Source of the DNA: Kiritimatiellia bacterium | Lineage (GTDB): Bacteria; Verrucomicrobiota; Kiritimatiellia; RFP12; UBA1067 | Assembly: GCA_050949565.1 (NCBI GenBank) | Contig: JBMNFY010000017.1 | Span: 1,152,001 to 1,216,000, forward strand | DNA: 64,000 nt | Direction: 5' to 3' | Program-made: the position numbers and the translations under genes | The notes under the pieces: generated by a model | The model's database searches: none | What the model was told of the DNA's origin: nothing | The model's input: the letters and a program-made list of their open reading frames with translations, nothing else | Shown: positions 1 through 64,000 of the stretch, piece by piece | How positions within the stretch are numbered: position 1 is the first letter of the stretch | How the letters are laid out: each line of letters opens with the position of its first letter

Positions 1-476
1 TCCAGGGTTGCGAGTTCAACTGCGTACCGATCGGCGATGACTATGGCGCTTTCAGCATCATCTCTTCCGGAACAGTCATCACGCCGTCAGACTTCGATGG
101 TGGCATTCTGAAGCGCACGTTCGCCGATTCCGAAACCGCTTGGTTTAAAAAAATCTTCAACGTGGCCGCCCGCATGCAGCCGTTCTACATGGGCGACTTC
201 TACCCTTTGACCGATGAGACCGGCGCCGGCAACGACCTCTGGTGCGCGTGGCAATGCCACCGGCCTGATTTGCAAGCGGGCTTCGCGCTCTTTTTCCGGC
301 GCGCTGACGCCAAGGAGGACTCCCGTGCGTTCAAGCTCGGCGGAATTGATTCCGACGCGGCTTATCACGTGGAGACTTACGGCGGCTCCGACCAATCCGT
401 CAAAGGTGCTGAACTCGAAAACCTGACCGTCAAGCTCGATCCCCGCTCATTCCGCCTGATCTTCTACAAAAAGTAA
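1..476 (+). CDS. C-terminal part of probable alpha-galactosidase (GH36-like), 5'-truncated by window
   Basis: Frame open from position 3 to stop at 476; GDFYPLT..W.AWQ..RPD...GFALFFRR resembles GH36 C-terminal beta-sandwich. Confidence 0.6.
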   Translation, partial: QGCEFNCVPIGDDYGAFSIISSGTVITPSDFDGGILKRTFADSETAWFKKIFNVAARMQPFYMGDFYPLTDETGAGNDLWCAWQCHRPDLQAGFALFFRRADAKEDSRAFKLGGIDSDAAYHVETYGGSDQSVKGAELENLTVKLDPRSFRLIFYKK

Positions 477-604
477 GAGGCCTCAAAGAAGCAGAATGAT
501 CTGGCCTGCTTGGCCACTCTCGATATCGACTCGCTTGAAGTCTCCCGTCTGTGGATAAAAAAACCGAGCACTGCCCGAACCAACCAATGCACGAAAGAAC
601 TTCC

Positions 605-2313
<1,709 letters not shown>

Positions 2314-3180
2314 TTATCCCAGCGACTCTGCGCCGCTGACGATTTCAGTCAATTCATTGGTGATCGCCGCCTGCCGGGCACGGTTGCGCAACAGGATCAA
2401 ATCACTCTCCATCCGCCTCAGGTTGATGGTGGCATTCTCCATCGCCATGACCCGTGCGGCGTGCTCGCCTGCGGCGCTGTGGAGCAGGCAGGTGTACAGT
2501 CCCAGGTGCAGCCACTGCCGCGCCAGCGCGGTGATCATGCGGTCGTCGGACGGTTCGATGATCATCTTCGGCGACTTGCCCTTTCTGGCAATCGTACCTT
2601 TCTCAAACGGCAGCAGCCGTTCGATCTTTGTCTCTTGCGTCAGGGTGTTCACAAACCGGTTACTCACGACCCACACCTCGTCATAGCGGCCAGCCATAAA
2701 AGCGTCCATTGTAAAACTTGAGAGCGCGACCGTTTCTTGAGACGACGGATGCGCGGCAACCGTGAGCGGCGTCATGTAGGGCGTGATTTCCGCCTTGAGC
2801 GCCGCATACCCTTTTTGTCCGGCGTAGAGTGCCTCCAACTGCGCACCGCGCTTCTCTGTCTGCTCGTTCGCCCACCGCCGCGCCTCACGGATCACCGAGT
2901 TGTTGAACGCGCCGCAGAACCCACGATGGGAGGTGATTACCACCAGCAAAATACGGCTGTCCTGCGTGGGCGGCGCGGCACACACGCGGTGACGGGCGGC
3001 GTTCAGTCCGTACACGATCGGTTGCAGACCGCGCAAGATTTCGGCAAAAGGCTCAGGCTGGCGCAACTCGGCCTGCGCCCGATGCAGGTGCGAGGCGGCC
3101 ACCATCTTCATGGTCGCCGTCACGCGCCGTATGCCGCTCATCGAGGCGAGCCGCGTGCTGTATTCACGAAAATTTGCCAT
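2314..3180 (-). CDS. atpG: F1 ATP synthase gamma subunit
   Basis: TATMKMVAAS, RGFCGAFN, ARQAAITNELTEIVSGAE. Confidence 0.96.
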   Translation of the reverse strand: MANFREYSTRLASMSGIRRVTATMKMVAASHLHRAQAELRQPEPFAEILRGLQPIVYGLNAARHRVCAAPPTQDSRILLVVITSHRGFCGAFNNSVIREARRWANEQTEKRGAQLEALYAGQKGYAALKAEITPYMTPLTVAAHPSSQETVALSSFTMDAFMAGRYDEVWVVSNRFVNTLTQETKIERLLPFEKGTIARKGKSPKMIIEPSDDRMITALARQWLHLGLYTCLLHSAAGEHAARVMAMENATINLRRMESDLILLRNRARQAAITNELTEIVSGAESLG

Positions 3181-3210
3181 GGTTCAACCGTCCGTCCGCC
3201 GGATCCGCAC

Positions 3211-4734
3211 TCACCCTTTCCTGAAGGGCTGCACGGCCTCTTCGATCAACGCCGCGAGCATCTTTGAAAGTTCTTCGTCCATCACAGGGTTCGCCGCGAA
3301 ACGCGCGGCGTAGGTGCGGCCCGCCTCACGCATATCGATCGCTTCGTACAATGCCTTGATCGCCTCCGGCAACCGTTTCTCCGGCACCTTCACAAGCGCC
3401 TTCTGGACACCGGCGGCCAGCGCGGCCACCTGCTTCTCGACCGATACCGGTTTGTTGGGCGGCTGGCGGAGCACCTGCATCAGCGAGCGCCCCACCGCCA
3501 GTTGCTCGACCGTGTTAGCGTCGAGGTCCGACGAAAAGCGCATGAAGGCTTCGAGTTCGCGATACTGCGCCAGTAGCACGCGCAACGGGCCGGCTGTCTG
3601 CTTCATGGCCTTGACCTGTGCGTCGCCGCCGACACGCGACACCGAGATGCCCGGATTGATTGCCGGACGCTGTCCCTCGTTGAACAGGTCGGACTCCAAA
3701 AAGATCTGGCCGTCCGTGATCGAGATCACGTTGGTCGGAATGTAGGCCGAGATGTCGTTGGCCTGCGTCTCGACAATCGGCAGCGCGGTCAAGCTGCCGC
3801 CGCCCTTGGCGTCCGAGAGTTTGGCCGCCCGCTCCAGCAGACGGCTGTGCAGATAGAAGACGTCGCCGGGGAAGGCCTCGCGTCCCGGCGGTCGCCGCAG
3901 CAACAGCGATATCTGCCGGTAAGCCTGCGCGTGTTTGGTGAGATCGTCATAAACCACCAGCGCGTGCTCACCTCGATCACGCCAATACTCGGCCATCGCG
4001 CATCCGGAATAGGGTGCCAGATATTGCAGCGGTGCGGGATCCGAGGCGTTGGCCAGAATGATCGTCGTATAGGCCATCGCGTCCTTTTCCATCAGCAGTT
4101 TGTGCAACGCGGCGACGGTCGAGAGCTTCTGGCCGATCGCCACGTAAAAGCAGTGGACGCCGGTACCGGCTTGATGCAGGATCGTGTCGATCGCCAGCGT
4201 GGTCTTGCCGGTTTTGCGGTCGCCGATAATCAGTTCACGCTGGCCGCGTCCGATCGGCGTCAGCGCGTCGATCGCCAGAATGCCGGTCTGCAACGGCTCG
4301 CACACATTCTTACGCTCGGTGATCGACGGCGCGAAACCCTCGACCGGCAACTGTTCATCGGTGATGACTGCGCCGCGACCGTCCAACGGCCGCCCCAGCG
4401 CATCCACCACGCGGCCGGTCAGCGCCGGGCCGACCGGCACCGAGACGACGCGGCCGGTTCTGCGGAGAAGATCGCCTTCACGTACATGGGTGACATCATC
4501 GAGAATCGCCACGCCGACCGACTCTTCCTCAAGGTTCAACGCCAATCCGGCCACACCGTCTTCGGTTTCGACCAGTTCGTTGAACATGACACTGGAGAGG
4601 CCATCTACGCGCGCGATACCATCGCCGACGCTCAGCACCGTTCCTACCTCGGCGACGTCTATCGGCTGGTCTACCTGCTGCATCTGACGACGCAATAGGG
4701 CCGCGATTTCATCGGGTTTCAATTGAATCTTCAT
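3211..4734 (-). CDS. atpA: F1 ATP synthase alpha subunit
   Basis: [43 protein letters not shown]. Confidence 0.98.
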
Positions 4735-5318
4735 GCCTGTTTTCCACTCTCATTCTCTCCCGCTGCCACAGGCACGGGTTTGCGCAGGCTCACACGCAGA
4801 CGCTTGAGACGTCCGGCGAGTGACGCATCGATACGCGTGTCATCCACAAAGAGGCGCATGCCAGCGATCAACTCCGGATCGGTGAGCACGGTCACCTCCA
4901 TCTCCGGACCGCGCGTCGCCGCCACCCAGTTGCGGACGCGCGCGACTTGCTCTTCGGTCGGTTCGCACGCGAAGCTCATCTGCACCCGGCTGCATCCCCG
5001 CGCCCGCGCTGCCAACTGCTGATACTGCACGCAGATATCGGGCAGTAGCGCAAGCTGGTCATGCTGCGCCACGGCTTCCAGAAACCGCACAACGATCTCC
5101 GGCAGTTTGCCTTCAAAGAGCTGTCGCACCTGCTTGACGCGTGCGCGGATGCCGCCCGGTTGGCGGGTGCGGCAGAACTGACGCCACTCCGGCGACACCT
5201 GCCAGAGTTGCTCCAGCGCGACCACATTCGCCGTCACAAGTGTTTCTTCGCGTCGGGCTGCGGCCGCACCTTGCAGGGCGCGCGCGAAGGCCTGCGCGTA
5301 GCGCTCATTGCGGGTCAT
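4731..5318 (-). CDS. atpH: ATP synthase delta subunit
   Basis: RYAQA N-terminus, DPELIAG...IDASL C-terminus, position between atpF and atpA. Confidence 0.88.
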
Positions 5319-5876
5319 GCCGTCACCTCGCCCACCACAGACTGCTGATAGGCGCGGCGCTGCTCCTCGGTCAGTTCGTGGCGCAGAAACTGCTCCAGCG
5401 TATCGCAGAGCTGATCAGCCGCAGAGCTGCGGACCGCCTCAATCGCCCGGAGCTGCTCGGCGGCGATCGACCGCTGGGCTTCCTCGATCCGGCGCTGCGC
5501 CATTGCTTTGGATTCGTCTTCGGCGCGTGTCAGCATGTCGGTTGCCTCGCGCACAGCGCGCTCGGTCACCTCGCGTGCTTCGGCGGCGGCGCGCGCCACC
5601 GATCTCCCGACGCCGCGTCTCGACTTCGGCCAGTTCACGCCGCGCGCGCTCCGCGCCTTCCAGCGCTTCGCTGATCGAGCGCTCACGCCCCTCGACCGCG
5701 CGCAGGATCGGCTTCCAAAGCAATTTGTGCAGCAAAAAGGCGGTGAGGCCGAAAGCCAGCCAGGTCAGCAGGATCATCTTGTCAGAGATCTGCATGACAT
5801 CGCTCGGCATTTGCTGCAACGGCTCCGGCACGCCGGGCACCGCTGTGGTCGCCGCAGTGTGTTCCACGTCGCTCAT
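5315..5876 (-). pseudogene. atpF: ATP synthase b subunit, split by a +1 frameshift at ~5600 (true lesion or consensus error)
   Basis: N-half (TWLAF..LLWKPILRAVEGRE..I) in ORF 5439..5876; coiled-coil C-half in ORF 5315..5686; removing one base in GAG ATC G GTG joins them. Confidence 0.85.
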
Positions 5877-5916
5877 GCTCGCACCCTTACCCGGGCCTTG
5901 ACAGCCCGGTTACGCG

Positions 5917-6135
5917 TCAGCCCTTCATCAGACAGATCACGAGCGCGAACAGCGCTGCGCCTTCGATAAAGGCCGCGCCGATAATCATCGCGGTCTGCAG
6001 TTTGGGCTGTATTTCAGGCTGCCGCGCCATGCACTGCAGGCCGACCGCGCACACTCCGCCGATGCCCAACGCTGCGGCGATCATAACGATGCCGGCACCG
6101 AGCGCTGCGGAAACCTCTGCCAAGGGAATCATCAT
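5917..6135 (-). CDS. atpE: ATP synthase c subunit
   Basis: Two TM helices, ARQPE loop, conserved Glu in AFIEGAALFA. Confidence 0.96.
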   Translation of the reverse strand: MMIPLAEVSAALGAGIVMIAAALGIGGVCAVGLQCMARQPEIQPKLQTAMIIGAAFIEGAALFALVICLMKG

Positions 6136-6151
6136 TGTATACCTCGTGTGT

Positions 6152-6931
6152 TTAGTGTTCAGGATTGACCATCATGCCCATAAAAATCGACGACAGCAGG
6201 GTAAAGACATACGCCTGCAGGAAAGCCACAAACAGTTCAAAGACGTACATCGCCATCGTTACCACCATTACCGGTGTTGCCATCAAACCGAACATCGCGA
6301 TCAACCCCAGCAAAGAGTAGATCACGATATGGCCCGCCAACATGTTGCAGAACAGACGCATGGTCAGTGCGAAGGCGCGTGAAAGAAAACTGACAACTTC
6401 CATGACCGCCATGATCGGTGTCAACCAGACCGGGAGACCGCCCGGCACAAACGCCGCCTTGAGCCCGCGCCAGCCGTGCGCGTGGATCACGGCGGTCAGG
6501 CTCGCCGCCATGAAGATGGTCGCCAAGCCGGCGGTCACGTTGACATTGCCGGTTGCCGTACTGAAAAGCGGGATCAGCCCCAGCAGATTCGAGAACAAGA
6601 TAAAGATAAACAGCGAGCAGAAAAAGGAGAGCGTCCTGTGGCCGGCACGGTCGCCGAAGTTGGGGCGCACGATCTGGTCACGGATAAAGACCACGTACGC
6701 CTCAGCCACCGCCGCGAGCCCTTTTGGAATCGCCGTGTGGGAACGGCGGACGGCCCAGGCGGTGGCGACAAGCAACGCCCCCACCACAAAGACCATCACC
6801 GAGTCATAGCGGAACCACTCCAGCGCATCAATGCGGAAAAACGGCAGATTCCATGCGTCGAGCGATCCCGCGTGATGCATCACGTGGTGATTGATAAACT
6901 GACTGACAGCCTCTTGATTTCCTGTGCTCAT
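6152..6931 (-). CDS. atpB: ATP synthase a subunit
   Basis: NLLGLIP, ALTMRLFCNMLAGH (conserved Arg), FELFVAFLQAYVF. Confidence 0.96.
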   Translation of the reverse strand: MSTGNQEAVSQFINHHVMHHAGSLDAWNLPFFRIDALEWFRYDSVMVFVVGALLVATAWAVRRSHTAIPKGLAAVAEAYVVFIRDQIVRPNFGDRAGHRTLSFFCSLFIFILFSNLLGLIPLFSTATGNVNVTAGLATIFMAASLTAVIHAHGWRGLKAAFVPGGLPVWLTPIMAVMEVVSFLSRAFALTMRLFCNMLAGHIVIYSLLGLIAMFGLMATPVMVVTMAMYVFELFVAFLQAYVFTLLSSIFMGMMVNPEH

Positions 6932-7069
6932 ATGTGACCGCTACCCGCCTATTGCCACGAGACCGCAAGGGCGCCGCAAGGCGGCAACCATTCATATCGT
7001 GTCGCGATAATGTCTTACTTACAGGCAACGCACACAAAATACTGACGCACCTCATGACAATGCCGTATG

Positions 7070-7099
7070 ATTATACGTGACACCGCGCGGACTTGTCAA
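7070..7099 (-). promoter_or_regulatory. sigma70-type promoter of atp operon
   Basis: TTGACA-18 nt-TATAAT on minus strand upstream of atpB. Confidence 0.8.
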
Positions 7100-7280
7100 C
7101 GTGCGCGCCGTCGTTGCGCGCACGCGCGAGTTTAGGGAAAATTTAGGATTTAGGATTTAGGGTTTGGTGAATTGACCCGCCATCGCCGATCCGGTATTCT
7201 ATCCCCATGTTTGAGAAGGTACAGAACATAGCTGATAACTTTGGCCCGAGTGGGCGTACCGTGTAATGAAAAGGAAGTGA

Positions 7281-8213
7281 GTGGCCATGTCTAATCCCGT
7301 AAGAGCCGCATTCATTGAAGAACTGACTAGGCGTTTCGGTGCCCCGCGAAAGCTGGAGTGTTCCCAGTCGTTGTATGAGGTGGGGCGTGATTCAGTCAGG
7401 CTCTACTTTCGTTACTCTAAAAAACATCCTCGCAATCGGACGTTCTTTGGCCTTCGCAAACTAGACCTCCAGGCACTCGAAGGCCACCACGGGGTTCTCT
7501 GTTTCTTCTGGGAAGATCAACGAGATCCATTATTTGTTCCATTTGAGCAGTTCGAAGAAGTTTTCGCGGGGTTGACCCCTGCTAGTGACGGACAGATTAA
7601 GGCCCAAGTATACGATCAAATTGGCGGTACCGAACTGTACTTGGCGAATGCAGGCAGATTCAATGTCGAGAGTTTTATGGGATGGGATTTCTTAGAATCC
7701 ATGATTCGGCCTGCTGACACAACGATTCCCGATCTTACCCATAGTCAGGTTCAAACACTTCTTGGCGGAATTGGAGTGGCCAAGGGTTTTGATGTTTGGA
7801 TACCGCCGAACGACAGGGCCGGTCTCGACTGGAATCTGACGCCACGTTTTCGTCCAGTAACGGTTCTTCCGTCTGCTCTCACAACAGTCAAAGAGATCGC
7901 AGAGGAGATTGATGTGATTTGGATAGATCGCGGTGGTGGTACGCCTGCGGCTCTTTATGAGGTGGAGCACTCAACGCCTGTCTACTCAGGACTACTTCGT
8001 TTCAATGATGTTCATCTTGAGGCTCCCAATTTCAATCTTCGATTCGGTATCGTTTCTAACGATAGCCGTCGGGCTCTTTTTGTTAGGCAACTTGCCCGAC
8101 CGACATTTAAAGCCAGCGGTTTGAGGGAGATTTGCACTTTTTTTGAGTACCGGAACGTGTTCGGCTGGCATCAACGTATGCGCGCTGGAGGGCAGGTACA
8201 TGGCCAAGGATAA
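7281..8213 (+). CDS. putative PD-(D/E)XK-like restriction endonuclease-type protein
   Basis: C-terminal HSQVQ..L..IG...GFDVWIP.ND and EIDVIW...YEVEHST..YSGLLR.ND pattern; lower GC than flanks. Confidence 0.6.
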   Translation: MAMSNPVRAAFIEELTRRFGAPRKLECSQSLYEVGRDSVRLYFRYSKKHPRNRTFFGLRKLDLQALEGHHGVLCFFWEDQRDPLFVPFEQFEEVFAGLTPASDGQIKAQVYDQIGGTELYLANAGRFNVESFMGWDFLESMIRPADTTIPDLTHSQVQTLLGGIGVAKGFDVWIPPNDRAGLDWNLTPRFRPVTVLPSALTTVKEIAEEIDVIWIDRGGGTPAALYEVEHSTPVYSGLLRFNDVHLEAPNFNLRFGIVSNDSRRALFVRQLARPTFKASGLREICTFFEYRNVFGWHQRMRAGGQVHGQG

Positions 8214-8403
8214 CTGTGAGAAGATTTGGGTTGCCGTGCGAGTTCAACGTGGTTTCGTAGCTGATGTAAGAGCGTATCGTGACCTTGCGGCAGCCCGTCG
8301 TACAATACGTCGGTGGCGGCAACGAATGAACCCAGATTATGATGAAACCGGACTTTCATCTGTTGTCCTGAACCCGCGCCGTTGCCCGACGTCGACTACT
8401 TGA
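8200..8403 (+). CDS. small hypothetical protein (67 aa)
   Basis: ATG at 8200 after GGAGGG, overlapping upstream stop. Confidence 0.4.
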   Translation: MAKDNCEKIWVAVRVQRGFVADVRAYRDLAAARRTIRRWRQRMNPDYDETGLSSVVLNPRRCPTSTT

Positions 8404-8753
8404 TTCGGAAGACACTTACCATGTCGGCCAAAGAGCAGAAGAAGGAAATTGAGGAGGCAGGCGAGGAGCCGATACTCAGTTATAATCAGACCGATTTCGT
8501 GAAGGATCGTGTGGCCGTTGAGGTGCAATTCGGCAAATATTCGTTTGTGGCATACGATCTTTTTGTCAAGCACCTGGCCTTTTTCGTCCGCGATCAAATT
8601 GACGTCGGAATTGAGATACTGCCCATGAAGTCACTTCAAAAACATATGAGTTCTGGCGTGGCTTACTACGAAGGCGAGTTTTACAATATCGTCAGGCAGG
8701 GTCGTGGTGTCCCGTCGGTTCCGCTTGTCATACTGGGCATTGATGCCCAATAA
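8382..8753 (+). pseudogene. BglII/BstYI-family type II restriction endonuclease, C-terminal fragment
   Basis: NQTDFVKDRVAVEVQFGKY...DVGIEILP catalytic region; only 123 aa, TTG start, N-terminal part missing. Confidence 0.72.
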
Positions 8754-8885
8754 AAGGCACTCCAGTGCTTTATAGCTCGCCAAGTGCGATAAAAACGGAA
8801 TTGCTTTCGCCCTTATCCTTGGGGTTGCGGACTTCGTCCGCGTTGGGAGCTAGGAGCATTGGAGTCGGCACGTCAACTTTCAACT

Positions 8886-8967
8886 AGGGCTCTTGCAAAA
8901 TCCCTCGTGGCATGGGCGTCCCGCCCATGAAACATAGGCAAGATGCCCGTGCCACACCTGCAAGCAA
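8886..8967. repeat. partial copy of 101-bp REP-doublet element (one terminal arm plus core)
   Basis: GGGCTCTTGCAAAATCCCTC GTGGCATGGGCGTCCCGCCCATG AAA CATAGGCAAGATGCCCGTGCCAC. Confidence 0.85.
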
Positions 8968-8979
8968 CTCTCAACCAGC

Positions 8980-10794
8980 CTACCACGCATAAGTGAGCGA
9001 TGCATAAAATCGGCGGCCGGCGGGTTCTTGGCCGGGATAAAGTTGAAAGTCGTCGTCCAGCAGATTGCTGACGCCCGCGTTGAGGGTGGCGCGCTCGGTG
9101 GCGGGTACGCGCCACTGCAGTTCGGCACCGGTATCGAAAAACCAGTCGTCATGGGCGCGCGCACGGTTGCTGGCATAGTTCGAGACACCTTGCCTGACAC
9201 GCACTGAAAGGTCGCGCGAGAAACGGTGCCGCACGCTCACCCCCGCCTCGGCATTCGGATAGTCCATCGCGTAGCGGCTGGCGTGGAAGTCGGTGTCGCA
9301 CCGCTTTGACAGGGCGAGTAAATCAACCCCGACGCCGGTATCGGCCGTAAGATCCAAGTGCGCTTCTGCCGTGCCGCCCCAGGTCTTGATGTCGTCCAGA
9401 TTGACCGCTTCCCAGCGTCCGCCCGGATTGCGTTTGAGCCAGTCCACGATGTTCGCGCCGCGTTCATGAAATAGGGCCGTGCGCCACGTCAGCCTTTCGG
9501 TCTGACCTTTCCAGCCGACCTCTGCCGTGCGCGTGCGCTGACGTTTCAGGCCGGCATGACCGAGTGACGACGGAGATTCGTAGTTCAACTCGGTGTAGGA
9601 GGGTTGCCGGACGGCTTCGGTGTAGGAGAGGAAAAGGATGTGCGTGTCTGAAACCATCCATTCGACGCCCGCCGCAGGCAACCAGGCGGCCGAATCGCTG
9701 GAGAAGAGATCCAGCGAACCTCCCGCCGTCCAGACGAAAGGCCCCGTGGTGAGATTCGGCAAGGCGGCGAACGCGGCGTGGCTGCGCGTGTGGTCGCCGA
9801 GCGACGAGCTGTCGATCGTCTCCAAGTCGGCGTCGGCGCGCAGGTCGACAGAGAATGTCTCATTGAAGGTCCGGCGTGTGTCGCCATGGATCGCCAGAAA
9901 ATCGGTGGTGTGGTCGTTCTCGAAGAAAGAGTGCCGGTGACGATCCAGCCAGTAGGTGTCGTCGGTACGCGACCAGGCGGCCGAGAGACGGGCGGGTTGA
10001 AGCGGATCTTCCGTGAAGCGCAACGTCCCCGCGAGAAGGGCGTCCGATCTACGCTCCTCGGCAGGGTATTTGCGGTCAGTGCCGTAAAAGCCGCGCGCGC
10101 CGAATTCGCGCCAAGAGAGGGCGGTGATGAGGTCGCCCTGCAGGGCGTCGCTCGCGGCACCGACGCGGGCGCCGGCAGCGACGCGCATCAGATCATTGTC
10201 GCTTTCGCCGTCGGTCTGGTCGGCATGGTCGAATAAAAGGAACGACGAAACACCGGCCGTCGCGCCGCCGTCGAGCGTACCGGTCTCGGTGGCCAGCACG
10301 TTGCCGAAGAGGACGCCTTTATTCCCCGCGCCCGCCGTGATGACGCGCTGGCGTTCACGGATAGGGGCAAGGTTCAGACTGACCGAACCGGATGGATGGC
10401 CCGGTGCAGTACGGAAGCGGTCGAGCCCGGTCAGGACTGTGGGCGTGTCGAACCAGACATCCGGCGCGGGCATGTCGGCATGCCAGTGCTCGGTCTGGGC
10501 GTTGCGCAGGGTGAGGCCATTGAGCAGCAGGCCCGTGCTGTTGAAGGGGCTGCCGCGCACCGAGAGATCGGCCTGCGGGCTGCCCGCGCCTTGGTCGCGA
10601 ACCGTCAGGCCAGGAACCTCTTTGAGAAGTGAGGGGCCGGGACGCACGACAGGAGAGAGCGGTGTGGCCTCAACGTGAATCACCCAATTGGTGTCCGGCG
10701 GCACGGGCGTGGTCTGTGCATCGGCAACGTCGGCGCACAGTAGGGACGCAATCAGAAGACCGCAGGATAGGCAGTGACGGCACAGAACTTTCAT
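8980..10794 (-). CDS. TonB-dependent receptor (BtuB-like)
   Basis: Signal peptide, plug-like DLSVRGS..N...LLLNG, C-terminal NLLD...GRRFYASLTYAW. Confidence 0.88.
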   Translation of the reverse strand: MKVLCRHCLSCGLLIASLLCADVADAQTTPVPPDTNWVIHVEATPLSPVVRPGPSLLKEVPGLTVRDQGAGSPQADLSVRGSPFNSTGLLLNGLTLRNAQTEHWHADMPAPDVWFDTPTVLTGLDRFRTAPGHPSGSVSLNLAPIRERQRVITAGAGNKGVLFGNVLATETGTLDGGATAGVSSFLLFDHADQTDGESDNDLMRVAAGARVGAASDALQGDLITALSWREFGARGFYGTDRKYPAEERRSDALLAGTLRFTEDPLQPARLSAAWSRTDDTYWLDRHRHSFFENDHTTDFLAIHGDTRRTFNETFSVDLRADADLETIDSSSLGDHTRSHAAFAALPNLTTGPFVWTAGGSLDLFSSDSAAWLPAAGVEWMVSDTHILFLSYTEAVRQPSYTELNYESPSSLGHAGLKRQRTRTAEVGWKGQTERLTWRTALFHERGANIVDWLKRNPGGRWEAVNLDDIKTWGGTAEAHLDLTADTGVGVDLLALSKRCDTDFHASRYAMDYPNAEAGVSVRHRFSRDLSVRVRQGVSNYASNRARAHDDWFFDTGAELQWRVPATERATLNAGVSNLLDDDFQLYPGQEPAGRRFYASLTYAW

Positions 10795-11075
10795 GAGGCG
10801 GGTCAGCGTAGCGTGTCCCGCCGTGATTGTCAATCGGCTCAACCTAAAAAGTAGCCTATTTTTTCGCTTTCTCGATCCCGAATTCGAGCGGCGCATAAAC
10901 GTTGTGCCGCCGCGTACGGCGCGGTAGCACTGGGCAAGTGTCTGCTTACTAAACCTGCGGTGACAAGGGCCGCGCTATGCGCGGGAACAACTCTTAGTCC
11001 TCACTCTTAGTCGAATACACTAACCGATTACCTTGCCTCGCGCCCCCGAGGTGCATTATAGTGGAACCACTTTTT

Positions 11076-11750
11076 ATGTGCGATTCTGACAGAACAGACG
11101 AGCGGCCTTCCCGACAGATCCGGCATGTGATATGGGATTGGAACGGAACCTTGCTGGACGATACCCAAGCGGGGGTCAACGCGGTGAACGGCATGTTGCG
11201 CACGCGCGGCCTGCCGCTATTGGATGTCGCGCGTTACCGCGACATCTTCGGCTTTCCGGTCCGACACTTTTATGAGGCCGTCGGTTTTCAGCTTGAACGC
11301 GAAGACTGGGACGCGATGGCGCGCGAGTTCCACGACCTGTTTCTGGCTGAGCCTGACCTCCGGCTACACCGGGAGGCCACCAACGCGCTCCAGCATTTTT
11401 CCGCCGCAGGGGTCGGCCAGTCGATTCTCTCGGCATCGGAGCAGACCATCCTCGAACGCATGCTGGCAACGTTCGGCATCCAGCATCACTTCACGCACAT
11501 CTGCGGCGTAGACAACCTGTACGGACAGTCGAAACTCGACCTAGGGCGCGCGTTGCTTGCGCGAATTGAGGTCCCTTGTCCGCAGATCCTACTCATCGGC
11601 GATTCGCTACATGACCACGAAGTCGCGGAAGCGCTCAGCGTCCGCTGCCTGCTCATCTCGCAGGGCCATCAATCCCATGCGCGTCTCGCGCAGTGCGGCG
11701 CCCCGGTCTTGCACTGCCTGTCAGACCTGCACGACTGGTTAACGCAGTAA
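11076..11750 (+). CDS. HAD-family hydrolase (phosphoglycolate phosphatase-like)
   Basis: WDWNGTLLD motif I, LSAS, IGDSLHD. Confidence 0.88.
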   Translation: MCDSDRTDERPSRQIRHVIWDWNGTLLDDTQAGVNAVNGMLRTRGLPLLDVARYRDIFGFPVRHFYEAVGFQLEREDWDAMAREFHDLFLAEPDLRLHREATNALQHFSAAGVGQSILSASEQTILERMLATFGIQHHFTHICGVDNLYGQSKLDLGRALLARIEVPCPQILLIGDSLHDHEVAEALSVRCLLISQGHQSHARLAQCGAPVLHCLSDLHDWLTQ

Positions 11751-11754
11751 GTCA

Positions 11755-12879
11755 CTACTTCTGCAAGCGTTCCACCGCATCCACGGCCTTCTGCACCTCT
11801 TTCTCAGCCATAACCTCAGGTCGGCTGGCTTGCTCTTTGAGCTTGTTACCGTAGGAGATCACACAGAAAGAGACCAACAGCGTCACGATGCCCAGCCCTA
11901 GCAGGGTCTTGGTCTTGGTGCCCACGCCCCGCCATTCGCCCAGCAGGATTCCTACCAGAGAACTGAAGAAAATCGACGAGCCCATCACAATCGCAAACCC
12001 GATATACGCCATGTCGCCCATCGCGGGTTCACCAACCTTCTGGCAGACAAACTGCATCGCCCAGATCACGCCGGCCAAGCCCGCGAAAAAGATGTTGGAC
12101 ACAACCAACGAGCCACCCTTGGAGTAATCACCAAACGTCCGGTTTTTGGCGTTTTGCGTCAGGCACCACGCGGCGTTAACCACAAAGCCGCCCAGCAGCA
12201 CCACGACCAGCACCGGTATCCCCTGCCAAGTCGAGAGCGTGCCGCCACGCACCGCCGCCTCCTGCAACACATCGCCGCTCTGCAAGCCGAAGTTCATCCC
12301 CGCGCTCGCAATACCCGAAAACAGAGCGACGAGCATACCCTTCTTGAAATCAAACTCGGCAACCGCGCGCTTCTTCTCCTCTTCCGACAACTCGCTCTCT
12401 TTGGCCTTTCCGGCCAGTCCCACCAGCGCAATACCCGCCAAAGAGCCAAACACGCCCAGTAGCACCACAATGGAGCCGGTATCCTTAACCAAGTCAGCCG
12501 CCTTGCCGGCCACAATCGGTGGAATCAGCGTACCGGTCGCCGAGCAGAGCCCGCAGCCAATAGCCAAGCCAAGGCCGATTCCCAGATAGCGGATCATCAA
12601 GCCCCAAGTCAGGCCACCCAGCCCCCACAGCGCACCGAAGCCAGCACAGCGCACCAGTACCCCGGCGGGGGCTTCCGTCAGAACCTCTTTCAGGTTCGGC
12701 ACAGTTAATAGCGCCAACGCCCACGGAAAGAGCACCAGACCAAAAATCGCATAAAAAAGCCAATAGCTTTCGTACGCCCAATTTTTGACACGCTTAAAAG
12801 GCAGTGCAAAGACCGCCCCGGCCAACCCACCACAGGCAAAAAGAATCATCCCCACGGCAGGATTCGTCGTATCCAACAT
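11755..12879 (-). CDS. rhaT: RhaT-family L-rhamnose/proton symporter
   Basis: LPFKRVKNW..ESYW, WGLGGLTWGL.IRYLG..LG, ~10 TM segments. Confidence 0.8.
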   Translation of the reverse strand: MLDTTNPAVGMILFACGGLAGAVFALPFKRVKNWAYESYWLFYAIFGLVLFPWALALLTVPNLKEVLTEAPAGVLVRCAGFGALWGLGGLTWGLMIRYLGIGLGLAIGCGLCSATGTLIPPIVAGKAADLVKDTGSIVVLLGVFGSLAGIALVGLAGKAKESELSEEEKKRAVAEFDFKKGMLVALFSGIASAGMNFGLQSGDVLQEAAVRGGTLSTWQGIPVLVVVLLGGFVVNAAWCLTQNAKNRTFGDYSKGGSLVVSNIFFAGLAGVIWAMQFVCQKVGEPAMGDMAYIGFAIVMGSSIFFSSLVGILLGEWRGVGTKTKTLLGLGIVTLLVSFCVISYGNKLKEQASRPEVMAEKEVQKAVDAVERLQK

Positions 12880-12989
12880 GATGCGCCCCCTTCATTGTGT
12901 GAAACCCGGTTTACGCTGTCCCAACGATAACACGCAGCAAGTGTCCGCAATGATACGGAGGTCCGGGTGAAAAGGGAAGGGCAAAGTGT

Positions 12990-15071
12990 CTACTTCTGGA
13001 GCAAAACACCTTGATGTCCGCAAGGGACCACGACCTTCCCTTTGTGGAACGCGGCGATGTCGGGATTACCCGATACATTCCAGTGCGCGAGAAGTTCCGG
13101 GCGATCCAAATCGGCAAAATCATAGAGTGCCACCGTACGATAGATCCGGCTCGTCTTCACGACGCGCGTACTTTCCGGGTCTTTGCGCGGGATGCCATTA
13201 GAGGCCGGCCCCGGCAGACGCTTGACCGTCCACTGTGCGTGGTCGGGGGGATCGCCCTCGTTGGGCGACAGGAACAGATACCCTGCGTTGGAGGTGACCA
13301 ACGCGCGGTTTTCGTCGAATCGGCAGATGCCGTTCGACAAGGTGATGCGATTGTATTTCGTCGTACAGGAGACGCGCGGTTGCGGCGACGCCAACATGTC
13401 CAACCAGACGATATTTTGATGAGCATTGTTGTACGCGATGTACCGGCCATTCCCGATCGGCGCGTCCATCAGATACTTGTCCCAACCCGGACACGACCCA
13501 AAGCCGAGCACCACTTTCGGATGCGCCAGATCAGAAATATCGTAAAGCCGGCATCCGCCGTTACGGGACGAAAACACCGCGTAATTCGCATTTATCGGCC
13601 AGACGCAGAGTGCCACCGTCTGCGCGGAACTGAGTTGCGGCACCCTTCCAATCTCGCGGAACTTCGTCGGACCTTCTAATTCGTAAACCCCGTAGCCGTC
13701 CTCGCCTTCCGCCGTATAGAGACGCGTCCCCGCAACCTGCACGTCGAAGACACGCGACGGCCCCGCGAGTTCACCGATTTTCTTGAAGCCGCCTGCGGAC
13801 TGAATTTCAAGCACATGCAATCCCGCATCACCACACGCGGCGTATACCACGTCGCCCGTCACGGCCACCGCACGCGCCTGTCCCGGCACCGACGGCTTCC
13901 AGACCCAAAACGCCTTCTCGTCCGTGGGATAGTCCTCCCGATACGACACGTTCGCGGGTGGCGCGACCTGCGCGAACGTCTCCCGCGCCGCGCCTTTCGC
14001 AGGCAACACCACGAGTCCGCAGCCCATGCCCCCCACGTACACGCAGCCATCGCCCACGGCCACGGACGCGATACAGCAACTCGGCCACTCCGGTTTTTTC
14101 GCCACGGGCGACAGCCAGCGGTCAACCACCTTCGGCTGCGCGGGATCGGCACAATCGACGGCGAAGAGACCGTTGTGGGTGGCGGCGCAAAACACGATGT
14201 CGGAATTCGCGCTCGTACGTGCCGTCCACATGTCAAGCCCGCGCTCATAGAACGGCGGATAATCCACGCGTCCGAGACGGCGAGGCTTCGTGGGATCGGA
14301 GACATCAAAAATGTCCAGGCCATGCCCGCAGCCCGCCCCCGGTTTCACCGCATTCCGGAAGCGCAACTCGTCCGAATCGAACGCTGGCAGTTTCGACACA
14401 TCGCGGTTCTTCGCGTGATGCCCGGTCGCCGCGTAAAGACGCGTTCCCTTGAGCCACACGCCGTCGCCGTAACCGTAGAGGTCTTCGTACGCGACGCGCC
14501 GAATGTCGCGCAGGTCGCGCACATCGAACACCGTCAGTTTGCCCGACCCCCAGTCACCCGAATAGAGGTATCCGTCCTTGTACTTGACGCTCTGTGACTC
14601 ATCCGTCTTGCGCATCGCGATATGTTGCGGATGATCGGGATCAGAGACATCGATGAACTCTACCCCGTTCTGGCGCTGACCGAGAAATACGACATCGCCG
14701 GCCACATCAACACCGGTCGCGAGTTCACAGCAGTCGAAACGCGAACGGACACGCGGGTGCGCGGGATCCGTGGCATCCACAATCCACAGCCCCGCCTCAC
14801 GCGCGGAGACATACGCCATGCCATTATGGACGGCGATTTGCCGTACCCCACCGAGCCCCGCCACCTGTCCGAGCAACTTCGGCTCCAGCGGCTTCTGAAC
14901 GTCGAACACATAAAAGTTAGGGCCTCCGCCAACGTATAAGCGCTCACCGTCCAAGCACACCGCCATGATGCGTTCAGACGTCCCCGCCACCGTGCGGGGT
15001 ACCCCGAACACGCCATCACCCACTGCGGTAAGCGCGGCACAACACAACGCAAATGCAATCGTCGTTTTCAT
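12990..15071 (-). CDS. secreted LVIVD-repeat beta-propeller protein
   Basis: Signal peptide; repeated GLWIVDATDPAHP / GVEFIDVSDPDHP / GLDIFDVSDPTKP. Confidence 0.75.
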   Translation of the reverse strand: MKTTIAFALCCAALTAVGDGVFGVPRTVAGTSERIMAVCLDGERLYVGGGPNFYVFDVQKPLEPKLLGQVAGLGGVRQIAVHNGMAYVSAREAGLWIVDATDPAHPRVRSRFDCCELATGVDVAGDVVFLGQRQNGVEFIDVSDPDHPQHIAMRKTDESQSVKYKDGYLYSGDWGSGKLTVFDVRDLRDIRRVAYEDLYGYGDGVWLKGTRLYAATGHHAKNRDVSKLPAFDSDELRFRNAVKPGAGCGHGLDIFDVSDPTKPRRLGRVDYPPFYERGLDMWTARTSANSDIVFCAATHNGLFAVDCADPAQPKVVDRWLSPVAKKPEWPSCCIASVAVGDGCVYVGGMGCGLVVLPAKGAARETFAQVAPPANVSYREDYPTDEKAFWVWKPSVPGQARAVAVTGDVVYAACGDAGLHVLEIQSAGGFKKIGELAGPSRVFDVQVAGTRLYTAEGEDGYGVYELEGPTKFREIGRVPQLSSAQTVALCVWPINANYAVFSSRNGGCRLYDISDLAHPKVVLGFGSCPGWDKYLMDAPIGNGRYIAYNNAHQNIVWLDMLASPQPRVSCTTKYNRITLSNGICRFDENRALVTSNAGYLFLSPNEGDPPDHAQWTVKRLPGPASNGIPRKDPESTRVVKTSRIYRTVALYDFADLDRPELLAHWNVSGNPDIAAFHKGKVVVPCGHQGVLLQK

Positions 15072-16897
15072 CTTTTCCCCAACAATTTAAAGTCTTTCAC
15101 GGGTACCATCACGCCATCAACCGTGAACGGTTGCGCGGTGCGGTTCACCACGATCGCCTCGCCGTTCGCGTAATCGACGCGCACAACGTCGGGCGCGATC
15201 TCGCGGTGGCTCACCATCTCCTCGGTCATCAGGTGGCGCAACCCCTTGAATTGCTGCCACGCCTTCACGACGCCGTTGAAGTTGCCCTTGCCAATACCGT
15301 AGAAGATCGGTCGCCCGCCATATTCCACAAGAAGAAGGTTATGATCCTGATCAAGAACCTCTTGCGTGATCTTGTCGGGATTGGATAGAACAACGTCGTG
15401 AAACGCGAGTTCGAAGAACGGCACGAAACGGTCCACCTGTTTGGCGTACGCCTTGGGGCTTTTGGCCTGACGTTTCGCACGCATCGGCGCACACACGTAA
15501 TTGATGTAATCAACATAGCCGAGCATGTGATCCATACAGCACTCGCTCGCGAAGCCGCCAAAAAGCTCGTGGCAACGCTTCGCCACCTCGATCTGTACCA
15601 ACATCTGCTCCTTCTTATTCGCGGGGTGCTGTGGGTTACAGCAACGATAGGGTTGCACAGCCGAGAAGACATCGACATAGTGGCAGCCGCGAAAACCGAG
15701 CTTGGATATTTTTTCGAGATCGCCGGGAAGGAACGTCTCCCAGGCATTTTTCAAACACAGGTTGTACGCCTTGCCACCGCTCCAGACACCATTGAACTCG
15801 CGCGTGCCCTTCGGGCTGAGGCAGGCGATGTTGCCGTTGTCCCATAGCGGCGAGCAGGTGAAGCAGTCGGTGTAGTTCGAATGTCCGTCGATAATGTAGC
15901 CAAGCGCGCGGCCACCCTCACAGAGGCGGCGGATGCCCGCCTCGCCACCCGGCCCCTCCTCCAAAGGGAACGTCGCGGGGCAACGTCCGTCGTAGCCGCC
16001 CGTCTGCCAACCCGCCACACAAAGCGCCACATTCTCGACGCCCGCCTCCTTGAGTTGCTTCAGATAACTCAGCGTCTCGTCGTATGTGCGGTGCGTCCGA
16101 ATGGGCGGCTCCGTCTCCGGCGTGAAGTCGGTCTTGTTCTTGGGATCCCACGGTTTTGAGGCATGCGACTGGCGGAGGGCAATCGAGTCCGCGAGCGTCT
16201 GGAGTTCAGGCCGCTCCTTGATGCGTTCCTTGAGCGTACGCACGGCAGGATCGTGCGCGAACTTGTAGCTGCGGTAGACCTTCGCCATTTCGTTGTAGTC
16301 CGCCTCCTGCGGCAGCCGGTAGAAGATCACCGTCATGTCCTCATAGGGCGGGAAACCGATCTCGGCAATGTTCCAAGAGGGGTACATTGCATAGTCGCCG
16401 TTCTCCGCCTTGAGGAAGAGGTCGTGCTCGAAACGCATGCCCTCCATGATCGCGATGAACGTGTCGCGCGGTGTTTTCATCGCATAATACGGCATGTAGA
16501 TCCAGCCGCGGTGGGCCATCCACACCAGCGAGTCCTTGTTGAAATCGAAGACAAGTCCGCGCTGAGAAAGCGCAAAGCCAGCCTCGTCCTTCTTCGCCGT
16601 CGCGATCGGGCTCCTCACCTCCACGGCCATCACACCCGGCACGAGATCGGAGCGCTTCACTGTGAACGCCACACCGCCGTCCGCGCGCGCCACAGGCACG
16701 AGATCGAACTCCTTCACAATAGCATTCTTCTCGCCACGCATCACAGCCCGCGCCGTTATGGGGCGCGGTGCGAGCGTCGGCATCGGCGGCAAAACTCGCC
16801 CGGGGGATTCAGCGCTGCGCACCCCCATGACTCCCCCGAACAAAACCAACAGGCAAAACGACAGGCACCATGCTGTCCGTGCAGACAGCCTAACCAT
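15068..16897 (-). CDS. secreted putative glycoside hydrolase (DUF5696/GH129-like TIM barrel)
   Basis: Signal peptide; GWQTGGYDG, HSNYTD, HYVDVFS, GGFASE motifs. Confidence 0.55.
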   Translation of the reverse strand: MVRLSARTAWCLSFCLLVLFGGVMGVRSAESPGRVLPPMPTLAPRPITARAVMRGEKNAIVKEFDLVPVARADGGVAFTVKRSDLVPGVMAVEVRSPIATAKKDEAGFALSQRGLVFDFNKDSLVWMAHRGWIYMPYYAMKTPRDTFIAIMEGMRFEHDLFLKAENGDYAMYPSWNIAEIGFPPYEDMTVIFYRLPQEADYNEMAKVYRSYKFAHDPAVRTLKERIKERPELQTLADSIALRQSHASKPWDPKNKTDFTPETEPPIRTHRTYDETLSYLKQLKEAGVENVALCVAGWQTGGYDGRCPATFPLEEGPGGEAGIRRLCEGGRALGYIIDGHSNYTDCFTCSPLWDNGNIACLSPKGTREFNGVWSGGKAYNLCLKNAWETFLPGDLEKISKLGFRGCHYVDVFSAVQPYRCCNPQHPANKKEQMLVQIEVAKRCHELFGGFASECCMDHMLGYVDYINYVCAPMRAKRQAKSPKAYAKQVDRFVPFFELAFHDVVLSNPDKITQEVLDQDHNLLLVEYGGRPIFYGIGKGNFNGVVKAWQQFKGLRHLMTEEMVSHREIAPDVVRVDYANGEAIVVNRTAQPFTVDGVMVPVKDFKLLGKR

Positions 16898-16944
16898 ACT
16901 CCGAGTGTGCACAAGCAATCCCCCCTTCAGAATGTACTAGCCCA

Positions 16945-18042
16945 CTAGCTCACCGGACAGCCCGACATGAGCGAGAGAAGGCGCATGCGGCATTCGTAAC
17001 CTTGCCACCAGTCGCCGGTGCGGTTCGTCATCACAATGCCCGAATATTTGTTCACAGGATCGACCGCGATCGTGATGCCCGTGTGTCCACCATGCTCAAT
17101 AGTAGAGCTGCTCCATCCGTTCGGCACGATCTTGGGGCTCATGTCCCAGCCGAAACTGCGCCGCGAATCGTCTTTCTCGAAGCAAGGCGTGAAGAGGAGA
17201 TCATAGTACGCCGTCTTGAAATGCTTACGGTGCAGCAGGTCGTCCGCGAAAAGCAACATGTCGGAAATGGATGAGAACGTCGCGCCATTGCCCGTCGCGC
17301 TTGGATAACTACGTGCCTGTTCGTCACTACGCATGCCGATCGCGGGCCGGTTGTTTGTGAACACTTGGACGGCACGCGGATGACCGGGAATGTCGTGCCA
17401 GTAAGTGTCCTTCATGCCCAGCGGCTCCCACAGCATCTTTTTCGCCGCTGCTTCGAGCTCCAGTCCCGTAAGACGCTCCACAATCTTGCCGAGATAGATG
17501 AAGTTTGAACACGCGTACTCATATTTGATGCCGCGTGCCCGCACCGGACGCTTCTTAAAGAGCGCCGCATCGAAAGCGGCGGCATCCGGCTCCTTAAGGA
17601 TATAGGGCTTGGAGTTGTCGAACCCACCGATATGCATCGCGAGGTCACGCACCGTGATGGCACAGCTCTCCTTTGCGAGGATGTGCTCAGGCAAGTATTT
17701 CGTGAACGGTGCGTCAAGCTCCAGCTTGCCATCCGCCACAAGCATCGCGCAGAGACTTGTCGTGAAGGTCTTGCCCACACTCGCGAGGTCGAAAAGCGAA
17801 TCGGGCGTCATCGGCGTGACAGTAGGATGACGCGTGCGGTCGCCCACGGCATAGATAGGACCGCCCACGAGTCCGCACACGCCGCCCGCAATCTGCTTCG
17901 CGGCTATCTGGCGTTTCAACTCCTCCTCGACGGCGGGATTGCGCGGCTGTTTTGCCAAACCCCTGCCTACCGCCAAGAAGGCAGCCGAACCCAAGACAAA
18001 GTCCCGGCGTGTAACCGAAAGGATAGATTCGCGTGTTTTCAT
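16945..18042 (-). CDS. serine hydrolase, beta-lactamase/class C-like family, Tat signal
   Basis: TRRDFV Tat motif; FDLASVGK (SxxK), PLGMKDT, HGGHTG. Confidence 0.85.
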   Translation of the reverse strand: MKTRESILSVTRRDFVLGSAAFLAVGRGLAKQPRNPAVEEELKRQIAAKQIAGGVCGLVGGPIYAVGDRTRHPTVTPMTPDSLFDLASVGKTFTTSLCAMLVADGKLELDAPFTKYLPEHILAKESCAITVRDLAMHIGGFDNSKPYILKEPDAAAFDAALFKKRPVRARGIKYEYACSNFIYLGKIVERLTGLELEAAAKKMLWEPLGMKDTYWHDIPGHPRAVQVFTNNRPAIGMRSDEQARSYPSATGNGATFSSISDMLLFADDLLHRKHFKTAYYDLLFTPCFEKDDSRRSFGWDMSPKIVPNGWSSSTIEHGGHTGITIAVDPVNKYSGIVMTNRTGDWWQGYECRMRLLSLMSGCPVS

Positions 18043-18098
18043 TTTTAGACTCCTCGTAGCGGGGGGCTACCGGTACTGCCGGTACTGCGGGTCCTGTG

Positions 18099-18183
18099 GG
18101 CGGCGTTCACGCCGCCGGTCAAGCAGACGCTTGCCCCTCCCGGCGCTCCGCGAGCCGCAGACGGGCGGGCGCCCGTCTCACGT
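18099..18183. repeat. cluster of REP-like palindromes (family 2)
   Basis: GGCGGCGTTCACGCCGCC + CAAGCAGACGCTTGCCCCTCCC + GCTCCGCGAGCC, shared with ~25537, ~51365 and ~55398. Confidence 0.7.
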
Positions 18184-18226
18184 CTCCCGTCTCTCGTCAT
18201 CCATCCGGCCGGCTGCGCCGCCCGTC

Positions 18227-18267
18227 CAAAGAAAAGGGGGCCGCGGGTCTTGCGACCCGCGGCCCCC
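18227..18267 (-). terminator. intrinsic terminator of rRNA operon
   Basis: 14-bp stem GGGGGCCGCGGGTC/GACCCGCGGCCCCC followed by TTTTCTTT on minus strand, just after 5S. Confidence 0.85.
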
Positions 18268-18277
18268 GCGATTAAAC

Positions 18278-18393
18278 CCCGGCGGCGTCCTACTCTCCCA
18301 CAGGCGCGTCCTGCAGTACCCTCGGCGATGGGGCCCTTCACTTCCGTGTTCGGGATGGGAACGGGTGTTGCCTCCCCTCCGTGGCCACCGGGA
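18278..18393 (-). rRNA. rrf: 5S rRNA
   Basis: CCCGTTCCCATCCCGAACACGGAAGTGAAG...TGGGAGAGTAGGACGCCGCC on minus strand. Confidence 0.95.
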
Positions 18394-18521
18394 AAACCCG
18401 GCCCGGGCCCTCCGGCCCGGAAAATAAAGACAACGCACAGTCAGGGCGGCAGCAAGAGCCGCGCCGCAAGCGGAAGGGCGGGGATCGCGCCCCCGGCCTT
18501 CAATCAAGTGAAGTTGGAAAA

Positions 18522-21428
<2,907 letters not shown>

Positions 21429-21576
21429 AAGATCGAAACCCTCGCCAATCTCGCTTACGTTGCAACTCTTAAATTGATACCCAGACTGTGCAGTTGTCAA
21501 AGATCAAAACCCGCCCCGCAAACGGGGCAGGAAAACCATGCCGGCCGCGCCTTGCCGAGAGAACCCTTCCGCTGAG

Positions 21577-21653
21577 TGGTGGGCGTGCCTGGAATCGAAC
21601 CAGGGACCTCGTCCTTATCAGGGACGCGCTCTAACCGACTGAGCTACACGCCC
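21577..21653 (-). tRNA. tRNA-Ile (GAT)
   Basis: GGGCGTGTAGCTCAGTCGGTTAGAGCG..CTGATAA..GGTTCGATTCC..ACCA. Confidence 0.96.
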
Positions 21654-21773
21654 GCTTCCGGGGCGCCGGCGCTCCCTCCGGGATTTAGGAGTTAGGATTT
21701 AGGATTCAGGAATTGAAAAGCGCCGCATGCGCGGCAACCACAAATCCCGAACCCCAAACCACAAACCCCGTGG

Positions 21774-21849
21774 TGGTGGAGGCAGCCGGGCTCGAACCGG
21801 CGGCATCCAGCTTGCAAAGCTGGCGCTCTACCAACTGAGCTATGCCCCC
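21774..21849 (-). tRNA. tRNA-Ala (TGC)
   Basis: GGGGGCATAGCTCAGTTGGTAGAGCG..TTTGCAA..GGTTCGAGCC..TCCACCA. Confidence 0.96.
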
Positions 21850-22020
21850 GGCGCGGGGCGTCTCTCTCGACGCGTGTCCAGGCGCTTCGCGGCGGGCCGC
21901 CTCTGCGGCCCGGGGGGGGTGCGGGAGAATCATCCGCCTGCTTCGCTTCCGTCCGGACGCCCTCTTTGAAAAAGGGCGTTCCACCTTCGGCCGCCGCCTC
22001 CCGGCGGGGCCTGTCTCCTT

Positions 22021-23581
<1,561 letters not shown>

Positions 23582-23806
23582 ATCTCGCGAAGGCGCCGCG
23601 CCAGAGCCCGCAGGCCCCGCGCCGCGCGCCTTCTCTCATTTTCGATTCCGGACAGGTTCGTCACAAGCTTCCTATTCTCCCGCATCCCCGCCGGCCCGCC
23701 TCTGAAAAGATTCGGGACCCGACGCGGTTCAGCGCCTGAACGACCGGATGTCATAGAGCAATTTCGCGCCGCGCGGCGTCGCCGCCTTCTGCAAGCGCGG
23801 GTTGGG

Positions 23807-23967
23807 ACTTTAGCAAAAAAGCCGGAGCCCTGTCAACCCCCCGGCGGAAAAAATCGCGGAAAAACCGCAACCCCCTCCGCCGCCCCCCCGGCGCCCCGGG
23901 CGGCGCGCGCCGCCTGGTGCCCCGGAAAGAGCCGCACACATTACCACAGCCCCGCCAAGGGAGTCAA
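23807..23967 (-). promoter_or_regulatory. tandem rRNA promoters (P1/P2-like)
   Basis: TTGACT-18-TAATGT (23967-23938) with AT-rich UP-like region, and TTGACA-18-TAAAGT (23836-23807); both with TGn extended -10. Confidence 0.7.
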
Positions 23968-24177
23968 CGGGGAAAATGAAAATTTTTCAGGATTTTTTTG
24001 CAGTTCGTTAGTGCGTTAGTTCATTAGTGCATGAGTTTGGTCGCGGGGCTCCGCGCCGCGCGCGGAAGGTGTGGCAAGTGAATCGAGTGAATCGTCCACG
24101 ACGTCCACAATGTCAATCAGATCCAAAAGGCGATTTCGTAGCGATCCCGATACCGATTAAACAAGCGCATTAATGCA

Positions 24178-25500
24178 CTACAAACTCCCGGTATCAATCG
24201 GGATGTCGTCGGTGTCGAACGGGGGCGTTACGGCCTCACCTCCGACCATCACGGCTTCCTTGCGGGTGGTCGGGAGGTAGCGGTAGTAGACCATGAGTTG
24301 GAGGGCGGCCAGACAGGTATCCATTACCGGACGGTCGGAGTGGGCGTCGGCATTCTCCCACCAGCCGATGTCGCGGTCGATGCCTTTGGCGTCCTTGATG
24401 GCGTTCTCTTCGACGAGTTGCGCCTTGACGTAGCGCGGCTTCATGGCCTTGTTCCAGTTATCCCAATGCCTGCCGCCTTGGTGAAACTTGCACTGAGTGG
24501 CGTAGTAGAAATAGTACTGCGGCGATGCCATCATGTAGAATCTGCGCTCCTCTTCGGGAACCGACGCGTAGCTTGAGAAGGTGGGTACCCAAGTATCGAT
24601 GACATCAAGCGCCTTCTTCACCTCGTTCTCGTTCGACGCGCCCAGAAGCTGCATGCAGAGACAGCCGACGCTGGTGAGACCGCCGGTGCCGGGGCCGATG
24701 TAGCCGAAGCCGCCAGAGGGATGAGCATTCGCCTTGAAACCCTTGACGGCGAGCTTCATGGCTCTCTCAAGGCCATTGACTTGGATCTTAGCGAGATGGG
24801 CGGCCTTCAACGCCTGAACGCACCAACCCATGAACGAGGTGTCGTCACGGAACCCACCATTGGCCTCCGGACCGGGATGCATCTTATACGTCCAGCCACC
24901 CGTGGGATGCTGTCCCTTGATGATTGGCACGAGCGCTTTTTCAGCGGCGGCCTTGACATCCGGGTTGAGGGTCATGCCATAGGCTTCGCACAATGCGTAG
25001 GTGGCAATCGGGTGGGCATATTCTCCATCGTCCATGCCGTTGAACTTACCGTCCGCGCGCTGGTTCTTGAGCAGGAATTCCAGCGCCTTCTGCACGGTCG
25101 CGCCGAACTCCCGAGAATCTCTGGGGGGTTCGCCGTGGGCTAGGAAGGTCAGGATTGCGAGACCGGTCATGGCGATTTTCTGCTGCGGCCAGGAACCGTC
25201 GGGCTGCTGGTTCTTTTTGAGCCAGCGCAGCGCGCGCATGAGGGCTTCTTCCCTCTGACAGTAGCCGGGACAAACAACTCTTATGTTATGTGCGCCGATG
25301 TTGCGGTTGCGGATGTCGCCAAAAAGGTTTGTGATGATGACGGGGCCGGAGAGCACAACCACATCAGACGTCTGCGGCTGGGGATTCTTCCGGATTTCGA
25401 TGATACCGTCCTCACCCGCACGACTGGACACGACGGTCAGCAGCCCAACGGCAAACAGCAGCACTTTGAGATGGGCATTTGTTTTTAGGAGTTCTTTCAC
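24178..25500 (-). CDS. prenyltransferase/squalene-cyclase repeat (alpha/alpha toroid) protein
   Basis: QW-like repeats ALRWLKKNQQPDGSW, ALEFLLKNQRADG, QHPTGGWTY; start uncertain (GTG 25500). Confidence 0.78.
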   Translation of the reverse strand: MKELLKTNAHLKVLLFAVGLLTVVSSRAGEDGIIEIRKNPQPQTSDVVVLSGPVIITNLFGDIRNRNIGAHNIRVVCPGYCQREEALMRALRWLKKNQQPDGSWPQQKIAMTGLAILTFLAHGEPPRDSREFGATVQKALEFLLKNQRADGKFNGMDDGEYAHPIATYALCEAYGMTLNPDVKAAAEKALVPIIKGQHPTGGWTYKMHPGPEANGGFRDDTSFMGWCVQALKAAHLAKIQVNGLERAMKLAVKGFKANAHPSGGFGYIGPGTGGLTSVGCLCMQLLGASNENEVKKALDVIDTWVPTFSSYASVPEEERRFYMMASPQYYFYYATQCKFHQGGRHWDNWNKAMKPRYVKAQLVEENAIKDAKGIDRDIGWWENADAHSDRPVMDTCLAALQLMVYYRYLPTTRKEAVMVGGEAVTPPFDTDDIPIDTGSL

Positions 25501-25536
25501 TTCTTCTTTCTTCGTTTGACCTTCGGCGTTCAAAAG

Positions 25537-26013
25537 CGGCGGCGTGGAACGCCGCCCGGACGAGCAGACGCTCGTCCCTTCCGCGTAGCGGAAGGCGGCT
25601 CGTGAGGACACTCGCCCTCCAGCCTTCGCGTCGCCTCACGATTGCGAGCCACTACGTGGCCGCAATAAGAGAGGTTGACTCGCGACCCGCGACTTGCGAC
25701 TTGCGGCTCCTGAATCACAAATCACAAATTCCAAAAGCCTATTCGCGTCATTCGCGTTATTCGCGGTTCCAACCCGAGCAGCGCCTGGATAAAAAACCGA
25801 ACCATGAAACACATGAAACTTCATGAAAATCAGGGGCTCTCACCTTGGCGTTCTTGGTGCCTTGGCGGTTCCAAAACCCCGAGCCATGCCCCAAAAACTC
25901 CGTGCCTCTGTGGTGAGAAAAAACCCGTGCCGTCAATCGTCCACCAGAGGCGATCCCGATAGCGATGGAATCTTGAAACCTTGGAACCCCGAAACCCTGA
26001 AACCTCGAAACCC
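25537..26013. repeat. mosaic of REP-like palindromes and 7/8/9-mer tandem repeats
   Basis: CGCGACC/TGCGACT 7-mers, ATTCGCGTY x3, CATGAAAC x3, CTTGGCG 9-mers, GAAACCYY 8-mers. Confidence 0.8.
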
Positions 26014-26023
26014 ATCCGTCGCT

Positions 26024-27367
26024 TTAGCGCGGCTTAAGCCGCGCAAGGTTGGCGAGCGTGGCTTCGATCAGACGGTCTGCCGTATCTTCGCGGGGCGCGC
26101 CGCCCACGACCGGCAGGGTCTCGTACCCGCCGCGCACGAAGCATGCGGACAGCGGCACATACCCGCATGCCCCCATCGCCAACGCCACAGGCCAGGTGGT
26201 CCTGAATGGCGAACGTCGTTTGATGGCCAGCCCCACTTCTGTAAAGGGTTCGCCCGGCAGCGAAGTGACCGCGAAACGGTCGCCGAACGCCAGGGTCACT
26301 AGTTGGAAGAGACGCCGTCGCCCTGAGCAGTGTGCGCGATAGGCCAGCGTCTGCTCAGCAAAGAAGCGCGCAACCGCCCCCTCGCCCGAAGCGAGTCCTT
26401 CGCTCGTCAAGTCGCCGCCGCCCGCACCGGCGGAACGTACACGCGCCAACACCGCGCGTGCCGCATCGCAGCTCGCGTCCGACAGCGCGCGATACGGGAT
26501 CGTAATCGTGCGCGACGCACGGCGGAATGCGCCAGACGGCAACGGCTTGAGCCGTCCCAGCAGCGATACCACGCGCTCGGCGTAGCCGCGCCCCAACTCG
26601 CAGACTTTTTCGTACGCGTATCCTTGCGGCGTGTCGGCGTTGACATCGATGTGGTTCACGTTGCCCGCACAGCCGATCAGCGTCATCACCAGCGGATCGT
26701 AGCCCAGTGCGTTCTGCACCGCGCGCTCCATGCGTCCCGGCCAGTCCGCCGAAACCAGACTGGCGCCCACCGTGTCGGTGTGGTTGACGATGTTGGCCAG
26801 CAACGCCGTCACCCGTCCCTCCTGCTCGACCGCCAGCACGCCGATCTCGCGATCCACCGGCCCTTCCGGTTTGACGATGTTAGGATTTTTGACGCCGGGA
26901 TTGGTGGTCACGCCGCCGCCCTTCATCCAGTAGCGCCGGTTGAAGGCGAACGGGTTGTCACGCACGCTGCCCAGACGCAGGACAGCGGGCGCAAGGTTCT
27001 GTTCGGCGGTCAGAACCATCTCGACCGTCTTGTCGGCAACCTGCTGCAAGTAGGCGGAATCAGGCGACGTGCCGAAGAGCGTTGTCATGTACGGCGCGGT
27101 GTGCGTGTGCGTGGCGCTGAAGATCAGACCGCGTCCATGCCGAAAGCCAGCGGACGCGAGACGCGCCTGCAGCTCAGCGACGAACTCGCCGCTGAGCATG
27201 CAGACATCGAAGGAGACAAATCCACCTACGGTGCGCCCCTCGCGAAAGAGCACGCAGCGCACATGGAGGTCATCCAGCACGCCGGTGTTGGGCCGCGGAT
27301 TGAAGTACCCCGCCAGCGGCAAGCCGCGCGGCGGCGTGATGATCGTTTTAGCAAACCCGACGTCCAT
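26024..27367 (-). CDS. neutral/alkaline ceramidase-like N-terminal domain hydrolase
   Basis: ITPP.G.PLAGY..R...GVLDDL, SATHTHTAP, NRR, VSADWPG, PGEPF. Confidence 0.75.
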   Translation of the reverse strand: MDVGFAKTIITPPRGLPLAGYFNPRPNTGVLDDLHVRCVLFREGRTVGGFVSFDVCMLSGEFVAELQARLASAGFRHGRGLIFSATHTHTAPYMTTLFGTSPDSAYLQQVADKTVEMVLTAEQNLAPAVLRLGSVRDNPFAFNRRYWMKGGGVTTNPGVKNPNIVKPEGPVDREIGVLAVEQEGRVTALLANIVNHTDTVGASLVSADWPGRMERAVQNALGYDPLVMTLIGCAGNVNHIDVNADTPQGYAYEKVCELGRGYAERVVSLLGRLKPLPSGAFRRASRTITIPYRALSDASCDAARAVLARVRSAGAGGGDLTSEGLASGEGAVARFFAEQTLAYRAHCSGRRRLFQLVTLAFGDRFAVTSLPGEPFTEVGLAIKRRSPFRTTWPVALAMGACGYVPLSACFVRGGYETLPVVGGAPREDTADRLIEATLANLARLKPR

Positions 27368-27373
27368 TGATCC

Positions 27374-28444
27374 TTAATCCTTCACCGCGACCGTACGCCC
27401 GCCCCGGCGTGCCGAGCTATGCGCGGCCTCGCAGAGTTTCACATTGCGATAACCGTCGTAACCGGTCAGCGGCTGGCCGCTCAGCACGGAGTCGGCATGC
27501 TCGCGGATCACTCCCTGATAGATGTTCTCAGGACGCTTGATCGTCACACGCTGCTGGCGATCGAAGGTGTCCAGTTCCAACCGCATCTTGAACGGTTCGC
27601 CCGCGTGACCGGAGAGTTGGAAGAGTGTGCCGTATCCGCGCACCACGGCCTTGTCGCCATACACTTCGTAGCCGAGATTCGAGAGCGTCCCGCCGAGACC
27701 ACCGCGCAGATCGCAGAATGAAACGAGCGCCGAGCAGGTGATGCCGTTCGCGAGGTCGCACTGAATCAGCGCGCCATCTTCAACCGCGATGGCCATACGC
27801 TTGGGATAGTAGACGGCGCGCACGGCGATGATGCGGCTGTCCAGCAGATACTCGGCCATGTAGAAGCAGTGGCTCGCGACATCACCGATCGGGCCGCCCA
27901 TTTCGGCACGGTCGGAGCAACGCCAACTCGCGGCATCGGCAGGGTCGTAGCCGTAGGCGAACTGCATGTGGAAGCAGGCATCGTTGACCGCGCCCAGTGC
28001 GCCCTCTTCAATCCATTTGCGTGCGTGGCGATTAAGGACGTTGTGAACCATCATGTGGTCGACCGATAGACTGAGCCCCTTTTTCTTGGCCAGCGCAACC
28101 AAGCTGCGGGCGTCGCGCGCTGTGGACGCCAGCGGCTTCTCCACGATCACCGCTTTGCCGGCTTCGAGCGCCTGCCGCGCAATCTCCGCGTGCGTCCGGT
28201 TGTTGGTCGCCACAAATACTGCGTCTATCGTCTGGTCGCGCAACACCGCCTCGGTGTCGCGGTACCACGTCAGGCCCAGCGCCTGCGCGGCGCGCCGCCG
28301 CTTCGTGTTGACATCCGTCGCGCCGATCAAAACCGCCTGCTTCAGCGGCTTGAAACGCGCGGCGTCACAAGCGAACCCCTCTTTCGCGATCCGGTTCTCC
28401 GCGATCCCGCCAAACCCAATCATAGCATATCGAACAGCTTTCAT
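27374..28444 (-). CDS. Gfo/Idh/MocA oxidoreductase
   Basis: IGFGGIA Rossmann, GKAVIVEKP, GGPIGDVASH. Confidence 0.9.
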   Translation of the reverse strand: MKAVRYAMIGFGGIAENRIAKEGFACDAARFKPLKQAVLIGATDVNTKRRRAAQALGLTWYRDTEAVLRDQTIDAVFVATNNRTHAEIARQALEAGKAVIVEKPLASTARDARSLVALAKKKGLSLSVDHMMVHNVLNRHARKWIEEGALGAVNDACFHMQFAYGYDPADAASWRCSDRAEMGGPIGDVASHCFYMAEYLLDSRIIAVRAVYYPKRMAIAVEDGALIQCDLANGITCSALVSFCDLRGGLGGTLSNLGYEVYGDKAVVRGYGTLFQLSGHAGEPFKMRLELDTFDRQQRVTIKRPENIYQGVIREHADSVLSGQPLTGYDGYRNVKLCEAAHSSARRGGRTVAVKD

Positions 28445-28469
28445 CTTTTCCTCCGTATCTGCGTGTTTC

Positions 28470-30131
28470 TCACTTACTCAGCGGATAAATCCCGGCGGCA
28501 TCAAACCATGCACGTTCGTCCGCCGCCTGCCGAACATTTAACATCATGACCAACTCGTCCGCGCCCTGCGGCACCTGCACCAAACCGAAGGCGCGCCGCC
28601 AGCCATCCGTCCCCACCGCATCGAAGCGGAACGATAAGCCGGGCAATGACCAATCCCACGCGCCAGCGCGTTTCCAGTAGACTGTGAGTGTACGCGCCGC
28701 CGCGCCCTGCGCGTACGCCTCCACAATAAACTCGCTACCGGGCGTGGCTGGAATCGAGGTGCCGAAACAACCTTGTTCGACACCGATGGCGCACAGCGAC
28801 CATGTGTCGCCCCGGCCTTTCTGCGTGTCGGTGCCGAAAACACCGGCGCGTTTTTTCTCCTCCTGCCAACTCCACCACCCGGTCGGCAGCACGCCCTTGC
28901 GGAAGGCCTCTCCGGCACCGGCTTTGTCCAACGTGCAGGCGCTGTTCTTGACGCCGTTGATCAACGTCCCGGCCCGACGCCGCCGCGCGACCCACTGATC
29001 CGCCCAGCGGTACGGATCGCGAATGCGCGCCAGCGTTTCGAGAAAGCCGGGCAATTTCATTTCCCAAGTGGGGTTCTTCTCTCGCGACGTTCCCTTCCAA
29101 GTGATCCAGTCCATCTTTTCGCCGTAGATCCAGATGTACTCCTGCGCCGCATCCAGTGCTTGGGAAACATTGAGACGCATGTGGTTGAGGCGCGAGCCGT
29201 CCACCTCGCCGAAATACCAAGGCGAGTTGGTCGGATTCGTGTACATGTCAAGGTAGAGCCCGAAACCGGCCAACACCTGCGTCTGGTACTTGATGCGGTT
29301 CGTCGGCTCCACCAGCGCCAGCGCCTTGTTCTGCGTGCGCCAAGCGGCGAGATAGAAATCATTGCGCGCCGCCTGATAACGGTAACCGTGCTCGTCGCCG
29401 TCGATCATGCGGGCACCGGGCGGCAACTCATCCAGCATGCCGTTGAGAAAGGCGGGCCACAGGTCGCCGACTGTGGCAACAGCCGCGCGCGGATTGCTGT
29501 CTGTGAAGTAGCTCGGGTGCAGGCTCAGCATCCAGAATGACAGCAAGGTGACATCGGGATATTCAGCCGCAATGCTCCGCATGATCTGCGCCCCGCGCCG
29601 ACGTGCCAGCGCGGCGGTCTCCGCAAAGGGCGCGTCGCTGGACGCCAGAAAATACTGGCGCGTTTCGGGATAGTCTTCCGGGTCAATCAGGATGCCTTTC
29701 GACCCGCTCTCTTTAGCCAGCCACGCCACGACCCCGATACTGCGGGCGAAACGCTCCCACGCCTCATCATCACTCCACGCCAACCGCTTGCGCGGTGCCC
29801 AGAACGTGGTGATGAAGTTGTGCTTCAGATTACGCGACGAGCATTGACGCAACGACGCGAGTTCTTCCGTGAACCACTCCCGCTGCCACGGCGGATCGGT
29901 CATGATCGTGCCGAAGCTGATCGACGTGCCGTCCGGCAGTTTTTTTCGCAGCGCCAGCGAGATACCGTCAAGCGGCACCTGCTCCCAGGCGTCAAGATTC
30001 CGCGCCACATCGGCCGGGCTCACGCCCAGTAGATCCCAGCTATGCCCGATCATTTTCTTTTCGACGCCGCACACGCTCAACGCCGCAGCACAGAATACCA
30101 ACGCGCACCATCTATACCTCATTGCCATCAT
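28470..30131 (-). CDS. secreted hypothetical protein (putative TIM barrel plus CBM-like domain)
   Basis: RBS AAGGAGGA, signal peptide, GILIDPEDY; C-terminal beta-rich domain. Confidence 0.6.
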   Translation of the reverse strand: MMAMRYRWCALVFCAAALSVCGVEKKMIGHSWDLLGVSPADVARNLDAWEQVPLDGISLALRKKLPDGTSISFGTIMTDPPWQREWFTEELASLRQCSSRNLKHNFITTFWAPRKRLAWSDDEAWERFARSIGVVAWLAKESGSKGILIDPEDYPETRQYFLASSDAPFAETAALARRRGAQIMRSIAAEYPDVTLLSFWMLSLHPSYFTDSNPRAAVATVGDLWPAFLNGMLDELPPGARMIDGDEHGYRYQAARNDFYLAAWRTQNKALALVEPTNRIKYQTQVLAGFGLYLDMYTNPTNSPWYFGEVDGSRLNHMRLNVSQALDAAQEYIWIYGEKMDWITWKGTSREKNPTWEMKLPGFLETLARIRDPYRWADQWVARRRRAGTLINGVKNSACTLDKAGAGEAFRKGVLPTGWWSWQEEKKRAGVFGTDTQKGRGDTWSLCAIGVEQGCFGTSIPATPGSEFIVEAYAQGAAARTLTVYWKRAGAWDWSLPGLSFRFDAVGTDGWRRAFGLVQVPQGADELVMMLNVRQAADERAWFDAAGIYPLSK

Positions 30132-30150
30132 TCCTCCTTGTATTGTTACA

Positions 30151-32112
30151 TCACGCGCGCACCGCCGCACGGATACGGAGTAGCAAGCCTCCGCCGGCAA
30201 CGGCGGCGACCGCCAGCAGCACCGCGCCCCGCGCGAACTGGCCGTAAAGCAGATAGCCGGTACCAAAGAGCGACGCCCACACCAGCAGGCAGCCCAACAT
30301 CATGCAGAGTATGCCGTTGGGCACGTTCCAGCCTTCCGGCTCTGCCCCCTCCGGCACCGTCTCGAAGCGCCGCCAGCCCGGCCCTCCCGGACGGATCTTG
30401 CGGCAGAATTCCACCAGTGTGCGCTCCTCCACCGGCGGGGTCAGATAGGTCACGGTGACCCACGCTATCGTTGTGATGATAATGCCCAAGACCATTTTCC
30501 ACGAGGTGAAATCCATGATCTTCAGCCAACCGGCGTTCGACAGCGCCGCCTCGATCCCCAATGGTTCGGCGCAGAACTGGAAGAAGACCGCCACGATGAA
30601 CGACACCACCATCGCGGTGACCTCACTCCATACGTTGATGCGCCACCAGAACCAGCGCAGAATATAGAGCAGGCCGGTACCCGCGCCTACCTGCAGTAGC
30701 ACGTGAAAGATGGTCTTGACCGTCGTCATGTGAAAGGCAATCACCGCAGAGGCCAGCAGCATCACCAGCATGGTCACCCGCCCGACCAGCACTGCGTGGC
30801 GCGCCGAAGCCTGCGGGCGAAGGAAACGCAGATAGACGTCCTGCACCACATACGAGGAGCCCCAGTTGAGCAACGTTGCCACCGTCGACATGTAGGCCGC
30901 GATCAGTGACGCAACGATCAATCCCTGCCAGCCGCGCGGCATGCGCGCAACCATGCCGGGATAGGCGATGTCGTGGCCGAGATAGGTGTCATCCACGCGC
31001 GGGAAGGCGCGTGCCAACGACCCCACACCGCGCGCGTCCGCCCGGTGCAAGCGCACGTCCTCACGCAACTCAGGCGGCATCGCGGCTTTGTCGGTATCGT
31101 ACTGGCGCACCTCGGCCGCGTGATCTGTCAGCCAGGCCTGGGCCGCATCCTGCTCCGCTTGCGGCGTCAGCGGAAAGACCACCAGCGAGGCCAGCGCCAC
31201 CAGAATCCACGGCCACGGGCGCACCGCGTAATGCAGCACATTGAAAAGCAACGTGCCGCCAATCGCGTGGTTTTCATTACGGGCGGAAAGCATACGTTGC
31301 ACCACAAAACCGCCACCGCCCGGCTCCGCCCCCGGATACCAGACGTTCCACCACTGCACCGCGAGCGGCAGGATCAGCACCGTCATCAACGTCGAAAAAT
31401 CGTGCGTGGACGGCTGCAACATCGACAGCTTGGGCGCCACGGCGGAATGTGCGAACAACTGTGCCAGCGTGGTGCCGCCCTCGGCCATGCCGGAATTCAC
31501 CGCATAGACCGCTGCAAAGATAGCGCCGGTCATCGCAACGGCGAACTGGTAGAAATCGGCCCACATGGAACCGGTCAGACCGCCGAGCGTAGCGTAGATC
31601 GCAACGCCCGTCATCGAAAAGAATAGCGACATCCCCGGCGAGAGACCGAACATGATCTGGCCGATCTTGATCGCCGCCAGCGACACGCCGCCCAGAATGA
31701 TCAGGTTGTACACCACCCCGAGATAGATCGCGCGGAAACCACGCAAAAACGCGGCGGGACGTCCGCTGTAACGGAGTTCGTAGAAACCAAGATCGGTGTC
31801 CAGCCCCGAGCGCCGCCAAAGTCCGGCATAAACAAACACCGTCAGCATGCCCGTCAGCAGGAAGGCCCACCACACCCAATTGCCCGCGACGCCGTTGAGA
31901 CGCACAATCTCGGTGATCAAATTCGGCGTGTCGCACGAGAAGGTACAGGCAACCATCGAGACGCCCAGCAGCCACCACGGCATGTTGCGCCCCGAAAGGA
32001 AAAACGACTCGGTGTCCTGCCCGGCACGCCGAGCGGACCAGGAGCCGACCAGCACCACCGACGCCAAGAAACCCAAGATGATCCATGCGTCCAGCCAAGA
32101 AAGCGTCAACAT
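30151..32112 (-). CDS. sodium:solute symporter family protein
   Basis: FFLSGRNMPWWLLGVSMVA, QRMLSA, AAYMST; many TM helices. Confidence 0.92.
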   Translation of the reverse strand: MLTLSWLDAWIILGFLASVVLVGSWSARRAGQDTESFFLSGRNMPWWLLGVSMVACTFSCDTPNLITEIVRLNGVAGNWVWWAFLLTGMLTVFVYAGLWRRSGLDTDLGFYELRYSGRPAAFLRGFRAIYLGVVYNLIILGGVSLAAIKIGQIMFGLSPGMSLFFSMTGVAIYATLGGLTGSMWADFYQFAVAMTGAIFAAVYAVNSGMAEGGTTLAQLFAHSAVAPKLSMLQPSTHDFSTLMTVLILPLAVQWWNVWYPGAEPGGGGFVVQRMLSARNENHAIGGTLLFNVLHYAVRPWPWILVALASLVVFPLTPQAEQDAAQAWLTDHAAEVRQYDTDKAAMPPELREDVRLHRADARGVGSLARAFPRVDDTYLGHDIAYPGMVARMPRGWQGLIVASLIAAYMSTVATLLNWGSSYVVQDVYLRFLRPQASARHAVLVGRVTMLVMLLASAVIAFHMTTVKTIFHVLLQVGAGTGLLYILRWFWWRINVWSEVTAMVVSFIVAVFFQFCAEPLGIEAALSNAGWLKIMDFTSWKMVLGIIITTIAWVTVTYLTPPVEERTLVEFCRKIRPGGPGWRRFETVPEGAEPEGWNVPNGILCMMLGCLLVWASLFGTGYLLYGQFARGAVLLAVAAVAGGGLLLRIRAAVRA

Positions 32113-32199
32113 ACGAACGTCCCTTCGTGAGTGGGTCGATGTCCAGCAGGGAACTTCCGCTCAGAGGCCGGGCGTTCCCTGCTGGACGACTCGCCTTGC

Positions 32200-33549
32200 T
32201 TATTTCTTCATGTACGCCGCCGCCACCTTCTTGAAGGCGTCGATGCACGCCTGCATGTGCGCCTCGGTGTAGACGGGATGGGTGAAGAAGCACATCGTGC
32301 GGTCGGTCAGCCAATGCGCGGTCGGACAGTCCATCTGCGTGTAATCAATGTTACGCGCCTTGGGATCGAAGAACGGATACTTCGCCACGCCGAAGCCGTT
32401 ACGCTCGATGTAGGCGCGCTCCTTGTACATCTCCGGCCAGAGCACGCTGTAGACCGGCACGCCCTCGGCCGCGATCGCCGCGATGAACTCCTTCATCGTG
32501 CAGGTCAGCTTGGAGGTGTCCAGCACGAACGGCGCCCACCAGTAGGAGTTCTGCCGGTCCTTGGTGTCCAGCGGCGTATGCAGCACCAGCGGATGCTTCT
32601 CCAGCGCCTTCTTCACCATCTTGCCGTTGCGGATGCGGTTCTTGAGATTCCAAGAGTCGAAGCGCTTCAACTCGCACAGGCCGATCTGGGACTGAATCTC
32701 GGTCATGCGGTAATTAAAGCCGACCCGCTTGTGGATGTACATCAGCTTGCCTTCCATCTCCAGCAGGTTCAGGCGCTCCTTCACGTCATAACCGTGGTCG
32801 CGGAACGAGCGGCACTCCCACGCGAGATCGTCGTCGTTCGTGACGACCATGCCGCCTTCACCGCCGGTGGTAAAGTGCTTGCTCTGGCAGAAGCTGAAGC
32901 AACCCACGTGACCGATCGTGCCGGCCTTGCGCCCTTTGTAGAGGCCGCCGAAACACTGCGCGCAATCTTCGATCACCTTGAGGTTGTACTTCTTGGCGAT
33001 CTTCATGATCGGGTCCATGTCCACGACCACGCCGTACAGGTGCACCACCACGATGCCGCGCGTACGCTCCGTGATCTTTTCCTCGATCTGCTTGGGATCG
33101 ATCTGGTGGTCGTACCCCACGTCGGTGAAGACCGGCAACGCGCCCGCCTGCAGAACGCAGAATGAGGAAGCGATGAACGAGTAGGACGGACAGATCACCT
33201 CGTCACCAGGGCCAATTCCCAATGACGCGATCGCGGTGTGCAGCGCCGCCGTGCCGTTCGTCACGCTGATGGCATTGCGCACGCCCAACCATTTGGCGAA
33301 CGCGGTCTCAAACTGCATGCCGACCGGTCCCGTCCAATAGTTCACCTTGCCGCTCACCAACGGCTCCAGCGCCGTCTTCAGGGACTCTTCCGAAAAAGAG
33401 GGCCACATGGGGAACCCCTTGTCCCATACTTTGGGACCACCGTTCACCGCCAGAGCGACTGACTGCACCGCGCTTTTTTTCACGGGCTTTTTCACGGCCT
33501 TCTTCACGGTCTTTTTACTCGTACTCTTTTTGCCTGTAGCTTTTTTCAT
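32200..33549 (-). CDS. DegT/DnrJ/EryC1/StrS PLP aminotransferase with Lys-rich N-terminal tail
   Basis: NGTAALH, GPGDEVI, IEDCAQ, FSFCQSKH.TTGGEGG, GFNYRM. Confidence 0.92.
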   Translation of the reverse strand: MKKATGKKSTSKKTVKKAVKKPVKKSAVQSVALAVNGGPKVWDKGFPMWPSFSEESLKTALEPLVSGKVNYWTGPVGMQFETAFAKWLGVRNAISVTNGTAALHTAIASLGIGPGDEVICPSYSFIASSFCVLQAGALPVFTDVGYDHQIDPKQIEEKITERTRGIVVVHLYGVVVDMDPIMKIAKKYNLKVIEDCAQCFGGLYKGRKAGTIGHVGCFSFCQSKHFTTGGEGGMVVTNDDDLAWECRSFRDHGYDVKERLNLLEMEGKLMYIHKRVGFNYRMTEIQSQIGLCELKRFDSWNLKNRIRNGKMVKKALEKHPLVLHTPLDTKDRQNSYWWAPFVLDTSKLTCTMKEFIAAIAAEGVPVYSVLWPEMYKERAYIERNGFGVAKYPFFDPKARNIDYTQMDCPTAHWLTDRTMCFFTHPVYTEAHMQACIDAFKKVAAAYMKK

Positions 33550-33614
33550 TCGTGTTTCTCCTTTGTGTGTGAACACGGGCGGTTCCGCACCACCCTATCA
33601 GTCTTTATCCATCC

Positions 33615-33715
33615 GAGGGTCTCGTAAAACCCCTTGTCTGCAAGTGTGGCACGGGCATCTTGCCCGTGTTTCATGGGCGGGACGCCCATGCCACGAGGGG
33701 TTTTGCAAGAGCCTC
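33615..33715. mobile_element. 101-bp MITE-like element with ~19-bp TIRs enclosing a REP doublet
   Basis: GAGGGTCTCGTAAAACCCC...GGGGTTTTGCAAGAGCCTC; flanked by CATCC direct repeat; near-identical copy at 44479. Confidence 0.75.
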
Positions 33716-33721
33716 CATCCA

Positions 33722-35074
33722 TCAAACCTCGACGATGCCCAGCGGCTGCGCCGTGCGCCAGGCCCCGCGCGTGAAATCCGGCACCTCGACAGCACTGCCG
33801 CCCCCGAGCACCGATCGCTCGGTCAGCTCCACCAGCGAACTCCATGCCGCGCCATCGTAGACATCCTGATCCAGCGGCAGGCCATTGAGCAGACAGTGAC
33901 AGAGGCGATACTCCATGATGTAGTCCATGCCGCCGTGTCCGCCGTTCTTCTTGGCGATCTCGCCGATCTTACGCCACAGCGGATGGGTATACTTCGCCTT
34001 CAACTCGGCGAGCGCCTTATCGTCGAGCCACGTGTGCCAGTTGGGCGAGAGCGCGACGCGCAGCGGATACGAGCGCAACGTGCCCTTGGTACCGGAAATC
34101 AAATTGATGCGGTCATACGGTCGCGGACTGTAGCGTCCGTACTGCACCATGATCGTACGTCCTTTAACGGTCCGGATGACCGTCGTGCTCATGTCGCCTG
34201 TCTTGTACGGATAACTCGCACGCGGATCGGATGCGCCGTATTTCTCGCGGACGAATGATGACAAGCCGAACTCACCGGAGCTGAGCGACACCAGACGCTC
34301 AAAGCGGTCGCCGCGATTGATGCCCATGTACTGCGCGATCGGACCGAGCCCGTGCGTCGGATACGAGTTGCCGGTGTGGTGCTTGAAAAACTCAAAGGCG
34401 TAATCTTTGTAGTAGGTACCGTCGGTCAAGCCAGCGCGCAGTTCGTGGATGTAGCCGCAGTCGCCATGCACCAACTCGCCCAGCAATCCATTGCGCGCCA
34501 ACATGAGCGCAAACAGCTCATCCTCGCCGTAGCAGCAGTTCTCCAGCATCATGCAGTGCAGACGCGTCTTTTCCGCCATCTCCACCAGGCTCCAGCAGCC
34601 CTCCACCGTCATGGCGATCGGCACCTCAACACACACATGCTTGCTGCACTGCATGGCGTACAGCGCCATCGGTACATGGAACTGCCAAGGCGTGCAGACG
34701 TAGACCAAGTTCACGTCCGGCCGTTCACAGAGCTTCTTGTAAACCTCCTCCGACCCAAAGTACGTCTGCGGTTTGGCGTGACCGGCGGCGACCACATCCC
34801 GCGCGCTTTTCTCGGCGCGGTCCTCGAACACATCGCAAATCGCCACCACCCGCGTTTTAGGAATGCGGCTGAGCCGATTGACCGCGCCCGGTCCGCGCTT
34901 GCCGACGCCGATGATGCCGACGCGCACCTCATCCAGCTTCGGAGCCGTCAACCCCATCACCGACTCGCCGGTTCGCGGTGCCCGCCCCAAGGTCCGGCAT
35001 CCCGCCGCCTGCATCGAGGCCGCAAGACCCGCCGCTGCCGAAGCCACTTTCAAGAACTCACGCCGCTTTGTCAT
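33722..35074 (-). CDS. GH109-like NAD-dependent glycosidase / Gfo/Idh/MocA family, Tat signal
   Basis: KRREFLK; VCTPWQFH, HVCVEVP, MMLENCCY, YPTHGLGP, GGHGGMD. Confidence 0.88.
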   Translation of the reverse strand: MTKRREFLKVASAAAGLAASMQAAGCRTLGRAPRTGESVMGLTAPKLDEVRVGIIGVGKRGPGAVNRLSRIPKTRVVAICDVFEDRAEKSARDVVAAGHAKPQTYFGSEEVYKKLCERPDVNLVYVCTPWQFHVPMALYAMQCSKHVCVEVPIAMTVEGCWSLVEMAEKTRLHCMMLENCCYGEDELFALMLARNGLLGELVHGDCGYIHELRAGLTDGTYYKDYAFEFFKHHTGNSYPTHGLGPIAQYMGINRGDRFERLVSLSSGEFGLSSFVREKYGASDPRASYPYKTGDMSTTVIRTVKGRTIMVQYGRYSPRPYDRINLISGTKGTLRSYPLRVALSPNWHTWLDDKALAELKAKYTHPLWRKIGEIAKKNGGHGGMDYIMEYRLCHCLLNGLPLDQDVYDGAAWSSLVELTERSVLGGGSAVEVPDFTRGAWRTAQPLGIVEV

Positions 35075-35304
35075 GACCGCCGCCCCTCCCTCCACTTCGC
35101 TGATCCATGTGAACACCATTCAGACCATGGTTAAAGTATCGCACAACCACATCAACCCGGCAAGCGCCATATCCGGCGTTCTTGACCCTTAATCCGGCGT
35201 TGTGTGGTTTTTTGTCGTTGCCGTACGCAGCAAGATGCCGTATGGTGGTTCAGGTTTCATTGCAGCGGTTTTTAGACACGATTGACATGATTGACGTGAT
35301 TGAC

Positions 35305-36168
35305 ATGAAACTGATTGCTGAAAAATCGTCGCTCCTTTCGGCCTCCGACCTTGTCGCATGCAACCTCGTTCGCGGCATGGATTTCGGGGATGTCTGGCAC
35401 TGTCACCCCGCCTGCGAGATCACGCTGGTCCGGCGCGGCGGTTCGGAGCGATGGGTCGGCGACACCCTGGAGCCGCTCGCCCCCGGCGATCTGGTTTTTC
35501 TGGGGCCGGAGCTTCCGCACGACTACCGCAACACCCCACTGCCGAACCAGCGTCCGAAACCCGTCGAGGCCATCGTCACACACTTCATGCCGCACCTGCT
35601 GGGCGAGGAGTGGCGCACGCTGGCGGTCATGGAGCCGCTGCGGCGATTGTTCGAACGCGCCCGTCGCGGTCTGCGTATCGGCGGGCGTACCCGCGACCAC
35701 GCGGAGGCGATTCTGCTGAAGATGGTTCGTGCGCAAGGCTTGCGCCGCCTGATCCTGCTGCTCGAACTGTTGGATCTGCTGTCGCGCTCAAAGCAACTGA
35801 CCGCCATCTCCTCCGAAGGTTTTCTGCTCAAGCCCCGAACTTCTTCTTCAGACCGCATCGGCGCCGTGTGCGTCTATATTGAACAGAACTTAACCTCCAC
35901 GATCCGCGTGACCGACCTCGCCCGGATGGTGGGCCTCAGTGAGAGCGCTTTCAGCCGGTTGTTCAAGCGTTGCACCAACAGCACAGTGCCGCAATACATC
36001 AACCGTCTGCGCATCGCGCACGCCTGCCGGTTACTCGCCGAAACCGACCTGACCATCGCCGAGATCATCCGCCAATGCGGCTACCAATCCCCCGCCCACT
36101 TCCAGCGGCAATTCCAAAAGATCCACCGCCGCCCCCCGCAAACCTATCGCCGCGCATTGAGAGAGTGA
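35305..36168 (+). CDS. AraC-family transcriptional regulator
   Basis: Cupin WHCHP.CEI, C-terminal SESAFSRLFK...CGY.S..HFQRQF. Confidence 0.9.
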   Translation: MKLIAEKSSLLSASDLVACNLVRGMDFGDVWHCHPACEITLVRRGGSERWVGDTLEPLAPGDLVFLGPELPHDYRNTPLPNQRPKPVEAIVTHFMPHLLGEEWRTLAVMEPLRRLFERARRGLRIGGRTRDHAEAILLKMVRAQGLRRLILLLELLDLLSRSKQLTAISSEGFLLKPRTSSSDRIGAVCVYIEQNLTSTIRVTDLARMVGLSESAFSRLFKRCTNSTVPQYINRLRIAHACRLLAETDLTIAEIIRQCGYQSPAHFQRQFQKIHRRPPQTYRRALRE

Positions 36169-36184
36169 GCAACGGAGAGGTTCT

Positions 36185-36250
36185 CCCCTCGTGGCATGGG
36201 CGTCCCGCCCATGAAACACGGGCAAGATGCCCGTGCCACACCAGCAAGCA
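36185..36250. repeat. REP-doublet core of the 101-bp element, without TIRs
   Basis: CCCCTCGTGGCATGGGCGTCCCGCCCATGAAACACGGGCAAGATGCCCGTGCCAC. Confidence 0.85.
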
Positions 36251-36571
36251 AGCTTCAAAGCTGTTTGCGTCTCACAAAACGCGATTTGTGAGATTCTAAA
36301 ACACTAATGTCTAACAAGTGAGATTCAAAGCACATCCGCGAACATACCAGAATGAAAACAAAGTTTATCATAACTGGCTTATTAACAAGAAGTTGCACGT
36401 TTTAGAAAGATTGCTTTCATGAGAGGGCTGAAAACACCTGCAAGGCCAGACATTCCGGTTCATCCTTTTTGTTAGTTGGTTACGATTTGTAACCGACTGG
36501 TTTTTCTGCACCTTTTTTTTTAGCGTATACGGATATCATACGGGGTTTGCTTGAAGGTCACCTGTTCCTCT

Positions 36572-36694
36572 CTAAACCGTGAGAACGAGGATAGTGAGAA
36601 CGGGCAGAAAGACCTCCCTCCACCACCACGCCGCGTTGCAGAGCGGCCAGCCGTACTCGTCGTATCCGGGTTTATTGCGTTTCTTCTCGTTCAT
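36572..36694 (-). CDS. candidate 40-aa small membrane protein (leaderless)
   Basis: MNEKKRNKPGYDEYGWPLCNAAWWWREVFLPVLTILVLTV; TTGACA-18-TAAACT ends 7 nt before ATG. Confidence 0.45.
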   Translation of the reverse strand: MNEKKRNKPGYDEYGWPLCNAAWWWREVFLPVLTILVLTV

Positions 36695-37003
36695 GTACGT
36701 CAGTTTAGAAATTTCGGTCTGGGGTTGTCAAGATTGCCCATAGTGTGCGCGTAAAACCTTGTACCACGCAGCCACTCCGCGCCCGCGACCATTCACAGCA
36801 CCAAAGACTCTTTACCGGGTTGTCTCCCCGCGCGCCCCCATTGCATATTCTGCGCACGCTCGGCACCCATCCTCCCACCCGTTTTTACACTCATCATTGC
36901 GACCACTAAGTGGTCGCAATAAGAGAGATCGACTGGCGACCCACGACCTGCGACAAAACTCCTAAATCCTAAATCCTAAATGTTCACTCCGCGCGCAGCG
37001 CGG

Positions 37004-38074
37004 CTATCTCTGCGCACCGAATTTGACATAGACGGGGCGGTGAAGCGCGAACGGTCCATGGGCGGGGGTGAGCCGTCCCGTGGCTTTGTCGTAAGCGTAG
37101 GACATCAGCTCGTTGGAGTTTTCGTGTCCGAGCAGCACGAACTTCTCGCCCGGCATGAATTCAAAGTCGCGCGGCGATTTGCCGACCAGCTTGGAGATCG
37201 CCAGCAGCGACATCTTGCCGGTGTCGGGATCGATGTCATACGCGGCGATGCTGTCGTGTCCCCGGTTTGAGCCGAAAAGGCGGCGGCCGTCGGATGTGAT
37301 CTTGATGGCTGACGCTTTGCTGTATTCCGTGAAATCATCCGGTAACATGGAAATCGTCTGAACGTGGATGAAGGCCTCGCCAGTGTAGAGAAACGACGAG
37401 ATCGTGTTGTTGAGTTCATTCAGCAGATAGGCGGTTTTGCCGTTCGGATGAAAGATGATGTGGCGCGGTCCGGCGCCGCCAGCCGTGGCAATGGCCAGCG
37501 CCGGTTTTTCTTTGAGCCCCGCCGCGCGACCGGGGAAGTCATACACCTTCACGCGGTCAATGCCGAGGTCGACGATGCAGAGGTGACGGCCATCCGGCGA
37601 GACTTCGGCACAATGGGCATGCGCTTTCTCTTGGCGCTTGGGATCGGGGCCGCTGCCGGTGTGCGTCACGGTGACCGGCGGCGCGTCGGCGATCCGGCCA
37701 TCTTCGGTCAGTTCAAAGACGCCGGAGAGCGCGTTGGTGTACTCGGCGAAAACGAGTGACTTCTCGTCGGGTGCGAGCGCGACGTAGCAGGGCGGGGTCA
37801 CGCCGATCGGCTTGTGATTGAGCGGCAGCAGCGTGTCGCCCTGAATCGCGTAAGCCGCGACGGCACCGTTGACGTTACGCGCACCGAACTCCGGCAGACC
37901 AAGGCCAGCGTAGAGGCGCGTACGGGCTTTGTTGAGCGAAAGGTAGATCGCATTTTCAATACCCCCGACAAGACCGACAGGCCGGAACGCGCCGGTCTCG
38001 GTGTCGCTTTCAAAAATGTGGATGCCCTCTTTTTTCTCATCCGTGTAACAGCCAACGTAGGTCAATACTTTCAT
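37004..38074 (-). CDS. pgl: 6-phosphogluconolactonase (lactonase family beta-propeller)
   Basis: YVGCYT, RQEKAHAH, GAGPRH..FHP, SNRGHDSIA, PRDF. Confidence 0.88.
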   Translation of the reverse strand: MKVLTYVGCYTDEKKEGIHIFESDTETGAFRPVGLVGGIENAIYLSLNKARTRLYAGLGLPEFGARNVNGAVAAYAIQGDTLLPLNHKPIGVTPPCYVALAPDEKSLVFAEYTNALSGVFELTEDGRIADAPPVTVTHTGSGPDPKRQEKAHAHCAEVSPDGRHLCIVDLGIDRVKVYDFPGRAAGLKEKPALAIATAGGAGPRHIIFHPNGKTAYLLNELNNTISSFLYTGEAFIHVQTISMLPDDFTEYSKASAIKITSDGRRLFGSNRGHDSIAAYDIDPDTGKMSLLAISKLVGKSPRDFEFMPGEKFVLLGHENSNELMSYAYDKATGRLTPAHGPFALHRPVYVKFGAQR

Positions 38075-38141
38075 GCCATCAGTGTGGCACGGATCGGCGC
38101 GGACTGTAAAGGGAGAAGTGAGAAGAGGGAAGGAGAAAGGA

Positions 38142-38247
38142 AATTTAGGAGTTAAAATTTAGGAGTTAGGAGTTGAATGTCAGGATCGGCGGCTTCGATA
38201 TCGACGGCTCTGCCAAAAACTCCTAATTCCTAAATCCTAACTCCTCA
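38142..38247. repeat. inverted heptamer (TTTAGGA/GTTAGGA) arms forming a long hairpin
   Basis: AATTTAGGAGTTAAAATTTAGGAGTTAGGAGTT ... AACTCCTAATTCCTAAATCCTAACTCCT. Confidence 0.8.
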
Positions 38248-38263
38248 CTGCTATCTCCCCGCG

Positions 38264-39391
38264 CTATGCGCGGGACAGATATCGGCGCTGGACGCGGTTA
38301 CCGAATGAGCAGATGATTTCGTAGGGATGGGTGTTTTTGAGCGCGGCCCAATCCTCGACCGTCAGCGCGTGAATGCCCGTGCCGCCCAAGCAGACGACCT
38401 CATCACCCACCTGCGCCTCTGGCACGCTCTCCAGCGATACGGTCGTGTAGTCCATCGAGAGCCGTCCGATCACCGGACAGGGCACGCCATGGATCAGCAG
38501 GTAGCCCCGGTTGGAGAGTGCCAGCGGCAGGCCGTCCGCATACCCGGCCGAAACGGTGCCGACACACGTTGCATGGTGTAGGCGGTAGGTGTGGCCGTAA
38601 CCGATGCCGGTGCCAGCGGGCAGAGTGCGGATCGCGGTCAGGCGGGTTTTCAGTGTGAGCACCGGCGACACATGTAGCGTCCGGCGTCCGGCAGTATCGA
38701 AAGAACCGTGCAGGTTAATGCCAGTGCGCACTTGATTGAACGGGGCGCGACAGGCACGTGGGAAATTGTTGATCGCGTCGCTGTTGGCAATGTGCCGTTT
38801 CGCAAAGTGAATGCCGCGCGCGGCAGCCTGCTCCACGATCGCGCAGAAGGTATCCATCTGGTTGTCGGTCAATTCTGATCCGGTCTGGTACGCGTAGGGA
38901 AAGTGCGAGAAGATCCCCTCCAGCCGCAGCCCGGGCAGAGCGGCGGCCTGCTCGATCACCGGCAACGCCTCTTGCGCAAGAATCCCGAGGCGACCCATGC
39001 CGGTATCGAGTTTGACGTGCGCGGTGGCAGTGGTGCCGTGACGCACCGCCGCCGCGCTGATGCGCGCAGCAGTCACGCTGTCAGTAATGGGCAGTGTCAC
39101 GCCGGCCTCAACCATCGGCTCAATCTCGTCCGGCAAAATACTGCTGAGTATCTGCACCGGTTTGCCAAGCGGCAGAAGTTGCAAGGCTTCGTGCGGCTCG
39201 GCCACGCCGAAGCTGGTCGCGCCAGCTTGCGCAAGAGCCTCAGCAATGGGCAACACCCCCAACCCATAGGCGTTGGCCTTGAGCACAGCTAACACCACAC
39301 ACGGCGCGACCGCCTCGCTGATTTTGCGGTAGTTGTCTACAAGCGTATCAAGATCAATCTCAAGCCATACCCTGCGCGGAATATCATTCAT
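38264..39391 (-). CDS. alr: alanine racemase
   Basis: AVLKANAYG, HVKLDTGMGRLG, GYADG, GRLSMD. Confidence 0.95.
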   Translation of the reverse strand: MNDIPRRVWLEIDLDTLVDNYRKISEAVAPCVVLAVLKANAYGLGVLPIAEALAQAGATSFGVAEPHEALQLLPLGKPVQILSSILPDEIEPMVEAGVTLPITDSVTAARISAAAVRHGTTATAHVKLDTGMGRLGILAQEALPVIEQAAALPGLRLEGIFSHFPYAYQTGSELTDNQMDTFCAIVEQAAARGIHFAKRHIANSDAINNFPRACRAPFNQVRTGINLHGSFDTAGRRTLHVSPVLTLKTRLTAIRTLPAGTGIGYGHTYRLHHATCVGTVSAGYADGLPLALSNRGYLLIHGVPCPVIGRLSMDYTTVSLESVPEAQVGDEVVCLGGTGIHALTVEDWAALKNTHPYEIICSFGNRVQRRYLSRA

Positions 39392-39417
39392 GCATCTCGT
39401 CCCGGTTGCGTGTTTTT

Positions 39418-40803
39418 TCAGGTCTCAAGTTGAAATGAGGGGTTCGCGGAGGTGACTAGACGGGTTGCCTCGTCGTTGCCGTCAAAGCGTCCCTTGCGGC
39501 TATTCCACGACAGACGGCCGGGCACGCGTTGCGCGATACAGCCCGTCAGCACCGTCTCCATCAACGGGCGTACATGCGAAGCGTCGTCAGGTGTCAGCGT
39601 GCCGGCACGCAACGCATCGAGAAAGCGGACGTGCGTATCCGCACTGTCCGACGGCAGCGGTGTTTGTTCGCACGCCGGATGTTTCCCGGCGTCCACCAGC
39701 CGCTTCTCGCCAGCCAGGGCCATGCGTTGCCGTCCGCCAGTTTCGTCAGCCATCAGCCACACCCCGGCTTCGCCCACCAGCAGGCAGCCACTGCTTGGGG
39801 AATTCCCGAGCGAGCGCACCACCGTCGGCAAACGGGCCGCCGCCGGTCGGCGACCGCCATCATGCCAAGTGAGTGTGACCGGCGGCCGACGGCGAGCAGG
39901 TGCGCGGAAGAACGCCTCAACGCGGCTGGCGCGCGGGTACATCTCGGATGTCGCCCCATCAACCTCCTCTGCGGTCACTGTACGGGGGGCGCCCAAGTCC
40001 AGCGCGCGGAAGGGCAGGCTCAGAAGTTGGCAGCCGACATCACCCAAAGCGCCTCCGCCGAAGTCATACCAGCCGCGCCAGTTGTAACGGTGGTAGACGC
40101 GCTGTTTGAAGGGACGGGGCGGTGCGCCACACAACCACAATTCCCAGTCCAGTTCGGGCGGCACTGGGTCGCTGCCCTCCGGCCGATTACCGCCCTGCGG
40201 CCACACTGGCCGCGCAGTCCAAGCGTGCACCTCGGTGACCGCGCCGATGATGCCGCCGCGCAACAGCGTAACCGCACGACGGAACTCTGGATGTGTTGCG
40301 GGTTCGTCGCCCATCCAGAGCGCCACGTCGTACTGGCGCGCCTTGCGCTCAAGTACAGCGGCTTCGGCGAGCGTGTGCGTCAACGGCGGTTCGATAAACA
40401 CATGGCACCCCCGCTCCATCGCCCAAGCTGCCTGTGTGGCGTGGCCGTGATTCGGCGTGGCGATCAGCACCGCATCAAGTTCGCGCTCGGCTTCGAAAAG
40501 CACACGGAAATCTTTGTAAAGCCTCATGCCCGGCTGCGTATCAGCGAGTGTGTCGCGCGCCGCGAGCAACGCGCGTTCGTCTACGTCGCACAGCGCCACC
40601 AGCCGGTCGCCTGCGGCACTGACCGCGCGCCAGCACGCCTCGCCACGTCCTGCCACACCGAGCACTGCGACATTCAACCGACTGCTGCCAACACGCCGCC
40701 GACGCGCCGCACTGACGCGTCCTACGGGCGTACGGCAGCCGCCAGCCAGAACGCTGCCCGCAAGGATCGTTTTGAGAAAGTGTCTGCGTGTCGTCGTGTT
40801 CAT
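39418..40803 (-). CDS. Gfo/Idh/MocA oxidoreductase-like protein, Tat signal, degenerate motifs
   Basis: TRRHFLK; IATPNHGH, IEPPL (EKP variant), NWRGWYDFGGGALGD. Confidence 0.8.
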   Translation of the reverse strand: MNTTTRRHFLKTILAGSVLAGGCRTPVGRVSAARRRRVGSSRLNVAVLGVAGRGEACWRAVSAAGDRLVALCDVDERALLAARDTLADTQPGMRLYKDFRVLFEAERELDAVLIATPNHGHATQAAWAMERGCHVFIEPPLTHTLAEAAVLERKARQYDVALWMGDEPATHPEFRRAVTLLRGGIIGAVTEVHAWTARPVWPQGGNRPEGSDPVPPELDWELWLCGAPPRPFKQRVYHRYNWRGWYDFGGGALGDVGCQLLSLPFRALDLGAPRTVTAEEVDGATSEMYPRASRVEAFFRAPARRRPPVTLTWHDGGRRPAAARLPTVVRSLGNSPSSGCLLVGEAGVWLMADETGGRQRMALAGEKRLVDAGKHPACEQTPLPSDSADTHVRFLDALRAGTLTPDDASHVRPLMETVLTGCIAQRVPGRLSWNSRKGRFDGNDEATRLVTSANPSFQLET

Positions 40804-40826
40804 GTGTCCTCCTCGCGCCGTGCGCG

Positions 40827-42206
40827 TCACTCGGTATCTGCCAATTCGCGCCGCCGCAACACCGCGCAACTCGCCGCTGCCAGCAGCAACGGGAAGAGCA
40901 AGGCGTTCCAGCCCAGCGACGTGCGCAACATGTCGGTGTCTATTCGTTCGCCATTCGTCAAGGCCGCCAGCGGCTTGGCCTGCAGAGCGCGGCGCGTGGC
41001 ACTGTGCACCACGCGCGACACCAACACACCGGCGCGATTGCGCCACTTCTGGGCATCCTCTTCCGAAACCACCTGCACCACAGAGTTACCCACCATCGTA
41101 AGCACCAGCAGCATGGTCGCCACAAAAGCGGCCACCGGCAATGAAAAACAGACACTCAGCGCCAAGCCGAAGGCTGCCAGCAGTGCCAGCACGCTCCAGT
41201 GCACCGCCGCCGCGCGCAGCATGTTCATCCAAAAACTGCCGCCCGGCGTCAACAGCGCCACGTCCTTGCGGAAGCGCAATAGGAGCCCCGCTGCGCGCTT
41301 CGGGTCGCTGGTGTGCATGAAACTCAGCTCGAATGCGCGCACGCCTTCTGTCGGAATCTGACCGAAGGCACGCGCGTCCACAACGAACTCGATCTCCTTC
41401 AGCGTGAAATCGTCCAGCGGCACTTCGACGGCCCGCCCCGTCTCGACACAGCTCAATCGGCAGATGCCGCTCACCTGTGTCCGCGTGTTGTACTCCGTCT
41501 CAAAGCGCATACGCGCGGCAATCACCTCGCCGATATGTAGCGGCCGACGCAACTGGAAACGCCACGCCTGTCGGCCTCCCGGCGGGATCTCGCTGTATTT
41601 CTCGTGCGCCTTCTGCTCCAGCACGCGCAGAATGGTGCGCTCACTGTAACCGCTCGGCAACTGGTCACGCGCCTGTAAATCGGCAAAAATTTCACGCGCC
41701 TCTTCACGCGGAGTCGGCAGCAACGGACGTGCCACATGACGGCTGACCGGCCGTTCAATCACTTCCCATCCGTCGCGGCACATGCGCCAATGCACCTGCG
41801 CGTAGACGCCCGCATAGACAACCAACAAGGCCACCGCATTCATCACCAGCAGCGCCAGCCACTTGCCGACCCAGAACTCTACCGCGCGCACCGGCTTCAC
41901 GGCCGAAAGCTGTATGCGGGCGCTATCGATCTCCGCCGCAAAAAGAGCACAGGCTGCCCAGAGCGTCGCCAGGCAGAGAATGCCGAAGGCGAAACTCAGC
42001 GTGTAGGTGAGCAGGATATGCAACTCCCCTTCGGGCGTGCCATCGCCCTTCACAACGCCGGGCAACACCAGCACGCAGGCCGCCAACAACACAAGCAGCG
42101 CCGCGACCGTCCGCGTCCGTAGCGCGGCCCGCACAGCGAGAACCGTCACGCCGCCGATGCGCCGCGCGCTCGCTGCGAAAAACCGATGGAGTAACTTTGA
42201 AGGCAT
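40827..42206 (-). CDS. ABC transporter permease-like membrane protein
   Basis: EIDS......VKPVR..EFWVGKWL motif; in operon with ABC ATPase. Confidence 0.7.
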   Translation of the reverse strand: MPSKLLHRFFAASARRIGGVTVLAVRAALRTRTVAALLVLLAACVLVLPGVVKGDGTPEGELHILLTYTLSFAFGILCLATLWAACALFAAEIDSARIQLSAVKPVRAVEFWVGKWLALLVMNAVALLVVYAGVYAQVHWRMCRDGWEVIERPVSRHVARPLLPTPREEAREIFADLQARDQLPSGYSERTILRVLEQKAHEKYSEIPPGGRQAWRFQLRRPLHIGEVIAARMRFETEYNTRTQVSGICRLSCVETGRAVEVPLDDFTLKEIEFVVDARAFGQIPTEGVRAFELSFMHTSDPKRAAGLLLRFRKDVALLTPGGSFWMNMLRAAAVHWSVLALLAAFGLALSVCFSLPVAAFVATMLLVLTMVGNSVVQVVSEEDAQKWRNRAGVLVSRVVHSATRRALQAKPLAALTNGERIDTDMLRTSLGWNALLFPLLLAAASCAVLRRRELADTE

Positions 42207-42298
42207 AAACAAGGAGTATTCTACTTCAGAGTTCAGAGTTCGACGTTCAGCGTTCAGCGTTAAAAAACGTTCAACGCTCAACGTTCAACTTTTAACGC

Positions 42299-43252
42299 TC
42301 AAGTCACAGGCAAAGAGTTGGAAGTTGGAGTTGGATCTGTTTCGGGAGCGGAGAGGGTTGCGCCGAGGAAGGGGGCCATGGCGAACGTGCGCTGCTGTCC
42401 GTCTCGTGCCACCACTTGCAGGAAGTAGCGCTCAAGGCTCATCGCCGGGTACTCTTGTCGCACGCGCCGTCCCGTGCGCGCCTCCAGCTCGGCGCGTACC
42501 GCTGCGGCGTCGGGCTCGTCCAAGCCCTCCACCTCAAAGCGCACGGCGTCCGGCTGGCGCAACAGATCGGCGATCTTGCCCTCGGCGCACAACACACCGC
42601 GATCGAGGATCGCTACACGGTCGCACACGTCTTCGACATCCGCCAGCAGGTGGGAAGTCATGAGCACCGTCACGCCGCCTTTGGCCAGCGCGCAAACGAG
42701 GTCCTTCACCTCGCGGCTGCCGATCGGATCAAGTCCGGAAGTCGGCTCGTCGAGGATCAACAACCTAGGCGCGTTGACCAGCGCCTGGGCCAACCCCACG
42801 CGACGCGCCATGCCCTTTGAAAAGCCGCCCACCGCACGGTCGGCGGCATGTTCGAGATCAACCATAGCCAGCAGCTCGCGTGTGCGTTGCACTGCCTGTG
42901 CGCGCGATAGACCGAAGAGACTGGCGTAGTACATCAGCGTCTCGCGCGGCGTCAGAAAGGTGTGCAGGTGCGAGACCTCAGGCAGATAGCCGATACACGC
43001 CTTGGCATGCGTGTCGTCAGGCGCGGAGCCCAACACGCGGATCGTGCCGGCCGTGGGGCGCAACAGGCCGAGTAGCATTTTGATCGTGGTGCTTTTACCG
43101 GAGCCGTTCGGTCCCAGCAAGCCAAAGACTTCACCGTCGTTGATCGTGAGATCCAGCCCTTTGACCGCCTCCACGGTGGGGCGTCGCCAGAAGTCGCGGA
43201 ACACCTTGCGCAGTCCGCGCGTCTCAATCACTGGTGATTTGCTAGCAGGCAT
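42299..43252 (-). CDS. ABC transporter ATP-binding protein
   Basis: GPNGSGKST, FSKGM, LILDEPTSGLDP, SH. Confidence 0.95.
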   Translation of the reverse strand: MPASKSPVIETRGLRKVFRDFWRRPTVEAVKGLDLTINDGEVFGLLGPNGSGKSTTIKMLLGLLRPTAGTIRVLGSAPDDTHAKACIGYLPEVSHLHTFLTPRETLMYYASLFGLSRAQAVQRTRELLAMVDLEHAADRAVGGFSKGMARRVGLAQALVNAPRLLILDEPTSGLDPIGSREVKDLVCALAKGGVTVLMTSHLLADVEDVCDRVAILDRGVLCAEGKIADLLRQPDAVRFEVEGLDEPDAAAVRAELEARTGRRVRQEYPAMSLERYFLQVVARDGQQRTFAMAPFLGATLSAPETDPTPTSNSLPVT

Positions 43253-43282
43253 CTCTCAATTCCTCCCGTGCGCCGTTGCGCG

Positions 43283-44365
43283 TCATCCCAAATCCCGTTC
43301 ACGGAACGCCAGACAGCCAGCGCCCAGAAAGAGCACGCAGCAAGTCAGCGCATAGAGCGCGGCCGCGCCGACATAGCGCCAAGCAATACGTCCGCCACGC
43401 GCGACTGCGTCGCACAACCAGAAATTCTGCAGGTCCGGCAGCAGACCAGCTACCAGACCGCGTACCGACCAGAACGGCGCACCGATCAGCAACGAGTCGC
43501 CGGCCAGACCCAGCAGCAATACGCCAGCGCAGATCGCGAGGGTCGGGCCGGTCGGCAGGCGCGTGGCCAGCGCGGTCGCCAGTGCCGCGAAAATCGCCAA
43601 CGCAAAGAGCACCAGCAACGCAACGGGGATCACGCGCAGATTCAGTTCCGGATGATAGAACACCCAACCCGCCGCATGGGCGTGGCCCGCGCCACTGTCG
43701 AGACAGGCGGCCTCCCCGAGCAACGGGTAGAGTTGACCCAGACGATTGTAGAAACCGGTGGCGAGCACCACCAGCACCTGTGACAGCACCACGCCGACAA
43801 AGGCCGAAACCCCAAACCTCCGCCGCCCGTAGTAGTGGCGCGCCGCTGCCACGAGCAACGCCACAGCCACGCCCGCCACACCCAGCACCAACGTGATCAC
43901 GTCCATCACGTAGCCGGTATACTCAATATGCGAAATGAAGTGCGCCGAGCCGCGTTCTGCCAGCAACGTCGCACAGAGCACGCCCAACCAAAACAGCATG
44001 GTCACCGCGAGCACGCCCAACGCCTTCGCCAGCAGAAACGTCACACGCCGCACCGGCTTGCCCAGCGCGGCGGCGGCGGTGCCGCACGTAATCTCTCCGG
44101 ACACCGTGCGGCCAGCCGTGCCGGCGGCGAGCACCAGACCGAACACCAGCATACACGCCAAACCGCTATCGCGCGCGAGCCGTCCGTCTTCGCCGAACCG
44201 GTGAAACTGAAAGACCGGCACCAGCAGCGTCGTCATCACTGCCGAGAGCAGAATCAAAAAAGCGACCGGTTGCTGGATCGCTTCGACCAGCGTAGCCCGT
44301 GCAATGGCCGCTGTCTGTTTCAGTGCGAGGCCTCGCGCCCTACTTTGACCGTCATGGGGAAACAT
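43283..44365 (-). CDS. ABC-2-type transporter permease
   Basis: IARAT..EAIQQP, EI..GTA...L.KPV.R..FLLAK, LPDLQNF. Confidence 0.75.
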   Translation of the reverse strand: MFPHDGQSRARGLALKQTAAIARATLVEAIQQPVAFLILLSAVMTTLLVPVFQFHRFGEDGRLARDSGLACMLVFGLVLAAGTAGRTVSGEITCGTAAAALGKPVRRVTFLLAKALGVLAVTMLFWLGVLCATLLAERGSAHFISHIEYTGYVMDVITLVLGVAGVAVALLVAAARHYYGRRRFGVSAFVGVVLSQVLVVLATGFYNRLGQLYPLLGEAACLDSGAGHAHAAGWVFYHPELNLRVIPVALLVLFALAIFAALATALATRLPTGPTLAICAGVLLLGLAGDSLLIGAPFWSVRGLVAGLLPDLQNFWLCDAVARGGRIAWRYVGAAALYALTCCVLFLGAGCLAFRERDLG

Positions 44366-44478
44366 GTCAGAGAGTGTAGCGAATCGTCTCTTGACCGTCA
44401 AAGATAGTAATGAAACCTGAAAATCAGGATTCTGTTCAAGTCATGCCCACCTGTGATACTCTTTTACTGCTCTCGTGT

Positions 44479-44579
44479 GAGGGTCTTGCAAAACCCCTTG
44501 CCTACAGGTGTGGCACGGGCATCTTGCCCGTGTTTCATGGGCGGGACGCCCATGCCACGAGGGGTTTTGCAAGAGCCTC
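44479..44579. mobile_element. 101-bp MITE-like element with ~19-bp TIRs enclosing a REP doublet
   Basis: GAGGGTCTTGCAAAACCCC...GGGGTTTTGCAAGAGCCTC (1 mismatch); flanked by GTGT direct repeat. Confidence 0.78.
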
Positions 44580-44616
44580 GTGTGTAACAGCAAACCCCAA
44601 CCTTTAATTTTCCGCG

Positions 44617-46287
44617 ATGCTCGTTCAGCTTTCAGTCAAAAATTTGGCCATTGTCGAAATGGCCGAGGTGGTGTTCGGTCCCGGCCTCAACATCATCACC
44701 GGTGAGACCGGCGCGGGCAAGTCGGTGCTTATGGGTGCTTTGGATTTGGTGCTCGGCGGACGCGCTGACAGGTCCGCCGTGCGCGAGGGCGCCTCAGAAG
44801 CCTGGGTAGAGGCCGTGTTCAGCCTCGCCGACAGCCGTGCCGTCGACCGTCTGCTTGATGACGCCAGCCTGCCGCTGTGCGAAGAGGGTGCATTGCTGGT
44901 GCGGCGTTCGGTCGCGGCCGCGGGCGCGGGCCGCTGCTTGGTCAATGACACGCCGACCACGGTTCAGACGCTGCGCCGTCTGGGCAGCCTGCTGGTTGAT
45001 ATCCACGGACCGTACGACCATCAGTCACTGCTTGATCCAGATTTCCAGCGCGATGTGCTGGATGCCTATGGCCATTGCGCCGCCGTGCGCGATGCTTACA
45101 GCGGGGCGTGGCGCGAACTTCAAACGCTGCGCGCGCGCCTGGCTGAATTGCAGGGCGACACCGCCGATATCGAGGCCGAGATCGACCGCTTGCAGTTTAT
45201 GGTCGACGAGATTTCAAGCGCGGGGCTGAGTGAAGATGACGAGGAGCCTTTAGTCGCCCAGCACGCCGAGGCCGCCAACGCCGAGCAGATCCTCGCAGTG
45301 GGCACGGCGATCTGCAACGGACTGATAGACGGCGAACAGTCGGCCTTTGACCTGCTGGCCGGGATCCAGACGCAACTTACCGAGCTGGCGCACATCCTGC
45401 CCGAGGCCGCCGCCTGGCGCACCGACGCGCAGGCCGCCGCCGTCCAAATCCAAGAGGTAGGACGCGCCGTCGCCGACCGACTCATCCGGATCGAGGCCGA
45501 TCCCGACCGCCTGCAGCAGCTTGAGGCGCGCATGGCTTTGGTCCAAAGGCTAAAGCGCAAATACGGGCGCACCGTCGGCGACGTACTGGCCACGCTCGCC
45601 GAACATCAAGCGCGCCTGCACGACTTGGCAACGCGCACCGAACAGGTCGAACGCTTGCAGACCGATATCGCAGAGGCTGAGGGTGTCCTTACCCGTAAGG
45701 CTGACGCGCTCACCAAGAGCCGTACGCAGGCCGCCGGTAAACTGGCCCGCGCAATCACCAAAGAGTTGCACGACCTCGGCTTCCTCAAATCCGGCTTCGC
45801 GGTGGACCTCGCGGCCTGTGCGCCGGGGCCGCACGGCGCGGACCTCATCTCATTCGGTTTCGCCCCCAACCCCGGCGAGCCGATGCGACCGCTGAAAGCC
45901 ATCGCCTCCAGCGGCGAGATCTCGCGCGTCATGCTCGCCGTCAAAGCGGTACTCGCCGCGCATGACAGCATCCCCGTACTGGTGTTTGATGAGATCGACG
46001 CCAACATCGGCGGCGAGATCGGGCGCGTCGTGGGCCAGAAGATGCGTCATGTGGCCGAAACCCACCAGGTCATCTCCATCACGCACCTGCCGCAGTCCGC
46101 CGTCTACGGCCACCAGCACTACGTGGTTTCAAAAGAGGTGGTCAAAGGACGCACGCGTATGCGCGTCGAGGCACTTGACGATGCGCACCGCGTCGACGAA
46201 ATCGCGCGCATGCTCGGCGGCAAAGGGCTGACCAGCGTAATCGAAAGCCACGCCCGCGAACTACTCGCCTCTGCGAGAGAGAAGTGA
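44617..46287 (+). CDS. recN: DNA repair protein RecN
   Basis: TGETGAGKS, ASSGEISR, FDEIDANIGG, ITHLPQ, EIARMLGG. Confidence 0.96.
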   Translation: MLVQLSVKNLAIVEMAEVVFGPGLNIITGETGAGKSVLMGALDLVLGGRADRSAVREGASEAWVEAVFSLADSRAVDRLLDDASLPLCEEGALLVRRSVAAAGAGRCLVNDTPTTVQTLRRLGSLLVDIHGPYDHQSLLDPDFQRDVLDAYGHCAAVRDAYSGAWRELQTLRARLAELQGDTADIEAEIDRLQFMVDEISSAGLSEDDEEPLVAQHAEAANAEQILAVGTAICNGLIDGEQSAFDLLAGIQTQLTELAHILPEAAAWRTDAQAAAVQIQEVGRAVADRLIRIEADPDRLQQLEARMALVQRLKRKYGRTVGDVLATLAEHQARLHDLATRTEQVERLQTDIAEAEGVLTRKADALTKSRTQAAGKLARAITKELHDLGFLKSGFAVDLAACAPGPHGADLISFGFAPNPGEPMRPLKAIASSGEISRVMLAVKAVLAAHDSIPVLVFDEIDANIGGEIGRVVGQKMRHVAETHQVISITHLPQSAVYGHQHYVVSKEVVKGRTRMRVEALDDAHRVDEIARMLGGKGLTSVIESHARELLASAREK

Positions 46288-46405
46288 TAGGTAAGATGTA
46301 ATAGGTAACCGGTAGGTAAGAAGCAGTAGGCAGTAGGCAATAGGCAATAGGCAAAAACTCCTAAATCCTAAATATTAACTCTGGCCTTCGCGTCGCGCGC
46401 GGCGG

Positions 46406-47099
46406 TCAGGAGAATTGCTTGATGGCACCCGCGACGGCGCGCACCAGCAGGTTGACAACCGCTGAATAGGCCGCTGCCGTGCGCACCAGCAGGGCGGCAA
46501 CCACCGCCGACAGTGAGATAGAGGTGGTGCAGATCAGCCAGAGAAGAATCCCCAGCATATTGAAAATATAGATCACGGCGTACGAAAGGATCCGCCCGTA
46601 CTCGAGAATGTCGGGTTGCCGGGTCAAGAGGCTCTGGACAGTGAAGCAGAGATGGAACCCCCAAGTAAGCCCGACGAGAAAAAGCCAGACATAAGGCAAG
46701 GGAACGGGTTGCACAAAACACCCGACCAGCCAGCGGAGCAGCAGCACCAGCACCGTGTAGAAAGGAAAGAAGTAGGGCGCCAGCGTAATCAGCAGGTTGG
46801 TCTTGGAGAGGCTGACGCTGCCGCCTTTAGCCGTGACCTTCATCTTGCGAATCCGCGCGCCGAAAAGCAAGGCCCAGAGCGCATGCGTCAACTCGTGCGC
46901 CATCACGTAAGCCCGTGCAGGCTGCGGCATGACGAACCATAAGACCAGCCAGAGCGTGTAGCCGATTCCCAACCAAAGCACTTCGGGAGAAAAAAGACCG
47001 CCCGCCAACCCGCGTAACAGGTCAAGCAGGGCCGAGAGTCATCGCCACACACAGCGGAATCAACGCCAATCCCGCAACCAGCCGGAAAAAACGATTCAT
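46406..47099 (-). pseudogene. membrane HExxH (M50-like) protein with +1 frameshift at ~47033
   Basis: YVMAHELTHA, LAPYF; upstream ATG 47099 (MNRFFRLVAGLALIPLCVAMTL) joins the frame if one base of CTC G GCC is removed. Confidence 0.7.
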
Positions 47100-47105
47100 T
47101 CAGGA

Positions 47106-47402
47106 TTACCGCGACGCCTCGGCATCGAACACAAAGACCAGTTCCCCTTCGCGCACCCGCCGGTTCATGCGGGCCACGCGCTCGACATACTCAGGATCGG
47201 TCTTGAAACGTTGCTGCTTATCCTTCAGCAGCTTGAGTTGGTGGTTCTTGTAATCGATCCGACGCATCAGCTCGTTCCGCTGCTGGTCGAGCCCCTTCAT
47301 TTGATAGTATTTGGGGACAATCGTCACCGCACCCGCGATAATCACGAGTGCCGTAGCGATAATCAACGTCGTCCGCGTTATGATGGTCAAAAATACGTTC
47401 AC
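47106..47402 (-). CDS. septum formation initiator (FtsB/DivIC-like)
   Basis: TM helix, coiled coil, DPEYVERVAR......GELVF. Confidence 0.8.
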   Translation of the reverse strand: MNVFLTIITRTTLIIATALVIIAGAVTIVPKYYQMKGLDQQRNELMRRIDYKNHQLKLLKDKQQRFKTDPEYVERVARMNRRVREGELVFVFDAEASR

Positions 47403-47590
47403 AACTTCAGCCACATCTGGACACAACCCACAGTATCCACCCCCAGTGAACACATTGTGCGGAGAAAAGTCAACCGGATTTTTGAAAAATCCAACGGAAA
47501 ACCAATCCCCGTTTTTACGCCGCTCATTTTAGGCTCTTATTTCGGGTTCTGCAACGCTATAATGAAAAGAACTTCACTGGAGAATGTGGA

Positions 47591-48877
47591 ATGAAGAAGC
47601 TGTTAGTGATCCAGGTCGCCGCGCTCGGTCATGCTTGGGCCGAGCGGCACGGTGTCCGTACGGTGGCCGGTTTGCCGTTGCGCCCGCTCGCGCCGGTTTT
47701 CCCGGCCCTGACCTGTACCGCGCAGGCGACCCTGCGTACTGGCTTGACGCCTGCGGCGCACGGTATGGTCGCGAACGGCTTTTTTGATCCGACGCTGCGT
47801 CGTGCGTCTTTTTGGGAGCAGTCCAGCGCTTTGGTGCAGGGACCGCGTATCTGGCAGGCGTTCCGCGACCGGGGCGGCACGGTGGGCATGACCTTTTTCC
47901 AACAGAGCTTAGGTGAGTCGGTGGACCTCGTGTTTTCGCCAGCGCCGATCCACAAGCACAGCGGCGGTATGATCATGGGGTGTTACGGACAACCATCCGG
48001 ACTGGAGGCACGCCTCACCGCACATGCCGGCAGCGCCTTCCGCCTCAGCCAGTACTGGGGGCCGTTGGCGTCGGTCAAGGCCTCGGAATGGATTACCGAG
48101 GCCATTGCCGGCCTGCTCGCCGAGCCGGATGCGCCGGATTTGCTTTTCACCTACCTGCCAGGTTTGGATTATGACCTACAGCGCTTCGGGCCGGATCACC
48201 CGCGTAGCCTACGCGCCCTCAAAACGGTCCATGCGGAGTTGGAGCGGCTCTTTGCTGTTGCCGCCGCCAACGACTACGAGGTCGCGGCCTTCGGCGATTA
48301 CGCGATCACGCCAGTCACAGGCGCCCCGGTCTTTCCCAATCGTGCCCTGCGTGCCACCGGGCTCATGGCGGTGCGCGATGTGCGCGGTATGCTCTATCCC
48401 GACTTTTACCAGAGCCGCGCCTTTGCGGTGGTTGACCATCAGGTCGCGCTGGTCTCCGTGCTTGATCCCTCCGCCCTGCCGCGCGCAGCCGAGGTTCTCG
48501 GCGCACTGGAGGGCGTGGCTCAGGTACTGGACAAGGCCGGACAGGCCGCGCTAGGTGTCGATCATCCCCGCGCCGGCGAGCTGTTGCTGGTGGCATCGCC
48601 GGGGTACTGGTTCGCCTACCCGTGGTGGGACACCGCCCGCGAGGCACCTGATTACGCCGGTCACGTCGATATCCACAGCAAACCGGGCTTCGATCCGTGC
48701 GAGCTGTTTTTCGATCGGCTACCCTTCCGCACCTGTCAGGATCGCACCCGCATCCGTGGCACGCACGGCTTGGCCGGTCCCGACTGCGAAACTGCCTTTG
48801 TTTCAACCCAGCCCTTCGCCTGTTCCGCACTGCCGGAATTCGCCGCCGCTGTGCGCGCGTGGCTCGCGCCGACATGA
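47591..48877 (+). CDS. alkaline phosphatase/nucleotide pyrophosphatase family protein (EboF-like)
   Basis: PVFPALTCTAQA...TG....HG.V.NG, YLP.LDYDLQRFGP, VDIH.KPG.DP.ELF, GTHG. Confidence 0.8.
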   Translation: MKKLLVIQVAALGHAWAERHGVRTVAGLPLRPLAPVFPALTCTAQATLRTGLTPAAHGMVANGFFDPTLRRASFWEQSSALVQGPRIWQAFRDRGGTVGMTFFQQSLGESVDLVFSPAPIHKHSGGMIMGCYGQPSGLEARLTAHAGSAFRLSQYWGPLASVKASEWITEAIAGLLAEPDAPDLLFTYLPGLDYDLQRFGPDHPRSLRALKTVHAELERLFAVAAANDYEVAAFGDYAITPVTGAPVFPNRALRATGLMAVRDVRGMLYPDFYQSRAFAVVDHQVALVSVLDPSALPRAAEVLGALEGVAQVLDKAGQAALGVDHPRAGELLLVASPGYWFAYPWWDTAREAPDYAGHVDIHSKPGFDPCELFFDRLPFRTCQDRTRIRGTHGLAGPDCETAFVSTQPFACSALPEFAAAVRAWLAPT

Positions 48878-48898
48878 TCCCCGCAATCCCCGAATGAT

Positions 48899-50071
48899 AT
48901 GAAAACCATCCAACAAGCTATTTCAGTCTCGTTCCGTTACCCCGTCATATTCACACACGGCGTTTTTGATCCGGAGAACACCGCATTGGTCAAGACCCTG
49001 ACCCGCGGCCGACACACGACGCGCGCCCGTGCGCTGGTAGTGGTCGACGACGGTGTCGCTGCGGCGTGGCCCGCGCTCTGCGATGATATCGCACGCTACT
49101 TTAGCATGCATGACGCATCGCTTGAGCTGGTACGCGCACCGCTGGTCGTGCCGGGTGGCGAGCAGGCCAAAAACGAGTGGAACACCGTGCGCGAGCTGAT
49201 GACGCTGGCCGCCGCCGAGCACATGGATCGGCACAGCTATTTTGTGGCGGTCGGCGGCGGCAGCATGCTCGACATGGTCGGTTTCGCCGCCGCCTTGATT
49301 CACCGCGGTCTGCGGTTCGTGCGCCTGCCGACCACCGTGCTGGCGCAGAACGATGCCGGGGTCGGCGTCAAAAACGGCATGAACGCTGTCGGTGCCAAGA
49401 ACTTTGTGGGAACCTTCGCGCCACCATTCGCGGTGCTCAACGATGGCGACTTTCTGCGGACGCTACCGCAGCGCGAATGGGTCGGGGGTGTCGCGGAGGC
49501 GTTCAAGGTGGCGATCATCAAAGACGCGCATTTTTTTGACTACCTCTGCAAAAAAGCGGCGGCCTTGCGCGACCGGGACCAGCGCGTGATGGAGCGTGTC
49601 GTACACAAGACCGCCGCGCTGCATCTGGAGCATATCGCGACCTCCGGTGATCCGTTTGAATTTGGCAGCGCGCGCCCGCTCGACTTCGGCCACTGGGCCG
49701 CGCACCGCTTGGAGTTGCTCTCCGGTTTCACGCTGGGACACGGCCCGGCCGTCGCGATCGGCATCGCACTCGACAGCACTTATGCGATGCTGAAACGCCT
49801 GATCACACCGGCCGAGCATCAATCGATCATCGACGGTTTGGCGACCTGCGGTCTACCCGTGTGGTCGCCGCTGCTGGAGCGGCCCGGCGCCGACGGCCAG
49901 CCGGATGTGCTGGTCGGCCTTGAGCAGTTCCGTGAGCATCTCGGCGGCCGCCTGTGCGTAACGTTGCCCCGCTCGATCGGCGATAAGGTCGAAGTTCACC
50001 GCATCGACCTGCCGCTCATGGTTGAGGCCATCGGGCGTCTGCGCCCCGCACCTGCTGAGGGAGAAAAATGA
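48899..50071 (+). CDS. 3-dehydroquinate synthase-like sugar phosphate cyclase (EboD-like)
   Basis: GGE..KN, GGG..LD..GFAA, PTTVLAQND.GVGVKN, GDPFE.GSARPLDFGHWAAH. Confidence 0.85.
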   Translation: MKTIQQAISVSFRYPVIFTHGVFDPENTALVKTLTRGRHTTRARALVVVDDGVAAAWPALCDDIARYFSMHDASLELVRAPLVVPGGEQAKNEWNTVRELMTLAAAEHMDRHSYFVAVGGGSMLDMVGFAAALIHRGLRFVRLPTTVLAQNDAGVGVKNGMNAVGAKNFVGTFAPPFAVLNDGDFLRTLPQREWVGGVAEAFKVAIIKDAHFFDYLCKKAAALRDRDQRVMERVVHKTAALHLEHIATSGDPFEFGSARPLDFGHWAAHRLELLSGFTLGHGPAVAIGIALDSTYAMLKRLITPAEHQSIIDGLATCGLPVWSPLLERPGADGQPDVLVGLEQFREHLGGRLCVTLPRSIGDKVEVHRIDLPLMVEAIGRLRPAPAEGEK

Positions 50072-50991
50072 AAAAAGGGGCACGCTCCTACGCAAACGAT
50101 CCCATCGTCTATCTCGATGGAAAAGAGCGGCGGTCGCTTGACCTCCGGCCATACGGGGTGGCGTGTATTCCATTTCTCGGCTTAAGCAATTTCCAGACGG
50201 TGCGGACGGGAACGGAAGAGCATGTGCATGAAGGATGTGTCGAGGTCTCCTTGTGCCTACGCGGCAATCTCGCGTTTGAGGCCGACGGCATTGAGTACCC
50301 GTTTCTGCCGGGTTCAGTCTTTGTATCACAACCGCATGAACCGCATCGGATGCGCCACAATCCCAAGGGACTCATGCTTCAGCGCATCCTTTTCAAGATT
50401 CCGAAAAAAGGGGCGTGTGTGCTTGATTTGCCGCGCCGCGAAAACGCATGGCTCGTTCGGGAAATGCAAAATTTTCCCATGCGGTTGTTCCCCGCAACGG
50501 AACGAGTCAAGGTTGCGTTTGCGAGACTTTTCGAGCGGTACGACTCTGAAGAACGCGGGACGGTATCCTGTCGGCTCAAAATGAAAGCGGCGGTGCTCGA
50601 ACTCCTGCTGGCACTGATTGAAGCTCCGCATGCCCCGGCGTCTTCGAAAGGACGCCCGCACGCCAAAGTGAAGGCGATCGTCGAGCGGCTGCGAAAAATG
50701 CCGACGGAAAATTATCCCGTGGAAAACCTCGCGCAGGAGGCCGCGCTCTCTGTCGTAGCTTTCACCGATGCGTTCAAGCGGGCCACCGGGCTCCCCCCTC
50801 ACGCCTTCCTCCTCGATCAGCGGGTCAAGGCCGCCCGGATCGACCTCGCCGATCCGCTCAAGAATATTGCGTCGATCGCCGCGAAATACCGCTTCTCGTC
50901 GCCTCAGCATTTTGCCACGGTCTTCAAACGCATCACCGGCCAAACGCCTCGCGCGTACCGCGAACGCGTTACGCGCGGAGTCAACATGTAG
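50068..50991 (+). CDS. AraC-family transcriptional regulator
   Basis: HVHEGCVE cupin; FKRATG.PP...FSSPQHFATVFKR.TG HTH. Confidence 0.9.
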   Translation: MKKGARSYANDPIVYLDGKERRSLDLRPYGVACIPFLGLSNFQTVRTGTEEHVHEGCVEVSLCLRGNLAFEADGIEYPFLPGSVFVSQPHEPHRMRHNPKGLMLQRILFKIPKKGACVLDLPRRENAWLVREMQNFPMRLFPATERVKVAFARLFERYDSEERGTVSCRLKMKAAVLELLLALIEAPHAPASSKGRPHAKVKAIVERLRKMPTENYPVENLAQEAALSVVAFTDAFKRATGLPPHAFLLDQRVKAARIDLADPLKNIASIAAKYRFSSPQHFATVFKRITGQTPRAYRERVTRGVNM

Positions 50992-50992
50992 A

Positions 50993-51481
50993 AATTAGGA
51001 TTTAGGAGTTAGGAGTTAGCACTGCTCGGTTTTTCTCTCACAGAGGCACAGAGGGCACAGAGAGGCTTTTGGGATTTGGCGCTGCCTGGTTTTTTCTCAC
51101 ACAAAGGCACTAAGGGCACAAAATTTTTTTTTGGGGGGGGGCTGGCCGCAAATCGCAAGTCGCGGGTCGCGAGTCAGCCTCCCTTATTGCGACCACCCAG
51201 TGGTCACAATGGTGAGAGTAAAAGCACTGCTCGGCTTTTTCACTGCGCAGAGGTCAGTAGGGCGGGGCGTCTCGAACCGCCCTGCGCATGTCTTTTACCG
51301 GCGGCTCTCTTTCGGCGGTCCGAGACGTCCCGCCGTACTTTGTCTCACGCCAAATCCAGTTGTCCGGCTCGCGGAGCACCGGGAGGGACGAGCGTCGCTC
51401 GTCCGCGGGCAAGCAGACGCTTGCCCCTCCCTGCGCTTCGCAAACCCGATGGCAAGAGTTGGTTTCAAATTACCTGTCCCT
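50993..51481. repeat. mosaic of 7/9-mer repeats and REP-like palindromes
   Basis: TTAGGA 7-mers, CACAGAGG 9-mers, ATTGCGACCAC..GTGGTCACAAT, GGGACGAGCGTCGCTCGTCC, AAATTACCTGTCCCTT. Confidence 0.75.
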
Positions 51482-52678
51482 TGGTTGTCGGGGACTGCCG
51501 ATCCTTCCGGGACTGCCGGTAGCGGCGGTGCGGTTGGCGGCGCGCCAGGCGCGCATGGAGTGGCCCGTTGTGCGTTTGAAGAATTTGCGCAAGGAGTTCG
51601 GATTCGTGAAGCCGCAAAAATCAGAGATCGCCTTCAGTTGAATGTTCGGGTCTTTGAGTAACTGCTTGGCACGATCAAGCTGGACGGCGTGGATTTCATC
51701 GAGAATGGAATGGCCGGTGGCTTTCCGGAAACGGATGTCCGCCTGCCGCCGTGAACAGGGGAAAAGCCGTGCGACGCGCGCCGCCGTGAGACCGTTGCAG
51801 GCTTCGCGGCGGATGAAGTCCAGCGCCTCAAGGACGCTCTTGTCCGTTTGAACGAGAAGACGTGTCGAGGCGCGGCGGACGATTCTGAACGGCCCGAACG
51901 AGTGATGACGCTTGCCCTGATAGCCCTCTTTCGCGCGAAAACGCGCGAGCAACATGAGCGCGGCGAGATTCCCGCCGCGGCGGAAGTCGGGTTCAATGGA
52001 GGAGAGCGTTGGGACAGTGTGCTCGCAAATGGGTTCGTAGTTGTCCACACCGAGAACGGCGAGTGCCTCGGGGATGGCGATCTCCTCGAATCTGGCCGCT
52101 GTAATCGCTTCGGCCGCTGTCTGATCGTTCGCAGCAAAAAGTGCGCAGGGCTTCGGAAGTCCTCGAAGAAACAGACGGAGTTCATGCTGTCGTTTGGTTG
52201 CGTCCCCCACTGCTTGCGGGGCGAACACCCTGCAGCGTTTCCCATTCAACTTGAGAGCGGCAATGAAAGCCTTCTGACGTACCGTACACCAGTGGTGCGG
52301 TTCGGCATGCGGAAGATAGGCGAAGGTGTCGAACCGCGTCATCAATAGTTCGCGTGCCGCGAGCCGTGCTGTTTCTGCCGAATCATGCGTCACGGAAAAG
52401 CTGCCGCTCGGAAGCGTCTGCTGATCGTGTGAGAAGAACACGGTCGGCAGCATATCGAACTGACGTGCGTCGACGGTTGCGGACTCCTTGCCGCATTCGA
52501 CGATTGCGCCGAGCGGATGCCAGAACTCCACGAGTTCGCGGAGCCGTGTCTGCGTCGGGAATTCGTCGATGGCCTGCACATACCAGCCGATGCGCTTGGC
52601 GATTTCAAGCACGCCGGCGAGCTTGCCTGGTGCGCTCGTCTTTGCAGGCGATTGAAAATAGAGGATGACCTTTACCAT
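51470..52678 (-). CDS. XylR-like regulator (periplasmic-binding sensor plus AraC HTH)
   Basis: LPKPCALFAAND, IPEALAVLGVDN, TLSSI, RRAST, C-terminal AraC HTH. Confidence 0.88.
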   Translation of the reverse strand: MVKVILYFQSPAKTSAPGKLAGVLEIAKRIGWYVQAIDEFPTQTRLRELVEFWHPLGAIVECGKESATVDARQFDMLPTVFFSHDQQTLPSGSFSVTHDSAETARLAARELLMTRFDTFAYLPHAEPHHWCTVRQKAFIAALKLNGKRCRVFAPQAVGDATKRQHELRLFLRGLPKPCALFAANDQTAAEAITAARFEEIAIPEALAVLGVDNYEPICEHTVPTLSSIEPDFRRGGNLAALMLLARFRAKEGYQGKRHHSFGPFRIVRRASTRLLVQTDKSVLEALDFIRREACNGLTAARVARLFPCSRRQADIRFRKATGHSILDEIHAVQLDRAKQLLKDPNIQLKAISDFCGFTNPNSLRKFFKRTTGHSMRAWRAANRTAATGSPGRIGSPRQPRDR

Positions 52679-52887
52679 GACTCGTAGTTTAGCACGTCCG
52701 CGGCAGGTTCTCAAACGGGATTCTTTTTTTTGCTGGAACGGGATTATGAATAGCGGGCGGTCTGCTATACTGCGAATTATGCGCTTACGGTGAAGTGAAT
52801 GTTTCGAGGATTGAAGTTGACGATGTAGTGACAAGAGGGCGGAGAAGCGTGCGTTGCCGTTGATGTGAGCCCCCTTAAAACGAAAGG

Positions 52888-54990
52888 ATGCTGATGATGC
52901 GAAGTGTATTTGTTTTGACGCTGGTGCTAGCCGCGAAAATGGTCAGCGCGGAGGGGTTCGCGCTTGTGACGGCGGATTGTGCCGTACCGATCACGGTGGC
53001 GGCGGGCGAGCCTGAGTTTGTGCGGCTCGCGGCGGAGGATCTGGCGTCGGACGTGCAGAAGATCACAGGCAAACGGCCTAAGCTCGTGACGGACGGCCAG
53101 GTGCCGGCCGGCGTGTGTGTGGTGATCCGTACGAAGGCGGGCGGCCCCTGGGAGAGTTACCGCGTCTCGACCGAAGGCGGGCGGCTCGTCATCGAGGGCG
53201 GCGACGCGCGCGGTACGGTGTTCGGCGTGTACGCTTTCATCGAACGGTATCTGAAGGTTGATCCCTTGTACTACTGGTCCGGCCGCGAACCGGAAAAGCG
53301 CGCGGAGTTACGCTGGGATTCGGTCGCGCTGAGCTCGGGCGCACCGTCGTTCAAGTTCCGCGGCTGGTTCATCAACGACGAGGACTTTTTGACTGAATGG
53401 AAAGAGAGCGCGGGCAAGCGCTACATCGATTATCCGTTCTACAGCCAGGTCGTGAATCACGATGTGATACGGGCGATCATCGAGTCGTTGGTGCGAAGCG
53501 GTTTCAACCTCATCATCCCGGCGAGTTTCATCGACATCATGAACCCGCCCGAGTCCGCAATCATCCAGGAGTGCGTGCGGCGCGGCGTGTTCGTGTCACA
53601 GCATCACGTCGAGCCCCTGGGGGTGAGCGCATTTTCCTACTTCAACTACTGGAAAGCGCGCGGCAAAGACCTGAAGTACTCCTGCTTCAGCCATCCCGCA
53701 GAGGTACGCGAGGTGTGGCGCGCCTACGCGCAGAAGTGGGCTGCGTACCCGAACGTGATCTGGCAGCTCGGGTTGCGCGGCGTGGCGGATCGCCCCATGT
53801 GGCATGCGGATTCCAACGTGCCGCAATCGAACGAAGAGCGCGGGCGGATCATCTCCGAGGCGATGGCGGAGCAGGTGCGGATCTTAGACGAGGTCTGTCC
53901 GAATCAACCGCGTCTGATGTCGACGACGCTGTGGGCGGAAGGGGCGGTGCTAAACCAAAAAGGGTTGCTAAAGATTCCAGAGGGCACAATCATTGTGTTT
54001 GCCGACAACTCGCCCGGATGGAAATGGCAGCGGGACTTCTACGAGACTCCGCGCAATCCTAAGAACACATACGGGGTCTACTACCACCACGCACTGATCG
54101 GTGGCGGCCCGCACCTCGCGCAGGCGGTGCCGCCGAACAAGACGTTCGAACTGCTGCGGGCAGCGCAGGAGCGGGGAGCGGGTGAGTACGCGATCTTCAA
54201 CGTCTCGAATATCCGCGAGTTCGTGTTGGGCATCGCCGCGACAGCGGAGATGACGTGGCGGATGGAGGGCTATGCCCCAGATGCGTGGCTGGACGGTTGG
54301 GTGGGCGAGCGCTTCTCGAAGCGGCAGGCGGAAATCGCCAACGCCTACCGCATCTACTTCAACGCCTACCAAATCCACGACCTGCAAAAAGTGCCGTTCC
54401 TGCTGGACGGGAATATGTTCCTCGCGGGCAACAAGGCCTTGCTCACGATGGCCGAGAAGATCAGGGGCAAAAGGATCGGGGCTGGGGCATCGACCGAGAA
54501 GATGCTGGCGTCCGGCGGGGGCGACGATAAGAAAGCGGAGGACGACGCTTTCTGGGACGGGCTGAGCGACGCGATACCGAAGCCGCTGCCCCGACGCGAA
54601 TCGTTCAAGCGTATTGTCGCCGAAAAGGCGGGCTTTGAGTTGGCTCTGCTGCATGCGCGCACCGCCGGAAGTGCGTTGCCGGAGGGAGAGGCCGCGCTCC
54701 TTTACGACAACCTGATTTATCCGTGCGGAATCATGCAGCAGACCTGTGCGTGGCTGGATCGGGTTTTCATCGCCCACGAAGCGCTTGATCTCGGCGACCT
54801 GCCAACGTGTGTGCGGTTGTTGAAAGAGGCCGATGAGGCGTTCTCGGAGATTCCGCATCTGGCCAAAGGGTACTGCGCGGGAAAGTGGGCCGACTGGTAT
54901 CGGGGTTGTAAAAAGCTGAATATTACTGCGACACTGAAAAGAACACGGGATGTCGCGAAGCTGGCTGAAAGGGCGGCGGCACAGAAATGA
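52888..54990 (+). CDS. glycoside hydrolase, GH115-like
   Basis: Signal peptide; G.DARGTVFGVY....YLKVDPLYYW, P.FKFRGWFINDE, SQHHVEPL, GLRG..D, GVYYH, NVSNIRE. Confidence 0.72.
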   Translation: MLMMRSVFVLTLVLAAKMVSAEGFALVTADCAVPITVAAGEPEFVRLAAEDLASDVQKITGKRPKLVTDGQVPAGVCVVIRTKAGGPWESYRVSTEGGRLVIEGGDARGTVFGVYAFIERYLKVDPLYYWSGREPEKRAELRWDSVALSSGAPSFKFRGWFINDEDFLTEWKESAGKRYIDYPFYSQVVNHDVIRAIIESLVRSGFNLIIPASFIDIMNPPESAIIQECVRRGVFVSQHHVEPLGVSAFSYFNYWKARGKDLKYSCFSHPAEVREVWRAYAQKWAAYPNVIWQLGLRGVADRPMWHADSNVPQSNEERGRIISEAMAEQVRILDEVCPNQPRLMSTTLWAEGAVLNQKGLLKIPEGTIIVFADNSPGWKWQRDFYETPRNPKNTYGVYYHHALIGGGPHLAQAVPPNKTFELLRAAQERGAGEYAIFNVSNIREFVLGIAATAEMTWRMEGYAPDAWLDGWVGERFSKRQAEIANAYRIYFNAYQIHDLQKVPFLLDGNMFLAGNKALLTMAEKIRGKRIGAGASTEKMLASGGGDDKKAEDDAFWDGLSDAIPKPLPRRESFKRIVAEKAGFELALLHARTAGSALPEGEAALLYDNLIYPCGIMQQTCAWLDRVFIAHEALDLGDLPTCVRLLKEADEAFSEIPHLAKGYCAGKWADWYRGCKKLNITATLKRTRDVAKLAERAAAQK

Positions 54991-55027
54991 CAAATGGACT
55001 TCAAATTACCTGTCCCTTAAGGCAAAC

Positions 55028-55133
55028 AAAAAAAGCTGTTCTCCTTGTGGACAAATCTAAGGCTCATAATGGCCTATTACCGTAAGACGGTAAAAGCGCA
55101 CTCGCATCTGCGGTGCAAATACAAGGAGAACAG
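55028..55133 (-). ncRNA. candidate structured small RNA (four-way junction plus U-tract)
   Basis: Perfect 13-bp closing stem CTGTTCTCCTTGT/ACAAGGAGAACAG enclosing three hairpins, followed by T7 on minus strand. Confidence 0.45.
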
Positions 55134-55584
55134 TGAAGGGCAGGGGTACAATAAACGGGACGGAGATGAAAGACCAAAAATTTTAAATTTTCGCTCCACT
55201 TAGTCGTTTTACACTGCTATCCCACGAAAAATCTGCGAAATCTGCGCCATCTGCGGATCAAAAAACCGAGCCATGCCAGAAACCAGAGAGCGTTGAGATT
55301 TCAACTGCCGGTTTTAGGCTAAATACCTGTCCCTTTGTCGTCCCTTAGTTGCACAAGATTGGTGCCGGGCTGTGTGGCACGGGCATCTTGCCCGTGTGGC
55401 GGCGTGAAACGCCGCCCGGACGAGCAACGCTCGTCCCTCCCGGCACTCCGCGAGCCGCGCCACTTAGTATGGTCTAAATACCTGTCCCTTAGTCGTCGAT
55501 GCCCGCCTTACGCGGAAAGAGTCGCCAGCGGCGAGTGGTTACGCCCGTGAGCAGACCTTTGCGGCCTTATCCTGACGAAAGCGT

Positions 55585-55613
55585 TTGACAATCGGCCCCT
55601 GCCTAAATATATT
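55585..55613 (+). promoter_or_regulatory. sigma70-type promoter of defence operon
   Basis: TTGACA-17-TATATT upstream of the HTH gene. Confidence 0.65.
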
Positions 55614-55707
55614 AGAGGATGTTTTAAGTTGGGGAAGCTGCGCCCAGCATCCCCGTTACCGCCTCTGGCGTGGCAAGAAAACCAATCGCCCATGAGGAGC
55701 TAGAGAA

Positions 55708-55923
55708 ATGGCCGAGATGGAAGACCGCTGGTTATCAGTAGACGAGATAGGCAAGTACCTCGGTGTCAGTAGTGACACCGTTTACCGCTGGATCGACAAG
55801 CATGCGATGCCCGCCCATCGCATGGGCCGCCTCTGGAAGTTCAAGAAGGATGAGGTGGACGAATGGGTAAAGGCCGGTGGCGCGGCCGAGCCTGCGGAAA
55901 CAGACAAGAAGCGCAAGGAGTAA
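55708..55923 (+). CDS. excisionase-like (HTH_17) DNA-binding protein
   Basis: WLSVDEI..YLGVS.DTVYRWI....MPAHR.GRLWKF. Confidence 0.88.
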   Translation: MAEMEDRWLSVDEIGKYLGVSSDTVYRWIDKHAMPAHRMGRLWKFKKDEVDEWVKAGGAAEPAETDKKRKE

Positions 55924-55932
55924 TAACGGGCT

Positions 55933-58107
55933 ATGAACCATGTGATCCACAACAGCATCGTGAATTTTATCTGGGGTATCGCCGACGACGTGCTGCGCGA
56001 TGTTTATGTGCGCGGCAAGTACCGCGACGTGATCCTGCCGATGACGGTCATCCGCCGTCTCGACGCGCTCTTGGAGCCGAGCAAGGAAAAGGTGCTCGGC
56101 ATGAAGAAGCAGCTCGACGGGGCCGGGATCGCCAACCAGCACGCCGCGCTCTGCCAGGCCGCAGGCGAGGCCTTTTACAACGTCTCGCCCTTTACCCTGC
56201 GCGACCTGAAGAACCGCGCCAAGCAACAACAGCTCAAGGCCGATTTCGAAGCGTATCTGGACGGCTTTTCGCCCAACGTCCAGGAGATCCTCGACAAGTT
56301 CAAGTTCCGCAACCAGATCCCGACCTTGATCGAGGCCGACATCCTCGGCCACCTGATCGAGAAGTTCCTCGACAACCGCGTCAACCTCAGCCCCAAGCCG
56401 GTGCAGGACGTGGACGGCAACGAGCTTCTTCCGGCGCTCGACAACCACTCGATGGGCACCATCTTCGAGGAGCTGATCCGCCGCTTCAACGAGGAGAACA
56501 ACGAAGAGGCCGGAGAGCACTTCACGCCCCGCGACGTGGTCAAGCTCATGGCCGACCTGATCTTCCTGCCGGTGGCCGACGATATCGAGTCGGGCGCCTA
56601 CCTTGTTTACGACGGGGCCTGCGGCACCGGCGGAATGCTGACAGTGGCTGAAGAGCGCTTGGCCGAGCTGGCCGAAAGCCACGGCAAGGATGTCTCCATT
56701 CATCTGTTCGGCCAGGAGGTGCAGCCGGAAACCTACGCCATCTCCAAGGCCGACCTGCTGCTCAAAGGCGAAGGGGCCGAGGCGGAGAACATGAAGTACG
56801 GCTCCACGCTCTCCAGCGATGCCTTCCCGTCGCAGGAATTCGATTTCATGCTCTCCAATCCGCCCTATGGCAAGAGCTGGAAGACCGACCTGGAGCGCCT
56901 GGGCGGCAAGGGCGATATCAAGGACCCGCGCTTTGTCACCCAGCACGGTGGCGACCCGGAATACAAGATGATCACCCGCTCCTCGGACGGGCAGCTCATG
57001 TTCCTGGTCAATAAGCTCTCCAAGATGAAGCACACTACCCGCCTCGGCAGCCGCATCGCCGAGATTCACAACGGCTCGTCGCTCTTCACCGGCGACGCCG
57101 GTCAGGGCGAGAGCAATATCCGCCGCTGGATCATCGAGAACGACTGGCTGGAGGCCATCATCGCCCTGCCGGAGAACATGTTCTACAACACCGGCATCGC
57201 CACCTACATCTGGGTGCTGACCAACCGCAAGTCTGATACGCGCCGGGGCAAGGTCCAGCTCATTGACGCCACCGAATGGTACGTGCCGCTGCGGCGCAAC
57301 CTCGGCAAGAAAAATTGCGAACTCTCCGAAGAGCAGATTCAAACCATTGTCGATCTGGTGGTCAATCCCCGCGAGACCGAGAAATCCAAGATCTTCCCCA
57401 ACGAGGCCTTCGGCTACTGGAAGGTGACGGTGGACCGTCCGCTGCGCCTCGCTGTCGACCTGAGTCCGGCCCGGCTGGAACGGTTCGAGCGGGCCTGCGC
57501 CAAGGCCAAGGAAGAACCGCTGGCCAACCTGGCCCACCGCGTGGCCGAGACGCTTGGAACCGGGCCGCATCTGGATTTCAACGCCTTCATGGACGCCGTT
57601 GAGGCCGATGCCGACAAGCACAGCGTGAAGCTCACCGCCAAGCGCAAGAAGCTGCTGCAGAGCGACCTCTGCGACACCAGCGAGGACGCCGCGCCGGTGC
57701 TGAAGAAGGTTCACAAGCCGGGCAAGACCACGCCAGACCCCATGATTGGGAAGTTTGAAGTGGGAAGTTTGAAATGTGAGCAGGATAAACGTCACCCCTC
57801 ACATCTGTCCCTTCCCCCTTCTTCTGTAGTCGAATACGAGCCAGATACCGCCCTACGCGACAGCGAACAGGTACCGCTGCTGGAAGAGGGCGGCATTGAG
57901 GCATTCTTCCGGCGAGAGGTGCTGCCCTACACCCCAGATGCCTGGATTGATCCGGACAAGACCCAGATTGGCTATGAGATTTCTTTTACCCGGCATTTCT
58001 ACAAACCCGCACCTATGCGTACCCTAAAGGAAATCACGGCCGATATCTACGCGCTGGAGCAGGAGACCGAAGGGCTTCTGGAACAGATTGTCGGGGAGGC
58101 TCAGTGA
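55933..58107 (+). CDS. hsdM: type I R-M methyltransferase subunit
   Basis: GEHFTPRDV, YDGACGTGGML, NPPY motif IV. Confidence 0.96.
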   Translation: MNHVIHNSIVNFIWGIADDVLRDVYVRGKYRDVILPMTVIRRLDALLEPSKEKVLGMKKQLDGAGIANQHAALCQAAGEAFYNVSPFTLRDLKNRAKQQQLKADFEAYLDGFSPNVQEILDKFKFRNQIPTLIEADILGHLIEKFLDNRVNLSPKPVQDVDGNELLPALDNHSMGTIFEELIRRFNEENNEEAGEHFTPRDVVKLMADLIFLPVADDIESGAYLVYDGACGTGGMLTVAEERLAELAESHGKDVSIHLFGQEVQPETYAISKADLLLKGEGAEAENMKYGSTLSSDAFPSQEFDFMLSNPPYGKSWKTDLERLGGKGDIKDPRFVTQHGGDPEYKMITRSSDGQLMFLVNKLSKMKHTTRLGSRIAEIHNGSSLFTGDAGQGESNIRRWIIENDWLEAIIALPENMFYNTGIATYIWVLTNRKSDTRRGKVQLIDATEWYVPLRRNLGKKNCELSEEQIQTIVDLVVNPRETEKSKIFPNEAFGYWKVTVDRPLRLAVDLSPARLERFERACAKAKEEPLANLAHRVAETLGTGPHLDFNAFMDAVEADADKHSVKLTAKRKKLLQSDLCDTSEDAAPVLKKVHKPGKTTPDPMIGKFEVGSLKCEQDKRHPSHLSLPPSSVVEYEPDTALRDSEQVPLLEEGGIEAFFRREVLPYTPDAWIDPDKTQIGYEISFTRHFYKPAPMRTLKEITADIYALEQETEGLLEQIVGEAQ

Positions 58108-59471
58108 TGAAGCTGGCTCCTTATCCAGAATACAAGGATTCTGGTGTTCCGTGGTTAGGGAAGATACCGGCGCACTGGGAACTACATCGTGGAAAATGGC
58201 TTTTTCGCAAAATGGAAAGGCCGGTTCGCTCGCAAGATGAAGTAGTCACATGCTTTCGCGATGGAACAGTTACCTTGCGAAAGAATCGTCGAATCCGGGG
58301 CTTTACCGAATCTCTCAAGGAAATCGGATACCAAGGTATTCGCAAAGGCGATCTGGTTATCCATCAAATGGATGCCTTTGCTGGCGCAGTTGGGGTATCT
58401 GACTCCGATGGGAAGGGGACTCCAGTTTATTCTGTTTGTCTCCCCAAAAGAGATTTAGACACGCATTACTACGCACAACTGGTGCGTGAGATGTCTCGCT
58501 CGTATTTTATAACTTCGCTTGCAAAGGGTATCAGGGAGAGATCAACAGATTTTCGATTCGATACCTTCGCGTCACTAACGCTCCCCGTTCCTTTGCCGGA
58601 AGAGCAAAAGGCAATTTCTCGGTTCATGAGAAATGAATCCGCACAGATCAACAAATTCATCCGCAACAAGCGGCGGCTCATCGAACTGCTCAAGGAGCAG
58701 AAGCAGAACGTCATCAACCAGGCCGTGACCCGGGGGCTTGATCCCAAGGTCAAGTTCAAGCCCAGCGGCGTGGAATGGATCGGAGATATTCCGGAGCATT
58801 GGGAGGTTCGCCGACTCAAGTTCTTGTGCCACAACCTGAATGAACAAACTTCCGAAAAACAGCCAGGCGAGACGTATATAGCTCTTGAACACGTAGAAAG
58901 CTGGACCGGCAGGATTTCACTACCTGATGACGAGATCACCTTTGATAGTCAGGTGAAACGTTTTCAGCCCGGTGATGTTTTGTTCGGAAAGCTACGCCCG
59001 TATCTGGCGAAGGTAACACGGCCACAGACCGCTGGAGTTTGTGTAGGCGAGTTTCTGGTTTTGCGAGCGACCGGAGATGTATCGGCTGATTTCCTTGAAC
59101 AAAAGCTTCGTTCAAAACGCGTAATTGATCTGATTAACAGCTCAACATTTGGGGCAAAAATGCCCCGGGCTGATTGGACATTCATAGGCAATCTGAAGTT
59201 TGCGTATCCACCTGCGGACGAGCAGCGAGAAATTCTTGAGCACATCCAGGAAAAGTCAGCGGAAATCGACCAGGCCATTATCCGTGCCCAACGTGAAATC
59301 GAACTGATGCGCGAGTACCGCACCAGGCTGATTTCCGATGTGGTCACCGGCCAGGTGGATGTGAGAAATGTGAAGTGTGAAGGGGGAAGTTTGAATGAAG
59401 ATGAGTTCGAGGATATTGAAGAGGTAGAGGAAGAAATCGAATTGCCGGAAGGTGGAGAGGATGACGAATAA
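58104..59471 (+). CDS. hsdS: type I R-M specificity subunit
   Basis: YKDSGVPWLGKIP.HW and KPSGVEWIGDIPEHW conserved blocks, two lower-GC TRDs, EYRTRLISDVVTG. Confidence 0.95.
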   Translation: MMKLAPYPEYKDSGVPWLGKIPAHWELHRGKWLFRKMERPVRSQDEVVTCFRDGTVTLRKNRRIRGFTESLKEIGYQGIRKGDLVIHQMDAFAGAVGVSDSDGKGTPVYSVCLPKRDLDTHYYAQLVREMSRSYFITSLAKGIRERSTDFRFDTFASLTLPVPLPEEQKAISRFMRNESAQINKFIRNKRRLIELLKEQKQNVINQAVTRGLDPKVKFKPSGVEWIGDIPEHWEVRRLKFLCHNLNEQTSEKQPGETYIALEHVESWTGRISLPDDEITFDSQVKRFQPGDVLFGKLRPYLAKVTRPQTAGVCVGEFLVLRATGDVSADFLEQKLRSKRVIDLINSSTFGAKMPRADWTFIGNLKFAYPPADEQREILEHIQEKSAEIDQAIIRAQREIELMREYRTRLISDVVTGQVDVRNVKCEGGSLNEDEFEDIEEVEEEIELPEGGEDDE

Positions 59472-59832
59472 ACAGCCTCCTGAAATAACTGCGAGGGCCT
59501 TTGAATTTGCGGTGCGAATCGTAAAGCTGTGTCAACACCTTGACGAGTCCCCAGGCGTAGCGAGGACCCTTGCCAGGCAGCTTATCCGTTCCGGCACATC
59601 GATTGGCGCGAATCTGGAAGAAGGGAAAGGCGCTCAGTCGGAAGCGGATTATCTGACCAAGTGTTCCATAGCGTGCAAGGAAGCCCGGGAAACCCTGTAT
59701 TGGCTAAGGTTGCTTGCCGCGTCGGAAATCCTGACGACAAATCGTCTTTCGGAAATAACAAAAGAATGCGACGAGCTGGTAGCCATTCTCACCAGCATTA
59801 CCAAACGGCTGAAGGAGAAACAGAATGGCTAA
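59461..59832 (+). CDS. four-helix-bundle protein (TIGR02436 / 23S-IVS-protein / Avd-like)
   Basis: RAFEFAVRIVKL...QLIRSGTSIGANLEE......DYL.K..IA.KEA.ET.YWLRLL. Confidence 0.92.
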   Translation: MTNKQPPEITARAFEFAVRIVKLCQHLDESPGVARTLARQLIRSGTSIGANLEEGKGAQSEADYLTKCSIACKEARETLYWLRLLAASEILTTNRLSEITKECDELVAILTSITKRLKEKQNG

Positions 59833-60862
59833 GAATTCTTCACCCCTCACCCCTCACACTTCAAACTTCTACCGAGCCCTTTTGGGCGAGGTAAAAGAGC
59901 GCATCCGCTCCGCCCAGTATGAAGCCCTCAAGGCGGTCAACAAGGAGCTGGTCGGCCTGTACTGGGACATCGGGCGGCTGATCGTGGAGCGGCAGGATGT
60001 TGAAGGCTGGGGCAAGGCGGTGGTGGAACAGCTCGCCGCCGATCTGCGGACGGAGTTTCCCGGCGTGGGTGGCTTTTCGGCCTCCAACCTCTGGCGGATG
60101 AAGGCCTTTTTCGAGGCGTACACCGGCCTGGAAAAACTCGCACCACTGGTGCGAGAAATCGGCTGGAGCCACAACCTGGCTATCCTGGAGCGCTGCAAGG
60201 ACCCGCTGGAGCGGGAATTCTATCTGCGCATGACCCGCAAGTTCGGCTGGTCCAAGAATGTCCTCATTCACCAGATCGACAACCAGAGCTATGAAAAATC
60301 CCTGCTGGGCCAGACCAACTTCGACCAGGCGCTGACGCCGGAACTTCGCGCCCAGGCCAAGCTGGCGGTGAAGGACGAATACACCTTCGATTTTCTGGAA
60401 CTGGGCGAGGAACACAGCGAGCGGGAGCTGGAGCGGGCGCTCATCGCCCGGATCGAGGATTTCCTCCGGGCCATGGGCGGCATGTTCGCCTTCATGGGCA
60501 GCCAATACCGGCTGGAGGTGGACGGCAAAGAGTTTTTCATCGACCTCTTGTTGTTTCACCGCCGTCTGCGCTGCCTTGTCGCCATTGAATTGAAAGTCGG
60601 CGAATTCCTGCCGGAGTTCGTCGGCAAGATGCAGTTTTATCTGGCGGCTCTGGACCGGCAGATCCGCCAGGAGGACGAGAACCCCTCCATCGGTATCATC
60701 CTGTGCAAGGAGAAGAGCCGCACGATTGTGGAATACGCCCTGCACGACGCCCGCAAGCCCATCGGCGTGGCCACTTATGAAATCACCAAGACCCTGCCCA
60801 AGGCGCTGAAAGGCCAACTGCCGTCACCGAAGGACATCGCCCATTTGCTGGAGGACCTATGA
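59825..60862 (+). CDS. YhcG-like DUF1016 PD-(D/E)XK nuclease domain protein
   Basis: LYWDIGRLI, GWG...V..LA.DL, GFS..NL..M..F, WSHN, KDEYTFDFL, IDLLLFHR.L...AIELK. Confidence 0.92.
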   Translation: MAKNSSPLTPHTSNFYRALLGEVKERIRSAQYEALKAVNKELVGLYWDIGRLIVERQDVEGWGKAVVEQLAADLRTEFPGVGGFSASNLWRMKAFFEAYTGLEKLAPLVREIGWSHNLAILERCKDPLEREFYLRMTRKFGWSKNVLIHQIDNQSYEKSLLGQTNFDQALTPELRAQAKLAVKDEYTFDFLELGEEHSERELERALIARIEDFLRAMGGMFAFMGSQYRLEVDGKEFFIDLLLFHRRLRCLVAIELKVGEFLPEFVGKMQFYLAALDRQIRQEDENPSIGIILCKEKSRTIVEYALHDARKPIGVATYEITKTLPKALKGQLPSPKDIAHLLEDL

Positions 60863-63800
60863 AACCGACCGACACCAGCGAAAAGGGCCTGGAGTCCATC
60901 ATCGTCGCGTCCCTCGTGGAGGAGGCCGGATACGTTCAGGGTGATCCGCAGGACTACGACCGGGAACACGCTGTCGACCTGGCCAAGCTGCTGCAATTCC
61001 TCTCCGCCACCCAGCCCGAGACCTATGAGGCTCTTGGCATCGGCGAGGAAGACGGCTCTTCCAATCCTCGGCGCACCCAGTTTCTGCAGCGCCTGCAGGG
61101 CGAGATCGCCAAGCGCGGCGTGGTAGACGTGCTGCGCGGCGGCATCAAGCACGGCCCGGCCCATGTGGACCTTTTCTACGGCACGCCGACGCCGGGCAAC
61201 GTGAAGGCGGCCGAACGGTTCGCGGCCAACATCTTCAGCGTCACCCGCCAACTTCGCTACAGCCGCAACGAGACCGCGCTCTCCCTCGACATGGCCGTAT
61301 TCATCAACGGCCTGCCCATCGCCACCTTCGAACTCAAAAATAAGCTCACCAAGCAGACGGTGCTCGATGCCGTGCAGCAGTACCAGCGCGACCGCGACCC
61401 GAAGGAGCTGCTGTTCCAGTTCGGCCGTTGCGTCGTTCATTTTGCCGTGGACGATCACGAGGTGCGTTTTTGCACCCACCTCAAGGGCAAGGGCTCGTGG
61501 TTTCTGCCCTTCAACAAGGGCTACAACGACGGCGCGGGCAATCCGCCCAACCCTGATGGGCTCGCCACCGACTACCTGTGGAAGGAGACCCTCTCCAAAG
61601 AGGGGTTGACCGATATCCTGGAAAACTACGCCCAGGTGGTGGAGGAAAAGGACGAGAAGACCGGCAAAAAGCGATACAAGCAGATCTTCCCCCGTTACCA
61701 CCAGTTGAAGGTGGTGCGCATGCTGCTGGCCAATGCCGCCGAGAGCGGCATCGGCAGGCGCTACCTGATCCAGCACTCGGCGGGCAGCGGCAAAAGTAAC
61801 TCCATCGCCTGGCTGGCGCACCAGCTCGTGGGGCTGGAACACGAGAGCAAGGCGTTGTTCGACTCGGTCATTGTGGTCACCGACCGGCGGGTGCTCGACA
61901 AACAGATCCGCGACACCATCAAGCAGTTCGCCCAGGTTTCCGCCACCGTCGGCCATGCCGAGCATTCCGGCGACCTGCGCCGCTTCCTCAAGGCCGGTAA
62001 GAAAATTATCATCACCACGGTGCAGAAGTTCCCGTTCATCCTCGATGAGATCGGCGACGAACACCGTAAGAGCAAGTTCGCCATCATCATCGACGAGGCC
62101 CATTCCAGCCAGGGCGGCAAGACCACTGCCGCGATGAATCGTGTGCTGGAAGAGACCGCGCCCTACGGCGGCTCTGATGACGAGGGGGAAGAGACGGTCG
62201 AGGACAAGATCAATAAGATCATGGAAGGCCGGAAGATGGTGACCAACGCCAGCTACTTCGCTTTCACCGCGACTCCCAAGAACAAGACCCTGGAGATCTT
62301 CGGCGAGCCGGACCCGCAGCCCGACGGAACCGTGAAGCACCACCCGTTCCACAGCTACACGATGAAACAGGCCATCCAGGAGGGCTTCATCCTCGATGTG
62401 CTGAAGAACTACACCCCGGTGGAGAGCTATTACCGCCTGGCCAAGACCGTGGAGGACGACCCGCTCTTCGACGCCAACAAGGCACAGAAAAAGCTGCGCC
62501 GCTATGTGGAGTCCCATGAGCACGCCATCCGCGAGAAGGCGGAGATCATGGTGGACCACTTCCACGCCCAGGTGATCGGCCACCGCAAGATCGGCGGCCA
62601 TGCCCGGGCCATGGTCATCACCAACGGTATCGAGCGGGCCATTCAGTATTTCCACGCCTTCAAGGACTACCTCAAGGAGCGCAAAAGCCCTTACGAGCCC
62701 ATCGTGGCTTTTTCCGGAGAGCATGAGTACGGCGGCAAAAAGGTCACCGAAGCGACCCTGAACGGCTTCCCCAGCAGTCAGATCCCGGACAAGGTTCAGC
62801 AGGACCCGTACCGCTTCCTGATCGTCGCCGACAAGTTCCAGACCGGCTACGACGAACCGCTGCTGCACACCATGTACGTGGACAAGGCGCTCTCCGGCAT
62901 CAAGGCGGTGCAGACCCTCTCGCGCCTCAATCGCGCCCACCCGCAGAAGCACGACACCTTTGTACTCGATTTCTACAACGACTCGGAGACCATCCAGAAG
63001 TCGTTCGAGCCCTATTACCGGACCACCATCCTCAGTGACGAGACCGACCCCAACAAGCTCCATGATCTGAAGTCGGATCTGGACGGCTACCAGGTCTATT
63101 CGCAGGCGCAAATCGACGATCTGGTGGGGCTTTACCTGAACGGCGCGGACCGCGACAAGCTCGACCCGATCCTGGATGCCTGCGTGGCCACCTACAACGC
63201 CGATCTTGATGAGGACGGCCAGGTGGACTTCAAAGGCAAGGCCAAGGCCTTCGTGCGCACCTACGGCTTTCTGTCCTCGATTCTGGCGTACTCGAGTGCC
63301 GACTGGGAAAAGCTGTCGATCTTCCTGAACTTCCTGATTCCGAAGCTTCCCGCGCCCAAGGAAGAGGACCTGTCCCGGGGCATCCTGGAGGCCATCGACA
63401 TGGACAGCTACCGTGTCGAGGTGAAAACCAGCCTGAAGATCGGCCTTCCAGATCAGGATGCCGAAATCGGACCGGTGCCGACCAGCGGCGGTGGCCGCAA
63501 ACCGGAACCGGAGTTGGACCAACTGAGCAATATCATCAAGGCGTTCAACGACCAGTTCGGCAACATCGATTGGAAGGACGGCGACAAGATCCGCAAGGTC
63601 ATCGCTGAGGAGATCCCGGCCAAGGTCGCGGCGGACGCGGCCTACCAGAACGCCATGAAGAACAACGATAAGAAGACCGCCCGGATCGAACACGACGCCG
63701 CGCTGCAGCGCGTCATGATCGACCTCTTGTCCGACCACACCGAGCTGTTCAAGCAGTTCAGCGACAACCCGTCGTTCAAGAAATGGCTGGGCGACACCAT

Positions 63801-63864
63801 CTTCGGCGTGACTTATCAGCAACAGGCCGAACAATCCGCAACGGGGGCGAGCCATGGACGTTAA
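60859..63864 (+). CDS. hsdR: type I R-M restriction subunit
   Basis: NGLPIATFELKN nuclease, QHSAGSGKS, DEAH, FTATP, KFQTGYDEP. Confidence 0.96.
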   Translation: MKPTDTSEKGLESIIVASLVEEAGYVQGDPQDYDREHAVDLAKLLQFLSATQPETYEALGIGEEDGSSNPRRTQFLQRLQGEIAKRGVVDVLRGGIKHGPAHVDLFYGTPTPGNVKAAERFAANIFSVTRQLRYSRNETALSLDMAVFINGLPIATFELKNKLTKQTVLDAVQQYQRDRDPKELLFQFGRCVVHFAVDDHEVRFCTHLKGKGSWFLPFNKGYNDGAGNPPNPDGLATDYLWKETLSKEGLTDILENYAQVVEEKDEKTGKKRYKQIFPRYHQLKVVRMLLANAAESGIGRRYLIQHSAGSGKSNSIAWLAHQLVGLEHESKALFDSVIVVTDRRVLDKQIRDTIKQFAQVSATVGHAEHSGDLRRFLKAGKKIIITTVQKFPFILDEIGDEHRKSKFAIIIDEAHSSQGGKTTAAMNRVLEETAPYGGSDDEGEETVEDKINKIMEGRKMVTNASYFAFTATPKNKTLEIFGEPDPQPDGTVKHHPFHSYTMKQAIQEGFILDVLKNYTPVESYYRLAKTVEDDPLFDANKAQKKLRRYVESHEHAIREKAEIMVDHFHAQVIGHRKIGGHARAMVITNGIERAIQYFHAFKDYLKERKSPYEPIVAFSGEHEYGGKKVTEATLNGFPSSQIPDKVQQDPYRFLIVADKFQTGYDEPLLHTMYVDKALSGIKAVQTLSRLNRAHPQKHDTFVLDFYNDSETIQKSFEPYYRTTILSDETDPNKLHDLKSDLDGYQVYSQAQIDDLVGLYLNGADRDKLDPILDACVATYNADLDEDGQVDFKGKAKAFVRTYGFLSSILAYSSADWEKLSIFLNFLIPKLPAPKEEDLSRGILEAIDMDSYRVEVKTSLKIGLPDQDAEIGPVPTSGGGRKPEPELDQLSNIIKAFNDQFGNIDWKDGDKIRKVIAEEIPAKVAADAAYQNAMKNNDKKTARIEHDAALQRVMIDLLSDHTELFKQFSDNPSFKKWLGDTIFGVTYQQQAEQSATGASHGR

Positions 63865-64000
63865 AACGGCCGCAATTCAGGTTTTGCAACAGGCCGGAAC
63901 GGCGCTGCACGCCAAGGATATCGCCGAGCAGATCATGGCTGCCGGTCTCTGGCAGTCCGGAGGTAAGACCCCAGAGGCCACCGTCAGCGCCCGGCTCTAC
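63854..64000 (+). CDS. HARE-HTH domain protein (possibly Mrr-type restriction protein), 3'-truncated by window
   Basis: MDVKTAAIQVLQQAGTALHAKDIAEQIMAAGLWQSGGKTPEATVSARLY matches the HARE-HTH pattern. Confidence 0.75.
   Translation, partial: MDVKTAAIQVLQQAGTALHAKDIAEQIMAAGLWQSGGKTPEATVSARLY

What the first reader, a model, noticed from the sequence alone, without database searches (positions are those of the whole stretch)
57748..57826. 'Empty' copy of the same heptamer hairpin in-frame inside hsdM
Seen: AAGTTTG AAGTGGG AAGTTTG AAATGTG AG, a short loop, then CACCCCT CACATCT GTCCCTT CCCCCTT C. These are the same units as the arms around the four-helix-bundle gene 1.6 kb away. The segment encodes a low-complexity peptide (KFEVGSLKCEQDKRHPSHLSLPPSS) between DP..G and VVEYEPD and breaks the local GC-rich codon usage. 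Inference: a non-autonomous gene-less form of the cassette, or a scar after excision, tolerated in a surface loop. It suggests the repeats spread locally.
Basis: partly seen in the sequence, partly recalled or inferred. Interest (0 to 1): 0.75.

Follow-up and report, generated by a model that had tools for sequence, protein, structure and literature searches.

The report
Repeat hairpin lodged in methyltransferase gene
A short DNA hairpin built from the same seven-base repeat that flanks a small neighbouring gene has replaced a surface loop of a DNA-methylating enzyme without breaking its reading frame, and the same pattern recurs in unrelated bacteria, probably as a tolerated selfish passenger.

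Summary
Window 57749-57825 is an imperfect inverted pair of heptamer arrays (unit KGARRKK), in frame in a type I hsdM. It turns a 14-residue beta-hairpin, kept in 113 of 120 nearest homologues, into 28 residues. Its left arm matches the left arm of the four-helix-bundle (PF05635, 23S-IVS/Avd-like) cassette 1.6 kb away at 24 of 28 bases; arrays of this unit occur nowhere else in 64 kb. The insert did not arise here: the same allele is in Verrucomicrobia, Lentisphaeria and Desulfobulbus, with arms gained, lost or decayed, and the Desulfobulbus locus has no cassette. No gene-filled allele was found, so the excision-scar idea is unsupported. The pattern is general: all 9 plasmid four-helix records fetched have heptamer arms with their own unit, and in Dolichospermum and Chlorohelix that unit recurs in frame in neighbouring methyltransferase and helicase genes. 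Best reading: a neutral, gene-less copy of cassette arms, kept by a permissive loop and spread with a mobile restriction module. Local copying is plausible but confounded by import of whole modules. The parts are known separately; I did not find their link in print.

The parts
55708..55923 (+). Excisionase-like HTH gene heading the restriction-modification module
   Evidence: PF12728, TIGR01764
55933..58107 (+). hsdM, type I methyltransferase subunit, 724 aa, frame intact; hosts the hairpin
   Evidence: PF02384, PF12161; 120 homologues listed
57749..57780 (+). Left arm of the empty hairpin, 4 KGARRKK units, coding GKFEVGSLKCE
57781..57792 (+). Short spacer (loop) with no gene
57793..57825 (+). 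Right arm, decayed complement of the unit, coding HPSHLSLPPSS
   Evidence: cleaner in L013 and L027
58104..59471 (+). hsdS; its 3' end carries the cassette's left arm in frame
   Evidence: PF01420; no arm in L027 or at the 3' end of L013 hsdS
59357..59395 (+). Left heptamer arm of the four-helix-bundle cassette
   Evidence: (I1, D1)
59452..59832 (+). Four-helix-bundle gene (23S rRNA IVS protein family, Avd-like)
   Evidence: PF05635 E 3e-23, TIGR02436, PDB 2rld E 6e-22
59836..59870 (+). Right heptamer arm of the cassette, inside the 5' end of the DUF1016/YhcG ORF
59825..60862 (+). DUF1016/YhcG PDDEXK nuclease gene
   Evidence: PF06250, PF17761
60859..63864 (+). hsdR
   Evidence: PF04313, PF04851, TIGR00348

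Best explanation
A neutral, gene-less copy of the heptamer arms of an IVS-type four-helix-bundle cassette. Step 1 (inferred): in an ancestor of this mobile type I module, arm units were copied from a cassette in or near the same operon into hsdM by a non-transposase route (template switching or illegitimate recombination on a few bases of similarity), replacing the tip of a beta-hairpin. Step 2 (shown as allele variation; slippage is the inferred cause): the arms gained, lost and mutated units; only in-frame outcomes survive. Step 3 (inferred from the model and the intact frame): the peptide is tolerated because it sits between two strands of a C-terminal domain, about 120 residues past the methylase domain, and the left arm even supplies the G-x-F-E of the first strand. 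Step 4 (shown): the allele now occurs in at least three phyla, with or without the cassette, so it travels with the module.
For: Derived and polymorphic: 113 of 120 top homologues have 14 residues; 5 carry this hairpin family with loops of 28, 28, 28, 42 and 23. Five more protein clusters carry it or a relative (P0124, P0271-P0274). 3 of 33 GTDB loci carry it, all empty. Same-unit arrays lie within 2 kb in the window, L003 (hsdS 3' end) and L013 (a second in-frame hairpin in the hsdS linker), against none in 450 kb of the 30 non-carrier loci. Hairpin not required: P0055 has lost the left arm, P0003 and the window have decayed right arms, and fold z is only -1.5 to -1.9 in 3 of 4 DNA alleles. 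Permissive site: strands at 607-609 and 632-635, pLDDT 75-92 around the loop; unrelated palindrome-like peptides sit in the same loop in P0014, P0123, P0155, P0165 and P0132. General pattern: inverted heptamer arms around the four-helix gene in 9 of 9 plasmid records fetched; the same unit in frame in neighbouring methyltransferase or helicase genes in L041 and L038; two cassettes 2.4 kb apart in L047 have different units, with the extra copies beside their own cassette.
Against: No mobilising enzyme or intermediate is shown. L027 has the hairpin with no cassette in its 8 kb contig. 2 of 6 wide plasmid loci show no extra same-unit copies. Another unit (TTAGGAK type) is spread over 44 kb of the window with no four-helix gene seen beside it, so such repeats also disperse widely and 'local' may only mark an imported block. 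The left arm is well conserved across the four DNA alleles, which could reflect selection. L003 and the L013 hsdS hairpin fold strongly (z about -4). The direction of copying (cassette to hsdM or the reverse) is not determined.
Confidence: 0.55

Rival explanations
1. Imported block, no local spread: the module passed through a donor genome where this heptamer was abundant everywhere and picked up the cassette and the empty hairpins independently. The cassette is then just another passenger between the arms.
For: The allele crosses phyla. The host's own arrays use other units and are dispersed. Genome-wide heptamer families in and between genes are described for Geobacter metallireducens and Beggiatoaceae (PMC2700814, PMC4679880).
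Against: In L047 two neighbouring cassettes keep different units, with extra copies next to their own. In L042, 10 arrays lie in 6.4 kb and none of that unit in the other 34 kb.
Confidence: 0.2
2. Excision or collapse scar: a full cassette once sat in hsdM and its interior was deleted by slippage across the extruded stem, restoring the frame.
For: Both arms are present, in the same orientation as in the cassette, and the left arms match at 24/28.
Against: No filled allele in 3 carrier loci or 10 carrier protein clusters. A gene there would split hsdM (inference). Single-arm in-frame arrays in L041 cannot be such scars.
Confidence: 0.1
3. Functional RNA or contingency element: the hairpin tunes the polycistronic hsd message (RNase III cut site or binding site for the four-helix pentamer), or heptamer slippage switches the methyltransferase on and off.
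For: RNase III cuts the heptamer-bearing stem of the Coxiella IVS (PMC4990558). PF05635 resembles the Avd protein of retroelements (PMC10053308). In L041 one array shifts the frame of a methyltransferase gene. Inserts recur in restriction-modification genes.
Against: Most homologues lack it, one carrier lacks an arm, the stem is weak in three alleles, and the arrays are short and impure here. No terminator- or promoter-like site at the hairpin. The L041 shift may be an assembly error.
Confidence: 0.12
4. Chance low-complexity loop of the protein.
For: The fold is only about 2 SD better than shuffles.
Against: Period-7 DNA, match to the cassette arm, low GC3, and cleaner arrays in L013 and L027.
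Confidence: 0.02

Closest known systems
23S rRNA intervening sequence with S23p/four-helix ORF (Coxiella, Leptospira; PF05635, TIGR02436)
   Same: Same protein family between inverted arms; tandem heptamers of variable copy number in the 5' stem region of the Coxiella IVS (PMC4990558, passages).
   Different: Here the cassette is in a restriction-modification operon, not rRNA, and the finding is a gene-less copy inside a protein-coding frame. Nothing shows RNase III excision.
Heptamer repeat families: Geobacter metallireducens multicopy sequences, Beggiatoaceae TAACTGA repeats, cyanobacterial STRR
   Same: Short tandem heptamer or octamer arrays, often paired on opposite strands, between and within genes (PMC2700814 passages; PMC4679880 sections 3 and 15). 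STRR is recalled, not read.
   Different: PMC4679880 has no mention of four-helix or IVS proteins (term search); in PMC2700814 I searched only repeat terms and did not see such a link in the passages shown. In-ORF copies in PMC4679880 lie mostly at protein ends; this one replaces an internal beta-hairpin and has crossed phyla.
Rickettsia palindromic elements (RPE) and bacterial MITEs
   Same: Gene-less palindrome in frame in a conserved enzyme, apparently near-neutral (PMC2229807, passages).
   Different: RPEs are 105-146 bp conserved units; this is about 75 bp of tandem heptamers, variable in length, with no target duplication and no transposase link.
Phase-variable type I RM loci (hsdS shufflons; simple-repeat switches)
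   Same: Repeats inside hsd genes; direct and inverted copies bracket hsdS.
   Different: One hsdS, no recombinase among the six module genes annotated, arms imperfect. The defining features are recalled.

Membership tests
23S rRNA IVS (S23p type) | PF05635/TIGR02436 ORF between inverted arms | tested here: met
   Met for the cassette at 59357-59870; the hairpin itself has no ORF of its own
23S rRNA IVS (S23p type) | Located in a 23S rRNA helix | tested here: not met
   Rfam places 23S at 18522-21427; cassette and hairpin are in the hsd operon
23S rRNA IVS (S23p type) | Excised from RNA by RNase III | not testable with these tools
   Needs RNA-end mapping or an in vitro assay
Bacterial MITE / RPE-like element | Gene-less, under 200 bp, inverted ends forming a stem-loop | tested here: met
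   weak stem (z about -2)
Bacterial MITE / RPE-like element | Target-site duplication or TA termini | tested here: not met
   Longest word shared by the two flanks is 4 nt; the loop is replaced, not cleanly interrupted
Bacterial MITE / RPE-like element | Ends shared with an IS whose transposase mobilises it | not tested
   No transposase among the six module genes scanned; the rest of the window and genome was not searched for one
Bacterial MITE / RPE-like element | Many near-identical dispersed copies | tested here: inconclusive
   One empty copy in 64 kb; rest of the genome unavailable
STRR-like heptamer repeat family | Tandem 7-nt units, variable copy number, in and between genes | tested here: met
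   family definition partly recalled
Phase-variable type I RM (shufflon) | Several hsdS copies plus a site-specific recombinase | tested here: not met
   One hsdS and no recombinase in 55708-63864
Diversity-generating retroelement | Reverse transcriptase with TR/VR pair beside the Avd-like gene | tested here: not met
   The genes flanking the four-helix gene are hsdS and DUF1016; no RT in the module. Other window ORFs were not scanned against Pfam

The most novel reading that the evidence does not exclude
Four-helix-bundle (Avd-like) cassettes are transposase-free selfish elements whose protein recognises heptamer-armed RNA or single-stranded DNA and promotes copying of its own arm unit into co-transcribed neighbours. 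Empty hairpins such as this one would be its non-autonomous progeny, and would explain the origin of the STRR-type heptamer families and give PF05635 a function.
Probability: 0.15. Interest if true: 0.85.

Novelty: new variant of a known kind. Interest (0 to 1): 0.5.

Why it matters
Heptamer arrays in bacteria and the abundant four-helix-bundle (IVS) protein both lack a known mechanism. This locus family gives matched empty, filled and remodelled alleles of one site across phyla, one carrier being a deposited strain (Desulfobulbus alkaliphilus DSM 24258, although its hsdM looks frameshifted in the assembly). It also shows that a cassette's own unit recurs in neighbouring defence genes with three different units in three lineages. 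That makes the link between the protein and the repeats testable. For HsdM itself the insert is probably harmless, and it marks a permissive loop.

Tried and rejected
Search for a gene-filled allele: none in 3 carrier loci of 33, among 4 hits of 6 candidates at near length, or among 5 hits of 6 shorter candidates. The GTDB pattern demanded the carrier-type right junction, so other junctions were invisible; longer proteins were not searched. Plasmid blastn found only the downstream hsdM flank (5 records). Rfam: no family at the site. The full-length AlphaFold model was poor (pLDDT 59) and was replaced by a C-terminal model (86.5); Foldseek found no PDB match for that domain at E 0.001, and PDB sequence hits stop near residue 480, so loop position rests on the model alone and solvent exposure was not computed. 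Trees of the flanks scatter the carriers, but one origin is not rejected (AU p 0.156, 8 carriers against 36 non-carriers, 105 columns). No target duplication; no promoter or terminator signal at the hairpin. A crude clustering product (0.001) is not relied on: the loci were hand-picked, the two loci without extra arrays were left out of it, and module import confounds it. Cluster membership of the carrier proteins, and metagenome and viral contigs, stayed unchecked.

Full report
Observation. The quoted units are in the window at 57751-57821, inside a 724-aa ORF at 55933-58107 that is a type I HsdM (PF02384, PF12161). The module runs HTH, hsdM, hsdS, four-helix-bundle gene (PF05635, TIGR02436), DUF1016/YhcG, hsdR. 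The two arms of the insert are 75% complementary over 24 nt with 17 nt between them. Runs of three or more units fitting KGARRKK occur at only three places in 64 kb: the hsdM left arm and the two cassette arms; 100 shuffles gave none (the unit was defined from these arms). The hsdM left arm matches the cassette left arm at 24 of 28 bases, and no other array in the window exceeds 16 of 21. GC3 falls from 0.82 to 0.40. The stem is weak (z about -2) because the right arm has decayed.

It is derived and shared. Of the 120 best homologues listed, 113 have 14 residues between DPxxG and YEPD, one has 15, five carry this hairpin family (28, 28, 28, 42, 23 residues) and one carries an unrelated palindrome-like peptide. 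The search was ranked on a region that includes the insert, so carriers are over-represented. Among the 150 distant representatives listed (of 253), 31 could not be aligned on both flanks and 109 of the other 119 have 14 residues. A search of shorter proteins gave 5 hits of 6 candidates, all carriers, including P0274 (52% identity), whose 38-residue loop begins at the same GKFEV junction but has different arms. A GTDB scan for the carrier-type right junction gave 33 loci, three with the hairpin: L003 (Lentisphaeria), L013 (Verrucomicrobia) and L027 (Desulfobulbus alkaliphilus). Their hsdM DNA is 80-95% identical to the window in 150-nt blocks. L013 and L027 have cleaner right arms, and L003 has 42 extra bases on the right side. 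All are empty. The window's closest relatives just upstream of the loop lack the insert (96%), hinting at recombination, but a single origin is not rejected (AU p 0.156).

Structure. A model of residues 485-724 (98 sequences, pLDDT 86.5) puts strands at 607-609 and 632-635 with the insert between them, well beyond the methylase domain (171-483). No solved structure covers this domain. The insert replaces about 11 codons with 25 and keeps G-x-F-E; there is no target duplication. Other palindrome-like peptides occupy the same loop in P0014, P0123, P0132, P0155 and P0165, and P0250 may hold a different heptamer (their DNA was not seen). The loop is therefore a repeatedly colonised permissive site (inference).

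Link to the cassette. L003 has the same left arm at the hsdS 3' end (its contig ends there), and L013 has a second, strongly folding in-frame hairpin of the same unit in the hsdS linker (z -4.1); L027 has neither arm nor four-helix gene between hsdS and hsdR. The 30 non-carrier loci have no such array in 450 kb and no four-helix hit. These carriers are kin, so this is not four independent events. For independent cases I fetched 9 of 31 plasmid records with a four-helix hit. All nine have inverted heptamer arms, each with its own unit; the Chondrinema arms are degenerate and judged by eye. In Dolichospermum (L041) and Chlorohelix (L038) the cassette's unit recurs in frame inside the adjacent helicase and methyltransferase genes, in L038 as a two-armed hairpin. 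One L041 array shifts the frame of the methyltransferase. In six wide loci (20 kb flanks; one cut to 23.7 kb), four had 16 extra same-unit arrays, all within 7.4 kb of the gene, and two had none (assignment of arrays to arms is mine). In L047 two cassettes 2.4 kb apart have different units and the extra copies lie by their own cassette. Against local copying: a different unit is spread over 44 kb of the window with no four-helix gene seen beside it, so clustering may reflect import of a repeat-rich module.

Mechanism. Most likely (0.55) the hairpin is a neutral gene-less copy of cassette arms, made once or a few times by template switching or illegitimate recombination, remodelled by slippage under selection for frame, and spread by transfer of the module. 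The copying step and its direction are inferred; polymorphism, frame retention, remodelling and cross-phylum spread are shown. Rivals: block import without local spread (0.2), functional RNA or phase-variation element (0.12), excision scar (0.1), chance (0.02).

Known context. Heptamers of variable copy number occur in the stem region of the Coxiella 23S IVS, which encodes this protein family and is cut by RNase III (PMC4990558; passages). Paired heptamer and octamer arrays within and between genes were listed for Geobacter metallireducens (PMC2700814; passages; supplements not opened, and they may bear on this). TAACTGA repeats in ORFs are described in PMC4679880 (abstract and sections 3 and 15; no mention of four-helix or IVS). 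In-frame near-neutral palindromes are known as RPEs (PMC2229807; passages). PF05635 resembles DGR Avd (PMC10053308; passages). Cyanobacterial STRR work is recalled only. Nine searches found no paper linking four-helix cassettes to same-unit in-frame copies in neighbouring genes; the library omits most subscription journals.

Verdict. Real, derived and part of a general pattern; it works like an RPE-type in-frame passenger built from IVS-cassette arms, but fails the MITE (no target duplication) and IVS (not in rRNA) membership tests. New variant of a known kind; interest 0.5.

Noticed in passing
window 7133-51177 (for example 7141, 21676-21771, 25674-25771, 36951, 38105-38258, 42221-42302, 46287-46383, 50985, 51144): Many other 7-, 8- and 9-base tandem arrays with different units, several as inverted pairs between genes; one pair lies between two tRNA genes in the rRNA spacer.
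   Followed up: partly
window 18277-23581: Complete rRNA operon on the minus strand (16S, two tRNAs, 23S, 5S); the 23S match is 2906 nt, so no large IVS.
   Followed up: no
window 59357-59395 and 59836-59870: The cassette's arms are themselves translated: the left in the hsdS C-terminal tail, the right in the DUF1016 N-terminus.
   Followed up: partly
L013 8930-9025: Second in-frame hairpin of the same unit in the central linker of hsdS, folding strongly (z -4.1).
   Followed up: partly
L027 about 2860-2935: hsdM of Desulfobulbus alkaliphilus changes frame near residues 414-437, upstream of the hairpin; may be an assembly error.
   Followed up: no
L041 4231-4284: A heptamer array shifts the frame of a Dolichospermum plasmid methyltransferase, which is annotated as two CDSs.
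   Followed up: partly
P0002, P0018, P0124, P0272, P0073 (HsdM C-terminal domain): Other short palindrome-like peptide inserts at two further sites of the same domain.
   Followed up: no
L003 about 700-1070 (minus strand): A short extra ORF, RhuM-like by recall, lies between hsdM and hsdS in this carrier and is absent from the window.
   Followed up: no
L035/L045 19992-20339; L039 3001-3306: Four-helix cassettes also sit between cas1 and cas2 (Anabaena) and between hsdS and hsdR (Monoglobus), suggesting a liking for defence operons.
   Followed up: partly
window 55007-55018, 55327-55338, 55481-55491; 55404-55437 and 25546-25580: A short repeated word three times upstream of the RM module, and a dispersed palindromic repeat seen twice in the window.
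   Followed up: no

Follow-up and report, generated by a model that had tools for sequence, protein, structure and literature searches.

The 64,000-nt stretch of DNA analysed here (the window) carries a defence operon in which the type I methyltransferase gene hsdM (55933–58107; Pfam N6_Mtase and HsdM_N; PADLOC MTase_I) is followed by the specificity subunit gene hsdS (58104–59471; open reading frame (ORF) with Pfam Methylase_S; PADLOC Specificity_I), a small four-helix-bundle gene (59461–59832), the DUF1016 or PD-(D/E)xK nuclease gene yhcG (59825–60862; Pfam YhcG_C/DUF1016_N; PADLOC candidate PDC-S02) and the type I restriction subunit gene hsdR (60859–63864; Pfam; PADLOC REase_I). All coordinates are positions within the window, and all of these features lie on the + strand. 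The four-helix-bundle gene encodes a 123-aa protein that profile searches assign to PF05635 (3e-23; 82.4 bits against a cut-off of 33.8) and TIGR02436 (9e-30; 103 bits against a cut-off of 24), and residues 10–118 match by sequence the solved chain 2RLD_A (6e-22), from a PDB entry of five chains. Pfam, TIGR02436 and PADLOC searches recognized no transposase, integrase or HUH domain in this protein.

Two arrays of tandem heptamers flank the gene. The purine-rich left arm (AAATGTG AAGTGTG AAGGGGG AAGTTTG; 59361–59400) has a self-identity of 0.63 at lag 7 versus 0.24 at lag 3, and the pyrimidine-rich right arm (CACCCCT CACCCCT CACACTT CAAACTT; 59838–59869) encodes YhcG residues about 5–15 (SSPLTPHTSNF). 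A repeat search pairs 59364–59395 with 59839–59870 as an inverted repeat of 32 nt, 78% complementary, with 443 nt between. A first-pass annotation of this DNA had described both arms as translated in frame with their neighbours, and the hsdS ORF does span the left arm and the yhcG ORF (ATG 59825) the right. Its placing of the gene in the loop, overlapping both neighbours, also holds: the ORF (ATG 59461, stop 59830–59832) shares 11 nt with hsdS and 8 nt with yhcG. The arms enclose the gene as described, but the left arm does not abut it; a 60-nt spacer (59401–59460) intervenes, with 3-nt rather than 7-nt periodicity (self-identity 0.35, 0.42 and 0.45 at lags 3, 6 and 9 versus 0.26 at lag 7). 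Comparison with orthologue tails resolves the C-terminal 34 residues of HsdS into the arm-coded NVKCEGGSL and an acidic tail encoded by the spacer. The arrangement is that of a PF05635 gene between complementary period-7 arrays, with the purine-rich arm upstream and the gene co-oriented with the operon.

The cassette has stop/start overlaps at both ends and contains the Shine–Dalgarno sequence and ATG that start the downstream gene, so the left arm is read as the beginning of the acidic tail of HsdS and the right arm as a leader peptide of YhcG. Read from the sequence, the Shine–Dalgarno AAGGAG (59812–59817) overlaps the final codons of the four-helix-bundle gene and precedes ATG 59825 by 7 nt, and a C-terminal KRLKEK..G/A* with the stop/ATG overlap is kept in six relatives (L198–L203). 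An inserted gene can in this way supply its downstream neighbour with a ribosome-binding site, a start codon and a leader peptide, and a translationally coupled operon therefore keeps running. The flanking repeats are rare in the genome background: only 1 of 300 random 315-nt intervals of the same genome, drawn with the geometry of the locus, matches its flanking inverted-repeat score of 19 under both scoring schemes. Three or more tandem GA[AG]KKKK units occur at four places in the 4.66-Mb genome (regular-expression search), three of which are in this operon: the left arm, the right arm and a patch in hsdM.

Empty and filled operons

Seven orthologous hsdS–yhcG–hsdR operons (L016–L021 and L026), with HsdR N termini 87.5–94.5% identical to that of this locus, lack both the gene and the arms. 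In these empty operons the stop codon of hsdS and the ATG of yhcG overlap, and about 150 nt stand where this locus has 508 nt; homology to them restarts at 59869, and most YhcG relatives align from residue 16 onward only. Among 80 YhcG loci the gene is present at one (L092), and arm 11-mers are absent from the others save a stray match in L042, downstream of its yhcG match. Filled relatives retain the arms even with a different downstream partner. In metagenome relatives of 72–100% protein identity, heptamer arms and HsdS-tail-type upstream sequence accompany the gene in all 12 with flanks examined, and tblastn found the upstream HsdS match in 6 of 6 (L198–L203). Arms and gene thus act as one unit, present or absent together, which bears out the proposal that they are gained and lost jointly. 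The further proposal that the unit inserts without breaking frames is supported by the varied settings of the right-arm module, which is fused to yhcG in this locus, L092 and L199 and to hsdR in L202, forms the N terminus of the four-helix-bundle protein itself in L200 and L202, and is a short upstream ORF in L198, L200, L201 and L203.

The marks of a cut-and-paste transposon or MITE insertion are absent: filled and empty sites differ by a replacement of about 150 nt rather than a simple insertion, and their comparison reveals no duplicated bases at 59360/59361 or 59868/59869. The spacer and the first codons of the gene may descend from an older end of hsdS and an older start of yhcG, since the lengths match (34 versus 36 residues) and short strings recur in the yhcG start of L026; the region is of low complexity, however, and a shared 'KNS' is probably chance, as its codons differ.

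The relative L092 encodes a four-helix-bundle protein 82% identical to that of this cassette. Across the two loci 67 of 72 arm bases are identical (37 of 40 left, 30 of 32 right), whereas the four-helix-bundle gene retains 85, 92 and 38% identity at codon positions 1, 2 and 3; yhcG third positions are 71% identical, and the spacer matches at 40 of 60 bases. Set against third positions of 38%, the arm identity shows conservation far exceeding that of synonymous sites, and the codon pattern shows purifying selection on the protein, so both arms and protein are under selection. The arms are conserved in sequence and not in pairing alone, a pattern that a binding site would explain as readily as a stem. 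Elsewhere in the family, like arms lie in unrelated flanks (L104/L107, arms 86% and flanks 40% identical; L111/L113, 77% and 39%). By-eye tallying of 69 related-cassette pairs gave 47 with unrelated flanks and saturated third positions, and in about 41 of these 47 arm identity exceeds third-position identity, a count inflated by purine-rich low complexity; weight is therefore placed on the clear pairs and on the pair formed by this locus and L092.

Heptamer arms across the family and the genome

Inverted heptamers had been predicted to be enriched around genes of this family, and the survey agrees. A flanking inverted-repeat score of at least 13 is reached by 85 of 93 usable family loci versus 29 of 300 random intervals, and a score of at least 19 by 62 of 93 versus 1 of 300. 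At the lower threshold the counts are 9/9 in this genome, 24/28 in its phylum, 2/2 in two other genomes, 28/29 in cyanobacteria and 22/25 in Pseudomonadota. Among the 85 armed loci, 67 have a 7-nt repeat period and 12 an 8-nt one; 65 have a purine-rich left arm and 5 a pyrimidine-rich one. Arms lie close to the ORF, at a median distance of 19.5 nt from the start and 8.5 nt from the stop, and are mostly intergenic: in 68 evaluable loci, nine left arms fall within a long ORF upstream and seven right arms within a long ORF downstream. Inverted arms are the general rule for the PF05635/TIGR02436 genes surveyed, a rule for which our literature search found no statement. The present locus is a well-documented example of a puzzling cassette type that is widespread in bacteria.

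In this genome each of the nine cassettes points the same way as the genes on either side of it. Besides this one, two adjoin PglZ and DUF6079 genes; the remaining six lie in MoxR/DUF58/VWA, glycosyltransferase, PilM-like or radical-SAM contexts. The genome also carries 454 strong 7- or 8-nt arrays. In 241 of them the unit is that of one of three resident cassettes, and the four most abundant units all belong to cassettes. This cassette and five others of the nine have at most two arrays of their own unit. Solo arrays of other cassettes are intergenic, show no orientation bias relative to genes (39 versus 41) and are commoner between convergent (81) than divergent (38) genes. A strict search, which probably misses consensus units one base apart, found three inverted pairs of same-unit solo arrays. 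The left arm of the cassette at C17:395464 has a hairpin nested in it that belongs to another unit family. A correspondence of one heptamer to each subunit of a pentamer was tried and rejected, as array copy numbers fall monotonically (201, 146, 65, 12 ...) with no peak at 5.

Gene-less hairpins of the repeat family of this cassette lie in the same operon in two lineages. Here one is in frame in hsdM (57744–57828; motif match 57750–57773), where it encodes GKFEVGSLKCEQDKRHPSHLSLPPSS and occupies a site of 78 nt versus 36 nt (GLFEAEVGGKHC) in orthologues; the strings GGGAAGTTTGAA and TCACCCCTCACA are common to it and the cassette arms. It folds as a single hairpin on the sense strand (−27.5 kcal/mol, z −2.6) and reaches −30.4 kcal/mol (z −3.0) on the antisense strand, and RNA-library contigs of other strains diverge from this locus at 57743. 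In the relative L202 a gene-less hairpin is in frame in hsdR, and an arm-like array also lies immediately upstream of the hsdS start.

RNA pairing and candidate explanations

The first-pass annotation expected the cassette to fold as a hairpin. The arms do pair in the minimum-free-energy RNA fold of 59340–59890, but the stability of the whole stretch is weak (z-score only −1.81; 3 of 100 shuffles fold as well). Consensus folds of two and of five sequences likewise pair the arms and place the 3′ strand of the stem over yhcG +12 to +48; parts of the spacer pair with 59836–59848. L199 and L092 share a compensatory change (GC to AU) at pair 67/502. The two-sequence fold contains two compensated pairs among 33 stem pairs, a number equalled by 119 of 500 shuffles and not significant, and the covariation sample comprises two to five close sequences, with the shorter L198 arm misaligned in the five-sequence set. 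A separate local hairpin (59780–59831) covers the yhcG ATG and the four-helix-bundle stop; its 59780–59789 and 59822–59831 strands (10 nt, 100% complementary) stay paired in the five-sequence consensus, with one compensatory and several wobble changes. Across all loci, sense-strand G.U and A.C arm mismatches number 102 versus 105 (19 versus 50 in this genome and phylum, 58 versus 25 in cyanobacteria, 24 versus 28 in Pseudomonadota), an inconsistent result, balanced overall with opposite biases between phyla, that gives no sign of a stem formed by the sense RNA. At this locus both arms are translated, and ribosomes would therefore compete with stem formation. The same-family hairpin in the hsdM coding region speaks against obligatory stem cleavage, as hsdM mRNA would then be cut.

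RNA-library contigs from four studies (Logan) hold arms and gene as one piece, with runs spanning 59334–59967 (X15), 59286–59981 (X19), 59278–59840 (X17) and 59418–59926 (X16). The contigs bridge the arms, and no joint skipping the cassette occurs among the assembled RNA-library contigs, whose ends and uncovered bins carry no information on RNA ends.

The reading we favour, with a probability of roughly 60%, is that the locus is a cassette of the intervening-sequence (IVS) type whose arms pair in the operon transcript and whose protein binds its own heptamer arrays. A promoter-less four-helix-bundle gene would have settled between complementary 7-nt arrays at the translationally coupled hsdS–yhcG junction and would be transcribed together with the operon. 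In the transcript the arms would form an interrupted stem of about 33 bp with the gene in its loop, much as the 23S rRNA IVS of Coxiella does. This stem and the hairpin at the yhcG ATG would be either cut or opened by ribosomes as they complete hsdS and the cassette gene, and cutting or opening would maintain downstream translation coupling; the genome does contain an RNase III gene. An Avd-like oligomer by prediction, the protein most likely binds its own arrays, which may have spread locally as the gene-less hairpins seen in hsdM here and in hsdR of L202.

Much of the same evidence can be read at the level of DNA, and we regard this as a possible if less probable account: hairpin-forming ends, single-stranded or cruciform, would be mobilized by the four-helix-bundle protein or a host factor, with any RNA stem a by-product and the hairpins and arrays that lack a gene its non-autonomous offspring. 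Such offspring would explain the hairpins in hsdM and hsdR, the array before hsdS in L202, the prevalence of resident-cassette units among the genome's arrays and the intergenic, orientation-neutral, convergently biased placement of solo arrays; the nested hairpin at C17:395464, the like arms in unrelated flanks and the conservation of arm sequence beyond pairing point the same way. Against it, no transposase, integrase or HUH domain is recognizable in the 123-aa protein, the site was replaced rather than simply interrupted and lacks a target-site duplication, one shared transposase would not recognize a private unit in each cassette, and most cassettes of the genome have few arrays of their own unit. 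A more ambitious proposal, which we hold only tentatively and consider unlikely, is that each PF05635 cassette is an autonomous element whose protein recognizes its own private 7-nt unit and spreads arrays and hairpins of it, first locally and even in frame. If so, PF05635 proteins would be the missing partner of bacterial heptamer repeats, the cassettes a new kind of mobile element without a recognizable transposase, and rRNA IVSs one special landing site.

The position of the stem over the start of yhcG, with its left arm in hsdS, suggests instead a coupling device in which a long-range RNA stem hides the downstream start until the upstream ORF is translated, with no role in cleavage or mobility; the inserted gene would therefore leave operon stoichiometry undisturbed. 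The conserved hairpin over the yhcG ATG, the overlaps at both cassette ends, the yhcG Shine–Dalgarno inside the cassette gene, the overlap of hsdS stop and yhcG ATG already present in empty sites and the uniform co-orientation of the nine cassettes would all suit such a device. We nevertheless find it doubtful, as the arms are intergenic in most cassettes, and tandem heptamers, private units and gene-less hairpins are left unexplained. That the protein is a functional accessory of the restriction-modification/YhcG operon, as Avd is for diversity-generating retroelements (DGRs), with incidental arms, strikes us as very improbable: the gene does stand in a defence operon, has been kept there under purifying selection across lineages and has counterparts beside PglZ and DUF6079 genes, but it is missing from seven orthologous operons, the other contexts listed above account for six of the nine cassettes, and no PADLOC model matched the protein.

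Comparison with known elements

Integron gene cassettes consist of a promoter-less ORF and a hairpin-forming attC site. They resemble the present cassette in that a small promoter-less ORF, co-oriented with host transcription, is bounded by foldable imperfect inverted repeats. They differ in that two arms flank the ORF here versus one attC, no integrase is nearby, and each cassette has arms built of tandem copies of its own private unit.

TAACTGA heptamer direct repeats of unknown function are described in Beggiatoaceae, cyanobacteria and Bacteroidetes, where they form, like the arrays of this study, short (two to six copies), mostly intergenic arrays of a 7-nt unit with a patchy phylogenetic distribution (PMC4679880). 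The report counts one inverted set among 170, whereas the arrays here form inverted pairs around a gene; its retrieved text has no occurrence of 'S23', 'four helix' or 'intervening' and makes no mention of the four-helix-bundle family (PMC4679880).

PF05635 is equated with Avd-like proteins of the same four-helix-bundle superfamily in a source that also cites a pentameric Xcc0516 structure; in DGRs, Avd works on structured RNA beside its own gene (PMC10053308). Unlike a DGR, the six operon ORFs scanned here with Pfam (an HTH protein, HsdM, HsdS, the four-helix-bundle protein, YhcG and HsdR) contain no reverse-transcriptase domain, and 59200–60000 holds no long direct repeat pair of the template/variable kind.

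The likeness to rRNA IVSs suggested at the outset is borne out most closely by Coxiella burnetii, whose helix 45 IVS has a 28-bp terminal stem in which RNase III cuts and two to three tandem GACAGAT heptamers directly before the S23p ORF start (PMC4990558). Both elements have a PF05635-family ORF in the loop of a terminal-inverted-repeat stem with heptamers upstream, and the Coxiella element was acquired horizontally and forms part of a host transcript, as would also hold for the present cassette. As in 23S rRNA IVSs, the 32-nt arms pair in minimum-free-energy and consensus folds; the cassette is located between hsdS and yhcG, however, and not in helix 25 or 45 of 23S rRNA, and no Rfam family matched in 55000–64000. 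It further differs from the Coxiella IVS in standing in a protein-coding operon with arms translated as parts of neighbouring proteins; RNase III cleavage, demonstrated in Coxiella, would be a candidate step here. The Coxiella S23p is reported to be decaying and apparently not made (PMC4990558), in contrast to the strong purifying selection on the protein here, and the Coxiella case is therefore silent on the role of the protein.

Two puzzles meet at this locus: the role of the four-helix-bundle/23S rRNA IVS protein family and the origin of bacterial heptamer repeats. The locus suits experimental tests, as it offers empty and filled alleles in near-identical operons, arms demonstrably under nucleotide-level selection, a protein under purifying selection, and gene-less derivatives in frame in hsdM and, in a relative, hsdR. 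It matters for annotation because odd tails and leaders of HsdS, YhcG and HsdR are repeat-coded, and may help to explain how hitch-hikers come to be tolerated in defence operons.

A four-helix-bundle gene between repeat arms

A type I restriction–modification operon fills the final 8 kb of the window on the + strand, as read from ORFs, a profile search and PADLOC. It comprises an HTH gene (55708-55923), hsdM (55933-58107), hsdS (58104-59471), a four-helix-bundle gene of 123 codons (59461-59832), yhcG (59825-60862; DUF1016/PD-(D/E)xK, PADLOC candidate PDC-S02) and hsdR (60859-63864). In the profile search the four-helix-bundle protein matches PF05635 at 82.4 bits (cut-off 33.8) and TIGR02436 at 103 bits (cut-off 24); a further match is to the solved chain 2RLD_A (6e-22), and no domain accounting for mobility was found in the protein. 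The gene lies between two arms of 7-nt tandem units, read from the sequence exactly where the first-pass annotation had placed them. The left arm (59361-59400, AAATGTG AAGTGTG AAGGGGG AAGTTTG; lag-7 self-identity 0.63) is translated in the hsdS frame as NVKCEGGSL, and the right arm (59838-59869, CACCCCT CACCCCT CACACTT CAAACTT) in the yhcG frame as SSPLTPHTSNF. Together they form a 32-nt inverted repeat, 78% complementary, and an equally good flanking repeat occurs in just 1 of 300 random intervals of the source genome under both scoring schemes. Between left arm and gene, this lineage retains the remainder of the acidic HsdS tail, with 3-nt rather than 7-nt periodicity. RNA-library contigs from four studies carry arms and gene together as a single piece.

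Empty and filled junctions

We probed the best 80 of 471 YhcG relatives with HsdM, HsdS, HsdR and the four-helix-bundle protein, and found the orthologous operon in seven loci (L016-L021 and L026, from Desulfofustis, Fastidiosipila, Pseudomonadales, Lentisphaerae and other MAGs), with HsdR N-termini 87.5-94.5% identical. From GATGTG (window 59355-59360) to CTACC (59869-59873) these loci span about 150 nt versus 508 nt in the window, and the short stretch encodes a 36-residue acidic HsdS tail, whose stop overlaps the yhcG ATG, and then a YhcG leader of 17 residues, MKPTDKTPKNSLGKPQD. Gene (0/7) and arms (0/7) are absent together from these loci and present together in the single filled locus among the best 80, L092 from a Lentisphaeria MAG, in agreement with the earlier proposal that they form one unit. 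L092 encodes a four-helix-bundle protein 82% identical to the window's, between arms identical in kind and position, and appears to be one locus with L097. Arm 11-mers are absent from the other YhcG loci of this set, save for one stray match in L042, which falls downstream of the yhcG match there, and no target-site duplication was seen between filled and empty sites.

For this locus, the strongest new result came from comparing the window with L092. Identity of the four-helix-bundle gene at codon positions 1, 2 and 3 is 85%, 92% and 38%; the left arm is identical at 37/40 positions and the right arm at 30/32, set against 40/60 in the left-arm-to-gene spacer and 71% at yhcG third positions. 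Because the arm-encoded peptides are missing in cassette-free orthologues, the constraint acts on the nucleic acid; both arms and protein are under selection.

A metagenome scan with the four-helix-bundle protein returned 68 loci. Of the 13 nearest we omitted L197, whose match begins at base 2, and examined the other 12 (L191-L196 and L198-L203, 72-100% identity); L204-L208 were also printed, but their contexts differ. Heptamer arms occur in 12/12, with upstream flanks that read as HsdS tail; tblastn bore out an upstream HsdS match in all six tested (L198-L203). The gene invariably ends in KRLKEK(R/Q)xG/A before a stop that overlaps the ATG opening the right arm. This arm is fused in frame to yhcG in the window, L092 and L199, and to hsdR in L202 (MPDNPSSFTPRPSHFT|DTSEKGLE versus MKPT|DTSEKGLE in the window), and its ATG opens a mini-ORF of 15-53 codons in L198, L200, L201 and L203. 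Insertion without breaking frames, as first suggested, is thus seen at several independent junctions. The stop/ATG overlap and varied downstream partners indicate that the cassette provides a Shine-Dalgarno sequence (AAGGAG, 59812-59817, + strand, inside the cassette ahead of the yhcG ATG), a start codon and a leader coded by the repeats to whatever follows. L200 and L202 carry an additional right-arm array, translated as the N-terminal part of their four-helix-bundle protein.

L092:5156-5520 holds an hsdM with an in-frame stop, joined straight to the final hsdS codons through a large deletion, and its arms, four-helix-bundle gene and yhcG are still intact. YhcG of cassette-free operons (L016-L021) starts MKPTD, the first five residues of HsdR (MKPTDTSEKG, window 60859); this shared start suggests that yhcG itself entered the hsdS|hsdR junction by capture or duplication of the hsdR start. 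Over 59870-60862 the window's YhcG shares 95-98% of its residues with that of L016-L020, labelled Desulfofustis, Fastidiosipila, Thermodesulfobacteriota and Pseudomonadales (MAGs and isolates), and the yhcG part of the operon has moved recently between phyla. In a Spirochaetaceae MAG (L051:6990-7322), another small ORF, perhaps a 'GxxExxY'-type fragment, lies between yhcG and hsdR, flanked by inverted arrays whose units are of the CACGAAAA type (CACGAAAAACACGAAAAGCACGAAAAA ... TTTCGTGTTTTTCGTGTCTTTCGCG), so repeat-arm packaging may extend beyond the four-helix-bundle family.

A widespread class of cassettes

In the source genome all nine PF05635 genes above cut-off are flanked by inverted arms built from tandem 7-8-nt units, the unit different for each, and all nine are co-oriented with their neighbours. 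They lie in type I R-M, helicase/PglZ, DUF6079, MoxR/DUF58, VWA, glycosyltransferase-junction (two), PilM-like and radical SAM contexts. We extended the survey to 401 same-phylum genomes (29 loci), two other genomes (2 loci), 101 cyanobacterial genomes (30 loci) and 151 Pseudomonadota genomes (27 of 30 loci), leaving aside L185 and L187 (contig ends), L190 (not tabulated), the partial matches L128-L130 and six sub-cut-off loci (L010-L015); flanks were usable for 93 of 97 tabulated loci. The arms around these genes stand out against controls: flanking inverted-repeat scores reach at least 13 in 85/93 loci versus 29/300 random intervals, at least 15 in 78/93 versus 5/300, and at least 19 in 62/93 versus 1/300. 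Units repeat every 7 nt in 67 of these 85 loci, every 8 nt in 12 and at other periods in 6; 65 have a purine-rich upstream arm and 5 a pyrimidine-rich one. Related units (GAAGTGA, GAAGTTA and GAATTGA) accompany the proteins nearest to the window's, at 57-68% identity.

Geometry was measured on 68 loci that have an intact gene, flanks of 300 nt and a score of at least 15. Median gaps there are 19.5 nt from left-arm end to start and 8.5 nt from stop to right arm, tighter than in the window's lineage. The left arm lies within a long upstream ORF in 9/68 and the right within a long downstream ORF in 7/68, so translated arms are a minority arrangement, not a unique one; both do so in 3/68, the window, L171 and the source-genome locus C17:1741916-1742230, which has ATGA overlaps at each end.

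Variants also occur. L001 (G000:C20:20445-21012, source genome) has a complete hairpin on each side of the gene instead of single arms (TAGTGGC array, AAACAAACTAA loop, CCACTCG array), and in L006 (G000:C17:395464-395772) an other-family hairpin (TTCAGCG... / AACGCTC...) is nested within the AGTTAGG left arm. L010:1123-2001 (-) and L011-L015 are ORFs (about 290-340 aa) whose PF05635 match is partial and sub-cut-off (profile positions 1-73), probably a longer relative of the family and not cassettes; the gene adjoining the L010 ORF may encode a DUF45/M48-type hydrolase.

The arm-bracketed four-helix-bundle cassette is real, and the window's is a well-resolved member of a widespread class, a variant of the rRNA intervening sequence (IVS). 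ORF-bearing 23S rRNA IVSs are the closest described elements, sharing gene family, stem and heptamers; in Coxiella, RNase III cleaves a stem bearing tandem GACAGAT heptamers beside the S23p start (PMC4990558). They lie in rRNA, however, and the location that defines an IVS is lacking because there is no rRNA at the hsdS|yhcG cassette. PF05635 is described as Avd-like (PMC10053308), yet the profile search found no reverse transcriptase among the six scanned operon ORFs. Heptamer repeats are described as unexplained in PMC4679880, where the four-helix-bundle family goes unmentioned. Our literature search found nothing stating that PF05635 genes outside rRNA are flanked by inverted heptamer arrays, or joining 'four helix bundle' with 'heptamer repeats'. 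This locus contributes empty and filled alleles, proof that the arms are under selection, a start-plus-leader module that is portable, and hairpin derivatives lying in frame.

Probable offspring and action of the arms

The hsdM segment 57744-57828 encodes GKFEVGSLKCEQDKRHPSHLSLPPSS where orthologues have GLFEAEVGGKHC, and forms one hairpin (-27.5 kcal/mol, z -2.6) that has GGGAAGTTTGAA and TCACCCCTCACA in common with the cassette arms; contigs from RNA libraries of other strains depart from the window sequence precisely at 57743. L202 has a similar in-frame hairpin inside hsdR (-32.7 kcal/mol; GAAGTGT GAAGGGT GAAGAGA GAAGTGT, loop, complement) and a further arm-like array immediately upstream of the hsdS start. 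By pattern search, the cassette's unit family is confined to the hsdM-hsdR operon in the 4.66-Mb genome, which argues that the arms would give rise to local, in-frame, gene-less hairpin copies.

The cassette behaves as a unit, with built-in stop/start overlaps and Shine-Dalgarno sequence, co-oriented with its operon; how it acts we infer as follows. In the transcript, 59355-59432 would pair with 59836-59872: a two-sequence consensus fold of window and L092 gives 33 pairs, all retained in L092 with two compensated, and the stem was recovered again with five sequences. A local hairpin (59780-59789 with 59822-59831, + strand) would cover the yhcG ATG. RNase III, whose gene is present in the source genome, may cut the arm stem by analogy with the Coxiella IVS; alternatively, ribosomes completing hsdS and the cassette gene may open it, coupling yhcG translation to both. 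Three observations speak against a simple RNA stem: the arms sit within translated ORFs, their sister hairpin is located in hsdM coding sequence, and no G·U excess on the sense strand was found over the surveyed loci (102 versus 105). The arms are conserved at the sequence level, units are private to each cassette and hairpin offspring lie nearby, all of which points to a four-helix-bundle protein that would bind its own arrays.

Across the source genome, TRF (score at least 40, at least 3.5 copies) reports 454 arrays of period 7 or 8. Units of three resident cassettes account for 241 of these (110, 67 and 58 arrays), and the four commonest array units are all cassette units; the remaining six cassettes, the window's included, have at most 2 arrays of their own unit each. 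Solo arrays are intergenic, show no orientation preference (39 versus 41) and are commoner between convergent (81) than divergent genes (38). At G000:C20:28654-30054 lies a higher-order tandem of about 14 copies of a 105-nt unit (AGAACGC x5.6, TGGGGAA x2, AACGCTC x2.3), belonging to the same unit family as the C8:62242 cassette.
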